The translations under genes and the position numbers were made by a program. 64,000 nt of DNA from the NCBI GenBank assembly GCA_038087875.1, contig CM075989.1, positions 9,674,001 to 9,738,000 of the forward strand, read 5' to 3'. This DNA comes from Malacoraja senta (lineage: Eukaryota). The stretch's first letter is position 1, and every line of letters begins with the position of its first letter. This document shows, piece by piece, positions 1-64,000 of the stretch. The notes under the pieces are model-generated. The model saw only the letters and a program-made list of their open reading frames with translations, was not told where the DNA came from and ran no database searches.

Positions 1-212
1 TACGCATTTCAATGAACTGTTCTATTTTTAAATAGTAATTACAATATCAGCAATTTTTTCTGTCATTAAACAATGAACAATCATACACTGATGAAGGAAA
101 GTCACTCAGAGATTAAATGTGAATAAATCTCTCCCCGAGCTGGGTGCCTCTGTTGTGGATCTCTTTGACTTGTGGCCAGGTGATTTGAATAAAGATGTCC
201 CCCTGAGCGTAC

Positions 213-286
213 CTGGGTGCTCACTCCAAAATCGCACAGCTTGACCTGTCCTCGTGTGTTCACCAGCATATTAGAGGGTTTGACAT
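213..286 (-). CDS. MAP2K5: MAP2K5 coding exon (74 nt, ~exon 14), catalytic loop and DFG
   Basis: ttgcag|AT GTC AAA...ACC CAG|gtacgc = (D)[24 protein letters not shown]. Confidence 0.97.
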
Positions 287-3200
287 CTGCAAAGGGACAA
301 AAATAGGAGGCAGAAACAATCCCTTATAAAAGCACCTCAGAATTTAATGATTCTGTAATTACAGCTATGACTCAGTAATGCAGAGGATGAAAGCAACACA
401 AAGGCTATATAGATTGAAGCGACAAGCTTTGCACCTGCTGCACACATGTACAATGCCCCTGAATAACAAGTATCAGAAAAGGTTTTTCAAATCAGCAAAT
501 ATTTTCATTACAACATTTAGTCACAAGATAAAACTGTATCATTTAATTAAAATCATAAGATAGTTGATGTCACAAAAAAGATCTATCCTGCATCATTTAA
601 AAAAACGTACATTATCTTATTGTTAATGATTTATCAAAGAGCTCTGCTGGAGGTCCTTACCTCTATTTTGGCAGCATCTCTCTCCTGCAAGGCATCGGTT
701 CAACCACAGTATAATGCAGGAGGGAGCTGTCAATTCTGAGCTAGGAACTTTCAACAGAGCTCTAGAAGCAAAAGTAACCAATAAGCCTTAAAAACATTTC
801 AGCTTCATTAATATCAATTGTGAACTTTGCTCTGAAGTTTCTTTGAAGAGTTGCAGCTAATATCATCAGCAGGAAGTGGTTTGAACTCTTGTTACTAAAT
901 TCAATACTATGAGGCAACTGGAATAAACAGACAAAGTCATTAATCCCAGGTGCTTCAATTTCAACTCTGCATGTTAATTTATCTCTTTCATATAAGGGTG
1001 AAGGGTAACTTTAAGCTGATTCTTCTGATGTAGTAACCATTGCTAAGAGTTCAACAAAAATATCGAACAGAAACAAACAAAAGGATGCTCAAGCTAATGG
1101 CAACTCTTTGTAGCCTGTTATTTTTAGCAAGGATTCTGCAACAGGCAGTTAACGAGTGACAGGCGGGTTCCACTTTCACAGACATCCATCGGTGAATTTT
1201 GCCCTTAGGTTCGAAAATCCACAAAAATCACTTGACATGGTCATCATACTTCCACATTATTGTAACGAATAACACACAGACTGGTAGGAAAGAACAATTA
1301 TAAAAGATAGAGAGAGAGGAGAAGCTAGTTCTGTCGTATGATGTATGTATGTACATACTGTCGTATAGAGGTATGTACCTACATTGTACTTTTTAGTTTA
1401 ATAACATTATGGAAGCTCGCTTAAATTAGGTGTTTGTAACCCAGGGACGGCCTGCATAGTGAAACTCATGCTTTAGAATTATCTCTGCTAAACTTTAAAA
1501 TGCAAACAAGTTAATTTCACCACCTCATGGTTTACTGAGATATAATTTTTAATTACCAGTTCTCCTCCCCCCTTTCCCATAATATTCCAGTAAATAGATG
1601 TCCTGGGCAATGCAGTATTTTGATATGCCAAAGTGTGACTGATCTTACAATGAGAGCGCATGTCCACCAACTCATCTTTTGGTTGGGTGAAAAAGAATAA
1701 AGCAGGAGTGGGATGTATAACGTGTATGTAAGTCTAGGGAGCAAGATAAGATTCTGGTTACCATAAATGTCAAGAGCAGTCCTCAGACCACACTAAAACT
1801 GTTCAGGGATGTACACCTAGCAATTATGCAAGATGATTTCATTCATCGGCTATTTTATCCAGATTTTCACCCACTGGTTTTTCTGGAGTTACTGACACAG
1901 AGAATTATGGCAGAGAATTAATTATATGATGGGATCTGGTGGGTCTTTTAACTGATGTAATCTCACCATGCAAAAGCATTGGTAATTTACTAAAAGGCAT
2001 GAACTTCCTGGAGCCAACAGCATTGGGTGATTTTCCAAAGCCTTTGTCAAAATTATCTCATCACCAATAAGATGTACCGGTTTTGTTTGGGCTTAGGTCA
2101 GCATTTCTTGACGTTAGTGAGGCTAAGACCTAATATGGATATAATGCCTAATCGCCACAGCTGAGGTGCAGTTGCTCTGTTGATGTAACAGGGTATTTGA
2201 GAAACAGCGCCATCACTGTCCATTTTTAGAATAAAAGTTGTAATCGTCTATTTGTTTATCCCTGTCTTTGCAGAGAATCTGCTAGAACTGATGAACCTAT
2301 CAAGATTATTTTATAGGATGCTATATTTCCTGCTAAATAGTTTGATAATTAATTTGATATTTTAACTGCATTAAATTATAGGAACACAGTAGCTTACTCA
2401 GCAAAAATCTGAAATCCAAGTTACTCAAATGCATGAGAAACCAAGGGCAAAGGGAAATTCAATTAGAACAAAATCACTGAAAATACGACTTCTGAAACAA
2501 GAGTTTGAGGTGCCTTCCACCGAGAGCTGTAAGCACCCGTGGAGTAATATATCCTCTATACGTCAGACAGCAGAAAGACCTGAAAAGTGAATTTAACAGA
2601 AGCAACAGTACTGCCCTTTGACTTTAAAGTATTTGAAACTCAGAAAACAATGAAATATCTCATCATCCCTGGCAAATGAATACGAGAATGCATAGCCTCA
2701 CATGAAATGGGATTACATTTTAATTTGATGCTAACCATATTCAGTTTTAAGTTAAAAGAGTGGAAGTAAATCAAGTATAGCACTTTGCGTCCTTTTGTGT
2801 AATAACCAGCATTTACAGTTCCTTGTTTTTACAAATATTAATACATAGTAAAAGGAAATAAAGTATCTTACACACAAGTATTTTTTATAGAGATTCAGCA
2901 CCCAAGTATGAATCAGCTGTGGTTTTGAAAGCTTGTAAATATAGCTGGCGCCAGTTGATGGAGAAATGGCTAATGTGGCGGATTAGATCAATACTGATGG
3001 GCTTGGATTAATGGGAATGATCTGATAAATGAGGCAAGTTTATTTCCACCAAAGTGTCTCAATTAATAGGCTTCAAATCAAAATGATGTTTTGAAATAAA
3101 GCCTGTATATACAGTTATAGAGTCATACAACAGGAAGTGGCCCATCAGCCACCTTATTGCCCTCTGCACTAGTCCCATTTATCCATATTAGGTAAAGCAG

Positions 3201-3479
3201 AGACAATATTACTGGAACTGACATTTCTCTGAACAGCCAAAAGGAGTTTGAAATGGGTAAATATTCCTGGTTATTCCTGACTGATGGGTGACAGATAATT
3301 GTAGGATCAGGATCATTTGTGATATCTGTTAGTTAGTCCGCTGCCATTCACTATCAAGGTTTGCATTTTAAATATTTTATTGGCTTATTCAACGCTTCAT
3401 GAACTGAGCGAGTCATTGGCCTCGAAGGATGAGTGTATAGCAACAAATAATCAGGCCTTTAGCCAACTACATGTCCGAC

Positions 3480-3740
3480 TATGAAACAGTTTTATTCTCC
3501 TCATACTCCCATCAATTCCACTCAGATTCTGCCACTCACCTACACACTAGGAGCAATTACAATGGCCAATCAACTTACCGAGCTTCAGTTCTTTTGGATG
3601 TGGAAAGACAACTGGCACAGCTAAGGAAACTTGTCTGGCCACAGGTAGACCATGCAAAGTCCACACAGTCAGCACCAGAAGTCAGGATTGAACCTGGCTC
3701 ACAGGAGCTGTGAGGCAGCAGCTCGAATAGTTACACCACC
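3480..3740 (-). mobile_element. Old tRNA-derived SINE (HE1/V-SINE-like)
   Basis: Minus-strand B-box-like CAGGTTCAATCCTG head; body resembles the other SINE copies in the window. Confidence 0.7.
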
Positions 3741-4028
3741 ACAAACATTTTTATTAAAACATTATCTTTTCATGCCACAGTCCAATTCCATTATTATAAC
3801 TGCTGAATACAAATGAGCTACTGCGACAAAAACTGATTTAGCTATGCATTTAGTTATTTACAATAGCTCCAAGCAAAGGTATTTAGGATTGTTGACATCA
3901 GTGAGTTGAAAACCCAGTTTTGTATTTATCCGCCATCTGAATTATTTTGAGCTACCAGATTAATTGATAATCAAAGGGAAATAAATAATATTTTTATTTT
4001 AAAAGGCTTAACAAAAAGTATAACCCAC

Positions 4029-4077
4029 CACGGTGCAAAATCTTTAGGCTCCATAGATAGGTAAGGCCTTTCACAAC
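4029..4077 (-). CDS. MAP2K5: MAP2K5 coding exon (49 nt, ~exon 13), start of HRD motif
   Basis: ttccag|GTT GTG...CAC CGT G|gtgggt = VVKGLTYLWSLKILHR(D). Confidence 0.97.
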
Positions 4078-5585
4078 CTGGAAAATGAAGAAAAGAAAAA
4101 ACATTACAATTTACCCAGCCACCCTTCGCAATCTAGAATTTAAGTAACACAAATTCTACAGTATCTGCAGAAAAAACTGTAAAGATTCAGTTAGATTCAG
4201 AAAAGTTGGATGAAGCTAATAATTCAGAAGTTCACATTATAACAATACATGCCAACACTTGCAGTAATTCTCAAAATATAGCATTTATACACCTGTTTGT
4301 TCAGGATTTATCCTTTCTACCTTGTATTATTACTGAAATTTTGGAAACTAAGATTTTTTTGTTTTTCTTCATAATTCTAGATCCAAAGTTATAACAAAAC
4401 TTCTCTCAATTCACAGAAGGTGAACTGAGAAGTGAGCAAATGAAATCTATCTCATCTGTAAAGCAGGATCTTCTTAATTCATTTTTCCTGATATTAAACT
4501 AGAAACATAAAATAACACATCAACTCTTGAAAGGCTGGCATTTGATATACTGAGTCTTTGACTTATTCAGACTACATCAGTAGCAGTTTTTTTGCATAGC
4601 ACCAAAAAAAAGTAAGCTGCTATGAATGCATAATGCTATTCATCTTTGCCAAAAATTGTTACATTGCTTTTCTAGACACATAAGGTTGATGGGTTTTGAG
4701 AAAAGCTGATGCCCACTCAGAGTTGATGAGGTCTGTTGCTGTGTCACTCTATTTACGTTCCAATGCCATTCAAGATAATCACACCCATGTCTGTGCTCTG
4801 AAACGCTGGGGATTTGTTTTAACAAAATAGTCTAAATGGCTGGGTGTATTTTGATTAAGCCAGACCCTACTGAATAAACAGCAACTGTATACAGCCAACA
4901 CAGCAAATGTTATGACACATTCTGGAAGGGTTAAGCAACGTCCAATTCATGTAGGTTAAAACAAGCTTGACCTGGCAAGACTCTAGTGACGCAGTACACA
5001 ATACTGCTTGGCCTTTAATGTTATACCTGAAGCTGAAGCATGCAGATTGTGCTTGTGTTTTTATACATTTTGTCTCAGGTGTTTAGAAACAGCATTTTCT
5101 CTAAATTGAATTTTCTAATATAAATTATAAGTAGTAACAACCATTTTTTACCTTTTTTACATTGAAGGGAACATGCCAAAAATAGCTGACCAAAATGTGC
5201 GCTCAGCTAACTTAAAACTTTAATTTCATAAAATTATTCAAATCTGTTTTCAATTCTTTCCCTGCTTTATGTCAGATATATTGTATCAATGTGAAAATCC
5301 TTCAAATTCAAGATTACTTGTATAAAGTTTGGTGTGCACGAACTCCTAAAAACGTACAATGAAAGAATAATCAGTGCTTGCATGCTCTTACCCCCAAGTA
5401 TATGTCCTTGGATTTTTTGTTTGCATTGTATGGAAGTCTAAGGAGCATTAGAAGATGAACAAGCTCAGAGAAGAAAGCAGGTAAGAAAGGCAGAGATGAG
5501 AAGCTTATAAGAGGGAGCACTTTGTATAGATTAAATGTAACTGAACATAAATTAAAATGTTATATGAAGGGGTCATGGCCTCAGA

Positions 5586-6672
5586 AAAGCATAGAATATA
5601 GAACAGTACAGTGCAGGAACAGGCCCTTCAGCCCACAATGTCTGTACTGAACAAGTTAAAATGATCTCATCTTCCTGCAGGTGATTCATATCTCTCCATT
5701 CCTCCATATCCTTGTGCCTATCTCGAAGCCTCTTAAACACACTATCGTATCTACCTCCAACACCACTCTCAGCAGCATGTTTCAGACACCCACCACTCTC
5801 GGTGTAAAAAATGTGCTCCTCTCATCTCCTTTAGTTTACTTTAGTTTAATTTATTGTCACGTGTACTGAGGTACAGTGAAAAGCTTTTGTTGCATGCTAA
5901 CCAGTCTGTGGAAAGACTACACGATTACAATTGAGCCATCCACAATGAACAGATACATGATAAAGGGAATAACATTTTGTGCAAGATAAAGTCCAGTAAA
6001 GTCTGATTAAAGATAGTCCGAGGGTCTCCAATAAGATAGTAGCTCAGGACTGCTCTTTAGTTGTTGATAGGATGATTCAGTTGCCTGATAACAGCTGGGA
6101 AGAAACAGGCCCTGAATCTGGAGGTGTATGGTTTCTGTACCTCTTGCGTGATGGTGAGGGGAGAAGAGGGAGTGACCGGGGTGAGACTTGTTCTTGATTA
6201 TTCTGGTGGCCTTGCCGAAGCAGCATGAAGTGTAAATGGAGTGAATGGAAGGGAGGTTGGTTTGTGTGATGGTCTGGGCTGTATCCACGATTTTCTGTGA
6301 TTTCTTGCAGTCTTGGATGCAGCTGTTCCCAAACCATCTGTGATGCTTCCTGATAAAATGCTTTCTATGATGCATCAGTAGAAGTTGGTGAGAGTTTTTG
6401 GGGACATGCCGAACATTCTAAGTTTTCTAAGGAAGCAAGCCTTTAATATTTATCCCTCTGATCTTAAAGCTTTGCCCTCTTGTCTAACATTTCCACCCTA
6501 GGAAAAAGGTTCTGACTGTCTACCCTATCAATACCTCCCACAAATCTATATACTTCTATCAGGTTTCCCCTCATTCTCTTACACTTAAGAGAAAGTAATC
6601 CAAGTTTGTCCAACCTCTCCTTATAGCTAATAGCCTCTATTCCAGGCAACTTTCTGGAAAACCTCTTCAGCA
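5586..6672 (-). mobile_element. CR1 LINE 3' fragment, split by a Rex1-like insertion
   Basis: ORF 6464-6673 SYKERLDKLGLLSL..RMRGNLIEVY is the CR1 ORF2 C-terminus; 3'UTR at 5586-5833. Confidence 0.8.
5834..6439 (-). mobile_element. Rex1/Babar-like LINE 3' fragment
   Basis: WFGNSCIQDCKKSQKIVDTAQTITQTNLPSIHSIY...HPGHSLF resembles the Rex1 RT C-terminus; AATAAA plus CTAAA-type tail; candidate TSD CCTTTA (5828-5833, 6440-6445). Confidence 0.7.
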
Positions 6673-6958
6673 CAGAAAGGACGTATATACCTGATGAAAA
6701 GTTCTTGAGAGATAACTATTTAATTTGAGTGAGATAACACACATGGAGTCAAACCAAATGTGGCATGGAGATCTGCCATGATCTAAGTGAACAGCAGAAT
6801 AGACTCAAGGGACAGGCATAGCCCACCCCTAGGGTTGGAGAACAAGGGAATGCACACGTCATCCATTTGCCTTTTTTAAGTCACACGTTATTGTCAAACA
6901 TTATCTATTTTAATTTTTTTTTTTTTTTTCTGAATTGCAAAATGTACAAATTGCAAAA

Positions 6959-7555
6959 CTGTCCCACTTAGGCGACTTTTTAGGCGACTGCAGGAGACTA
7001 TGCAGTCGCCACATGGTCACTACTCTCCATGGCGGCTTCATTCTGGTCGCCACTAATTTTTCAACATGTTGAAAAATTTGCGGCGATCATAATGAGGCCG
7101 TGACTAGTTCCCAGAATGTGGGAACTCCTCACGACCATGAAGGCAACTCCCCGGCAACCACCCGCGAACATGTGACGACCGTGGCGACTGCATAGTCTCC
7201 TGCAGTCACCTAAAAAGTCGCCTAAGTCGGAATGTTGAAAAATTAGCGGCGACCAGAATGAAGCCGCCATGGAGAGTAGCGAGAATTCTCATGCCGTAGG
7301 TGGGTTGCCAGGAGGTTGAAGGTTCTCGTAGGTTCTCGTAGGTTGTAGCCGGTGCTGACCGTTGAATTTCACTGGCTCATTGGGAAAAAAAAATGTAAGC
7401 AATAGTTTTCAGAACCAAGGATAACCGACCGGTAATGTTAAATGTCCGCCGAGCTTCACAGCTGTGTATCTCTGGCTGCACTCTGACAGTCGCCGTTCCA
7501 GCTGACGGTTTTTCAGGTTTTTCGCCAGAAAAATCGCCTAAGTGGGACAGGCCCA
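6959..7555. mobile_element. PIF/Harbinger-like non-autonomous DNA transposon with internal rearrangement
   Basis: TIRs CTGTCCCACTTAGGCGA / TCGCCTAAGTGGGACAGGCCCA followed by TTA; left TIR tip missing. Confidence 0.75.
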
Positions 7556-8034
7556 TTAATGTTCTGTGCAACTTGGGTTGCGGTAATGAAAGATTTAAAA
7601 AAAAACAAAGCTCTACAGTGTCACTACTGGTGGAGTATGTAATTGCAAGGGCAATTTTCATTAAAACCTGAACACATAATGTGCTGTGGGTAAAATGTTC
7701 ACTTAGTGGCTATAGTGTAGGCAAACACATCATCTTCACTTTCTCAATAGCTCAACTAGATTTCAAAAATAAAATTTGCAACCAATTTCTAAATGCAGCA
7801 GAGCTAAGGAGGTCAATGTATTTCAATACTTATTCTAAATATTGAATGCAAAGCTTTAAAAAAAATAACAAATATCAATTTTCCACAGTTACCTTTGATC
7901 CTTAACAAAGTTGCTTAAAATAGTGGTGGATATTTTTATGTATTTCAAAAAGAGCAATGTAAACTATTAATGAGCAATATCAATAGTGGACTGTTACAAA
8001 CGGCGTTCATTGATACATACAATATAACTTGATT

Positions 8035-8185
8035 CATGTTGGACATTTGGACAGGTACATGGATAGGAAAAGTTTATAGGGATATGGGCCAAATGTGGGC
8101 AGGTTGGACAAGTGTAGATGGGCCATCTTGGTTGGCATGGGCAAGTTGGGCCGAAGGGCTTGTTTCCATGCTGTTATAACTGTTT
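8035..8185 (+). mobile_element. CR1-type 3' tail fragment
   Basis: catttggacaggtacatggatagg...gggccgaagggcttgtttccatgctg, shared with other CR1/SINE tails. Confidence 0.7.
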
Positions 8186-10941
8186 GCAGAGACAAGTGAC
8201 TGAAGAATAAGGCAAGAAAATATGACATTTGGACATATGGGAAATATGGACCTATGGGAAAAGGCCCTGTTTACATAATATCCTTTCCTTGAACAAAACT
8301 TCACCTGTTCTGTTTAAAAAATAAAATTCCATGATGCAATCTCGGGATAATTTAACATTATAAATCAGAATATACAATTATAATTTGTTTAGATCTATTA
8401 AGCAAAAGGAACCCACCAGAAGCTGTCTGATGTTCACACCATAATGGCCAAATACTAGTTTAGAAGGTGTTTCATAAACCACCATGCTTTGGAACACTTT
8501 TTTAAATTCTACTGAATGGTGTAAAATAAGAAAATATTTTAGAGCTGAACTAAATGGATAGTTTAGTTGTCTCTACCAGACAGTAGTACAAACGTATCAG
8601 AGTTAAAAAGTGTTATATTGGATGATATTATCATGGTCACTGGGGATTTTATGAACTTACTTTGTTTGCCTCGGTGGTCAGAGGAGAATTTCCCAAGTTC
8701 CTTGCTCTCCTGAACTGATATTATAAAAATTTGTTTCTCTACTTCTCTCGAGAGATTATATGCCTGCTGGTATTGGGAGTTAAAGGGATAATGATGTCTA
8801 ATTGCAAAATGACTGCATAAGACAGGCACGGTGGACCAGCTACTTTGCACTTGTCCGTCACATATTTACATTCAATTCCACATCACATTGGTGTTACGTT
8901 CTTGCATAAAGTAAATTTCTGCAGACCTTTGTGACGTGCTGTGAAAAATTGAACTGGAACTGCAGAACAGACTGTGCATACCATGATAAATGTAATTCTG
9001 CAATGCAAAGCAGATGGAAATTTACTGACATTTATTAATAAATTCCCCAAACAGAACACTGGAAATAGAATGCAACGGGAAAAGATTGGAACATTTCTTG
9101 GTATGTTCTAAAATAGCTGGCTTGCTATTGTCTGTGGTGGCTATGTCTACCTATATCTAGCTATGTCTGAGGTAGCTGTCTAAAATAAACAAAATAGGCA
9201 ACTAAATGGAAATCGTACAATTCAGATCAAAAATGAAAAAAACGTGGTGTATGTTGCATCTTTCATAACTCCCTATTCCCCAAAGCATTGTAATCAATGA
9301 AGCAGTTTGAAAAAGTAGGCACCGAAGTATTCACATGTTAAAAACCTTGCCAAACACACCTGTGGTTTAAAAGTAAAATTTTCTCTGGATTAAAGTACCT
9401 TGAATTTATAGGGTTAAAGGAGAATGAATTGTAATATTTAATCATGGGAAAGTTTATAAAAGCCAAGTGACTAAGACTTTATTATATTCCCCTAACACTG
9501 TAACTAAAATTAAGCGATAGTTATCTCCAATCCCTCCTTCTTTCTCAGTATTAAATACTTCCAATGCATTAGTGAAATAATGTATGATAGGTTTAATTGA
9601 TCAAATATTTTCAAAAACTAGTATATCCATCTTTGCAAACAATTCCTATGCCAAACGATTATGTAGAGACACACAAAAATGTGTACTCTTCACATGGAAC
9701 AACAAAAGATTTTTCAGCATGGAAACATTCCTTTGAGCCAAATAGTAAGTGTGGGTGTTAATATTCCACAAGTTAAGTTGACTCCTATCTATGTATTCTT
9801 TGCTTTACAGCACATTTTTCTATTTCACAATCTCTCATGCATTTGTCAGTTTTTCTTTTGTAAGTGCCAAACCCATTTACCTCAACCATTTCCTGTGGTA
9901 GGAAATTAGTTTACAACCCCTCTGACAAAACATATTTATCCTTATTTCCCTAATGGATTTATTAGTAATTACCAATGTATTTATCTCCCCGATAATATTC
10001 CTCAATGTATTTCTCTCCAGAATTTAGATTCTCCCAGAACTGAAAATATTCTCTAAATTTCCCCATTCAAAATTTTATAAGACAAGCTTTTTTTCCCCTT
10101 TTTCTATCCCAAATGTATTAATAACCTTTCGGAGTCTCTTATTGTACCAATTTTGCAATCTTTCTTTTGTTAAAAAAATGAGGTAGAATGGTTATTTTAT
10201 ACTTCAGGCAGTTTATGTTGCTCATCCTATTCCTTCCCCTCATTTCCCTTTGTTATGTATGTCTCTATAGAACAGTTTATGTACAAAATTCTGTGATAAA
10301 TAAATGTTGCAATTCCTGTTTACCCATGCAATGATATTTTTAAAACGTATTTTCTAAGTTTCTTGTATCTATTATGTCTTTTCCCTCAGATTAAACATTT
10401 TCCAATGTTTAGTTCTTTGACATGTCACTGTAGATCTGATCTTACTGTATTGGGATCAATGATACAAAGATGCTCTCCTACTCTTCTTACAGGATAAGTG
10501 GTTCTTTGTAGACTTCCCATATCCTTGAGCAACAAATCATGGTCCAAGTATGCAAATTAGCAGAAAATTAGATATGTTTTTTAGCCCAAAAAAACGATGA
10601 AAGGTTTGAATAGGTAGCCAGAGAATTTAAGATAACTCTTCTTCTGGTGTCACAGATTTTTTAAATACATGAATATTTAAAATTTATAGATTTATGTGAG
10701 AAAATAAAATCCACCATTCTAACATTTTCTAATTACATAAAGAGGAATTGTATTGTTAAAACACTCCTATTACTATGATTAGTACAATAAAAAGTGATCA
10801 GTGAAAATGCTCCTGCTTGTTTAGGAAATATTGTATCTGCACTAAATGTTATTTACTAAATATGTAACTTGAACAAAAATTGTTTTGTTTGATTACTTCA
10901 AATTATCAGTTTTCGTTGTAATAATATTGAGGTTACTAAGT

Positions 10942-11360
10942 AAAATACAAAATGCAGGAGAAACTTGGCAGGACAGGCAGCATTTGTGGAGGGTTTCGAT
11001 AGGTAACGTTTCAGATCGGGATGGTTCAGACTGAAGAAGGTTCTTGACCTGAAACATTCCCTATTCATTCCCTGCCTGAGCTGCTGAGTTAAGGGCCTGT
11101 CCCACTTTCACGACCTAATTCACGACCTTTTTTAATCGTGGACATTTTTCATCAGGCTAGAAAAATGCCCCGACCTACTTGATGTCACGAGTACCTACGA
11201 CTACCATCACGGCCTGCTACGACCTATCTACAACCTCCTACGACCATGCTGCGTGTATGAGTCAAGGGCAAACTCGGCAGAGGTCGTGAAAGTGGGACAG
11301 GCCCTTTACAGAGTTTGTGTTTTGCTCAAGATTCTTGCATCTGCAGTTCCTTGTATTTCC
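10942..11360. mobile_element. Inverted pair of Penelope-terminus fragments, interrupted by a MITE
   Basis: Minus copy meets plus copy at ttcagactgaagaagg (~11030); similar to the 3' end of the element at 30974-31107. Confidence 0.7.
11092..11305. mobile_element. PIF/Harbinger-type MITE (214 bp)
   Basis: Perfect 25-bp TIR AGGGCCTGTCCCACTTTCACGACCT; TTA TSD at 11089-11091 and 11306-11308. Confidence 0.88.
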
Positions 11361-13075
11361 AATGGTGATTACTGCATTGAAATGATAATTCCAAGAATAG
11401 GGTGTCAAGGGAAGCACATAAAATTAAATAGAATAAATATACCATTCTGTCCCATTTTGAGCACAGTCTTCTAATGTCTTGAGCTCTTTAGGGCTTACAG
11501 CTCACATAGATGAACAGCGAGTCTATAAAACTGTCCAAAGATGTCAATAAAGAACAAATATGTCAAAACAAGAGTAGCACCTTAAAAAAACATTTATCCG
11601 AAAATATTTCATGTGTGTGCTGAGTTGGTAATTGTTAGTCACTAAGAGAGAACAAGTAAGATGCACTGATGCTAGAACTTTTGTTTGTCGACTCAATAAT
11701 CAATATGTGTATTTAAATACTTCCATTTTGGCTTTGCAAATATATGATCTCATAAAATTATACATTAAATTACTGCAGTAACAAGCAAATCATGACCAAT
11801 TTACTGACAAAAGCCAATTTTCAAAGGGAAGCTCCGTTGCCTTGGGCAGTTTCCAAAGATAATTACAGGACTTTGTGAAAATGAAGGTCTGTGAATTAGA
11901 ATGAACTGAGACTAATAGCTGTCGATGTTTGATCACTTGGATTTAAATTAATTGTCACTACAAGGGATAATGAATGTCAGAATAAGACTGCCAATGTGGA
12001 AAAAATGCAACCTATAATTAAGTGCTCTAAATTGCAGAGCTTTTCCCCGATCCTTAAAATGATCACATCTATTCTTATTACAAAAATAAAACAATAAAAT
12101 GCTAGATGAAAGAAAAAGCACCACCAGAATACCAAATCTTTTAGATTTTAGTTTTCAGCCAACTGGCTATTAGAAATTGATTTCACTTTCCAAATTATAA
12201 ATAAAAAGCACTCTCAAAATAATAGTTTTAAATATTTTACAAACTTGCTTTATTTCAAACACATTCATGAAAGTTGTACTCTAGTGATGCAAAAATAATC
12301 TGATAGAAGCATAGTAAATGATTTTGGAAAAGGCAGATAATTGTTTTGCTATTTTAAGTTCTCTTTCCCTGAGTAAGACTTTGGTAGTCTTGATTAGGGG
12401 TCATTGATAGAAATAATAGTTAGAGATGCTCATAAATATTAGTTTTCTAAAACAGTATCCCTTTTCAATGATCATCTGGGTGCTAATGCAACCAACCAGC
12501 AAACATTGGTGTGATCAGACAGACTGAAAAGCAAGATGAAGAGTAAGAAGAGACTGTGATAAGGCTTCAATAATGCGGGGAAACTAAAGCTGAATCCAGA
12601 ATTATTTCAAGTGGCTTTGTTTTCAAAAAAAAAATTATTTTAGGCCAAGACTAAAGATAGCATGAAGCCTATCAAGGCATTGTCTGCTTCAACCTGCAGT
12701 AAGAATAGCAAAGTAATTCCCCAATATAAATGCTGCAGAACTACAGTTAGTTTGCACTCCACTATGAGGGGTCTAATGACAGGATGCAGATGAGAAATCA
12801 CCAGCAAAGAGTAGCCACAAATATTGCATACTGGCACTTCGGAAGCAGAAGCCAGCTGTATACCTTGAAACTACCGTCACCCACTTGAAATGGTTTAGAT
12901 GTTGAACACCACTATTAAATCACATCTTAATTTTTTTTTTTACTCAAAGAAGCTTTTGTATAGGTGAATTTCCACATTCCAGGATCCAACTTGTACACCT
13001 CTTGTGCATTCTTCAAAGGCCTTGATACCCTTCTTAAGTGTGTCTTATGAGAAATGTATCATAATGTACGACTTA

Positions 13076-14269
13076 TCTATCTATATACTATTAAAAGTCT
13101 TGACTTGTTTGTCTGTCTGTCTGTGATCTCAGGATCTACGCCAAAACGGTACACAATAGTGCAACATTTTTTGCAGAATCTTACTCAGCTTTTTCCCGTG
13201 GTCGTTCGTATCAAGTTTCTTCACATTTGATGTTATATTTCACATTTCAATTATTGATATTTCAAGGTTTAAAAAAGCCAACTTTAACAAGATTTTTACT
13301 GTTAAAATCCATGCTGCACCAGCTTCCAACAGACTTTGATACAAAGCTGCAATAGAGGAACACTCTGTGCTTCCACCAAATTTTCACCTGAATGGGATAT
13401 CACAGTCCTCCACCTGACATTCGCAACAATGTTGCCATCATACAACACTTACTCCAGCTCCTGACAGGACAGGAGGGGGAGGGTGAATTGGTATTGCAAT
13501 TGGGGAAGTGCAATTGGAATTTTTGTTAAAGTCCAGTGCTAGGGGATGCAGGGGAGTGCTGGAATCTTACGTTCGGTAACGGGTTGAGTTGGGGGACCAC
13601 GCCTCCCGTGGGGGCTACGGGTTAGTGGTGCAATATTGTGTTGGGGAACGGGTTGCATTGGGGGACCAGGCCTCCCGTGTGACAGGGACCCCCAGTTGGT
13701 CTAGTATACTATTAAAAGTCTCGACTAGTTTGTCTGTCTGTGATCTCAAGGAGCTACGCCAAAACGGTACACAAGAGCGCAAAAGTTTTGCCGAATCTTA
13801 CTCAGCTTTTTCCCGTCGTCGGTCTAATCAAGTTTCCTTCAGATTTGATGTTATATTTCACAAGTTATTGATATTTCAATGTTTTAAAAAAAGCCAACTT
13901 TAACAAGATTTTTACTGTTAAAATCCTTGCTGCACCAGCTTCCAACAGACTTCGATACAAAGTTGCAATACAGGATAACTCTGTGCTTCCACCAAGTTTT
14001 CACCTGAATGGGATATCACAGTAATTTATCTGATTTTTGCAACAATGTTGTCATCATACAACACTTACTCCAGCTCCTGGCAGCAGGTGCTTCAACAGGA
14101 GGGGGGGGGGGGGGGTGAATTGCCATTACAATTGGCAGGCAGGGGAAGTGCAATTGGAATTTTTTTTAAGTCCAGTGCTGGGGGAGGCAGGGGAATGCTG
14201 GAATCTTACGTTGGGGAACGCGTTGTGTTGGTGGACCAGGCCTCCTATGTGACAGCCCCGTTGGTCTAG
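13076..14269 (+). mobile_element. Non-autonomous Helitron-like element (outer copy: 13076-13079 + 13705-14269)
   Basis: 13705-14269 is a diverged direct copy of 13084-13704 ending GGTCTAG|T; A at 13075. Confidence 0.72.
13080..13704 (+). mobile_element. Non-autonomous Helitron-like element (inner copy)
   Basis: Starts TCTATATACTATTAAAAGT, ends GGTCTAG, lies between A (13079) and T (13705), no TSD. Confidence 0.75.
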
Positions 14270-15236
14270 TTTTAAATAAAAGGAACTTCATAAAAGTTGA
14301 CAAAAGCTTTCTTGCATCTTTAATGTGTACCTGTTTTATAAGGGTAACAATACCATATATGGATTAGTAAACTGTTTATATTTAGTCAAATAGATTCAAA
14401 TAATACTGTTGACACAATATTAACAATTAATGTATCAATATGTTTCAATGCACAAGTCCATTTTTGACACAAATCTGAAACAGGCCATTCCTGTTCATTA
14501 ATAATAAGCAGAGACAGTTTGTTATATTTTTATTCTGAATATCATAGATATTATCATATGTTATGGTATATTTCTTGTACAATTGTGTCACAGAAGGAAT
14601 TTACAGAAGGATTGATGGAAATTATGTTCTTCTGATTTGAAATGAAATCGTACTAGAATCTACAACAATTTTGCTAAAACAAGCCACTAGTGACCTAATA
14701 CTATACTGTCAGAAGAGAAATATTGGAAGAAATAATGTATTGAAGATTCCAGATACAGCATTGTAACCTTTTCTCCCATACATAGGTTTTGCATTTCCCC
14801 AATGGGCACTATGTATTGCTGAATTAACATTTACTTTCTAATGCACACAATATCGTCCAATAATTCTTATCCCCTTCCAATCCAACATTCATTATGCTAT
14901 TAAAAAAAAAATCCAAAAGAAAGATATTCAAATCATAATGATCTTATCATGGATTGAGAGTGAGCCAACTCTTTAAAAAATCGTTTCTTCATCCTACAAT
15001 GTTTTCCAACGTTTTTTTGAAATGATCAATATGTGGATTATTAAAAACATGCTTGCAGTTAAAGTTTATATGCCTCTTTTAATGGTACATTAAAGGCCAA
15101 ATACAGTAGAAATTAATCTTAACCAGTACATAGGTGTTTGGATCCCGTGACTTTTTAATGCTGAAGTAGTTTTTTAAAACATAGGAACAGAAAGTCTGCA
15201 ACGTGACATTCATTTGGTGAAGCAGAATAAAAAGAT

Positions 15237-15340
15237 TGACTTGCATTCGCATAGCATCTTTCATGAATGTCCCAAAGCTTTAATTACTAATGAAATAATT
15301 TTAACCTGACTTTTAATTTAAGCAACATAACCTCCATAGG
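15237..15340 (-). mobile_element. Ancient Deu-SINE/AmnSINE1-like tail remnant (similar remnants ~36200-36350 + and ~38830-39150 -)
   Basis: gacttgcattcgcatagcatctttcatgaatgtcccaaagc resembles the recalled reverse-complement tail; heavily diverged. Confidence 0.4.
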
Positions 15341-15965
15341 AAGCGAGTCTGAGACTTATAGTAGGCTACAGGATCTTCAACCAGCTAAGCACTATCACAT
15401 AGTAGACAACTGGGAGATTGGGAATTTGCAGAATGGCAAATCACAAGCACAAAAATAAATGTCCTAACTCCCTGAAATGCAGAATCCCTTGAGTGCATTT
15501 CACCTTGTAAAGCCAACCAATGAAAGATGATATTACTATGTGGTGTTTAGGCTCTAATAATTAGTCACACTTACAGCTGCTCTTATGGCTTCCTTTGCAA
15601 ATGAAGAGTTCAGGTACAGGCAGAAAAGGTTTTTAAAAACAAACTCTATTAGGATGTCCCCAACCAGCCCAGAATTATAGAAGTGTTACATCTAATTACT
15701 TTTACAAGACTTACCTGTAATCTTTAGCCAGTTAACCGTGTCTACAATTCCAAACATCCCTCAGGCTATGATAATATGCAAATTGCAATTTGTGTCTGTC
15801 ACCCAAGATTCTTCTGGGTGCGTATAAAGATAACATATATACAAAATAAATAACTTAATCATTTCTGGTATCATGATCATATTCCTGAATTCAGTCTATT
15901 CAAAGTAAAATCTGCATATTTATCAAGATATGTCGACATAAAATAAAAAAAATATTTAAACTTAC

Positions 15966-16027
15966 TGCAACAGAGATTCTGCCCAGTACATGCTCAGGGA
16001 TCTTTCTATATACATCCAAAGAGCCTC
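15966..16027 (-). CDS. MAP2K5: MAP2K5 coding exon (62 nt, ~exon 12)
   Basis: ctttag|GA GGC TCT...GTT GCA|gtaagt = (G)GSLDVYRKIPEHVLGRISVA. Confidence 0.97.
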
Positions 16028-16592
16028 CTAAAGAAAATAATAACAAAGGGGAAAATATGTGAAATTATTACAATCAACTGTAAATTTCTTAATTAAATTG
16101 CTTTTGTATTCGTGACTAAGTGATATACTGGAGAACTCTATCTGGTTCAAGGTCAAGTACAACAGCCAATTACTTAAGGCTTAGGGATATTTTAAAAAAC
16201 TACTATTTCCAATTTTAGATAATCAGTAATTAGGTCTTATGCTTCTAATCAAATACCAGCTAACTGACATTTAAATAACAGAACTGACATTTTTGAAATA
16301 TTTGTTTAAATGTAGTCATACTATTAAGAAATCACTGCTATACCATCATTTTTCTTGAATAAAGGCACACCGAACATATAGGCTTGTTGCCAATCAACTT
16401 AGTCGTAATGGGCTATTGCAAAAGCACTCTTGTGTTTGATGAGATAGAACATTTCCACCAATAGAGGAATAAGTATGATAAAAGTGATCCATTAGGAAAG
16501 CATTTCCAAAGTACTTGGACAGTGTGGAAAAAAAACATTTATACTCCAGAATATACACCAAAGGGATTAAAAAAATAAACAGCTAGGTGGAC

Positions 16593-16737
16593 TCTTCTTC
16601 TTCTTCTTGTGTATGGCGTGCACAGCCTAAAGTTGTAGGACAACTTGTTCTATTTGATCTTATTTGATTGTGCACGCCGGGTTGATTGCATTCGTCGAAA
16701 CAGTGCAACCACGTGAAGGTTGCAATCTTCCACCCCT
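16593..16737 (-). mobile_element. Short non-autonomous retroelement with 5' HDV-like ribozyme and (GAA)n tail
   Basis: 12-bp TSD with one mismatch (AGCTAGGTGGAC 16581-16592; AGCTTGGTGGAC 16738-16749); minus-strand 3' end AAGAAGAAGAAGAAGA; internal stem GGCGTGCACA/TGTGCACGCC. Confidence 0.85.
16684..16736 (-). ncRNA. HDV/CPEB3-like ribozyme fold with minimal P4; P1 degenerate in this copy
   Basis: GGGGUGG AA GAUUGCA ACC UUCACGU GGU UGCACU GU UUCGA CGAA UGCAAUC: 7-bp P2, 3-bp P3, L3 UUCACGU, J4/2 C-GAA with catalytic C at 16694. Confidence 0.7.
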
Positions 16738-17049
16738 AGCTTGGTGGACAATCAACCTATTATCCGAGGAGGAAATTAATACATTATCATTAAAGAGGAT
16801 ACTGGTAGGGCAGTATCTTTTGAAGATGAAACCATGCTCAAATAAGCATAAATATCTGTGGAAAATCTAGTTTGATTCCAGTTTGACAACTCCAGTTTGG
16901 GAGGTAGCCCTGAGGAGCTATACCTGCAGATTGTGGCATCATCTGACAAATCATATGTCCAGCATTGGCCATTGCCTATGGAGTCATGCTCTAAGACTCC
17001 ATAGAATTATACTCTGGACCTGAGTATGCCCATGGTACCTTAAAGCACA

Positions 17050-17205
17050 GAAGAAGTCAATGCCTCTGAAACAATATTCCCAGCGTAGGCTGTGCTTCTA
17101 AAATCATAACCCCAGTATGGATCCTGCGTCTGAAACTGCACTCCCAGTGTGGGAGTGAAGCCATATCCCCAGCATCATTGGTGCTACTGAAACCATAACC
17201 ATTCA
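17050..17205. repeat. Degenerate ~31-bp minisatellite
   Basis: Recurring ctgaaac...cccag units. Confidence 0.5.
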
Positions 17206-17933
17206 CAGTGCCACTGGGTCCACACTCGCACTCATATTAAATCAATGCCTCACTGCAGGACAAAATGACCTAAATGACTGGAAATGCTACGTAAGAAAAA
17301 AGTACCATTTATCTTTCTAGATGCCCAAAAATATAAACAACCAATGGATAAGTCCCAATTATTTAACTGTTTTGCATGTTATTTAGCTGTCTATCCTGAA
17401 CATAACACCTACAGGTGTTCAATGAATATTGTTTAGATTTTGTACACCCAATGCAGAAATCCCACAACCCTAACTAACCTATCGGCTTTGAATCCATACA
17501 ATCATGAAACCTTTTCTCAAGGCACACACGAATCCTTTAAGCTATATTCCAAATTGAAATGTTGCCTATTTGCCATCCAAGTAGGTTTCAGCTAATAGTT
17601 CAAGTGGCGTCAAATCTAGCTATATTCACTGATAAGCTGCAGGGCTGCTGTGGATTTAAGTGTGGCAGATTATTGTTGAAAAAGTGAAAAGGCATTTTTA
17701 GTAGCACATTGCAATACAGAATCTGTGGTTAGATTATTTTTCTCCGTAGCATTCCAATCCATTTGGGTCCTCGTTTTTTCTAGTTTTCATTTACATACCC
17801 TGACGGAAAGGAACATATTATGAATGCTGCTAGATTTTCACATGCCCAAGAGCTTACAACATAAGCATGAAACACCCATGTTCTTTCGAGGCCATATAAA
17901 TATTCTGACGTTTAAAATAATCCTCAAACTCAC

Positions 17934-18015
17934 CATCCATGAATTCTGTACATATTGATATTCTGTTTTCCACGAAAAATGCGCCATAAAATCCTATTAT
18001 ATATGATGAGTCACA
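17934..18015 (-). CDS. MAP2K5: MAP2K5 coding exon (82 nt, ~exon 11)
   Basis: ttacag|TGT GAC...ATG GAT G|gtgagt = [27 protein letters not shown](G); preceded by a 104-nt intron. Confidence 0.97.
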
Positions 18016-18119
18016 CTGTAATCATTTAAGTGAAAAAAAGGAAATTTTACTGAATAATCGTACAATTTGGACAATTCAAAAACAAAGTTAAAATTAGCAG
18101 TCTGGTGCTGCAAAATTAC

Positions 18120-18188
18120 CTTATAAAGAATTTCTAATTCAGACATAATTTGTTTTTGAAGCTCCAGTGTAATGTCTAAGGGAATAAC
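18120..18188 (-). CDS. MAP2K5: MAP2K5 coding exon (69 nt, ~exon 10), alphaC helix
   Basis: ttccag|GTT ATT...TAT AAG|gtaatt = VIPLDITLELQKQIMSELEILYK. Confidence 0.97.
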
Positions 18189-19077
18189 CTGGAAGAAAAT
18201 TACATGTTAGTCATATGGTAACTTTCTAAAAATTGTGACTTTAAAATAATATTAACTTGGAAATCTAGCGTGTCCTGATGGACTCGGTGACTGTTGCAGC
18301 TTCATTCTTTCACCCCTTTCAATCATGGGTCTTCCAGCTCATCTTCAGTGTCAACCTTGGGTACTATTGAGAGTATTTCCATATTTAAAAGTGTCTTTCC
18401 TGGGACTGAGACTGGGTCTGGAAGTTCAGTAAGAGAGAGGATTGGGATCTGTTGACTGAGCATTCTGCCCTGGAGTCAAAATGGTGAGTAAGATAAATAG
18501 TTGAGGGATTAGTTAGAGAAAGGGGTACCTGACTGATAGACTGGGAATAGAAAATTGGGCGAGTGGAATGGGGGTGGTGGGCGGCAGCCTGACTGAAAGA
18601 CCGGGACAGGATGAGGTGTATCACTGAAAGATTGGGTTCATCCTGTGATGAAGGGAACAATAAGCAGATATTGGGTCTGCTCAAGGGTCTGGAATCAAGG
18701 GTCTGGAATCTTGGTGAATTGATGAAATTGGGAGCCAAGTAAAATATCAAGAGGCACATGGGGTCGGTGATTGGGCCTGAAGAGCCAAGGGCAAGATTGT
18801 GACCTTGTATTGCCTTGGTGTGATCCCAATTTGGCATTGTATTTATTTGTGCTAATCTCAAGAATGGTTAACAATAATCAGTCCCAAATCAAGGGTCTAA
18901 TTTGTCCACTCAATGAGGAACACCGTCACCTTGTATGATAATTAGAGCACAAGGATGAATCACTCTGAAAATGCTCCATTACATTTTTGGACTGGCAGAG
19001 AACAACCCATTTAAAAACATAATTATTCGACTGAAATTCCTGGCCAATATACCATATTGTAGATAAATGTATATTTG

Positions 19078-19470
19078 TATTAGTTTATTGTTGTCATGTA
19101 TACCAAGATACATTGAAAGCTATGTTTATGTTATCCAGTCAAATCAGATTATGCATGGGTACAATGAAGCTGAACACAAATGCAACAGGAAGTGCAAAGA
19201 GAAAAGTGCTAGAGTGCAGAATACCGTATTACAATATTATACCGTGACAGTTACAGAAAAAGTTTAGATCAAAAGATGTACAAGGTTCACGATGAGATAA
19301 TTGGAAAATCAGTACTACACGCTTAATTTATGGGAAAACTATTCAGTAGTCTGATAACAGTAGGATAGAAGCTGTTCATGAATCTGGCAGTTCATGCTTT
19401 TAAGCTTTTGAATATTCTGCCTGACAGGAGACAGGAGACGAGGATGTGACCAAGGAAAATGTCCCTGATA
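19078..19470 (-). mobile_element. Old Rex1-like LINE 3' remnant
   Basis: Similar to 5845-6190 (ttattg..tcatgtatacc; ctgataacag...tgaatctgg). Confidence 0.55.
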
Positions 19471-19739
19471 TGCTTCTATTATTTATGCACATACTGGTAT
19501 CAATTACATGTTTTAAAATTTAGCAATCATAGCAATTGTGTAGGAGGCCAAAGCTGTAGAGAGAATTGATCTACTGAAGTAACCCACGAGGCAATGGTTT
19601 AAGAGACATTTAAGAGTGAGATAAGGATAGGATTGGCATGAATAGTGAAGCCAGAGGAAGGAATATAGTGGAAGAGGATGAGGGGAGAAATGAGTGCGCA
19701 GCATTATCTCCTTATGGCACACTTTTGTCCAACCATCTG

Positions 19740-19972
19740 CAAATCAACCCCTCCCACCTCACCTCTATCCACCTGTCACTTGCCAGGCTTTATCTCGTCC
19801 TCCCCCCCCTCGGTTCTCGCTTTCTCCCATTAGTATAATCTGTCTAAAGAAGAGTCCCAACACTAAACATCGCCCATCCATGTGCTCCAGAGATGCTGCC
19901 TGACCTGCTGAATTACTCCAGCACTTTGTGAGTTTTTTGTCAACCCTCATCTGCAGTTCCTTGTGTCTACAA
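19740..19972 (+). mobile_element. Penelope-terminus fragment, degenerate hammerhead
   Basis: ccagagatgctgcctgacctgctgaattactccagcactttgtg body. Confidence 0.7.
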
Positions 19973-20028
19973 GTTTCAGACAGATCAATGTACATCTTTT
20001 ACTGAGTTGATGATCTTTCAGCAGCAGT

Positions 20029-20166
20029 CAATAGACAATAGACAATAGGTGCAGGAGTAGGCCATTCGGCCCTTCGAGCCAGCACCGCCATTCAATGTGA
20101 TCATGGCTGATCATCCCCAATCAGTACCCCGTTCCTGCCTTCTCCCCATATCCTCTGACTCCGCTA
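20029..20166 (-). mobile_element. Young CR1 3' tail
   Basis: caatagacaatagacaataggtgcaggagtaggccattcggcc is the reverse complement of the tail at 52560-52651. Confidence 0.8.
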
Positions 20167-20569
20167 TTTTTTTTTTTTTTTTTGTCTCTGTAAATAGCCC
20201 ATGGATCATTAAATCCTGTTTCACTGCTGCTCAGAGATCAAGGATCATGATATCCTCTTCCAGACTTCTTGGCAAATGCAAAGTCCACTAGGAGGTGGAT
20301 GATCGGCCCACATGCACTGCAGCACTCTCAAAGGCAGTGCGCAGTGGAAGTGTGACATCAGCAGGCATTGATGTGGAGAGCCACTCTCAAAAATGGCCAG
20401 GTGAATTATTTGTGCTTCTTTCTGAATTCTGTGTGATGAGACATTCTGCAGTGATTTTGACAGTCAGCTCAAGAAGCTATCCAACAGAATTCACTGCTTC
20501 TATTTATTATGTAACAAAAGGAAATAAGATTTGGATGAGGTGGTAGCGCAATAGAAAAGTCTAAGAATC

Positions 20570-21235
20570 ACAGATTATGCCATAGCAAGAACTATTTGGT
20601 CCTTTAAGTTCATGTTGACTCTCCGCGCAGCAAATCTGTCTCATTCTTCTGCTTTTTCCTCACACCCCTGAAATTGATTTTCCTTTAAGTGTCTAGGCTT
20701 GATGAATCTTCAGCAATAACATAGGAAGAGGGTTCCAGATCATTACCACTCTCTGCATAGCAAAATATTCATCACCAGTCCCATGTATATTTTGCCCATC
20801 AATTTAAATCTGTTTCCTCAATATTTGAGCCTTCCACTAATGGGACAGCTTAGATTTACTTTATTGAACTCAATCATAATCTTATACAGCCCTATCCAGT
20901 CTCCTCTCAGTCTTCTCTGCGCCAAGGAAAATACCAACCGCTTCTCCAGTGTCTGAGACCAGGTTTAATCCTGACCTCGGGTCTTGTCTGTGTGGGGTCT
21001 GTGCATTCTCCCTGTGACTGCTTGGGTTTACTCCCACTTGCCAAAGATGCATGAGTTGGTAGGTAAATTAAGTCTGTAAATTTCCTCTAGTATGTAGGTG
21101 AGTGATAGAATCTTGAGGATATCGAAGAGACTATGGGGAAAAGGGGATTAATGAAGGATTAGTGGAAATGGTTGGTTGATGGTGCACATGGACTAGATGG
21201 GCTGAAGGGCCTGTTTATGTTCTGTATCTCACTGT
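20570..21235. mobile_element. Old CR1 fragment (-, 20570-20950) abutting a SINE (+, 20951-21235)
   Basis: CR1 3'UTR-like sequence, then ccaggtttaatcctgacctcggg...gggctgaagggcctgttt. Confidence 0.6.
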
Positions 21236-21337
21236 AACTAATTTACTGGAAAAAGAGATGATTAAAACGCAAGTTTGTCTGGTTCAAGTGAAATGTAGCT
21301 CATCAGAAAAGAATTTGTAATTAAAACAGAAATTAAC

Positions 21338-21513
21338 AGAGGCCAATTCACTGGATGTTTTCAAGAGAGTTAGATAAAGCTCTTAGGGCTAACGGAATCA
21401 AGGGATATGGGGAGAGAGCAGTAATAGGGTACTGATTTTGGATGATCAGCCATGATCATGTTAAATGGTTCGAATGGCCGAATGGCCTACTCCTGCACCT
21501 ATTTTCTATGTTT
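21338..21513 (+). mobile_element. CR1 3' tail fragment
   Basis: gaggccaattcactggatgttttcaagagagttagat...ggcctactcctgcacctatt. Confidence 0.8.
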
Positions 21514-22598
21514 CACAAGCCTAAAATATAAAAATTCATTGGAGCTAAAGAAATTCTGAGGCAAACAGCATATAACTGGTTAACTTGACACACAAAAGCA
21601 TTCTTTTTTTTTTAAATGGTGGGGGACATATTTGAGATCATGTGAAAACCCATTTTTTACCTCGCTGTAGGGGGATTTATAAAAAGCAGCTCCAAATTGA
21701 CTAGTAACTGTAATATCCTGCTGCCAAGGAAAATTTAAAACCACATACTTGTGAATCAATAGTCATTCGCCAACAAAATTCAACTCAGGGTCTCCCGGTG
21801 AAAAAAAACATGGAATAATTCACCTCCACACATCCCAATGTCCCTCAATTAATCGGAATAGCGTTTAAGGCTGAGAGTGGAGTACCTGAGTAAATTTGCT
21901 CAGATTACCAATACACCTCCAGGACAAACAAGGATGAGTTGTCAAGTTAAATACAAGCAGTCAACTGACTGAATTATAATTTACTCTTTGAGCTCAACTT
22001 AAATTAGTGCAAGGCTATTAAAATATACAGTATAAATAAGGCAATTCATCACTGGCTGACATGGATGACTTCGCCTATTTGTAGGAGCAGCACACATTCC
22101 ACTTAAGGGAAGGAGAGTGCAGAATCACAGGTCAAATTAAGCTACTATTCCAGTTTAATTTACTTATAAAATCCCTAGATGATACTATTGTCTTTATATG
22201 CACTTTTGCAGCATCTGAAATGCATGATTATGATACAAATGATTAATCAAATTACATATTAAAAGCTGCCCTGTGCCCAATAGTGGTCAAAGCAAGTTAC
22301 TAGAGGATAGTAAATACAGCATACTATTCATGTGTAAAAGAAAATTATTCAAGGAATTTTGGGAAGGTTTCATTTCCCCCACTTTCCTTTAAAGATCATC
22401 ATAGATTTTAAATGAATTATTTTGGATGAGGCATTATAACAGTCTTATGCATAGTTTCTACTTACCACCATAAACACCCACTTTTACACATTACCAAAGT
22501 TTTAAAGTGAATGCTGAAATTTATATATGAAATAAATAATGGAAGGATCAAATATGCCTATTTAAGTGAAGGTGAAATGTTTTGTTATGGTTTATTTA

Positions 22599-22685
22599 TC
22601 TGAAGGGTCTCAACCCGAAACCTCACCCATTCCTTCTCTCCAGAGATGCTGCCTGTCCACTGAGTTACTCCAGCATTTTGTGTTT
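22599..22685 (+). mobile_element. Penelope-terminus fragment
   Basis: tctgaagggtctcaacccgaaacctcaccc...gagttactccagcattttgtg. Confidence 0.75.
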
Positions 22686-22852
22686 TGTATTTTGAGCAGG
22701 ATTAACAGTAATAAAAATATGTATGAGAAATTTACTGAAGTTAGGCATTTTACAGGAGTAAAGATTCACTCTAATGATAAAATGGAAGGCAATTTGCTCT
22801 TAACCTCCCCCATTCTTGCTATGTACATTATGTTGGTTACCCCTTTCCTTCA

Positions 22853-23140
22853 GGTTAGTTTAATTATACAGCACGAAAACAGGCCCTTCGGCCCACCGAA
22901 TATCCACCGACCAGCAATCCCCGCACAATAACGCTATCCTACACACACTAGGGACAATTTACTCTTATACCAAGATAATGAACCTGGAGTGTGGGAGGAA
23001 ACTGAAGATCTCTGAGAAAACCCACATGGTCATGGGGAGAACGTACAAAATTCGTACAGACACCACCCGTAGTCGGGATCAAACTCGGGTCTCCGGCCCT
23101 GCAAGACAGCAATTCTATCGTTGCGCTGCCTTACTGCCCA
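22853..23140 (-). mobile_element. tRNA-derived SINE (HE1/V-SINE-like)
   Basis: Reverse complement of the SINE at 29080-29361. Confidence 0.8.
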
Positions 23141-23810
23141 TTTGTGTACAAATGTTTACTTAACTAAAAAAATATTTTTTTATTCTTGGTTCGTGCTTAG
23201 TCCTATTTTACATTGATTTTTGCTTTATTAATAAGAATTGGATTATGATTTTGATAGACTTTACAATTAATTCATTATCAAGTCTCAACTTTAAGTTTTC
23301 ATTTACAAAGACAATTGCAGATTTTTCATTAAAAAAACAAGTTAATCAACAATAAATTTGAGCCTATAATTTTTAAACAGTAGATAACAATTTAACCAGA
23401 ATGTTGCCTGGTTTAGAGGGTTTCAGCTACAGAGAGAAGTTGGATAGACTTGAATTGTTTTCTCTGGAACGTCGGGGGTTGAGGGGAGACATGATAGAAG
23501 TAGAATACAGTCAGAACCCTTTTCCCAGGGTGGAAATGTCCAACATTAGAAGGCTTAGCTATAAAGTGACAGGGGGAACATTTAATAGAAATGTGTGGGG
23601 CAGGTTTTCTTCACACAGAAAGTAGCGGGGGCCTGGAACGCATTGCAAGGATTGGTGGTGGAGGCAGATACCGATGTTTAAGAGGTTTTAAGATAGTAAC
23701 ATGGATGTGCAGGAATAGCGGGATATGAATCATGTACAGTGGCTTGCAAAAGTTTTCATACCCCTTGAACATTTCCACATTTTGTCACGTTACAACCACA
23801 AATGTAAATG

Positions 23811-24010
23811 NNNNNNNNNNNNNNNNNNNNNNNNNNNNNNNNNNNNNNNNNNNNNNNNNNNNNNNNNNNNNNNNNNNNNNNNNNNNNNNNNNNNNNNNNN
23901 NNNNNNNNNNNNNNNNNNNNNNNNNNNNNNNNNNNNNNNNNNNNNNNNNNNNNNNNNNNNNNNNNNNNNNNNNNNNNNNNNNNNNNNNNNNNNNNNNNNN
24001 NNNNNNNNNN
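23811..24010. other. Assembly gap (200 N)
   Basis: Run of N. Confidence 1.
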
Positions 24011-24470
24011 CGTCCACCGGGCCCGCGGCGAGCCTCCGGATTCAGGTCGCCGCCAGTGTCCTCGGTCACCACCACCGGAACGCCACCGCCACCGCCGGAA
24101 CGCCACCGCAGCCCCGAAGTTGGCCAGCCTCGCGCTGGTAAGTCCTGGCTCTGCCTCCGAGCCTCGAGGTCGGTCGGTCGCTCGCAGTTGGAGTTGGAGG
24201 CCGGCAGCTCGCAGTTGGAGTTGGAGGCCGGCAGCTCCGCCATTTTGGCCTCAGCGCAGACGGAGGCAGAGAAGGGGACACGACAAGAAAAGTCGCATTC
24301 CCCCGAAGGAAGAGACAAAAGTCATGTTTCACCCCCCCCCACCCCCCCCCACCCCACACATACACAACCCAATAAACTAAAATTAGCTGAAACAGGATAA
24401 AAGAAAACAACAAAAAAAGTAAAAACAGACGGACTGCAGGCGAGCCGCTGCTGTACGACAGCGCCGCCAC
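24011..24470. mobile_element. Unclassified CpG-rich insertion inside the Tc1 transposase
   Basis: Abrupt junction at 24470/24471; 27-bp tandem duplication at 24181-24234; other end lies in the gap. Confidence 0.6.
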
Positions 24471-25161
24471 TTTTGCAGACTCTAACAGGTTTTCTTCCAA
24501 GATTGCCCTGTATTTGGCTCCATCCATCTTCCCATCAACTCTGACCAGCTTCCCTGTCCCTGCTGAAGAAAAGCATCCCACAGCATGATGCTGCCACCAC
24601 CATGTTTCACAGTGGGGATGGTGTGTTCAGGGTGATGTGCAGTGTTAGGTTTCCGCCACACATAGCGTTTTGCATTTAGGCCAAAAACTTCAATTTTGGT
24701 CTCATCTGACCAGAGCACCTTCCCTCCCACATGTTTGCTGTGTCTCCCACATGGCTTGTGGCAAACTGCAAACGGGACTTCTTATGGCTTTTTTTCAACA
24801 ATGGCTTTCTTCTTGCCACTCTTTCATAAAGGCCCGATTTGTGGAGTGCACGACTAATAGTTGTCCTGTGGACAGATTCTCCCACCTGAGCTGTGGATCT
24901 CTGCAGCTCCTCCAGAGTTACCATGGGCCTCTTGGCTGCTTCTCTGATCAATGCTCTCCTTGCCCGGCCTGTCAGTTTAGGTGGACGGCCATGTCTTGGT
25001 AGGTTTGCAGTTGTGCCATACTCTTTCCATTTTCGGATGATGGATTGAACAGTGCTCCGTGAGATGTTCAAAGCTTGGGATATTTGTTTATAACCCAACC
25101 CTGCTTTAAACTTCTCCACAACTTTATCCCTGACCTGTCTGGTGTGTTCCTTGGGCTTCAT
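24471..25161 (-). pseudogene. Frameshifted Tc1 transposase
   Basis: MKPKEHTRQVRDKVVEKFKAGLGYKQIS...GRPPKL / KVLWSDETKIE...[10 protein letters not shown] / GCFSSAGTG...ENLLESAK in three frames; cut at 24470. Confidence 0.92.
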
Positions 25162-26857
25162 GATGCCGTTTGTTCACTAATGTTCTCTAACAAACCTCTG
25201 AGGCCTTCACAGAACAGCTGTATTTATACTGAGATTAGATTACACACAAGTGGACACTTTAGGTGACTTCTGAAGGCAATTTACTAATTAGGTGACTTCT
25301 GAAGGCAATTGGTTGCACTGGATTTTATTTAGGGGTATCAGAGTAAAGGGGGCTGAATACCTTTGCACGTGACACTTTTCAGTTTTTTATTTGTAAAAAA
25401 ATTTGAAAACCATGTATCATTTTCCTTCCACTTCACAATTATGCGCCACTTTGTGTTGGTCTATCACATAAAATCCCAATAAAATACATTTACGTTTGTG
25501 GTTGTAACGTGACAAAATGTGGAAAAGTTCAAGGGGTATGAATACTTTTGCAAGCCACTGTATAGGCAGATGAGATCAGTTTAACTTGGCATCATGTTCG
25601 GCTTGGTTCCTGAACTAGAGAATCTCTTAGTCGCATCTTCGTGCAATAATAAAAGCAAAATATACAGATGATGGAAACATGAAATAAAACTTGTAACTCC
25701 TCAAAGTAGCCAGCAGGTTAGGTAGCATGAAAAGTAAAATCTTGCATATCAAAGACCAATTGAACACCTTGTGTTTTAGACATATCATGCACAATTTCTC
25801 GCTGCCTGCAGTTGTGATTACATTGTTTTATACTTTTTGTAGCAAATGAGCAGACATTCAAATAAGTCATGACCAATAATTAGCCATTTACTTCTGATTC
25901 ATACGTATCTTCTGAGATCTGTTTTAGCAACTGTCTATTTAAATCAGTATTCATCAGAGAACTTTTAAAGCAAGGACATTGAGAAAAGCACTAATTTTCA
26001 ACATTCTAGTATACAAAGACCTATTAAGATACTTATCTGAACTTTAAATAAGTATCTGTCTTTTCTATGTCTAAACTTGCATTGCATTCAACATTTGGTT
26101 TGCTGCAGTGTGCATATGTAATCAGCTGTTTTCTTTCAACAATCTAATTAATGTCAGGGACAGAGACAGCTGTTATTAACCCATCCATACAATATGGGGA
26201 CCAGGGAGACCTGTTCTTTGTATCAACTTGGATCTATTCCTATCTTGAATTTGTAAGCAAGAAACTATTGCACTGTTTCATAATATTTTGTTTTTAATCT
26301 CTGGTGCATCCTTTCTTAAATAAAAATATAAATATAGGCTGTACAATAAAATTAAGGACAAATAATAATAACAACTTTTTATTGGAAAAAAATGTGACAA
26401 CATTATTTTTAAGATCCCCTGCTGTTGGGAGTTTCAATGGAGGAGAAACAGTGCCCACATATTTGTTCATGTAACCAGCTTGAGTGATTTAATCACAAAT
26501 ACAGGATACTACTCCTACAATGGTATTTCTTACTATAGGTTTGCAACCTTGCTCTTATATTTTAAAATGATTTTGGTGCCAATGTTTTACTTTGAAAACA
26601 AATTCTAATAACTTGTTTAGCCACTTCACAATGCGCTGAGAAGAGAAGACAGAATAAAGATATTGCATCTGTACATCCACGAACCAGTTGGATTTTGCAT
26701 CGATATGGTATATTTCATTACCACTTTTTATGGTGCAGCCTATAAATTTCCTGATTTATTTCATTGAATTGGCTATAGTGGAAATCCCACATAATCTTTG
26801 AATTACTAAAACCAATGTAATGAATGAATTAAAAGTAATGAATAGTTTTCACCTTAC

Positions 26858-26897
26858 CTTAACGGCTAATATTTTTCCACTTGGAACATGGTAAGCT
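26858..26897 (-). CDS. MAP2K5: MAP2K5 coding exon (40 nt, ~exon 9), catalytic lysine strand
   Basis: cacag|A GCT TAC...GTT AAG|gtaagg = (K)AYHVPSGKILAVK; phase 2 in, phase 0 out. Confidence 0.97.
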
Positions 26898-27039
26898 CTG
26901 TGTGAAATTCAAATAAATGCACTGATTAATCCAAAAATGAAACACGCAAGAAAAATAAATTACATAAAATAAATAGTACCAAGAAATGCCTTATTTAAAT
27001 ATGCACATTTACAGCAAAAATATATTTTTATATACAGCC

Positions 27040-27527
27040 AAAGGAGGTTTGCAGGAGTGATCCAAGGAATGAGTAGGTTAACATATGATGAGTGCTTGAC
27101 GGCATTGGGCCTCTACTTGCTGGAGTTTAGAAGGATGATGGGACCCTTCACTGAAACTTACCATATAGCGAAAGACCTGGATAGTGGATGGGGAGAGGAT
27201 GTTTCCACAAAATGGGAGAATCTAGGACCAGAGGTCATAGCCTCAGAATTAAAGGACGTTCCTTTAGGAAGATGAGGAGGAATTTCTTTAGTCAGAGGGT
27301 GGTGAATCTGTAGAATTCATTGCCATAGAAGGCTGTGGAGGACGTCAAGGGATATTTTTAATGCAGAGATAGATTCTTGATTAGTATGGGTGTCAGGGGT
27401 TATGGGGAGAAGGCAGGGGAATGGGATTGAGGAAAAGATGAATCAGCCATGATTGAATGGCGGAATAGACCTAACGGGCCGGATGGCCTAATTCTGTTCC
27501 TATCACGCATGAACCTATGAACTTATG
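27040..27527 (+). mobile_element. CR1 3' fragment
   Basis: IQGMSRLTYDECLTALGLYLLEFRRM plus 3'UTR. Confidence 0.8.
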
Positions 27528-27584
27528 AGATATCTCAATGGTGGTCAAACCAATGAACAAACATGGAAAAGAATGAAAATCAAA

Positions 27585-27845
27585 AATTGCAGAATGTGGA
27601 AATCTGAAAGAAAACAACAAAAAAAGAATGCTGGAAATACTTAAGTCAGGCAGCATCTGGGGAAAGAGAAACATTTAGGATTTTAGGTCCAGACTCTTAA
27701 TTGGAACTGAAACCCTTCTTGTTTTCTTCTCTGTTTTCTTCATTTACTGGTTCTGATGAAGAGTTTCAGACCTGAATTATTAACAGTTTCTCCTTCCACA
27801 CATGTTACCCGAGCTGCTGAGTAATTCCAGCATTTTCTGATTTTG
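27585..27845. mobile_element. Old inverted pair of Penelope-terminus fragments
   Basis: aaagaatgctggaaatact...ttggaact versus ggttctgatgaag...gagtaattccagcattttct. Confidence 0.55.
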
Positions 27846-28141
27846 GCTATGGCGGCTGGAAATAATTGTTCACAGAACCTGGGACAGGGTTTTATGATCT
27901 GGAAGGCTTCTGAATAGCATGAGCTTATTTGTCCCGATAAATGTTAATCCTGATGAATCTTCCAGACTTTTATAAGTAAGCTAATGTTTTGCCCTTCCAC
28001 TAATGGATCAACTATTACAGCAGGGAGTCGGAGAAAAAACATACATTTGCTGCAATAATGTTTGTTCCAGCTGAAGACAGAATGTGGCGGCTTACCCAAT
28101 TATTCCTATCAATAACGGGAGAATAGGAACTAGGGCCGAAA

Positions 28142-28290
28142 TGTGTGGGATGGAAGAACAGGAACCTGAGCGTGGGATGGAAGAACAAGAATTGGGGTCC
28201 CAGTGTGTGGGATGGGAGAACAGGAACAGGGGCACCAGTGTGTGGGATGGGAGAACAGGATCCAGTTCCCCTTAGAGTGGGACAGGAACG
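28142..28290. repeat. Minisatellite, ~29-36 bp units
   Basis: GTGGGATGG(A/G)AGAACA(G/A)GA repeated four times plus a partial copy. Confidence 0.8.
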
Positions 28291-28656
28291 TGGTAAACAT
28301 CACCTGGTGAACCAAATGGAAAACCACTGGGATTTCCAATGGTTACAGAGTGGATTATTGGAGTTCTACTGTCCTCACCATTAAAGGTCTATGGGCATGT
28401 GCTGCTGATGCACAGCTTTAAAAGACCTTAACAATGGGAAATCTTACCATTTAATTTGGATATATTCGCTTAAATATGGGCGTACATAAATATCATCTGC
28501 TATTACTTTAAGGAGTACATTGCTCTCTTCCTCCCACAACAAAATATATTCTCAGCTCTGATTGTTTCAATATTTCATCCTTAACTGCACAATTACATAT
28601 TAGATATAATTAAAGGGTAACAAGTCCTTATGCAGCCACTTTCAAGTAATAGTATT

Positions 28657-28997
28657 CAGGGATTGGACACGCTAGATGCAGGAAACATGTTCCCGATGTT
28701 GGGGGAGTCCAGACCCAAGGGCCACAGTTTAAGAATAAGGGGTAGGCCATTTAGAACTGAGATGAGGAAAAACTTTTTCACACAGAATTGTGAATTTGTG
28801 GAATTCTCTGCCACAGAAGGCAATGGAGGCCGATTCACTGGATGCATTTAAAAGAGAGTTAGATAGAGCTCCTAGGGCTAGCAGAAACAAGGGATATGGG
28901 GAGAAGGCAGGAACGGGGTACTGATTGTGGATAATCAGCCGTGATCACATTGAATGGCGGTGCTGGATCGAAGGGCCGAATGGCCTACTCCTGCACC
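28657..28997 (+). mobile_element. CR1 3' fragment
   Basis: GLDTLDAGNMFPMLGESRPKGHSLRIRGRPFRTEMRKNFF; same family as 52320-52650. Confidence 0.85.
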
Positions 28998-29079
28998 ATG
29001 TATCTATGTAATTACAAGCATCACAATATATATGTTGATCGAGTTAAATAACTACCCTCTGCTATTTAACTTGGTTTTA

Positions 29080-29361
29080 GGGCGGCACGGCCGCCCAGCA
29101 GGAGAGCTGCTGCCTTGCAACGCCAGAGACCCAGGTTCGATCCTGTCTGTATGGAGTTTGTACGCTCTCCCCGTGACCGTGTGGGTTTTCCCCAGGTGCT
29201 CCGGTTTCCTCCCACACTCCAAGGACGTACAGGTTCGTAGGTTAATTGGTTTGGTAAAGATTGTAAATTGTCCCTTGTGTGTATGATTGTGTTAATGTAA
29301 GGGTGCAGACTCAGTGGGCTGAAGGGCCTGTTTCCGCACTGTATCTCTAAACTAAACTAAA
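29080..29361 (+). mobile_element. tRNA-derived SINE (HE1/V-SINE-like)
   Basis: GGGCGGCACGG head, B box GGTTCGATCC, CR1-like tail ending (CTAAA)3. Confidence 0.85.
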
Positions 29362-30973
29362 CACGTTATAATGGATATCCATGTAACATAAAAGTCCCAT
29401 TGGACAAAATTAGTGTCCTTGTCTGACATTGTCGCTAGCACTTTCTGGAGAAACATAACTGCTGTTTTAAAAACTTAATGTGAGTATGTAATTATATGAA
29501 GTTATAGAAATACAAGAAAACATAATGCATGTGGATATGGATGATGGCGGCAGGATTGATCCTTTATAATGAATTACAAAAATAAGGCATGGCAATAAAT
29601 CATAAACATTACACACATATATATGTACTGTGCATTCAGAAAGTATTCAGACCCCTTCACTTTTTCCACATTTTGTTACGTTACAGCCTTATTTTAAAAT
29701 TGATTACATTCATTTTTTTAATCATCAATCTACACACAATACCCCAGAATGAAGAAGCGAAAACAGGTGTTTAGAAATGTTTGCAAAGTAATTAAAAAGA
29801 AATAACGAAATATCACATTTACATAAGTATTCAGACGCTTTGCTATGACACTCAAAATTGATCTAAGGTTCATCCTATTTCTATTGATTATCCTTGAGAT
29901 GTTTCTACAACTTGATTGGAGTCCACCAGTGGTAAATTAAATTGATTGGACATGATTTGGAAAGGCACACACCTGTCTATATAAGGTCCCACAGTTGACA
30001 GTGCATGTCAGAGCAAAAACCAAGCCATGAAGACGAAGGAATTGTCCGTAGACCTCCGAGACAGGATTGTGTCACGACACAGATCTGGGGAAGGGTATAA
30101 AACAATTCCTGCAGCATTGCAGACCCTGAAGAGCACAGTGGCCTCCGTCCTTCTTAAATGGAAGAACTTTGGAATCACCAGGACTCTTCATAGAGCTGGC
30201 CACCCGGCCAAACTGAGCAACTGAGAAGGGCCTTGGTCAGGGAGGTGACCAAGAACCCGATGGTCACTCTGACAGAGCTCCAGAGTTCCTCTGTGGAGAT
30301 GGGAGAACCTTCCAGAAGGACAACCATATCTGCAGCACTCCACCAATCAAGCCTTTATGGTAGAGTTGCCAGACGGAAGCCACTCCTCAGTAAAAGGCAC
30401 ATGATAGCCCACTTGGAGTTTGGCAAAAGGCACCTAAAGGACTCAGACCATTAGAAACAAGATTTCTGGTCTGATGAAACCAAGATTGAACTCTTTAGCC
30501 TGAATGCCAAGCGTCACGTCTGGAGGAAACCAGGCATCGCTCATCACGGTGAAGCATAGCAGTGGCAGCATCATGCTGTGGGGATGTTTTTCAGCGGCAG
30601 GAACTGGGAGACTAGTCAGGATCTAGCGAAAGATGAACAGAGCAAAGTACAGAGATCCTTGATGAAAACCTGCTCCAGAGCGGTTCTGGACCTCTGGTTC
30701 AATTTCCAACAGGACAACGACCCTAAGCACACAGCCAAGACAATGCAGGAGTGGCTTCGTGACAAGTTTGTGAATGTCCTTGAGTGGTCCAGCCAGAGTC
30801 CAGACTTGAAACCGATCGAACATCTCTTGGAGGGACCTGAAAATAGCTGTGCATCGATGCTCCCCATCCAACCTGACAGAGCTTGAGAGGATCTGCAGAG
30901 AAGAATGGGAGAAATTACCCAAATACAGGTGTGCCCAGCTTGTAGCATGATACCCAAGAAGACTTGAGGTTGT

Positions 30974-33238
30974 GTTAAAGAAGGAACTGCATATGCTGGA
31001 AAATCGAAGGTACACAAAAATGCTGGAGAAACTCAGCAGGTGCAGCAGTATCTATGGAGCGAAGGAAATAGGCAACGTTTCGGGCCGAAACCTTTCTTCA
31101 GACTGATAGGGGGTGGGGAGAAGAAAGGAAAAAAGGAAAAAGGCGGAGGAGGAGCCCGAGGGCTGGGGGAGGGGAGGAGACAACCAAAGGGCTGATGAAG
31201 GGGAGGGGACAGCAAGGGCTAGCAGAATTGGGAGAATTCAATGTTCAAGCCCCCAGGATGTAGACTGCCCAAGCGGAATATGAGGTGCATTTCCTCCAAT
31301 TTACGGTGTTGCTCGCTGTGGCCATGGAGGAGACCCAGGACAGAGAGGTCAGATACGGAATGGGAGAGGGAGTTGAAGTGCTGAGCCACCGGGAGGTCAA
31401 GTTGGTTATTGCGGACCGACCGGAGGTGTTCAGCGAAACGATCGCCAAGCCTCCGCTTGGTCTCACCGATGTAGATCAGCTGGCATCTAGAGTAGCGGAT
31501 GCAATAGATGAGGTTGGAGGAGATGCAGGTGAACCTCTGTCGCACCTGGAATGACTGCTTGGGTCCTTGAATGGAGTCGAGGGGGGAGGTGAAGGGACAA
31601 GTGTTGCATCTCTTGCGGTTGCAAGGGAAAGTACCAGGGGAGGGGATGGTATGGGAGGGAAGGGAAGAATTGACAAGGGAGTTACGGAGGGAGCGGTCTT
31701 TGCGGAAGGCAGACATGGGGGGAGATGGGAAGATGTGGCGAGTGGTGGGGGCACGTTGGAGGTGGCGAAACTTACGGAGGATCACTTGTTGTCTGTGACG
31801 GCTGGTGGGGTGAAAGGTGAGGACTAGGGGGACTCTGCCCTTGTTGTGAGTGGGGGGATGGGGAGAGGGAGCAGTGTTGCGGGGTATGGCAGAGATCCTG
31901 GTGCGAGCCTCATCTATGGTGGAGGGGAACCCCCGTTCCCTGAAGAATGAGGACATTTCAGATGCCCTGGTGTGGAACGCCTCATCCTGGGAGCAGATGC
32001 GGCGTAGATGGAGGAATTGGGAGTGGGGGATGGAGTCCTTACAGGAAGCAGGGTGGGAAGAAGTGTAGTCCAGATAGCCATGGGAGTCGGTGGGTTTGTA
32101 GTGGATGTCGGTAAGGAGTCTATCACCTTCGATGGAGATAGTGAGGTCAAGGAATGGTAGGGAAGTGTCGGAAATGGTCCAGGTGTATTTGAGTGCCGGA
32201 TGGAAGTTCGTGGTGAAGCGGATGAAGTCAGTCAGTTGTGTGTGGGTGCAGGATGTGGCACCAAAACAATCATCGATGTAGCGGAGGTAGAGGTCGGGGA
32301 TGGGGCCCTGGTACGCATTGAACAAGGATTGTTCTACGTACCCGACAAAGAGGCAGGCGTAGCTGGGGCCCATGCGTGTGCCCATAGCTACGCCTTGTAT
32401 TTGGAGGAAATGGGAGGAGTCAAATGAAAAGTTATTAAGTGTAAGGACCAGCGGAGGAGGGTGTCAGTGGCCGGGTATAGGTTGCTTCTACGGTCGAGGA
32501 AAAAACAGAGGGCTTCGAGACCATCCTGGTGGGGGATGGAGGTGTACAATGACTGGACGTCCATGGTGAAGATGAGGGGGTGAGGGCCTAGAGAGTGGAA
32601 TGCGCGGAGACGACGGAGAGTGTCTGAGGTGTCTTGAACATAGGTGGGGAGGGATTTAACCAAGGGGGATAGGATGGAGTCGAGGTAGGTGGAGATGAGT
32701 TCGGTGGGGCACGAACAGGCAGAGACAATGGGTCTACCGGGACAGTCAGGTTTGTGGATTTTGGGGAGAAGGTAAAAGCGGGCTGTGCGGGGCTGGGGAA
32801 CGATGAGGTTGGAGGCTCGGTCGGGCAGGGCGTGGGAGTGGATGAAGTCGGTGATGGTGCTGGAGATGGTGGCCTGGTGCTCGTCAGTGGGGTCATGGTC
32901 CAGGGGTAAGTAGGAGGTGTCCGAGAGTTGGCGCGTGGCCTCAGCTTTGTAGAGATCGACGCGCCAGACTACCACGGCACCTCCCTTGTCGGCGGGTTTG
33001 ATAACCCAATCTAGGTTATTGCGGAGTGAGTCGATGGCAGTGCGTTCAGGGGGGGAGAGATTGGAGTGAGACAGGGGAGTGGAGAAGTTGAGGCGGTTGA
33101 TGTCACGGCGGCAGTTTTGAATGAAGAGTTCTAAAGCTGGAAGGCTACGAGGGGGGTTCCATGAGGAGGGGGTGCGTTGGAGACGGGAAAAGGGGTCATC
33201 AGTGGGGAGCGAGGACTCCTTCCCATGGAAGTGAGCTG
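30974..33238 (-). mobile_element. 5'-truncated Penelope-like retroelement (Neptune-like)
   Basis: 9-bp TSD TGAGGTTGT (30965-30973, 33239-33247); RT and GIY-YIG ORF; hammerhead-like core at 31074-31101. Confidence 0.92.
31219..33230 (-). pseudogene. Penelope RT-GIY-YIG polyprotein, one frameshift near 32450, N-terminus missing
   Basis: IKPADKGG, FYLLPKIHK, GRPIVS, TMDVQSLYTSI, MGTRMGP, YLRYIDD, Cys linker CNRKRCNTC, LIYCIRYSRCQLIYIGETKRRLGDRFAEH. Confidence 0.92.
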
Positions 33239-34991
33239 TGAGGTTGTAATTGCTGCCAAAGGTGCCTCAATAAAGTACTGAGTAAAGGGTCTGAATACTT
33301 ATGTAAATATGATATTTCAGTTATTTATTTTTAATTACTTTGTAAAAAATTCTAAACACTGGTTTTCGCATTTTTATTATGGGGTATTGTGTGAAGATTG
33401 ATGATTAAAAATGAATTTAATCCATTTTAGAATAAGGCTGTAATGTAACAAAATGTGGAAAAAGTGAAGGGGTTTGAATACTTTCTGAATGCACTGTAGT
33501 TACACCATCAACTGAAAAAACAACCAGAACAAAAGCAAATTATGTTAATACTTTTTTCAACAGATAGCACCAAGTGGGTGGGAGACTCAGGCTATGTATT
33601 TGATTACCTTGTATATCACAGAGCCATTAGTCTTACTCCTGAAAAAATTAAACCCACTAAAGACTAATGATGAACTTTAAAACTTAATGCATAATCATAA
33701 AAAGTTTTCCAATGGTGTGACACTTAAACCACCACATAGAAATTGCAAAAATAAAAGTTTCATAATGCCTCAAATCTCCCTTGACCTATAAAAAATAACC
33801 AGTGACATTTCTAGATTCCATATAGCATTCTTCTGGGCAAAGGCCACTTCGGGACAAGTCCCAAATTAAAGCCATGTTGCCAGAGTTGTCGAAACATGGC
33901 CTTATAATATCCTTCTGAAACACAACTTTCTCTCCCCACAGCCAATTTATTATTTTGTAAGCATGTAAGGCGACTTGTAGTCCACCATGTTATTCAAAGT
34001 CCCTACAAAGTATTCTGGTTGAACTATATTCATTGTGACCCCAGATGGCACAGGTAAATGGGCAGTTTCACTGCTCCTAACTGGCACTGCAATTTCAGAA
34101 GTAATCTCCTGGAGAAATTAAGAACCTTCCAAGGTATTTTTCCCATTCTGGTATATTTTCAATCCTGAAACATAAGTGTGAATGAACAGTTTCCTTACCC
34201 ATGATGCCAGCTTCAAAGAAATCAGACTATTTTAAAGAATGGTCAAATTGGTATAAATCCTTACTCAATTAAAGAACAGGATCCCTATGTACCATATCTA
34301 TTCACTTCTATTATAGCGAACTGATCAGGCTGTTTTATGTCATAACCCACTTACTGAATTCCCCAAACACCAAACCACTTCCTATTCCCCTAATAAAGCC
34401 CATTTGAGGTCATAAATGTTTCTAGAGCCTATTTATACTAGGGCCTGCAGCTGTTCTGCTTCAAATTGCTCCAGGTCCTGGCCAGATTAACTTTAAAGGG
34501 TCATAATATAAAACATGCTGATGACAAAGCATTCTGCAGTATTCATACCATTTCTACTTCAGGTCCACTTGTCGGTTTACACTGGGGATACTAATCTTAA
34601 AACAGCTTTGCCTTAGATGAGAGGGGTGAATTTTAATACCAGATTTATATCCATGCAGTTTAATTCTGATTAAATTTAGGACAGATTTATACCAATACAA
34701 AGTCTCCAGTGTAAATGGAGACTCTAGGTTAAATCACCTCAATTTGCTCGTTTAACATATAAAAGCATCTAAAAGCTTTTAACACCTAGTATAGGTGTGA
34801 AATTCCCCATCTATCTTTTAGCATATTAGCTTTGAACAGATATGACCAGTGAACTAAATCATTTAATTCCACCAAATGTCTTCAGCAATATTTCCATAAC
34901 CTTATCTTTACCTTTCCATCATTAAGTTTCTTACATTTATATTTTCTGGTTTATACTTTCCTGATGCTGAAAAAAATGTTGACTTAAACCT

Positions 34992-35020
34992 GAAGGTAGA
35001 CACAAAATGCTGGAGTAACT
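34992..35020 (-). mobile_element. 29-bp Penelope-terminus micro-insertion
   Basis: gaaggtagacacaaaatgctggagtaact between 13-bp direct repeats TTGACTTAAACCT (34979-34991, 35021-35033). Confidence 0.8.
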
Positions 35021-35544
35021 TTGACTTAAACCTTTTCCCTCCACAGATACAGCCGAGTTCTTCCAGCATTCTTCCTTATTGTTACAGATTCCGGAATCTG
35101 CCATCTCTTTTTGTTATATTTTTTCCGCTTCATTTTCAATTAAACATGCAAAATAGACCTTTCTGACTTTAAAAAATCTGAATCTAACCAGACTCAGCAA
35201 GCGACTGCAACATTCTTCTACAACTCTAATGTTCACGTTCTACTTTGTCACCTCTAACTTTTTATTATTCAATTGCTTGTCCATTTATCTTATACACAAA
35301 TATATCAAACTTGCACAATGTCCAAAATAAAATTCCACTAATTTCCCACAGTCAGTATTTATCCCCCAAACCTGCCAGGTATCTTACTCTACTTCTGTCC
35401 TCTCATCATCTTCTTTTATTAGACCTCGGCATTAAGAATGACTTATCTTCACCGTGCTGTTGTTGGGTCCCATGTTGCTAATGAGGGCATTTTGGGAATC
35501 AAAGTGAGAATCCACAGGAAATGTCAGTCAGTTAGACATTGACG

Positions 35545-35629
35545 TAGGGGAGTCCAGTCGGCGGTTTTTCAGCGACCTGCTACGACTATGACAAACTCCG
35601 AAAAAAATCGCCTGAGTGGGACAGGCCCA
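35545..35629. mobile_element. Harbinger-type MITE end fragment
   Basis: aaaaatcgcctgagtgggacaggccca|tta matches 7529-7558. Confidence 0.7.
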
Positions 35630-35818
35630 TTAATCACAGCAATTGCATCTGATTCCACCACCTCTGGCAGCATTTTCCAGATATCAAACGCTCTTTAAAA
35701 AAATGTTCCCCTTAGATTCCCTTTAAATCTCTTTCTTCTCCACCTTAAACCATGCTCTCTTGTTTTTGATATCCCTTCGAAAGATTGACTATTCACCCTA
35801 TGCTATACCTGGGGCCTA

Positions 35819-36110
35819 TGGGCGACACGTTGGAGCAGTAGTAGAGTTGCTGCCTTACAGCACCAGGGAGCAGGGTTCGATCCTAACTATGGGTGCTCTC
35901 TGTATGGAGTTTGTACATTTTTCCCAGGACCCCGTAGGTTTGTTCCGGGAGCAGACACAAAATGCTGGAGTAACTCAGCGGGAATTCTGGGAGCTTGGCT
36001 TCTCTGAATTGTCAATGAGTGTGTAAGATAGTGCTAGTGTACGGGGTGATTGCTGGTCGACACGGACTTGGTGGGTCGAAGGACCTGTTTCCACGCTGTA
36101 TTTCTAAAGT
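35819..36110 (+). mobile_element. tRNA-derived SINE containing a 32-bp Penelope-terminus insertion (35953-35984)
   Basis: B box GGGTTCGATCC; insert flanked by TTCCGGGAGC / TTCTGGGAGC. Confidence 0.8.
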
Positions 36111-37425
36111 CGATGCCTAGTGTTTATTATGGCCAGTAAGGAAACCTTCCAGACTTCTGGTTAACACAATTTTTTCAATCACCACCAGCAAAAAAAAGTA
36201 AATGCTTATTTTTCACACTGTCATTTGTGGATGCTGTCATTGTAAAACATGAATATTATACATATTCTCCCCAATAATATTGGTGAATGGTTATTGCAAT
36301 TTATTGTACTCTTCTGAATATTTGCGATATGACGTTGCAAAGTTAGTTTTCTTAATAATAAATATTGTGTATTGGTAGAACTTGCTGGACTACACGGGGT
36401 TCAACAGAGGTCACAATGAGATTATCTGGGCTCACACATTAAAATCTTATTCACATTGTCATTCTTAGGACAGTCTGTATTCCATACCTCATTTGTTGTA
36501 GAAAAAGTAATGGAAACATACAGAAAGCAAAATATGTATCTACATTTTTAATAACATATGTTAAATGAGTGTTTCATACTATATTTTATTTTCATAGGTG
36601 CTGCAGTTCCATTTATCCATGATTATCCTTTTAAATAAATTGGCAAGGGATAATATACATATACAGCTTTTTTCATGCTTAAAAGTTTTGAACATCAATA
36701 ACATAAATAAGAAATTGCATCCTATTCTGTAAGTAAAGATAAACCTACAGTAAGTAAGAAGTCATTACCAGCAGATCACTAGAAGATAAGTAAATGCTCT
36801 GAACTTGTATACTTCATTCTGGCAGTTTTAAATGCTCTTCCAATGTATGATCTCAACAGGTTAATTAGTATGTCAGTTACTTGACAAGAAAGATGATCTT
36901 CCTGAAATAACAATGGGTTACTGTTACTAACTGAACAATATCAGAATACTTGATGATTTAATTATGATGCACATTAATTCATCCATGAAGACTTGGTTTG
37001 AGTTTCCAATAAAGGTACTGGCTTGCTCTGCATTTATAAAGCATTGTCTTCCAGTTTACCATGTCAAATTAGTAATTAATTCTCATTTGCAGAGATACAT
37101 CACAAACTTGTCCAAGGATGAGCGCACTCACACTTTCTTCAGCCATATGTGAGACTTGCTGAAATAGAAGTAATTCTCCTCCTCCATACTGATCTCGGGT
37201 GCTCAATTGTCTGCACTATCAACACATTTCAGCACTTTGGCTACAAAGTGATTAATGTATTTTTGTACAAAGGTATGATTCCACTGGAATATAATCTTAC
37301 ACTGGTGTTGGGTTAATTAATAAGTTGGAATTAGTGAGAAGCTATACTAACGTTTTCTCTTAATGATGAACTCCATACTTACCCACCCAATAATATTATC
37401 TGGAGATGGCTAGGAACTTACTTAC

Positions 37426-37455
37426 CTTCTAGCCGCAAATACGGGAAACGAGAAT
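37426..37455 (-). other. Candidate 30-nt in-frame alternative microexon of MAP2K5
   Basis: tgctatgcctttcag|ATTCTCGTTTCCCGTATTTGCGGCTAGAAG|gtaagt; consensus donor, frame-preserving and stop-free in the phase-2 intron. No transcript evidence. Confidence 0.3.
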
Positions 37456-37989
37456 CTGAAAGGCATAGCATTCAACTTGTTTTCTTTCACACCAAGCCAC
37501 TAGCTAATAATATATTCATGTGCATAAGGTCAAAAGATTTCCAAAGTAATTTGTTCCAGACCTATTCAACACTTGATTATTTTTTTGGAGTTCGTATTGC
37601 CTCAGTACATATCTCCTTACAGTCAAGATAATATGTATACAGGAGCACTCACATCTCCAAAGGATGCATGTCAGACTTAATGATGATTAAATTAGTTTAT
37701 CGTAATTCGCATGTTACCATTTATTATTTCAATTTCTGGGGTATTATACGAAATATAGTTATCTCAAGGTAAAGCTCTACTTTGCAAATTTAAATTTCTT
37801 CTTTAAATATCTCCATGCTCTTTGCTGGTCTATCGTCATCTGCCCAAAAGTGTTTTTAACAGTGTTATCTGAGGAGAGAGGCATGTTGTGAGTCAACCGG
37901 CATCTTACAACTGGTACAATAGAATTGACATAGTAGTGGTCCTTCGACTCAACCCCAACCGCAACAGGAAAATTAACCACTGCAACGAA

Positions 37990-38115
37990 GGTCCGAAGAA
38001 GGGTTCCAACCCTAAACATCATCTATCCATTTCCTTTCCACATGCTGCCTGACCCACCGAGTCATTCCTGCACTTTGTATGTTTCGCTCAAGATTACAGC
38101 ATCTGCAGTTTCTCG
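37990..38115 (+). mobile_element. Penelope-terminus fragment, degenerate hammerhead
   Basis: ggtccgaagaagggttccaaccctaaacatc...cagcatctgcagtt. Confidence 0.7.
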
Positions 38116-41100
38116 CGACTTGCGTCCTTACGAATAAAACACTTAATTCGTACTAAGTTATACTTATTTTGTATTTCAGCATTCATTAAGTAAATTGAGT
38201 TAATTTGAAATAAAAACCTGAATGACAAAAGAAAAACACCAAAGCTGATTTGTCACTCATACAAATTATATTTATTATTATGCTTTGAATGTGTCTTTTT
38301 TATGCCTCTACATTTAATTATTTGCAACAGGCAGATTTAGCCTGCCCTCTTATCTTTGTTTACTTTGAATTCAGCAGATCAGTCTTTCATCTCACTTCTT
38401 ATTAAAATTACACCAATCCCTTTCAAATGTAAACCCAATGAAACCAGTTGATAACAACCATCAGTGGCATTCACTTTCACCGGTCTCCCTATGTAAATTT
38501 GAATTTGGTTCAGTTATCAACCAGGCTTTACGCTATTCCTCAACATTATCTTTAAATAATTGACCTAAACTTATAACTTCTAATTTCAAGTTTACAGAAA
38601 GTATCACATCCTTTCCCATCTGCACTTTCTCAATTTATTATGATATTCTCTTTGCAATTTTGTACCATAATTATTTGCAACAAGAGAAGCTTTTACTTGA
38701 TCTTTTGATCCTGCATCTGTGAAAACCACCAACTCGGCTTCCTTCCAGAAAATACTCTCCTATGAATTATTTTTTAAATTCCAAAATTAGTGACTTTCAC
38801 TCGATGCCTTCTAAAGAAAGCGATTAAAGGAAATGACTTGAATTTATATTTCACCTGATTATGACATAACAAAACACTTTGCAATGGGCGACCTTTGATG
38901 TGACACAACAGTTGCTCTGATTATCGTTTAACCCATTGGCACATCACAGGATTACACAAGTAACAAATAGAATGAGGAAAAGGTGAATTAATTATAGGTG
39001 ATGTTGGTTGAGGGCAAAAGGGGTTATCAGGCCACTGATTCCTGTCTGCACCTCCTAAATCGTGCAGCAGATCACTCAGCTTCTCCCAATCAGGCAGACA
39101 AAATTCATATGGAAAATGGCACTCAACATCGATGCCATACTTGACTCTGACCTCAACTGTTGAGACCTAATCATGTTAAAAATGCAATAAATTAGACCAG
39201 CTGACCTATGCTAGTATTACTTTATGAAACAAGGTTAGGGCCAACAATCATCCACTCAACAGCAAAAATGGTTCTTGTGCCTGGGTTTATGATGGATATG
39301 GAGCAAGTATCCTCAAGAAATTCCACATTAATGATTCAACAATTGTAAAAATGTAAACTAATTTACAAATGATCAAAAGGAAATTGAAGGCATCACACGA
39401 CATAATCGATATGTATCGTGAACTGCTACCATTATAAGCTTCTGAACCACTGCTGTCAAGGAGCTTGATGGGAAACGTATACCAGATGGATAATTAAAAT
39501 GTAGAAATGACTGCATATAATTACTACTGATGAATAATTAATTACATTGTTTTACTTCATTAGTTATGCATATAACCCTTTACCTGTGATCAGCATTAAA
39601 TATAGAATGAGATAGCAGGGAGTGATTACCAGGCTGTAACCTAATCAAGGTTGCTCATCTAACGGGATAAATCGCAAGAGTGAAACTTGAGCAGTTTATG
39701 AACATTCACCTGAATCTAGATTAGATTACAGCTATGAAATCACTCCCTTGTATCTAATATTGTACATCAAGAAGCCTTTAACTCCAGTGCCTTCCAGTGA
39801 CCGTGAGGAGTTGCAGAAAAATTATCATGTATTACAGAGTCAATAGCTACTACATACGAGATCCATTCTTGTTCACGGACTGTCAGTGCAATAGCATTTA
39901 GAAATACATTAAGGATTTAGATATAACCAAAGTAATTTCGCAGTCTCCAGAAAAACATGTAAAATCTCTAAAAATAAGAAAAATTCTCCCTGTGCTTGGC
40001 ATGTCGTGTCATATTTGCACAGAGTGTAACCTCTGGAGTAGGTAACAAGATAATTGAGCATAAGGTAACTAAACTGAGGCTAAAGGTAAAGAGCAAAAAA
40101 AGAAAGTATTGCCACAAAACTATTATCTTCAGGATATTTTGTGAATCAAAGAACAATGAGACAGAACAAAATAACTAGTACCACAGTTACCAAACAAAAC
40201 TGTAATGGTTTCAAGCTGCATGAAAAATCACATAACCTAATTAAATGTCACCTGCATTTCTTCACATATTAAAGCTGATGTGCTTTAAAAGTCTGGTGTT
40301 ACCTTAACACCAAAATTTTAATGTATTTTTTATAGAAATATGTCTATCTAGGAGCTACATGAGCTACATTATGCGCAATTGTGCAACGTGGAAGAAGCAT
40401 ACTGAAAACAACCAACTTATTTTTTGAATTCTTGGTTTTAATGACATGCCAGAGCTCTCCCAGTAGCTTGACAAAATGTTAAATTGAGCTGAGCCAAGTA
40501 TTCTGAGACGTTAAATGTTCTCTTAATTGCTTATGTTGGTTAATCTCTTTGGCAACATTAATTCCAAACTCACACTGGATGCATTTAGTTATTTACTTCC
40601 GAGGCAAAGGCCTAGCTTCTGCTGGGAGAAGCTGTCAGTTTAGCACTGAATGTCCTGCATTTCTCACCTAAATAGTGGTAAATTTTGGATCTTCCTGTTC
40701 AAATGCAGAAGCCCTGAGCTTACTGGCCAAGATCAGCCAGCCTTTTCTCACTGTGCTTTGTTGCCAGACTCCAGGTGGAGTCCAGAGTCCATAGGTGAAG
40801 CAGGAACTCACTGAGATTTCCCTGTGTTTGCACTGGGGAATCTGCTCTTGGATCCTGTGCCAAGTAGGACAAATGTGCAGTACCACAACTGTTAGTTCAA
40901 ATGTCAGAGACGATCAGAAAAAATAAATAAACATACCTTCACGCTTTGCCAATTGGCAACACTGGGTGTTGGGCCTTTGGCAGATTGCATAGTTTTCCAG
41001 AAAAGTTAGGGCTTTTCTGGCCACCAAAAAATCTCCATGACCTTGTTTGATACCCTGTGGCCTAATTGCTTAACTTCAAGACAGTCTGGGCAATTAATAC

Positions 41101-41529
41101 CAGGCTTCAAAATTAGGCTACAGAAAAATATCACTGGAATGGACTTATGGGATGGGTACAAAGTGACAACAAGATTTCAATGCAGTGAAGCCTAAGAAAA
41201 TGCATTTGGGTAGGACCAACAAAGGAAGGAAGTACACAGTAAACTGTTGAATACCAGTAAGTGCAGAGCCATCGAGAAATACATTATGGAGCGCAAGTCC
41301 AATGACCTCTGACAATAGCAAAGCAGACAGATAAAGCAATTATGGTGGTTTACAGGATACTGGGATCCTATTCAGTGAGAATAAGATCATGCTTGAATAA
41401 GAAACCATGCTTGAGAACTGTGTACATTTCTGATTACCACAGTACAAGAGAGCCAAGGTAGCGCAAAGGTGCAGAGATTTAGAGAAAATTGTCAAAGCTG
41501 ATGAATTATTATTATGAAGAGACACTGAT

Positions 41530-41945
41530 TTGTTTAGATTAATTTAGAAATGCAGTATGGAAACATGCCTTTCGGCCCACCAAGTCCACGCCGACCATCG
41601 ATCACCCAGATAACAGTTCTGTTATCTCATTTTCTCATCCACTACCTACATCCTAGGAGGAAATTTACAAACCAGCACATCTTGGGGATGTGGGATGAAA
41701 CCCCCTGGAGGAGCCTCTTGAGTCTGAAGAAGGGCTCGCCCCGAAACATCGCCCATTCTTTCTCTCCATAGATGCTGCCTCACCCGCTGAGTTACTCCAG
41801 CATTTTGTGTCTGCCCCTGGAGGAAACCCGTGGGGTCACAAGGAAAATGTGCAAATTCCACAGAGACAGCACCTGAGGTCAGAATCGAACCTGGGTCTCT
41901 GGGGCTGTGAGGTAACAGCTCTACCAGCTGCACCACTGTGTCGCT
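41530..41945 (-). mobile_element. tRNA-derived SINE containing a Penelope-terminus insertion
   Basis: Head CACAGTGGTGCAGCTGGTAGAGC...CAGGTTCGATTCTG on the minus strand. Confidence 0.85.
41713..41813 (+). mobile_element. 101-bp hammerhead-bearing Penelope-terminus insertion
   Basis: 11-bp TSD CCCCTGGAGGA (41702-41712, 41814-41824); core CTGAAGA A GGGCTCGCCCC GAAA CATC. Confidence 0.85.
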
Positions 41946-42119
41946 ACAAGGCCGGGTTGTCTTCTTTGGAGTAAAGGAGATCGAGGATTTAAAATTATAA
42001 CAGATCTCTACAAGGTGAACTGGAAGTGCATTAATTCTTGGCAGGAGAACTAGGGTTCAGAGATTCAAGCCAATTGGTCAAACAATTAGAGGGAAAACAG
42101 GCAAAAAAAATTTGCATGA

Positions 42120-42365
42120 AAAGACAGGACATAAAATGTTGGAGTAACTCAGTGGGTCAGTGGGTCAGGCAGCATCCCTACAGGACATGGATAGGTAATG
42201 TTTTTTTTTTTTGGGGGGGGGGTCGGCTTCTTCAGACTGATCAATCTGAATAAGCGTCCTGATCTGAAATGTCGCCTATCCATGTTCTCCATGTTCTGAC
42301 CTGCTCAGTTACTCCAACATTTTTGTCTTTCCCTGGTAAACTGGCATCTGTTTTTCCTTGTTTCT
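42120..42365. mobile_element. Inverted pair of Penelope-terminus fragments
   Basis: aaaatgttggagtaactcag...catggatagg / cctatccatg...cagttactccaacatttt, centred at ~42240. Confidence 0.75.
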
Positions 42366-44412
42366 GCTTCTTACATGAAAAGGTGATGGAGACAGTTATT
42401 GAATTTAAAAAGTTATCTGGATGAGCATCTGAAAAGGTGAACATTACAATGAACCAACAGGTAGAAAAAAAGAGCAACTTAAACAGGTCAGTTATTGGCA
42501 GGCATGGACAGAATGGGCTGAATGGGCTCCTTTATTCCCTAAACTTCCACTACATGATTCCAAGTTTGGGAGAATTGATGGTTAGACTATGTCTGTAACA
42601 CCTGGGCCATTAAGTTCAGCTGTTATAGACATCTGCTGGTGTCAACCCCTACAGGGCCAAAAAGCCATCGTGATATTTAAAATGTTCTGCCTTTTACATG
42701 AAGCTGCAGTATCATTTAAAATAAAGAACGGTGCTTGTTGTTTGCTTTACTATTAACTTGACAGGTAATTTGGGCCAATATTCCTTTGAAAGGACACCAT
42801 CATTTAAATATAACTATGCTTTGCCTGTTTAAATATTAAATAGTCATTCACCTCTGAGACCTATTTCAATCAACATTGGACTTCTGAAGTGGACTGTATC
42901 GATCCTCCTGCACATGAGAAAATCTCTTTCCTAAAATTAATCTCTTTCCTAAAATTTTGATTGCATGTATAAAAGCATTTCCATCTATTTCTTAACAAGC
43001 ATGGTTAAACAACAAAAGAAAAAATATACAAAAATAAATTAGCACATAACTATTTGAAAGGGAAATAGAAAATTATCAAGCGAAGCTTCATTATTGGGGC
43101 AGCAATACAATGACTATATTAGATCAGACTCCAGGGTGCTTGATTTTGACAATAAGTGCTTGAAACCCCAGATACTGTTTTTCAGCAAAAATATCCCTCG
43201 ATAATCTGAAGGAAGTATAAAAAATGCAGATGCAACAGAAAAGAATAACTCTTCAGCAAAACATCACATATTAGGTTCATTAATAGAACTGAGACCATGC
43301 ATATATTACACATAGGGTTCTAACAGCCAGAAGGAAAAACTTCAGTCAATTGGCTTGGCCTAGATTCAAAGCTAGAAATGAGAGCACAGTGCTAACTCAG
43401 TACATTCATCAGTACCCATTAAAGAATATATCAATTTAATGCCTTCTATCTAAACTGTTTATGGTTTATGGTGCTTCATTGCACATTAGAATGGGCAGAA
43501 GATATTTTAATCCCTTCATTGTTACTGAAATATATATTTTTTTCAATCCCAAAATTAACATTTAAAAATACATATTTGTAAATAGGGAATTGGATACATA
43601 CACAACCAAGAACGTTAACATTTCAGTGTCAAACAATGCAAAAAGACCCTGGCTATAAAATACTGTCCATGTTATCTTTTCACTCACGAACAAATTGATG
43701 CTTGAATTTTATATGGACCAAATAAATTATAAAACAGGGTGAAATGTATCACTTCTATAAACGCAGGGCCTTAACCAAGCTATAACCGAATATTTGTACA
43801 TTTGACAAAACTGAACACAAAAACAATTTTGTTCCAGCAAAAAAATCTTTATATCTATTTCCTATTTTTTTAAGCCTTCATTTTCTTGCTCATTAATACG
43901 AGAGTCGTTAACAAGTTAAGAGGACGGTGTGCAAAACAGAAAAACAACAGCATGTGTTAGGCCCTCTGCCGGAAAATAACCAGCTTTGACTTCAAGTGCC
44001 GACTGGTGGATTAAAATTGGTTTCATCAACTCAGTAACTATAAAACAACAAAATCTGAAACAAAATAGAAAAGGCTGAAAATGTTCAGTAGGTAGTATGA
44101 TGAAACTTTGTTTCTCTATCCACAAATGCTGTCTGAATATTTTCAACATTTTCTGTTTTATTTTAATAACCCAGACTAGTAGAGATGTCCAGTAATACTA
44201 TATTTTCATTTTGTTTAATTGTTAAACCTTCCATAACCTAATGGGCTGTCAGGACTCTCAGTCTAAGCTCCCAATACAAAAAAACAGGTGCTAGTGTGCT
44301 AACAAAGAGCCTAGTCTCTTTGGAATAGCACATCTGTGGTGCAAATCCCTCCAGCAAAGGGAAAGATTAATGAAGGGACTTGATAATTACATGAATTAAG
44401 CTTCTTGAAGCG

Positions 44413-44692
44413 TGGGCGGCACAGTGGCGCAGCAGTAGAGTTGCCAAAGACCCGGGTTCAATCTTGACTATGGGTGCTGTCTGTATGAAGTTCGTAAGTT
44501 CTCCCTGTGACCACGTGTGTCTTCTCCAGGTGTTCCAGTTTCCTCCCACACTCCAAAACCATACAGGTTTGTAGGTTAATTGGCTTCTGTAAATTGTTCC
44601 TAGTGTGTAAGATAGAACCTATGTACTAGTAGGCGAGGACTCGGTGGGCCAAAGGGCTTGTTTCCACTCTGTATATCGAAACTAAACTAAAA
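44413..44692 (+). mobile_element. tRNA-derived SINE (HE1/V-SINE-like)
   Basis: GGGCGGCACAGTGGCGCAGCAGTAGAG, GGGTTCAATC, tail CTAAACTAAA. Confidence 0.85.
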
Positions 44693-44912
44693 ATGAAACA
44701 GAGGTTTGCATGTATCTCCTCCAACCTTGCTTATTGTATTTGATGCTCTCGTTGTGGCCTCCTCCACATCAGCGAGACCAAGCGTAAACCAAGCAACTGT
44801 TTTGCTGAACACTTGCGCTCTGTCCACTAGGGCCAGCAGGACCTCTTGGTTGCTTGCTTTCCAGTTCCCTTCCCATTCCCATACCGATCCGTCTGTCCTC
44901 GGCTTCCTCCAC
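44693..44912 (+). mobile_element. Penelope GIY-YIG remnant running into the gap
   Basis: QRFACISSNL...CFAEHLRSV, homologous to the reverse complement of 31330-31550. Confidence 0.8.
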
Positions 44913-45112
44913 NNNNNNNNNNNNNNNNNNNNNNNNNNNNNNNNNNNNNNNNNNNNNNNNNNNNNNNNNNNNNNNNNNNNNNNNNNNNNNNNNNNNNNNN
45001 NNNNNNNNNNNNNNNNNNNNNNNNNNNNNNNNNNNNNNNNNNNNNNNNNNNNNNNNNNNNNNNNNNNNNNNNNNNNNNNNNNNNNNNNNNNNNNNNNNNN
45101 NNNNNNNNNNNN
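44913..45112. other. Assembly gap (200 N)
   Basis: Run of N. Confidence 1.
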
Positions 45113-45377
45113 ACATTGTGGCATGAATCTGTACTATTTCTCTTGGACAATTGTTATGGATTACGTAGAATCACAAATCAAATCGCTTGCAGAGCGTTCT
45201 TGTTTAGCAACAAACTTTCAAGAAGCCAGTTTCAAGTGACTGGAGTTCAGAGTTATGCAATCTTTAAAAGGGTCATTTATTTGCTTTTCATAACCTTAAA
45301 GCAAATGATCAAAAAACCACAAAAACTGAGATGAAGTAATATTCCTCAAATGTTGACATTTCAGGACATTCTTGTTT

Positions 45378-45658
45378 ATAGACAATAGACAATAGGTGCA
45401 GGAGTAGGCCATTCGGCCCTTCGAGCCAGCACTGCCATTCAATGTGATCATAGCTGATCATCCCTAATCAGGACTCCGTTCCTGCCTTCTCCCCATATAC
45501 CCTGACTCCGCTATCTTTAAGAGCCCTAACTAGCTCTCTCTTGAAAGTATCCAGAGAACCGGTCTCCACCACCCTCTGAGGCAGAGAATTACACAGACTC
45601 ACAACTCTCTGTGTGAAGAAGTGTTTCCTCGTCTCTGTTCTAAATGGCTTACCCCTTA
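45378..45658 (-). mobile_element. Young CR1 3' fragment
   Basis: GKPFRTETRKHFFTQRVVSLCNSLPQRVVE plus CTATTGT-repeat tail. Confidence 0.85.
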
Positions 45659-45825
45659 AGTGCCTGTCCCAATTGGGCGACCTAATCCGTGAGTTCTGGC
45701 GAGTTTGCCCTCGACCCATACTCGCAGCATGGTCGACACAAGGTCGTAGGAGGTCTTCGTAACTCTTCTTCATGCTCGAGAGTGGTCTCCGCGTACCTAG
45801 AGGCCTCAGCTAGGTCACGGCATCT
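45659..45825. mobile_element. Harbinger-type MITE end fragment
   Basis: tta|agtgcctgtccca...; gagtttgccctcgacccatactcgcagcatggtcg matches the reverse complement of 11241-11275. Confidence 0.7.
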
Positions 45826-45979
45826 AGGTCAGACAACCATCTGAGGTACTCTCCCTGGCTTTATCAGTTATCAAAGCTGTAAAACCTTAAGCAATGTTAG
45901 AATTAAATTGTGCAAGAGATTTAAATAAAACATATTAAGTTAAAACAGCTATTCTTAGTTCCACACAGTATCTATCCAT

Positions 45980-46067
45980 CTATCAGTCTGAAGAAGGGTT
46001 TCGGCCCGAAATGTTGTCTATTTCCTTCGCTCCATAGATGCTGCTGCACCCGCTGAGTTTCTCCAGC
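45980..46067 (+). mobile_element. Solo Penelope terminus with hammerhead-like core, in an (ATCT/ATCC)n tract
   Basis: Near-identical to the reverse complement of 31021-31109. Confidence 0.85.
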
Positions 46068-46111
46068 ACATACATACATCCATCCATCTATCTATCTATC
46101 CATCTATCCAT

Positions 46112-47081
46112 CTAAGTGGTACCCGTTGGGTCCGTGTCACACGGGAGGCCTGGTCCCCCACCGCAATATTCCACCACTCACCCGTATCCCCCAACTGCGC
46201 AGGCGCGGATCATTTCCCCTCATCCTCCAGCACTCCACCCCTTCCTCTCCTCCTCCCCTCCCCAATCCCCTCCCCTCACCTCTCCCTCCCTCTCCTAGCC
46301 CCTACGCTCAGTCACTCCCTCCCTCCCTTCATAACTCCTCTCCCCTCCCCACCCCCCCTCCTATCCTTCTACCCCCCACCTCCCCACCTATCCCCACTAT
46401 CCCTCCCCACCTCCCCCTCTCCTCCTACCTTCCCCATCCCTCCTTCACCCCTCCTTTCCCCTACCCTCAGTCACTCCCTCCATAACTCCTCTCCCCTCCA
46501 TACCCCCTCCTCTTCCTCTATCCCACTTTCTCCCCCACACTCCTCCTCACCTCCCCCACTTCCCCCTCTGCCCCCTCTTCTCAATCCCCCCCACGCTCCC
46601 TCTTCAACGTCCCCAGGATCTAGAGGTTGCTGTTCCTCTACCTTCTTGATGCTGAGGAGCATCAGCCGTCAGGCTCCGGCTTCAGGATCCCCGGCAGGTG
46701 GGCCGTGCCTGCAGGCAGGCGGTCCGCGCCGGCAGGAATGTGGGTGCCGGCAGGGAGGTGGGCAAAGGCAGAGAGGCGGGCTGCGGCCGGTGACTGACAG
46801 CGGAGGCAGCCAATCAGTGTGGCGATGGTGCAGGAAGGGGCGTTGCCGTCCCGGCCGTGAATGACAGGAGAGGAGACTAATCTACGCATGCGCGGTTTTA
46901 AAGATTTTTAAACCCTTAAAACAAATATACCACCGATCGGAACAAAACTTGGATCATTTGCAGCACTGGACAAGGGTGAGTAAGGTGGCGAAAAATCGTA
47001 GTGCTATCGCGTATCGTTTTTGCCCAAATGAAAACAACACAAACGGAAGATAACAAGATGAGAGTTTTAGTTATGTATAGA
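46112..47081 (-). mobile_element. Non-autonomous Helitron-like element
   Basis: Minus strand starts A|TCTATACATAACTAAAACTCTC; 3' block GGGGGACCAGGCCTCCCGTGTGACA shared with 13660-13684, then hairpin-like GGACCCAACGGGTACC; terminal CTAG not visible. Confidence 0.68.
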
Positions 47082-48089
47082 TAAGACTGAATGATATTTG
47101 GTTAAAATGTTAATTTAAAGAAAGCATTTTCAACCAAGACCCTCCTACTCTTGCACTTTGGTGTGACATTACATAATGCAATCATATTAAATAAAAACAG
47201 ATGATGCAAGCTATATTTTTGAATCACATTTCAACAATGCCTTATTTCTGGGCCTGGAAGCTATTTCCCTTAACCAGAAGAATTAATTTCTCTGTCTATT
47301 ATTTACATAGGGAGTTTATCTTTAGTGCAAATGGGAAAATTGGATAATTTGTTGTTTAAATATTTAAAGAAGAAAAATTTTAAGCTTCAATAGCCTGGCA
47401 AACTGCCCAAACATCTAAACAAACAGTAAAAACCCACTGTAAATAACATTTCTTTTAAACATCAGCTAAATGCACACTTCAATACTGCTTTACAAAGTCT
47501 TCTGCAAAATTACTGTAACTAACAAGCAGAAATTTATCAGCTTCAGCTAAAATCAATTGCTTAAATCAATTCTAACACTGCTAGTGTGTAAGAGGCCCAC
47601 TGGCAATTTAGGTAAATTACACCATGTAAATGCTTTTGCCTTAATTGAACAGTTTTATCAAGCAGGCTCTGAATGCTGTCCACACAGTGAACACTGAATC
47701 TGTCTAAGTCTAAACATAAACACATTTCTATATCTGGATGGAAAGGTTTTTGTTTAAACTAGTCACTTGAAAGCTTCACAACTGATTAAAATGCTGCTAA
47801 AATAGTTCCATTAATGGTCAGATATATAAACAGATGGAATAAGTCCCATGAAAATTGAAAATAAAATATAAATCAGCCCCAACTAACATAGTCATCATCT
47901 TCTTTTAAAATTAAAATGTCTTGAAACATGACATTTAAATTTAATGTACTCTTAACAGATATTGTACTTTTGTTCTGGACTTATACTACATTTCATCAGT
48001 GATATTTTAAATAAACTGGCAGAATGCAAAATTTGAAATAAAAACAGAATTCTGGAAGATCACATCCAGTTCAAGCAGTTTCTTTGGAA

Positions 48090-48450
48090 ATTTCCACCAG
48101 CTCCAATGTGTTCCACCATCAGTCACCCCTCCCCTTCCCTTTCTGTATTTTACAGGGGCCGCTCATTTTCTGACTCCTTGCTTCATTCTTCTGTTCCCAC
48201 TCACCACTCCCCTTCCCACGACACTCCCCCATGTAACCGGAGGTGATCCAACATCTGTCAGTTCACCTCTTGCCTTCCGGTCATCCAGGGACCCAAACAA
48301 TCATTCCAGCTGAAGCAGAGATTCACTTGTACTTCTTCCAATCAAGTCTATTGCATTCATTGTTTGCAATGTGGCCTCTGCTGCAATGGAGAAAACAAAT
48401 GCTATTTGGGTGCTCGCTTCACAGAGCATTTGCATTCGTCTAAAGGGGTG
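48090..48450 (+). mobile_element. Old Penelope linker/GIY-YIG remnant
   Basis: IQGPKQSFQLKQRFTCTSS...CSQCGL..GENK..LGARFTEHL across frames. Confidence 0.75.
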
Positions 48451-49278
48451 ATCCTGAGCTTTCTGTTGCATACCGCTTTATACTATTCAATTCCATTTCC
48501 CTTTCTAACCTGTCTGTCTCCTCTACCAATGTCACGCTTTTGTCCCTTTCCTGCCCCCTGCAAAGAAAGGTGTTAACATTACTGGGCATTACATTAGCAA
48601 ATGAATACTCACAATATATTAAGAGTTCTGTATCGTTTTCATTTTGAATATGTTTTATTACGAATAAGTTTATTTTAGGTACCGGTATTTTAAAAAAAGG
48701 TTCTCTTTCCACAGATGCTGCTTGGCTGACTGAGTTATTCCTTCACTTCTGTTCTTGTTTCATCAGTGGTCTGGACAGTACTGACATCTCAGTGAGTAAA
48801 CACACTACCATAACTAGCAGCTCTAAGCCATAATACCCAATGAGAATCAAAACACTAGAACCTAGAACAGTAAGTAACCTGTGACTGGACCTGGAATAGT
48901 GGAGATAAAAATTGGGAATTAACTATAGTCTTAGCTCTCAACTCTTAGGGATCAATTATGGAAAAATGACCAACAATGTCTGGATGTGTGAGTCTCGTGA
49001 TCAATATTGCACAAAAGGACCACATTCTTTTATACCAGTAGCTGCCTTTAGTGGCAAGTACTCTGAAAACTTTCTTGTTGTACCTCAGTGATTCTTGCCT
49101 GATGATTAGCCTTTAACCCCAGTGTCTACATTTATAATATTGTTTCAGAGTCAGAAATATTCTTGACATCTACTCAGTCAATCATGCAAAAATGATAGAA
49201 GAGAATAGAAACAAGGAACTGCAGATGCTGGTTTACAAAAAAAGCACACAAATTGATGGAGTAACTCCAGGTAGCATC

Positions 49279-52200
49279 ATAAGATCAGTGATAGGAGCAG
49301 AATTAGGCCATTCAGCCAATCTAGTCTACTCCGCTATTCAATCATGACTGATCTATCTCTCCCTCTCAACCCCACTCCCCATAACCTCTGACACCCATAC
49401 TAATCAAGAATCCATCTATCTCTGCCTTAAATATTTCCTTGACTTTGCCTTGACTGTGTGGCTGGGGGGCTGGTGGAGGGAGCAAGGATTTAGATTTATA
49501 GACTACTGGGATCTCTTCTGGGGTAGGGATGACCTGTACAAAATGGATGGTTACACTTAACTGGAAGAGGACCAACATTCTGGCAGGCAGATTTGCTAGT
49601 GCTACACGTGTGGGTTACACTAAATAGTGGGGGGGTTTGATAAATTGGGAGTATAAAGATGGAGTTAAAGGGGAAGTGAGTACAGGAAAAAGTTACAAAA
49701 GGCTCCCTAATTAATGGGAAGGAAAGTTCGAGAAGGGATAAGAGAGTAAGGTCAGGGCCAATAGTGACCGGTGTGAGAGGGGAGGTGAATACCGAAGTTA
49801 AAGTGTTGTATATGAATGCACAAAGTATATGAGATAAAGTGGATGAGCTTGAGCCTCAGTTAGAAATTGGCAAGTATAATTTGTGGGAATTACAGAAGAC
49901 ATGGCTGCAAGGGGACCAGGGCTGGGAACTGAATATTCAAGTGTATATGTCCTATCGAAAAGACAAACAGGTGGGCAGAGGGGGAGCGGTAGCTCTGTAG
50001 GTGAGGAATGAAATTTAGGCCCTTGAGAGGGGTGACATAGAATCAGGAGATGTCGATTCAGTATGAATAGAACTGAGGAATTGTGAAGTTAAAATACCAT
50101 AATTGGATTTATCTACAGGCCCCCAAACAGTAGCCTGGAAATAGGGTGCAAGGTTGAATCAAGAGTTAAAATTGGCATGTCGTAAAGGTAATGCTACGGA
50201 TGTTATGGGAGATTTTAACATGCAAGTAGACTGGGAAAATCAGGTTGGTATTGGACCCCAAGAAAGGGAGTTTGTGGAGTGCCTCCGTGATGGATTCTTA
50301 GAGCAGCTTGTACTGGAGCCTACCAGGGGAGAAGGCAATTCTGGATTTAATGTGTGTAATGAACTTAATTTGATAAGGGAACTCGAGGTAAACGAGCCAT
50401 TAGGAGGTCCATAATATGATTACGTTTTATCTAAAATTTGAGAGGGAGAAGGGAAAATCAGAAGTGTCAGTATTACAATTGAACAAAGGGGACTATGGAG
50501 CCTTGAGAGAGCTTGCCAAAGTTGACTGGAAAGATTCCCTAGCAGGGATGACAGTGGAACAACAATGGCAGGTATTTCTGGGAATAATTTAGAAGGTGCC
50601 CGATCAGTTCATTCCAAAGAGGAAGAAAGATTCCAAGGGGAGTAAGGGTGACCGTGGCTGACAAGGGAAGTCAAGGACAGTATAAAAAATAAAAAATAAG
50701 TATAACATAGCAAAGATGAGCAGGAAGCCAGAGGATTGGGAAACTTTTAAAGAGCAACAGAAGATAACTAAAAAGGCAATACTGGGAGAAAAGATGAGGT
50801 ACAAAGGTAAGCTAGGCAAGAATATAAAGGAGGATAGTAAAAGCTTCATTTAGGTTTGTGAAGAGGAAAAAATTAGTTAAGACCAAATTTAGACCCTTGA
50901 AGACTGAAACAGGAGAATTTATTAATGGGAACAAGGAAATGGCAGACGAGTTGATCAGGTACTTTGGATCCGTCTTCATTAAGGAAGAACACAAACAATC
51001 TTCCTGATGTACAATTGGCCAGACGATCTCGGGTGACGGAGGAACTGAAGGAAATTCACATTCGGCAGGAAATGGTGTTGGGTAGACTGATGGGACTGAA
51101 GGCTGATAAATCCCCAGGGCCTGATGATCTGTATCCCTGGGTACTTAAGGAAGTGGCTCTAGAAATCGTGGATGCATTGGTGATCATTTTCCAATGTTCT
51201 ATAGATTCAGGATCAGTTCCTGCGAATTGGAGGGTATCAAATGTTATCCCACTTTTTAAGAAAAGCAGGAGAGAGAAAACAGGGAATTATAGACCAGTTT
51301 GCCTGACATCAGTGGTGGGGAAGATGCTGGAGTCAATATAAAAGCTGAAATAACGGCACATTTGGATAGCAGTAACAGGATAGGTCCAAGTCAGCATGGA
51401 TTTACGAAGGGGAAATCATGCTTGATTAATTCTTCTGGAATTTTTTTGAGGATGTAACCAGGAAAATGGACCAAGGGAGAGCCAGTGGATGTAGTGTACC
51501 TCGACTTTCAGACAGAATTTGATAAGGTCCTACAAAGGAGATAGTGGGCAGAATTAGAGCACACGGTATTGGGGGTAGGGTACTGACATGGATGGAAAAT
51601 TGGTTGGCAGACAGGAAACAAAAAGTAGGGATTAGCGGGTCCCTTTCAGAATGGCAGGCAGTGACTATGGGGTACCGCAAGGCTTGGTGCTGGGACTGCA
51701 GCTGTTTACAACATACATTAATGATTTAGAATAAGGGATTAAAAGTAACATTAGCAAATTTGCAGATGACACAAATGGCAGTGTGAACTGTGAGGAGGAT
51801 GCTATGAGGATGCAGGGTGACTTGTACAAGTAGTGTGAGTGGGCAGATGCATGGCAGATGCAGTTTAATGTGGATAAATGTGATGTTATCCACTTTGGTG
51901 GCAAAAACAGGAAGGCATATTATTATCTGAATGGTGTCAAGTTGGGAAATGGGGAAGTGCAACGAGATCTGGGGGTCCTTGCTCATCAGTCACTGAAAGT
52001 AAGCATGCAGGTACAGCAGGCAGTGAAGAAAGCGAATGGCATGTTGGCCTTCATAACAAGAGGTTGAGTATAGGAGCAAAGAGGTCTTCTGCAGTTGTAC
52101 AGGGCCCTAGTGAGACCACACCTGGAGTATTGTGTGCAGTTTTTTGTCTCCAAATTTGAGGAAGAACATTCATGCTATTCAGGTAGTGCAGCGTAGGTTC

Positions 52201-53495
52201 ACGAGGTTAATTCCCGAGATGGCGGGACAGTCATATGTTGATGGAATGGAGCGGCTGGGCTTGTACACTCTGGAATTTAGGATGAGAGAGGAATTTATTG
52301 AAACATATAAGATTATTAAGGGTTTGGACACGCTAGAGGCAGGAAATGTTGGGGGAGTCTAGCACCAGGGGCCACAGTTTAAGAATAAGGGGTAAGCCAT
52401 TTAGAACGGAGATGAGAAAACGTTTTCACAAATCTGTGAATCTGTGGAATTCTCTGCCTCGGAAGGCAGTGGAGGCCAATTCTCTGGATGCTTTCAAGAG
52501 AGAGTTAGATAGAGCTCTTAAAGATAGCAGAGTCAGGGGATATGGGGAGAAGGGAGGAACGGGGTACTGATTGTGCATGATCAGCCATGATCACAGTGAT
52601 TGGTGGTGCTGGCTCGAAGGGCCGAATGGCCTACTCCTGCACCTATTGTCTACTGCCTCCACAGCCTTCTGAGGCAAAGAATTCCACAGATTCACCGCCC
52701 TCTGACTAATACATTTATCCTCATCTCCTTCCTAAAAGAACGTCCTTTAATTCTGAGGCTATGACCTCTAGTTCTAGACTCTCACTCAAGTGGAAACATC
52801 CTCTCCACATCCATTCTATCCAAGCCTTTCACTATTCTGTACAATTCAATGAGATCCCCAATCATTCTTCTAAACACCAACAAGTATAGGCCCAGTGTCG
52901 TCAAATGCTCATCATATGTTAACCTACTCATTCTTGGGATCATTCTTGTAACCTCCTCTGGACCCTCTCCAGAGCCAGCACATCCTTACTCAGATACGTT
53001 GCCCAAAATTGCTCACAATATTCCAAATGCACCCTTACCAGCGCCTTATAGAGCCTCAGCATTACGTCCTGTTATTATATACATGCCCTCACGAAATAAA
53101 TGCTAGAATTGCATTTGCTTTCTTTACTACTGATTCGACTTGCAGATTCATTTTTTGGGAATCCTGCACCAGCACTCCCAAGTCCCTTTGCACCTCTGAT
53201 TTCTGGATTCTCTCTCCATTTAGAAAATAGTCTATGCCTTTATTCCTACTACCAAAATGCATGACTCTACACTTTTCTATACTATATTCTATCTACCACT
53301 TCTCTTCACACTCTCCCAACCTATCCAAGTCCTTCTGCAGAGTTCCTGCTTTCTCTACACTAACTGCCCATCCACCTATTTTCGTATCATCCGCAAACTT
53401 GGCCACAAAGCCTTCAATCCCCTCATCCAAATCATTCATATGCAACGTGAAGAGCAGCGGCCACATCCCACCATCCCTGCGGAACTCCGGAGTTC
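49279..53495 (-). mobile_element. CR1 fragment (49279-49450 + 52654-53495), inside a Penelope terminus and split by another CR1
   Basis: FVAKFADDTKIGG on the minus strand near 53370-53410; 3'UTR at 49279-49450 continues at 52654. Confidence 0.85.
49451..52653 (+). mobile_element. CR1 LINE with nearly complete decayed ORF2 (APE + RT)
   Basis: VLYMNAQSI, MGDFN, KSPGPD, NYRPVCLTSVVGKMLESI, SKFADDT, MQFNVDKC; tail CTACTCCTGCACCTATTGTCT; many stops and frameshifts. Confidence 0.92.
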
Positions 53496-54273
53496 CATCT
53501 TTAGAGAATATGGATAGGTGACGTTTTCAGGTCGGGATCATAAAAAAATGATATATTGCTCGTCAGCAAATCGAAGATATAGATTGAATAAAGGCAGAAA
53601 ACATAGCCTGGCAGTTTCAGTTGTCGGCCACGAGGATATTGGCATTTTAGGGGAAAGGGAGGCCCCAAAGGAGAGGAACTGAGGAGTAGAATTACCTGAG
53701 TAGGTTCCAGCCCAGAGTGGCGTTACTTAAAACCTAGTTGTTTCAGAGAGCATACCAACTGGTGTTCCTCAGAACAAGGCCAATTAATTTTGCTATTAAC
53801 AATGTTACGATGCAGATATTGTGCCAGACACAAATAATAACTTGTGACCTCAAGTTTTAGTTAAATTTCCAGGATCCTTGTGATTTTACCTGGAAATGGC
53901 TGCACTTGCATTCCACTTTGGGGAGCAAACAACTTTCAAATATGTCAACCAAAAACAAGAAACTTCTAAAATCTCCAAGCCTATGTTTTAAAACAGATTT
54001 AAATATAAAAATTATATTTTACAAAAGATGGGGTTTATTTATATATTGAAAATAATAGTCTAATCCAGCAGAGACAGAAATTGGTCACTGTTGGTTTCTT
54101 GGTGAGCAGACCAGGGCACAAGTTTCATCACATGTTTTTAAGTTTCATCAGCACAATAAAAATATTCAATTATTATTATTATGGAATAAACTATTTAAAG
54201 TTCAATTTTACTGCTTGAATACAAAATGGACGAAGACGTTAGGAATGATGCCTTAACTCAGGGCTCAAATTAT

Positions 54274-54650
54274 GGGTGGCACAGTGGCACAGCCAGTAGA
54301 GTTGCTGCTTTACAGAGCCAGGGTCCCGGGTTTGATCCTGACCCTGGATGTTGTCTGTGTGGATTCTGCATGTTCTCCTTGTGACTGCGTGGGTTTCCTC
54401 AAGATACCAGGGTTATGGGAGAAGGCTGGATCAGCCATGATAGATCAGCCATGACCTTATGCTCCAGTTTTTTCCCACATCCCAAAGATATGTTGGTTGT
54501 AGGTGAATTGGCCTCATAAAAAAAATTACTCCCTGTGTATAGGGAGTGTATGAGAAAGTGGGATAACATAGAACTAGTGAGGATGGGTGATCGATGGTCG
54601 GCATGGTCTCGGTGAGCTGAAGGGCCTGTTTCCATGCTGTATCTCTACAC
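54274..54650 (+). mobile_element. tRNA-derived SINE with a small CR1-tail insert (~54400-54455)
   Basis: GGGTGGCACAGTGGCACAGCCAGTAGAG, GGGTTTGATCC, tail GAAGGGCCTGTTTCC. Confidence 0.8.
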
Positions 54651-54989
54651 TAGAGTCAGATCAATGAGACAACTGGTTTTGGGGAGGATAATCATTTAGC
54701 ATATGGAAATTATATAATATTTTTGCAACCCAATAACTCAAGGTCAGGATACTATTTTGAAAATTTTCTGATTTGGATTATGAATTATCTATTTGTTCTA
54801 TTTTTACCGTAGCTTTAACAGTAGAATTCATCATTTGAATGATGGAATCTAATTTCTAGACATATATTATAATAATTCTTAATTATCTCTGAACATCTTG
54901 TAACTCTTCAATCCTTTTGTCTCTCACCTTGTCTTTTCAAATCTTTCCTTTGTCCATCATATGCCTAACAACCTCACCCCCCCCCCCCC

Positions 54990-55150
54990 CCACCCCATAC
55001 ACAATTAGCGTGAAGGGCCCTGACCTGAAACATGACTGAACCGTGTTCTCCAGAGATGCTGTCTGACCCACTGAGTTACTCTAGCATTGTGCCTTTAAAA
55101 AAATATATATACCAGCATCTGCAATCTGAAATCTGCAATTCCCTGTTTCT
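54990..55150 (+). mobile_element. Penelope-terminus fragment
   Basis: gaagggccctgacctgaaacatg...ccagagatgctgtctgacccactgagttactc. Confidence 0.7.
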
Positions 55151-55329
55151 GTAGAAAGATTAACATAGAATAACAGCTCCAAATGTTTTCTTTGGTTTTG
55201 AGATTATCCTTCACATTCCATGAAAATTAATTCCTGATGGCATATGTTCTATGGCATTTAATGATGTGCTTTAAAATTATTTTACCACCTCGCATTATAA
55301 TTCCAATATTTTACCATAACTACACCAGG

Positions 55330-56690
55330 GGCATTGAATATAAGAGCCAATAAGTCATGTTGTAGCTTTATAAAACTTTGGTTGGGCCAAATTTGGAGCA
55401 ATTGGAGTGTGTAGTTTTGGTTGTCCAATACATGAAGCTTGTGGACATTTTGTAGAGGGTGCAGAAGAGGTTTAAAAGAATACTGTCTGTATTATAGAGT
55501 ATTAGCTCTGAGGAGAACCTAGACAAACTTGGATAGGTTTCTTCGGGGGCATTGGAGATTGAGGGGATTTGGAAAGGCAAGGACTGATTAAAGATAGTCA
55601 GTGAGGCTTTGTGCATGGGAAATAGAATTTATCAAGACCTCTGACAAGGTATTACATTGTAATATGTGATGCCTATGCGATCTGGTCTGGAAGATTAGAT
55701 CATAGTGAATCCTGATCAAGCTAGGCAGTTGGATACAAAATTGGTTTGAAGGTAGAGAATTGGTTTGAGACAGGTGGTGGAGAGGAGGATTGGTTTTCAG
55801 ACTGTTGGTCCTTATTTATATTAACAATTTTGGATATGAATGTAGATGGCAAGATTGGTAAGTTGCCAAATTGCACTAAAATTAATGGTATAGTGAACAG
55901 TAAAGAAGGTTATCTACTATTATTATAGGATCTCAATAAACTGGGTCAATGGCAGACAGAATTTTAATTCAGGTAATGTGAGGTCTTGCATGTAGGCAGG
56001 ACAGGACTACAATGAATGGTAAGGACCAAGTGAGAATTGTAGAACAATGGGACCTAGCGTTACAAGTAAATTCCATGGAAGTAGTAAGACAGGTTAGACA
56101 GGGTGGCTAAGAAGGCTTTGGCACACTAGCTCTTCATCAGTCAGGGTACTGAGCACAGGAGTTAAAACATCAAGTTATAACTATATATGATATTGTACTG
56201 TGTACAGTTCTAGAAGCCCCTCTGTTGGAAGGATGTTATTCAACTGAAAAGGATGTAAAAAAAGATTTATTGGGATATTCCTGGGTCTGGAGGATTTGAG
56301 TTAGAGAGAGGGGTGATCGAGATTTTATAAAATCATAAGGGGATGAGATAAGGTGAATAGTTGCAATCTCGCCACCAGGATAGAGGAGTCTAAAACCAGA
56401 GGGCATAGATTTAAGATGAGCAGAGAAAGATTTTAAAAAGATCCGAAGGGCAACCTTTTCACATAGAGGGTCCTGCATACATCGACCCATCGACCAAAGT
56501 GCCAGAGGAAGTGGAAGAGTTGGGTACAATTATGACATTTAAAAGACACCTGAACAGGTACATGGATAGGAAAGATTGGGAGGATACAGGCCATGTGCAG
56601 GCAAGTAGGACTAGTTCGCTTCGGCAATTTGGTTGGTGTGGCCTACTTGGGCCAAATAGCCTGTTGCCGTGCTGCAAAACTTTATAATTC
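55330..56690 (+). mobile_element. Old CR1 fragments
   Basis: Decayed RT (IGKLPNCTKINGIV) and 3'UTR gacacctgaacaggtacatggatagg. Confidence 0.65.
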
Positions 56691-57497
56691 AAATAAAATA
56701 ATTTCACAATTGAAATCTTTGCCTTACACCATATCCCTTTGCTGTGCATAGCAAGTATAAACAGTGATTGAAGGAAAGAGTAACTAAAAATCTTTGTAAT
56801 AACATGGTCTAATTTTGGAAATATATTGGTTCGGCATAAAAATAACAATTTTTGCTGAAAATAATTACATAGTAGTACAATTTGATATATATATTTATAA
56901 TTTTTCAGAAATCTAGTGTTTAAAATAATAGCTATGAATGCAAAACTCCATTCATATTATATATGCTAACAGTTATTAACTAGTTACATTTTGCAATGTC
57001 CAGACTTTTGGGCTCCTCGATGGATATAAATCCTTCTGAGTATTTCAACATACCATCTAGATAATGCAACGGATCATGCATGATAAACCTAAACATTTGA
57101 AGACAGTTGAAATAAATATAGTTCTATAAATCAAAAAATATTAAATATACATCTATTTAAAAATCAGATTTCAGAGATACAAAACTAATCAACATTTATA
57201 CTAATTAAAATAAACCTTCACTATATTTAGTTTATCCAGGGCCTCAGCTCTGCATAACTGAGCTCTGCCCCTGTACTCAATGCTTAGTGCAATGGACAAG
57301 TGTGGATGGAAGCAATGCACTGGCCAAAAAGAGGACCTGACCCACTGACAATGGGTAAGTGCATGCATTGATATATGGTTGGGTGGCCTTTCTAAAATGG
57401 TACCACGACCTTTATTGAACAAAATTGAAGTTTCAAAGAAATAAAATCTTGTTGAATTTCTACTGGCTTTTGATAAGACCTCATTTACAGTACTGTG

Positions 57498-57600
57498 TAG
57501 GTCTGAAGAAGGGTCCCGATTTGTAACGTCACCTATCCATGTTTTTCAGAGATGCTGCCTGACCCACTGAGTTATTCCAGCATATTGTGTCCTTTTGTGT
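57498..57600 (+). mobile_element. Penelope-terminus fragment, hammerhead stem I intact but core mutated
   Basis: TAGGT CTGAAGA...GTAACGTC ACCTA. Confidence 0.8.
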
Positions 57601-57774
57601 AAATATTTTAGTTATCAAAACTTAGAGAGGAAATAATGTATAGAAATGTTAGTCCCCTTGAAGGTTTGTTGAAGACACTGCTACGAATTTCATTGGTGCT
57701 TGGATCCCAACGTCTTGAACGCTACTGAAAGAGCATTGAGATTTTCTATATTTGAAAATATGCCATGTGTGACT

Positions 57775-57864
57775 GAAGAAGGGTCTCGACCCGAAACGTC
57801 ACCTATTCCATCTCTCCAGAGATGCTGCCTGTCCCGTTGAGTTACTCCAGCATTTTGTGTCTAT
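57775..57864 (+). mobile_element. 90-bp Penelope-terminus insertion with intact minimal hammerhead core
   Basis: 11-bp TSD CATGTGTGACT (57764-57774, 57865-57875); CTGAAGA A GGGT CTCG ACCC GAAA CGTC. Confidence 0.88.
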
Positions 57865-59835
57865 CATGTGTGACTTAGGTGGATCTGAAAGATGGGGAAG
57901 AGGTGGGAACAATTAGAGTGCTTGAGGAATGAAAGCTGGTAGTCTCAGGTTAAGAACAGGGACTAGAATAAGGGCAGAGATCAAGTAACTGAGCAGGCAT
58001 GAGTGAGGATGGGTTGTGTAGTACTGGTTGAAGGAGGCACTCAGCTAAATGGCTCTGTCAGGTCTCCATCACACTGGTTTTGTATCCATTGCTTATTTAA
58101 TGGAGAAACTGGTGGAACATCTTACAAGAAAATATGTTTGTAGATACAGGTCCTAGCACACTGAGGAAAGGTAAGAAAGCTTGGAGTGATGTGAGTGGAT
58201 AGAGGATTAAAATTTGCAAATTGTATTTATTGTTGCATTGAAGCTTGTGTTTTGTGTCTCCTGGTCTTTATCAGTGACGTAAATTTCCTAGACATTCAAT
58301 ACACCATTGCTATTACTACATCATTTGTATCTCGTAAAAATATATCCAATATCAATAAAAAATAAGTAATAGGATATTTAAAAGTTTTTGAGATTTTATT
58401 TCGAAGTTCTTTCATTTTCATTAGGACCATACTTGAAGACTGCTTCTGGGATTTTTGCAGTGTTTCTCTACTTAATCAAAAGCCATGATGCAAGCGATTT
58501 GTTCCCCCTTTTGATGCGAAAGTGCCTTGCATTTGCTCTGTACTGCTGCTCCACTAGAGTGCTATGATAAAGGGCATAAACAGCAAGCCTGCTGAGTTTT
58601 AAGAGTATTACTGCACCAGCTAGTTGTGCGTCACCCGCTTCCCTTGTTTATTTTCACAAGAAAAGGTATTGGTGAATATTAGAGAAAATATAATCATTAA
58701 AAAAACAACAACTGTATTATGCAACCATTTACATATATAAGCCTTTCAACTGCAACATGAATACATTTGCACAACAACTGCTAATGTCTGGCAAGAACAT
58801 ATCATATTCAAGTGCGCAATTTACATCCAAAACAAGAAAGTGATTAAAACTACCTACAAACTGGTTGTACTCAAATGCAGAAGATATTTGCAGGACAAGG
58901 TTTTAAGGAAGACAGTAAGTAGAAAATTTGAGAAAAACGATTGTTCTTTATTTCCCCACCACATCCTTTGTTATTTGCAAGGAAAAACCTGAAAATATTA
59001 CACACCTACACTATTACCTACAGAAAACAAAAGCATCTCTAGTTGATGCAATAAGATTTTACTCACTACCATATACAAGATGAATTGCAGTTGTGAACCG
59101 ATTGTAACTGTACTCAATTGAGTGAAAAGCTATTTGCGCAACATAATGGGCATCTGGGAGGACGATTACATGAAGTGTTGAGACAAAAATCTCAGTTTTC
59201 GGTTAGTCTGGAAGTCGTAGTCACTAACAGTATGCAAGCTTGCCTGCTTGGTAAGCCACAGCTCATTCCTGCCATCTCCATCCCCAACATTTATTTTAAA
59301 ATGCTTTGTCAATTAGCAGTTGGAGTTTGTGAACTGCCATCCGGGTATGTGAGGAGTGTGATCGCTTTCAAATTAAAGAGAAACAACAAAGTAATTCAAC
59401 CCACTGCAATAAAATTTAAGTGGTTGTAAAAATAAATGGGTTGTTTTTTTTATATACAAGTGCAAACCAGAGTAGACAGTCTCCCTTTAAGCCAAGGTTA
59501 GTGCAAGCAGTGATCAATACCTCAATCTCAATAAACTATTTCAATAATAGTTGATTCAGGTGGAAACAGGAGTTGAAATTTCTGTTCATCGACCTATGTC
59601 ACCTTGTCATGTTTGCTGAACACTGATAATACATCATAGCTGTAATGGAAATGACTAAGTGTAAAGTGTACACAGAAAGGCACCCACAGAATCGCTTTCA
59701 TTCTTCAACATCAAATCAATATGATATGCATGCCTTCAGCCAAAACCATATGATGGATGCTAGGAGGACATTAAAAAACCCTTTACCAACATTTCTCAAT
59801 GCATTCCGTGGTAATAGGTAGAGGCAGATACTCAC

Positions 59836-59900
59836 TTGTACACTGTCCCTCCATTGCCATGACCGAGGATATCTCGATACTGAATGTCCTGTTCATTCAT
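59836..59900 (-). CDS. MAP2K5: MAP2K5 coding exon (65 nt, ~exon 8), Gly-rich loop
   Basis: Minus strand ttttag|ATGAAT...TACAA|gtgagt translates MNEQDIQYRDILGHGNGGTVY(K), matching recalled MEK5 MNEQDIRYRDTLGHGNGGTVYK; ends phase 2. Confidence 0.97.
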
Positions 59901-61048
59901 CTAAAAGAAGGGAAGGTGGAAAAAAAACTAGTAATGTCAGGCAAGCGTATAGAAATGTCAAGGAAAAGTAACTCAAGGCCATAAACAACAAGCATCCAGG
60001 TCATTTCAAGTTCAGCAGCAAGTGGGAAAAGATCAATACAACATTTGCTGTTCAATTTATAAAAGACAATACCAAGGGACGAAGTGATGGAAAGTTTAAT
60101 GACAATTTGTTTGCCTGGGTCATTTCATTAATGTTTGATAAAAGATGTCAAAACTGAATGATATAACATGGTTTAGGTGGGTCAGCGTGAGGAACCTAAA
60201 TGGCGGACCGGGGTTTGGGGGAGAAGAGAAAGGAAGCTGACTGGCATCGCTTAAACCCCAAGGGCAAAACAAAGGCAAAAATGAGAATTCGGTATAAAAT
60301 CATGCCATTCTGCCTCAAAACTGAAACAATTTAATTTAGCTGAGAGTGGCTTTGGTCTTCATTACAAACAAGTAGGAATGCAGCCATCCTTCAAAGTGTA
60401 TGTCAGTGCTGTCAAAGTCTGTAGCGTTCAATGCCAGTCACATGGAAACAAGAGACAGGTGCTGCAGAAGTGTTAATGTCAAAGACTTCAATTGTCAACT
60501 TGGTTAGAGAGTTAAGAAATAACCTCTATAGCATTTTGTCATTCTGTTTAAAGAATATAGAAATTAACTTTATTTCCCCCCCTCTATTTTCCCCACATCT
60601 TTGTTCCCCTTCGTAACATCAAATAAAGTATTTCTGGTAAAGAAGGCAGCAGAACTAGCCTCTCTCTGATTTTCAACGTTCAGTGCTAATGCATCCTTTA
60701 CTAATAAATGGGCAATTTCATCAAAATCAAGGAAAACTACTCAGGAATGTCAAACTGCTCACATTTATCAGTGGAAATGCCAAAAGCTTTGGGACACCAG
60801 TGCAAAGGCTGAACTCCCAAACTTACTGGCATCCTCCCCCCTGTTTTCCTGACTACACTTTGACTTGGACCCACTCAGTAGATCCAGCAGCAGAATTACA
60901 AGCTTGCTGGAACTGCCCATGAGTTACAGTGGGGATTCTGCTTTATAGGCCTATTGCAGAAACAACAAGCCTCTGCATCTCAATTGAGAAGAAGAACTGT
61001 TGGGAGGAAGGGTAAATATTAGTTAATTCGCATTTTTTGCATAAATTG

Positions 61049-61145
61049 ACAGACACAAAATGCTGTAGTAACTCAGCAGGTCAGGCAGCAGCTCTGGAGG
61101 ATATGGACAGGTGACATTTTGGGTCACGACCATTCTTCACTCTGA
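61049..61145 (-). mobile_element. Penelope-terminus fragment (another on + at ~61750-61850)
   Basis: agacacaaaatgctgtagtaactcagcaggtcaggcagca...ttcttcactctga. Confidence 0.75.
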
Positions 61146-62327
61146 TGGGGGGGGGGGGGGGGGAGAGAAGAAAGCTGCAAGAGGGAAGTTTTTAAAATAA
61201 ATTGTTTAGTTAATATTTTAACTGCTTCTGTGTTTATTTTATTTAAACATATTATTTATTTTTGATTCATTATTAATAGTTTAAAAAATCTATTACAATA
61301 TCTGCGAAATTTAGAAGCAATTGACTGATCTTACACAAAGCCCAGGGTAAGGTTAGGTTAGTTGACAGGATTATGCAGTCATTACTTGGGCGAAGTTTGT
61401 TCTGGTCCACCCTTGTGATGGCATACTTCACACTCAGCTCTACCACTGTTCTGCTCCTTGCCATTTAACACTGGGCAGCAAAGATGACATTGGCGGATCC
61501 AAAAGAGCAAGTTCATACTTCTTCCTATATCAGCAGAGAGTGTAAACCAACCACTTCTGGCTTAACACTTGCAATTAAGGCTAAATAGTTGATCAGTGGT
61601 CATAGTAACGTGAAAGGTAAGCCACTACACAAATAATCCCGATCAACAAAACATTAATATATTATTTTTAAAAAGGTTTTCCAGTCAACTACATCTAAAA
61701 ATTTCAATCCGTTCAAATATCTGCTGTCCTTAGCCTTCACTGCTACAACCTATCCATATTCTCCAGGGATGCTGCCTGATCTGTTGAGTTACTCCAGCAC
61801 TTTGTGTCCTTTTTTTGTAAACCAGCATCTGCACTTTCTTGTTTGTACTTAAAACCCAAGCTTCCACCAACATATCCCTGGACACCACAAACTAATTTTC
61901 TTCCTTATACATCCAAAGTGCATTGGGATTTATTTTCCTATATTAGAGGCTTTGAATAATGCAAACTGTATTTTGTGTACTGTGTTATACATACAACTCT
62001 TTCTATATTTATTTCCAATTTCTACCATTCATACTTTTGTTATTATCTGTAACTTGTTTTAAATTTGCTATTGTGTTTGGCGGTGCGCTTGTATGGTAGC
62101 TAATCAGCTCAGCCCAACTTACACTCACCATCTAGCACTCCCAACAGGTTTTCACTGATTATTATTATTATTTCTGCAAGAGTTTGCAGTTACTTTAAAC
62201 CATTCAATTGATTTGTCACCAGGATGTTCAAATAGCCTGGCTCTTTGACGCAAGCATAATAAAAGATCACTTGAACAACCTAAGCAGTGAAATTCCAACT
62301 TTCCTAATCTTCAGTGAAACCTTTCAA

Positions 62328-63186
62328 TCTATCTATATAATTAAAAGTGTCATCTTGACCACTTCCTGTCTGCACTGTATATTGATTTACAGTGTAGAAA
62401 AAACGCTGTGATTTTTGGCCATCTTACTCACAGTCCTCCTCCGCTGAGCCAGCCCTAAGGATTTTTCCCATCGATGAAAAATAAAAAAGTTATGAGTGTT
62501 TAAAAAACCTTGAGATCAGCTGATTGGTCCGCTCGCCTGTCAATCACCATGACGAAGGTAACGCCCCTTCTGGGGGGGGGGGGGGCAGGACTATAAAACC
62601 CCGGATGCCTGGACTTGAGTCAGACACTCTGCAAAATCGCGAGGGAGAGGCCACGACTGTCATTCTAACCTGTGAATCAACTGAACTGTGAGTCTGCAAT
62701 GTACTTGCAATAAATGATTTGTTAGCCCTTAATGACAATGCCATGAGTTGTTTGGCCTGCTGCCCTGCCTGTGCTTGAAAGTGCAATGCTTAATTGGAAA
62801 TGAAATGAAATGAAATGACAATGCCATGAGTAGTTTGGCCTGCTGCCCTGCCTGTGCTTGAAACTGCAATGCTTTATTAGGTCCAACTGTGTTTGGAAAG
62901 AATAAATGCTTTATCAGGTCCGACTGTGTTTGGAAGGAATAAATGCTTTATTAGGTCCGACTGTGTGTACTGCAAAGGTCCCGCTCATTTCGTGACTTAC
63001 ACTTAGTGGACAGGTCGCGCTGATTGCGTAATTTCCGGTGAGTGCAGAGGTAGCGCTGATTGCGTAATTTCTGGTAAGTGCAGAGGTCACGCTGATTGCG
63101 GAAGTGCCGCTGACTGCGGAAGCCTCACAGTGGAGAGGCTGCGCTCAGCCGTGAGTAGATTCAAGAAAGTTTACTATCATATATAT

Positions 63187-63236
<50 letters not shown>

Positions 63237-63345
63237 TGAGTGTGTATGCGAGTGCATATGTGTGTGTGTATGTGTATGTGTGAGTGAGTGTGTGTGCGAG
63301 TGCATATGTGTGTGTATGTGTGTCTGGTGGTGGTGTGTGTTTGAG

Positions 63346-63383
<38 letters not shown>

Positions 63384-63423
63384 ATTGGTGGAAAGGTGGA
63401 ATATTGCGTCCCACTTAGTCTAA
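62328..63423 (+). mobile_element. Non-autonomous Helitron-like element with internal tandem repeats
   Basis: A|TCTATCTATATAATTAAAAGT start; GGTGGAATATTGCGTCCCACTTAGTCTAA|T end (CTRR); internal ~85-bp and two ~37-bp repeat arrays. Confidence 0.68.
63187..63382. repeat. (TG)n/(AG)n compound microsatellite
   Basis: Directly visible. Confidence 0.97.
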
Positions 63424-64000
63424 TTTCCTTTAAACTTGCTTGCACAATAACTTTTCACATGTGTGTTTGTTAAATTAATTTACTACTTCTCTTTTCAATG
63501 GTAGCAGCCCAGCATCTCAGGCAGGTGCAGAATCTTGTTCACGGTAAGAGTTTGGTAAAACAATATTTTATATTTTCATACGGTAGTCATTTCAAAAGCG
63601 AAAAGCTCTCAGCATTACAAGATTGCATCTTCCCACAATTTAGACTTTCCATAGAGCATTTTGAACTACAGGACAGAACAATAGGTTCAAGTCATGACCT
63701 CCTAATTTGTCATTTCTAGCGGAAGGAATATGAGGTGATTAATTCATAATTGCACAAAAATAATATTGGGAGAATAAAAACCCAACTTGGGTTAAATGTA
63801 ATTTTTCCATAAATTGCTAGTAATACACAGAGTGAATTTGATGGCCACACACTCAGTAAAAGTCATATTAATTAAGCACAAATAATTCTACAGCTATGGT
63901 GTCAAACAACAGAGTGGCTGAGGTCAACAACAAAAAAATAACAAACAAGTAAACAATACATGTTGTGAAAACCATGTATTTATAACAATGTGATCCCATG

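What the first reader, a model, noticed from the sequence alone, without database searches (positions are those of the whole stretch)
16581..16749. 145-bp retroelement headed by a minimal HDV/CPEB3-like ribozyme, sense within a MAP2K5 intron
Seen: the minus strand reads GGGGUGG-AA-GAUUGCA-ACC-UUCACGU-GGU-UGCACU-GU-UUCGA-CGAA-UGCAAUC, then a stem-loop and a (GAA)n tail, all inside a 12-bp TSD with one mismatch. The predicted cleavage-site G (16736) is 1 nt from the TSD edge. Known: HDV-like ribozymes use this nested double pseudoknot. The mammalian CPEB3 ribozyme, as I recall it, has the same L3 UUCACGU, a CU-GU junction and CGAA J4/2. R2, RTE and Ingi-type retrotransposons use 5' HDV-like ribozymes to release their RNA from host transcripts. 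Inference: a promoter-less SINE-like family that self-cleaves out of pre-mRNAs and borrows a LINE RT (Ingi/Vingi or RTE), with P4 reduced to ~5 nt. I cannot tell whether the family is already catalogued.
Basis: partly seen in the sequence, partly recalled or inferred. Interest (0 to 1): 0.9.

Follow-up and report, generated by a model that had tools for sequence, protein, structure and literature searches.

The report
Ribozyme-headed SINE, decayed copy in intron
This is a worn-out copy of a very abundant 144-base jumping element whose first 54 bases are built like the hepatitis-delta/CPEB3 self-cutting RNA, so the element most likely cuts itself free from host gene transcripts before a larger jumping gene copies it back into the genome.

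Summary
In detail: window 16593-16736 (minus strand) is a 144-nt retroelement inside a 12-bp target-site duplication with one mismatch.

- **Family size.** A 21-nt core anchor has 4166 matches genome-wide. 611 copies keep one of the two exact 54-nt head variants.
- **Fold.** The family consensus, unlike this copy, has a perfect 7-bp P1 with a G1.U wobble, a 7-bp P2, a 3-bp P3, L3 UUCACGU, J4/2 CGAA, and a 5-nt linker in place of P4.
- **5' ends.** Of 100 unselected copies, 87 start with the GGGGTGG head at the predicted cleavage G or shifted by a 1-nt J1/2 indel. None extends upstream.
- **Rfam.** An intact copy gives CPEB3_ribozyme as its best hit, at 23 bits, below the 35-bit cut-off. The same genome holds sister families at 35-64 bits.
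- **LINE relative.** One sister family heads a 3.1-kb endonuclease plus reverse-transcriptase LINE with a (GAA)n tail.
- **Covariation.** Across these families P1, P2, P3 and P4 covary while the catalytic core stays fixed.

The window copy has lost P1 and is probably dead. Cleavage is untested, and poly(A) RNA-seq showed no 5' ends piling up at G1. I rate it a new member of a known kind, with an interesting sequence link to the mammalian CPEB3 ribozyme.

The parts
16738..16749 (-). 5' target-site duplication copy, GTCCACCAAGCT
   Evidence: It matches 16581-16592 with one mismatch.
16737..16737 (-). Single extra A between the TSD and the element's first base
   Evidence: The same 1-nt offset occurs in 6 of the 25 copies with a scorable TSD.
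16730..16736 (-). P1 5' strand GGGGUGG. G16736 is G1, the base just 3' of the predicted cleavage site.
   Evidence: Rfam alignments of an intact copy place the model's first P1 G here.
16721..16727 (-). P2 5' strand GAUUGCA, preceded by J1/2 AA at 16728-16729
   Evidence: Perfectly complementary to 16684-16690. P2 covaries in 6 of 7 pairs across families.
16708..16720 (-). P3 (ACC / GGU) enclosing L3 UUCACGU
   Evidence: L3 is identical to the Rfam CPEB3 consensus. Two of the 3 P3 pairs change on both sides.
16700..16707 (-). Damaged P1 3' strand UGCACU (consensus CCGCCCU), followed by GU (J1/4)
   Evidence: Alignment of 30 copies: one base deleted and two changed in this copy only.
16691..16699 (-). 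5-nt linker UUCGA in place of P4, then J4/2 CGAA with the putative catalytic C at 16694
   Evidence: The C column is at least 90% conserved in the 52-sequence alignment.
16684..16690 (-). P2 3' strand UGCAAUC, the end of the 53-nt ribozyme remnant
16615..16683 (-). Linker AACCC plus the 3' domain: outer stem GGCGUGCACA (16669-16678) with UGUGCACGCC (16615-16624), and inner hairpin GUUGU-CCU-ACAAC (16632-16644)
   Evidence: Fold of an intact copy gives z = -4.14. The window copy is 100% identical to the consensus over these 61 nt.
16593..16614 (-). 3' end AUACACAA followed by (GAA)4GA, a microsatellite tail
   Evidence: The number of GAA units differs between copies.
16581..16592 (-). 3' target-site duplication copy, GTCCACCTAGCT
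213..287 (-). Context: host-gene exon piece [25 protein letters not shown]
   Evidence: Pfam Pkinase E = 2.1e-7. Best solved-structure matches are MAP2K1 and MAP2K2 at E = 8e-9.
59835..59897 (-). Context: host-gene exon piece with the kinase glycine loop (...GHGNGGTVYK)
   Evidence: Found by a motif scan. No Pfam hit for this 21-aa piece. Calling it MAP2K5 rests on recall.

Best explanation
Window 16593-16736 (minus strand) is an old copy of a young, abundant, non-coding non-LTR retroelement, a SINE-like or SIDE-like element. The family's first 54 nt form a minimal HDV/CPEB3-type double-pseudoknot ribozyme.

**Proposed mechanism.**
1. The element has no recognisable promoter of its own, so it is transcribed as part of host transcripts, for example from introns in sense orientation (inferred).
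2. The ribozyme cleaves just 5' of G1. This frees an RNA whose first base is the first base of every genomic copy (inferred from the fold and the 5' ends; not assayed).
3. The 3' stem-loop and (GAA)n tail are used by the reverse transcriptase of an endonuclease-bearing LINE with a (GAA)n tail for target-primed reverse transcription. This produces the 7-15-bp target-site duplications (inferred).
4. An RTE-like 3.1-kb LINE in the same genome, headed by a full-size ribozyme of the same type, is the best candidate, or a close relative of the real partner.

The window copy has lost a base and changed two more in the P1 3' strand. It is most likely catalytically dead and an inert passenger of the MAP2K-type intron.
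For: **Family.**
- 40 of 40 scored genome hits are 95-98% (the window copy itself 100%) identical to the query.
- A 21-nt anchor has 4166 matches, with 0 for the reversed control.
- The exact 54-nt head occurs 186 times with A8 and 425 times with G8, again with 0 control matches.

**Fold.** The consensus reads GGGGUGG-AA-GAUUGCA-ACC-UUCACGU-GGU-CCGCCCU-GU-UUCGA-CGAA-UGCAAUC. That gives P1 of 7 bp with G1.U36, P2 of 7 bp and P3 of 3 bp.

**5' ends.**
- All 30 best copies begin at G1 with unrelated upstream DNA.
- 25 of those 30 have a TSD scoring at least 7. It abuts G1 in 19 and lies 1 nt away in 6.
- In the first 100 places listed by a scan that did not select on the 5' end, I tallied by hand: 67 with the exact GGGGTGGRA, 13 point-mutated, 7 with a 1-nt J1/2 indel, 7 lacking or changing only G1, and 6 truncated by 3-8 nt. 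None extends upstream.

**Rfam.** A 101-nt scan of an intact copy gives CPEB3_ribozyme at 23.1 bits (E = 1.7e-4), HDV_ribozyme at 21.3 bits and HDV-F-prausnitzii at 14.4 bits as the three best families. All are full-length matches with P1 and P3 in register.

**Relatives.**
- RF00622 run over the whole genome gives 60 matches, 39 of them at or above the 35-bit cut-off and the best at 64.2 bits.
- All 10 loci re-scanned at the gathering threshold hit RF00622 at 36-61 bits.

**Covariation.** This used 52 sequences: 48 of the 60 matches plus 4 SINE copies.
- 91.6% of cells are paired, against 78.1% in shuffles (0 of 500 reach it) and 38-50% when the partner is slid.
- 17 of 25 pairs change on both sides.
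- 139 cells carry double changes, against 43.8 in shuffles (0 of 500).
- P2, which is not part of the Rfam model, is 94.7% paired, and 6 of its 7 pairs covary.
- L3, the GU, and the C and AA of J4/2 are at least 90% conserved.

**LINE.**
- L096+L103 is a 3.1-kb element with a TSD, a 5' ribozyme, a 940-aa ORF and a (GAA)n tail.
- Pfam finds RVT_1 at 2e-32, Exo_endo_phos_2 at 6e-8 and Exo_endo_phos at 3e-5.

**No Pol III head.** ARAGORN finds nothing in 4 of 4 loci. No tRNA, 5S or 7SL match appears in the Rfam scans.

**Literature.**
- P4-less HDV-like ribozymes are a known class (PMC10879173, passage read).
- RTE and baggins elements are reported to carry HDV-like ribozymes, to lack promoters and to be transcribed from introns (PMC6765202, passages read).
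Against: - No cleavage assay exists.
- The SINE head scores 23.1 bits, below Rfam's cut-off of 35. A 12.5-kb scan of four intact loci missed it altogether because of filter settings.
- P4 is absent.
- In poly(A) RNA-seq raw reads, 459 reads were laid from about 6% of the run. No place showed molecules piling up at G1, and at least 125 reads run across G1 into unrelated flanks. This is weak evidence. The library is poly(A)-selected, read strand was not resolved at the junction, and most genomic copies are mutated.
- Within the SINE family itself there is no covariation. Variation is almost all CpG decay, so support for the structure comes from comparison with sister families.
- No LINE shares the SINE's head or its 3' stem-loop by sequence.
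- The LINE found shares only ACG.AA(GAA)n. Its local alignment score of 27 is no better than shuffles at 23.8 +/- 3.9.
Confidence: 0.8

Rival explanations
1. The 5' domain keeps an HDV-like shape but no longer cleaves in this P4-less SINE. It would serve instead as a protein-binding or cDNA-completion module, for example recognition by the LINE protein. The uniform 5' ends would then arise some other way, such as cleavage by a host nuclease at the structured boundary.
For: No P4. The Rfam score is below the cut-off. No read starts pile up at G1 in poly(A) RNA. Reviews note that 5' ribozyme folds of R2 also act in translation and protein binding (PMC6765202, passages read).
Against: - The putative catalytic C, L3 and the G1.U pair are kept in the consensus and in 611 exact copies.
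- A second, independent P4-less family (D) keeps the same core with different helices.
- P4-less HDV-like ribozymes are a described class (PMC10879173, passage read).
- The element's first base is exactly the base predicted from the fold.
Confidence: 0.12
2. An ordinary Pol III SINE. The uniform 5' end would be a transcription start set by an internal promoter, and the HDV-like fold would be a coincidence.
For: SINEs usually have uniform 5' ends. UGUUUCGACGAA has a loose likeness to a B box: 6 of 9 specified positions, by my own comparison with a consensus that I recalled.
Against: - ARAGORN finds no tRNA-like head in 4 of 4 loci, and there are no tRNA, 5S or 7SL hits.
- The three best Rfam families are all HDV-type.
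- A protein-coding 3.1-kb LINE starts with the same motif at the same G.
- Helices covary across six families while the core is fixed.
Confidence: 0.03
3. The window copy is itself still an active ribozyme that cuts the host pre-mRNA intron.
For: It lies in sense orientation in an intron of a MAP2K-type gene. P2, P3, L3 and J4/2 are intact.
Against: The P1 3' strand has one deletion and two substitutions, leaving a G-A mismatch and an unpaired G7. A 101-nt Rfam scan identical to the one that scores an intact copy at 23.1 bits finds nothing at E up to 10.
Confidence: 0.05

Closest known systems
HDV-like ribozymes at the 5' ends of non-LTR retrotransposons (R2, L1Tc, baggins, RTE)
   Same: A double-pseudoknot ribozyme sits at the very 5' end, and its cleavage site is the element's first base. 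The elements have no promoter of their own and are co-transcribed with host sequences, including introns (PMC6765202, passages read). The LINE found here has the RTE-like build: one ORF with APE and RT, about 3.1 kb, and a microsatellite tail.
   Different: The host is a vertebrate genome. The core sequence is of the CPEB3 type, scoring up to 64 bits on Rfam's CPEB3 model. The element in the window is a 144-nt non-coding derivative. The clade of the LINE was not tested by phylogeny. I could not read the primary paper on RTE and baggins ribozymes (PMC3308841 is not held).
Ribozyme-headed non-autonomous elements: R2 SIDEs of Drosophila and NARTc of Trypanosoma cruzi
   Same: These are short non-coding elements that keep the LINE's 5' ribozyme and a 3' end used by the LINE's reverse transcriptase (PMC3414825 and PMC3383444, abstracts seen in search listings; PMC6765202, passage read).
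   Different: SIDEs and NARTc share both ends by sequence with their LINE. Here no LINE with the same head or the same 3' stem-loop was found. Only the ribozyme type and the (GAA)n tail are shared. Insertion is dispersed rather than rDNA-specific, and copy number is in the thousands.
Mammalian CPEB3 ribozyme (Rfam RF00622)
   Same: L3 UUCACGU, CCCUGU after P1, and CGAAU at J4/2 are the same as in the Rfam consensus, and the topology is the same. One sister family in this genome (family C) also matches the consensus in the sequences of P1, P2 and P4. In copy L099, 54 of 67 aligned positions are identical, by my count.
   Different: CPEB3 is a single-copy ribozyme in an intron of one gene and is reported only from mammals (PMC8233481, passage read). 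This one is a multi-copy retroelement head with different P1 (positions 5-7), P2 and P3 sequences and no P4. It scores below the family cut-off.
Minimal HDV-like ribozymes without P4 (drz-Mtgn, theta ribozymes of gut phages)
   Same: P4 is replaced by a few nucleotides, and the total length is about 50-60 nt (PMC10879173, passage read).
   Different: Those come from metagenomes and phages and are linked to tRNA genes. This one is a eukaryotic retroelement head with a CPEB3-type core.

Membership tests
HDV-like (drz) self-cleaving ribozymes | Nested double pseudoknot: P1 enclosing P3, with P2 crossing | tested here: met
   In the consensus P1 is 7 of 7, P2 7 of 7 and P3 3 of 3. Across 52 related sequences 91.6% of cells pair, against 78.1% in shuffles (0 of 500), and 17 of 25 pairs change on both sides.
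HDV-like (drz) self-cleaving ribozymes | Cleavage 5' of a G that forms a G.U wobble at the base of P1 | tested here: met
   G1.U36 is present in the consensus. The alignment column holds G.U in 18 sequences, and most of the rest are shifted or truncated copies. Position only: cleavage was not assayed.
HDV-like (drz) self-cleaving ribozymes | Catalytic C in J4/2 and a C-containing L3 able to form P1.1 with J1/4 | tested here: met
   C44 of CGAA, L3 UUCACGU and G37U38 are present. These columns are at least 90% conserved (invariant for GU) in alignment A2.
HDV-like (drz) self-cleaving ribozymes | P4 helix | tested here: not met
   A 5-nt linker UUCGA stands in its place. P4 is dispensable in the described minimal class (PMC10879173, passage read).
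HDV-like (drz) self-cleaving ribozymes | Mg2+-dependent self-scission that leaves a 5'-OH on G1 | not testable with these tools
   No assay was possible. Poly(A) RNA-seq gave no pile of starts at G1, which I treat as inconclusive.
Rfam CPEB3_ribozyme (RF00622) | Score at or above the gathering cut-off of 35 bits | tested here: not met
   An intact SINE copy scores 23.1 bits and the window copy has no hit. Sister families in the genome score 35-64 bits.
Rfam CPEB3_ribozyme (RF00622) | Single-copy location in an intron of the CPEB3 gene | tested here: not met
   The element is multi-copy. This copy lies between MAP2K-type exons.
Ribozyme-headed non-autonomous non-LTR element (SIDE / NARTc type) | Non-coding, flanked by TSDs, with its 5' end at the ribozyme cleavage site | tested here: met
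   The element is 144 nt. 25 of 30 copies have a TSD at 0-1 nt from G1. 87 of 100 unselected copies start with the GGGGTGG head at G1 or shifted by a 1-nt J1/2 indel.
Ribozyme-headed non-autonomous non-LTR element (SIDE / NARTc type) | Both ends shared by sequence with an autonomous LINE | tested here: inconclusive
   Five pattern scans found no such LINE. By my estimate, the two 5'-side scans together would pass about 70% of unrelated neighbouring sequences and the two upstream-of-stem scans about 80%. A LINE with the same ribozyme type and a (GAA)n tail exists, but its 3' end is not significantly alike.
tRNA-, 5S- or 7SL-derived Pol III SINE | Head derived from a Pol III gene with an internal promoter | tested here: not met
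   ARAGORN finds 0 genes in 4 loci. There are no such Rfam matches at E up to 10.

The most novel reading that the evidence does not exclude
The mammalian CPEB3 ribozyme may be an exapted head of this retroelement lineage. It is reported as unknown outside mammals and therefore without outgroups.

In this genome I take the host to be a non-mammalian vertebrate; that is an inference, not a test. Here RTE-like LINEs and their SINEs begin with ribozymes that pass Rfam's CPEB3 cut-off, at up to 64 bits. One family matches the CPEB3 consensus even in the helix sequences of P1, P2 and P4, which function does not constrain.

The 54-nt P4-less SINE head would then be a naturally minimised, mass-amplified derivative of the same ribozyme.
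Probability: 0.4. Interest if true: 0.85.

Novelty: new member of a known kind. Interest (0 to 1): 0.7.

Why it matters
- **A vertebrate example at scale.** Ribozyme-processed retroelements are known mainly from insects, trypanosomes and a few other groups. Here a vertebrate genome carries thousands of copies of a SINE whose only recognisable 'promoter substitute' is a 54-nt self-cleaving head. Each intact sense copy in a gene is then a potential pre-mRNA cleavage site, with consequences for host transcripts.
- **A natural minimal variant.** The family offers a P4-less CPEB3-type ribozyme for biochemistry.
- **A possible outgroup for CPEB3.** The full-size sister ribozymes give candidate outgroups for the CPEB3 ribozyme, whose origin is open (PMC8233481 states that none is known outside mammals).

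Tried and rejected
**Rfam scans that found nothing**
- Rfam on the window copy found no HDV-type hit: 701 nt at E up to 10, the whole window at gathering threshold, and 101 nt.
- Rfam on 12.5 kb of four intact loci found nothing HDV-type. The hit appeared only in a 101-nt scan with laxer filters.

**Search for a LINE sharing the SINE's ends**

| Scan | Matches | What they were |
|---|---|---|
| Ribozyme followed by non-SINE sequence | 49 | Internal-deletion variants, interrupted or 5'-truncated copies, and head-to-head inversions |
| Ribozyme followed by non-SINE sequence | 10 | Same kinds |
| Non-SINE sequence followed by the 3' stem | 37 | Same kinds |
| Non-SINE sequence followed by the 3' stem | 61 | Same kinds |
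| Non-SINE sequence followed by the tail anchor | 102 | A short SINE subfamily, SINE copies carrying a MITE, and indel variants |

- A very abundant CR1-like LINE was considered as partner and rejected. Its copies end in a TGTCTAT-type repeat, not (GAA)n. Two junctions of a CR1 tail with a 5'-truncated SINE (L075, L091) may be chimeras or insertions into the repeat.
- A recurrent ribozyme-less deletion variant (GTGGTCTGGCG) has at least 14 matches. It looked like evidence that the head is dispensable. However, 6 of 6 fetched copies share the same flanks, so one copy was multiplied inside a larger repeat.

**Expression**
- No RNA holder is listed for the stretch.
- The lay of poly(A) raw reads gave no starts at G1.

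**Earlier findings of this scan**
- There are no notes on this genome and no look-alike stretch.

**Literature**
- Searches for 'Rex3' with 'ribozyme', 'HDV-like ribozyme' with 'shark' and 'CPEB3-like' returned nothing relevant.
- The search 'HDV-like, ribozyme, RTE, vertebrate' listed four papers. I read passages of one of them, the review PMC6765202. On the listings I saw no report of a vertebrate SINE or RTE with a CPEB3-type head.
- PMC3308841, PMC3256349 and PMC3159031 are not held. These are the papers most likely to bear on prior knowledge, so the element may already be described there, in Repbase or Dfam, or in Rfam's full alignments.
- My memory that fish Rex3 (RTE clade) ends in GAA repeats could not be checked.
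Full report
**1. What is in the window**

Read on the minus strand, 16749-16581 is GTCCACCAAGCT, then A, then a 144-nt element, then GTCCACCTAGCT. The element's parts are:
- GGGGUGG-AA-GAUUGCA-ACC-UUCACGU-GGU-UGCACU-GU-UUCGA-CGAA-UGCAAUC, at 16736-16684.
- A linker, AACCC.
- A 10-bp stem (GGCGUGCACA with UGUGCACGCC) around a small hairpin.
- AUACACAA(GAA)4GA, ending at 16593.

The 53-nt head occurs once in the window, with none expected by chance.

**2. It is one copy of a large, young family**

- The assembly is 1.94 Gb. It gave 1594 first-look candidates, and all 40 scored hits were 95-98% (the window copy itself 100%) identical.
- Thirty loci were aligned. Copies are 96.9-100% identical to their majority consensus, and most differences are CpG transitions.
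- Whole-genome pattern counts are 186 for the exact 54-nt head with A8, 425 with G8, and 4166 for a 21-nt anchor preceded by 13 free positions and one 'not T'. The reversed control gave 0 each time.
- Words of the SINE part alone are held by sequencing runs of five further coded organisms. Contigs of three of them, once laid, stop matching at the same two boundaries.

**3. The consensus repairs what this copy lacks**

In 26 of the 29 aligned heads (L012, a flank duplicate of L009, left out; 3 others also carry a non-CpG change) the strand after P3 is CCGCCCU or a CpG-decayed form of it. With GGGGUGG this gives seven pairs, starting with G1.U36 and including U5.G32. The window copy has U-GCACU, meaning one base lost and two changed. 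P2 (GAUUGCA with UGCAAUC) and P3 (ACC with GGU) are perfect. Between GU and CGAA there are only five bases, so there is no P4.

**4. The element begins at the predicted cleavage base**

- All 30 aligned copies start with GGGG after unrelated DNA.
- A script found a duplication scoring at least 7 in 25 of 30 copies. It abuts G1 in 19 and lies one base away in 6. L009 and L012 are duplicates of one locus.
- Those 30 were chosen by similarity to a full-length query, so I also took an unselected sample: the first 100 places, which does not constrain the first nine bases. My hand tally is below.

| State of the 5' end | Copies of 100 |
|---|---|
| GGGGTGGRA in place | 67 |
| One point change | 13 |
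| 1-nt indel in J1/2 | 7 |
| Only G1 missing or changed | 7 |
| Truncated by 3-8 nt | 6 |
| Shared sequence upstream of G1 | 0 |

Among the 67, the base before G1 is T in 37, A in 15, G in 9 and C in 6. That pattern looks like a target-site preference.

**5. Is it a ribozyme? Profile evidence**

- The window copy matches no HDV-type model.
- An intact copy, scanned in 101 nt, gives CPEB3_ribozyme (23.1 bits, E = 1.7e-4, cut-off 35), HDV_ribozyme (21.3 bits) and HDV-F-prausnitzii (14.4 bits) as the three best of 4227 families. Each is a full-length match that places the model's first P1 G on the element's first base.
- L3 UUCACGU, CCCUGU and CGAAU equal the CPEB3 consensus printed by the tool.
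- A 12.5-kb scan missed the hit, which shows how dependent on filter settings this weak match is.

**6. Relatives in the same genome carry the argument**

Searching the assembly with RF00622 gave 60 matches. Of these, 39 reach the cut-off and the best scores 64.2 bits at E = 2.7e-14. Only 59 of a roughly estimated 102,231 first-look candidates were scored. I fetched 48 of the 60. They fall into at least five families besides the SINE:
- **A:** GGGGAUC, GGUAGAA, GCG, with a P4.
- **B.**
- **C and C2.**
- **D:** a second P4-less family, with linker UUCCA or UUUCA and J4/2 CCAA. A 15-nt core that is mostly family D has 865 matches.

All 10 loci re-scanned at the gathering threshold hit RF00622 at 36-61 bits.

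**7. Covariation**

I aligned 52 sequences with MAFFT and tested P1, P2, P3 and P4 written as a pseudoknot.
- 91.6% of 1001 cells pair. Shuffles give 78.1% (0 of 500 reach the observed value), and slid partners give 38-50%.
- 17 of 25 pairs change on both sides.
- 139 cells carry double changes, against 43.8 in shuffles (0 of 500) and at most 17 when slid.
- P2 is not in the Rfam model, so the search could not have favoured it. It is 94.7% paired, and 6 of its 7 pairs covary.
- Against family A, the SINE differs compensatorily at P1 positions 5-7, at 4 of the 7 P2 pairs and at all 3 P3 pairs. L3, GU and C.AA are kept.

Caveat: cells are not independent events. There are about six families, and many rows are decayed genomic copies.

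**8. A candidate partner LINE**

- Family A heads a protein-coding element. L096+L103 runs from the ribozyme to ...CACGAAAAGAAGAAGAAGA, about 3.1 kb, inside a 12-bp duplication (GACAGAACAAAA). It has one 940-aa frame.
- That frame holds Exo_endo_phos, Exo_endo_phos_2 and RVT_1.
- Seven further family A copies begin exactly at GGGGATC.
- This is the RTE-like build. The clade was not tested. That fish Rex3 ends in GAA repeats is recalled, not checked.
- Its 3' end resembles the SINE's only in the last bases.
- Five scans for a LINE sharing the SINE's head or stem-loop found only SINE variants.
- So 'same kind of head, same kind of tail, same T-rich target end' is shown. 'This LINE moves this SINE' is inferred.

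**9. Expression**

No run is on record as RNA for the stretch. In raw poly(A) RNA-seq reads, 459 were laid from about 6% of the run:
- 95% run on into unrelated sequence.
- At least 125 cross G1.
- No place shows molecules beginning at G1.
- Depth is about 60-100 for one mate direction and 130-165 for the other.

This does not show cleavage, and it does not exclude it. The library is poly(A)-selected, strand was not resolved at the junction, and only a minority of copies keep an intact head.

**10. Host gene**

On the minus strand, a glycine-loop piece lies at about 59835-59897 and a DVKPSN...CDFGVSTQ piece at 213-287. The second piece is Pkinase (E = 2e-7) and most like MAP2K1 and MAP2K2 among solved structures. 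The element therefore lies in sense orientation in an intron of a MAP2K-type gene.

**11. Comparison with what is known**

- HDV-like ribozymes at LINE 5' ends are textbook, including RTE and baggins elements that lack promoters and are transcribed from introns, and non-autonomous derivatives exist (PMC6765202, passages read; PMC3414825 and PMC3383444, abstracts seen in listings).
- P4-less HDV-like ribozymes are also known (PMC10879173, passage read).
- I did not find a vertebrate SINE of this kind or CPEB3-type heads on retroelements. The key primary papers and the repeat databases could not be consulted.
- Family C here matches the Rfam consensus in P1, P2 and P4 as well as in the core. In L099, 54 of 67 aligned positions are identical, by my count.
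- If the genome is non-mammalian, this suggests that the mammalian ribozyme descends from such a retroelement head. I infer a non-mammalian host from the abundant young CR1-like LINEs and from chromosome-scale contigs of 9-11 Mb. This was not tested.

**12. Verdict**

The window copy is a dead member, and the family is a new member of a known kind. Its interest comes mainly from its abundance, its minimal architecture and the CPEB3 link.

Noticed in passing
L099:460-538, L100:39-108, L112:11-89, L118:11-89: A multi-copy ribozyme family ('C') scores 43-51 bits on Rfam's CPEB3 model. It matches the consensus also in the helix sequences of P1, P2 and P4, and its L3 is UUCUCGU. Whether it heads a LINE or a SINE was not worked out.
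   Followed up: partly
L096:52-576 continuing into L103:1-2614: A full-length 3.1-kb LINE inside a 12-bp TSD. It has a CPEB3-type 5' ribozyme with P4, a 940-aa APE+RT frame followed after one stop by a further 88-aa open stretch with a Cys/His motif, and a (GAA)n tail.
   Followed up: partly
L101:458-514 and L122-L143 (most): A second P4-less ribozyme-headed short element ('D': GGGGUC, GGAAAGA, GCG, linker UUCCA or UUUCA, J4/2 CCAA). In L101 it is about 170 nt with an 11-bp TSD. A 15-nt core, mostly from this family, has 865 matches. Subvariants GGGGCC/GGCCCU and GGGGUC/GGCCCCU differ in a compensatory way.
   Followed up: partly
L093 and L094 (oriented as), about 370-610: A roughly 250-bp element with terminal inverted repeats (AGGGCCTGTCCCAC...) and an apparent TTA duplication sits at the same TTA of the SINE's 3' stem in different SINE copies, in both orientations. 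At least 9 of the 100 places listed read GGCCCTTTAG. It looks like a Harbinger-type MITE with a hotspot in the SINE.
   Followed up: partly
L092:520-640: A shorter SINE subfamily with the same head and tail but a different middle (...AAACAGATAGATGTAGTGTTTTGTTAGG...). 15 of the 100 places listed read GTTTTGTTAG.
   Followed up: no
window 52053-52658, 28647-28997, 45376-45658, 20031-20135, 21427-21509; L075, L091: A very abundant CR1-like LINE (C-terminal ...FFSQRVV... region) ends in a TGTCTAT or TTCTATG-type repeat. In L075 and L091 a 5'-truncated SINE follows the CR1 tail directly. These may be template-switch chimeras or insertions into the repeat.
   Followed up: partly
L144-L149; also L061: One SINE copy with a 28-nt internal deletion that removes the P1 3' strand through the P2 3' strand lies inside a larger repeat with a C-rich satellite-like flank. 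It has been multiplied together with that repeat: 6 of 6 fetched copies share the same flanks.
   Followed up: yes
L030:1656-1680; four places listed: Head-to-head junctions in which the end of the ribozyme is followed by the reverse complement of the SINE's first bases (TGCAATC then TCCCACCCC). These are inverted 5' ends, as in twin priming.
   Followed up: no
L002:1501-1644 as laid: In the poly(A) RNA-seq run, depth over the SINE is about twice as high for one first-mate direction as for the other. If the library is stranded, transcripts carrying the SINE in one orientation are under-represented. I could not tell which orientation, or why.
   Followed up: no
L008:2884-2996: A long perfect inverted repeat (CAGCATCTCTGGAGAGAAGGAATGG...) gives sub-threshold microRNA-family matches (mir-9186 at 37 bits against a cut-off of 73). 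The same motif recurs in many flanks and looks like a common MITE or foldback repeat.
   Followed up: no
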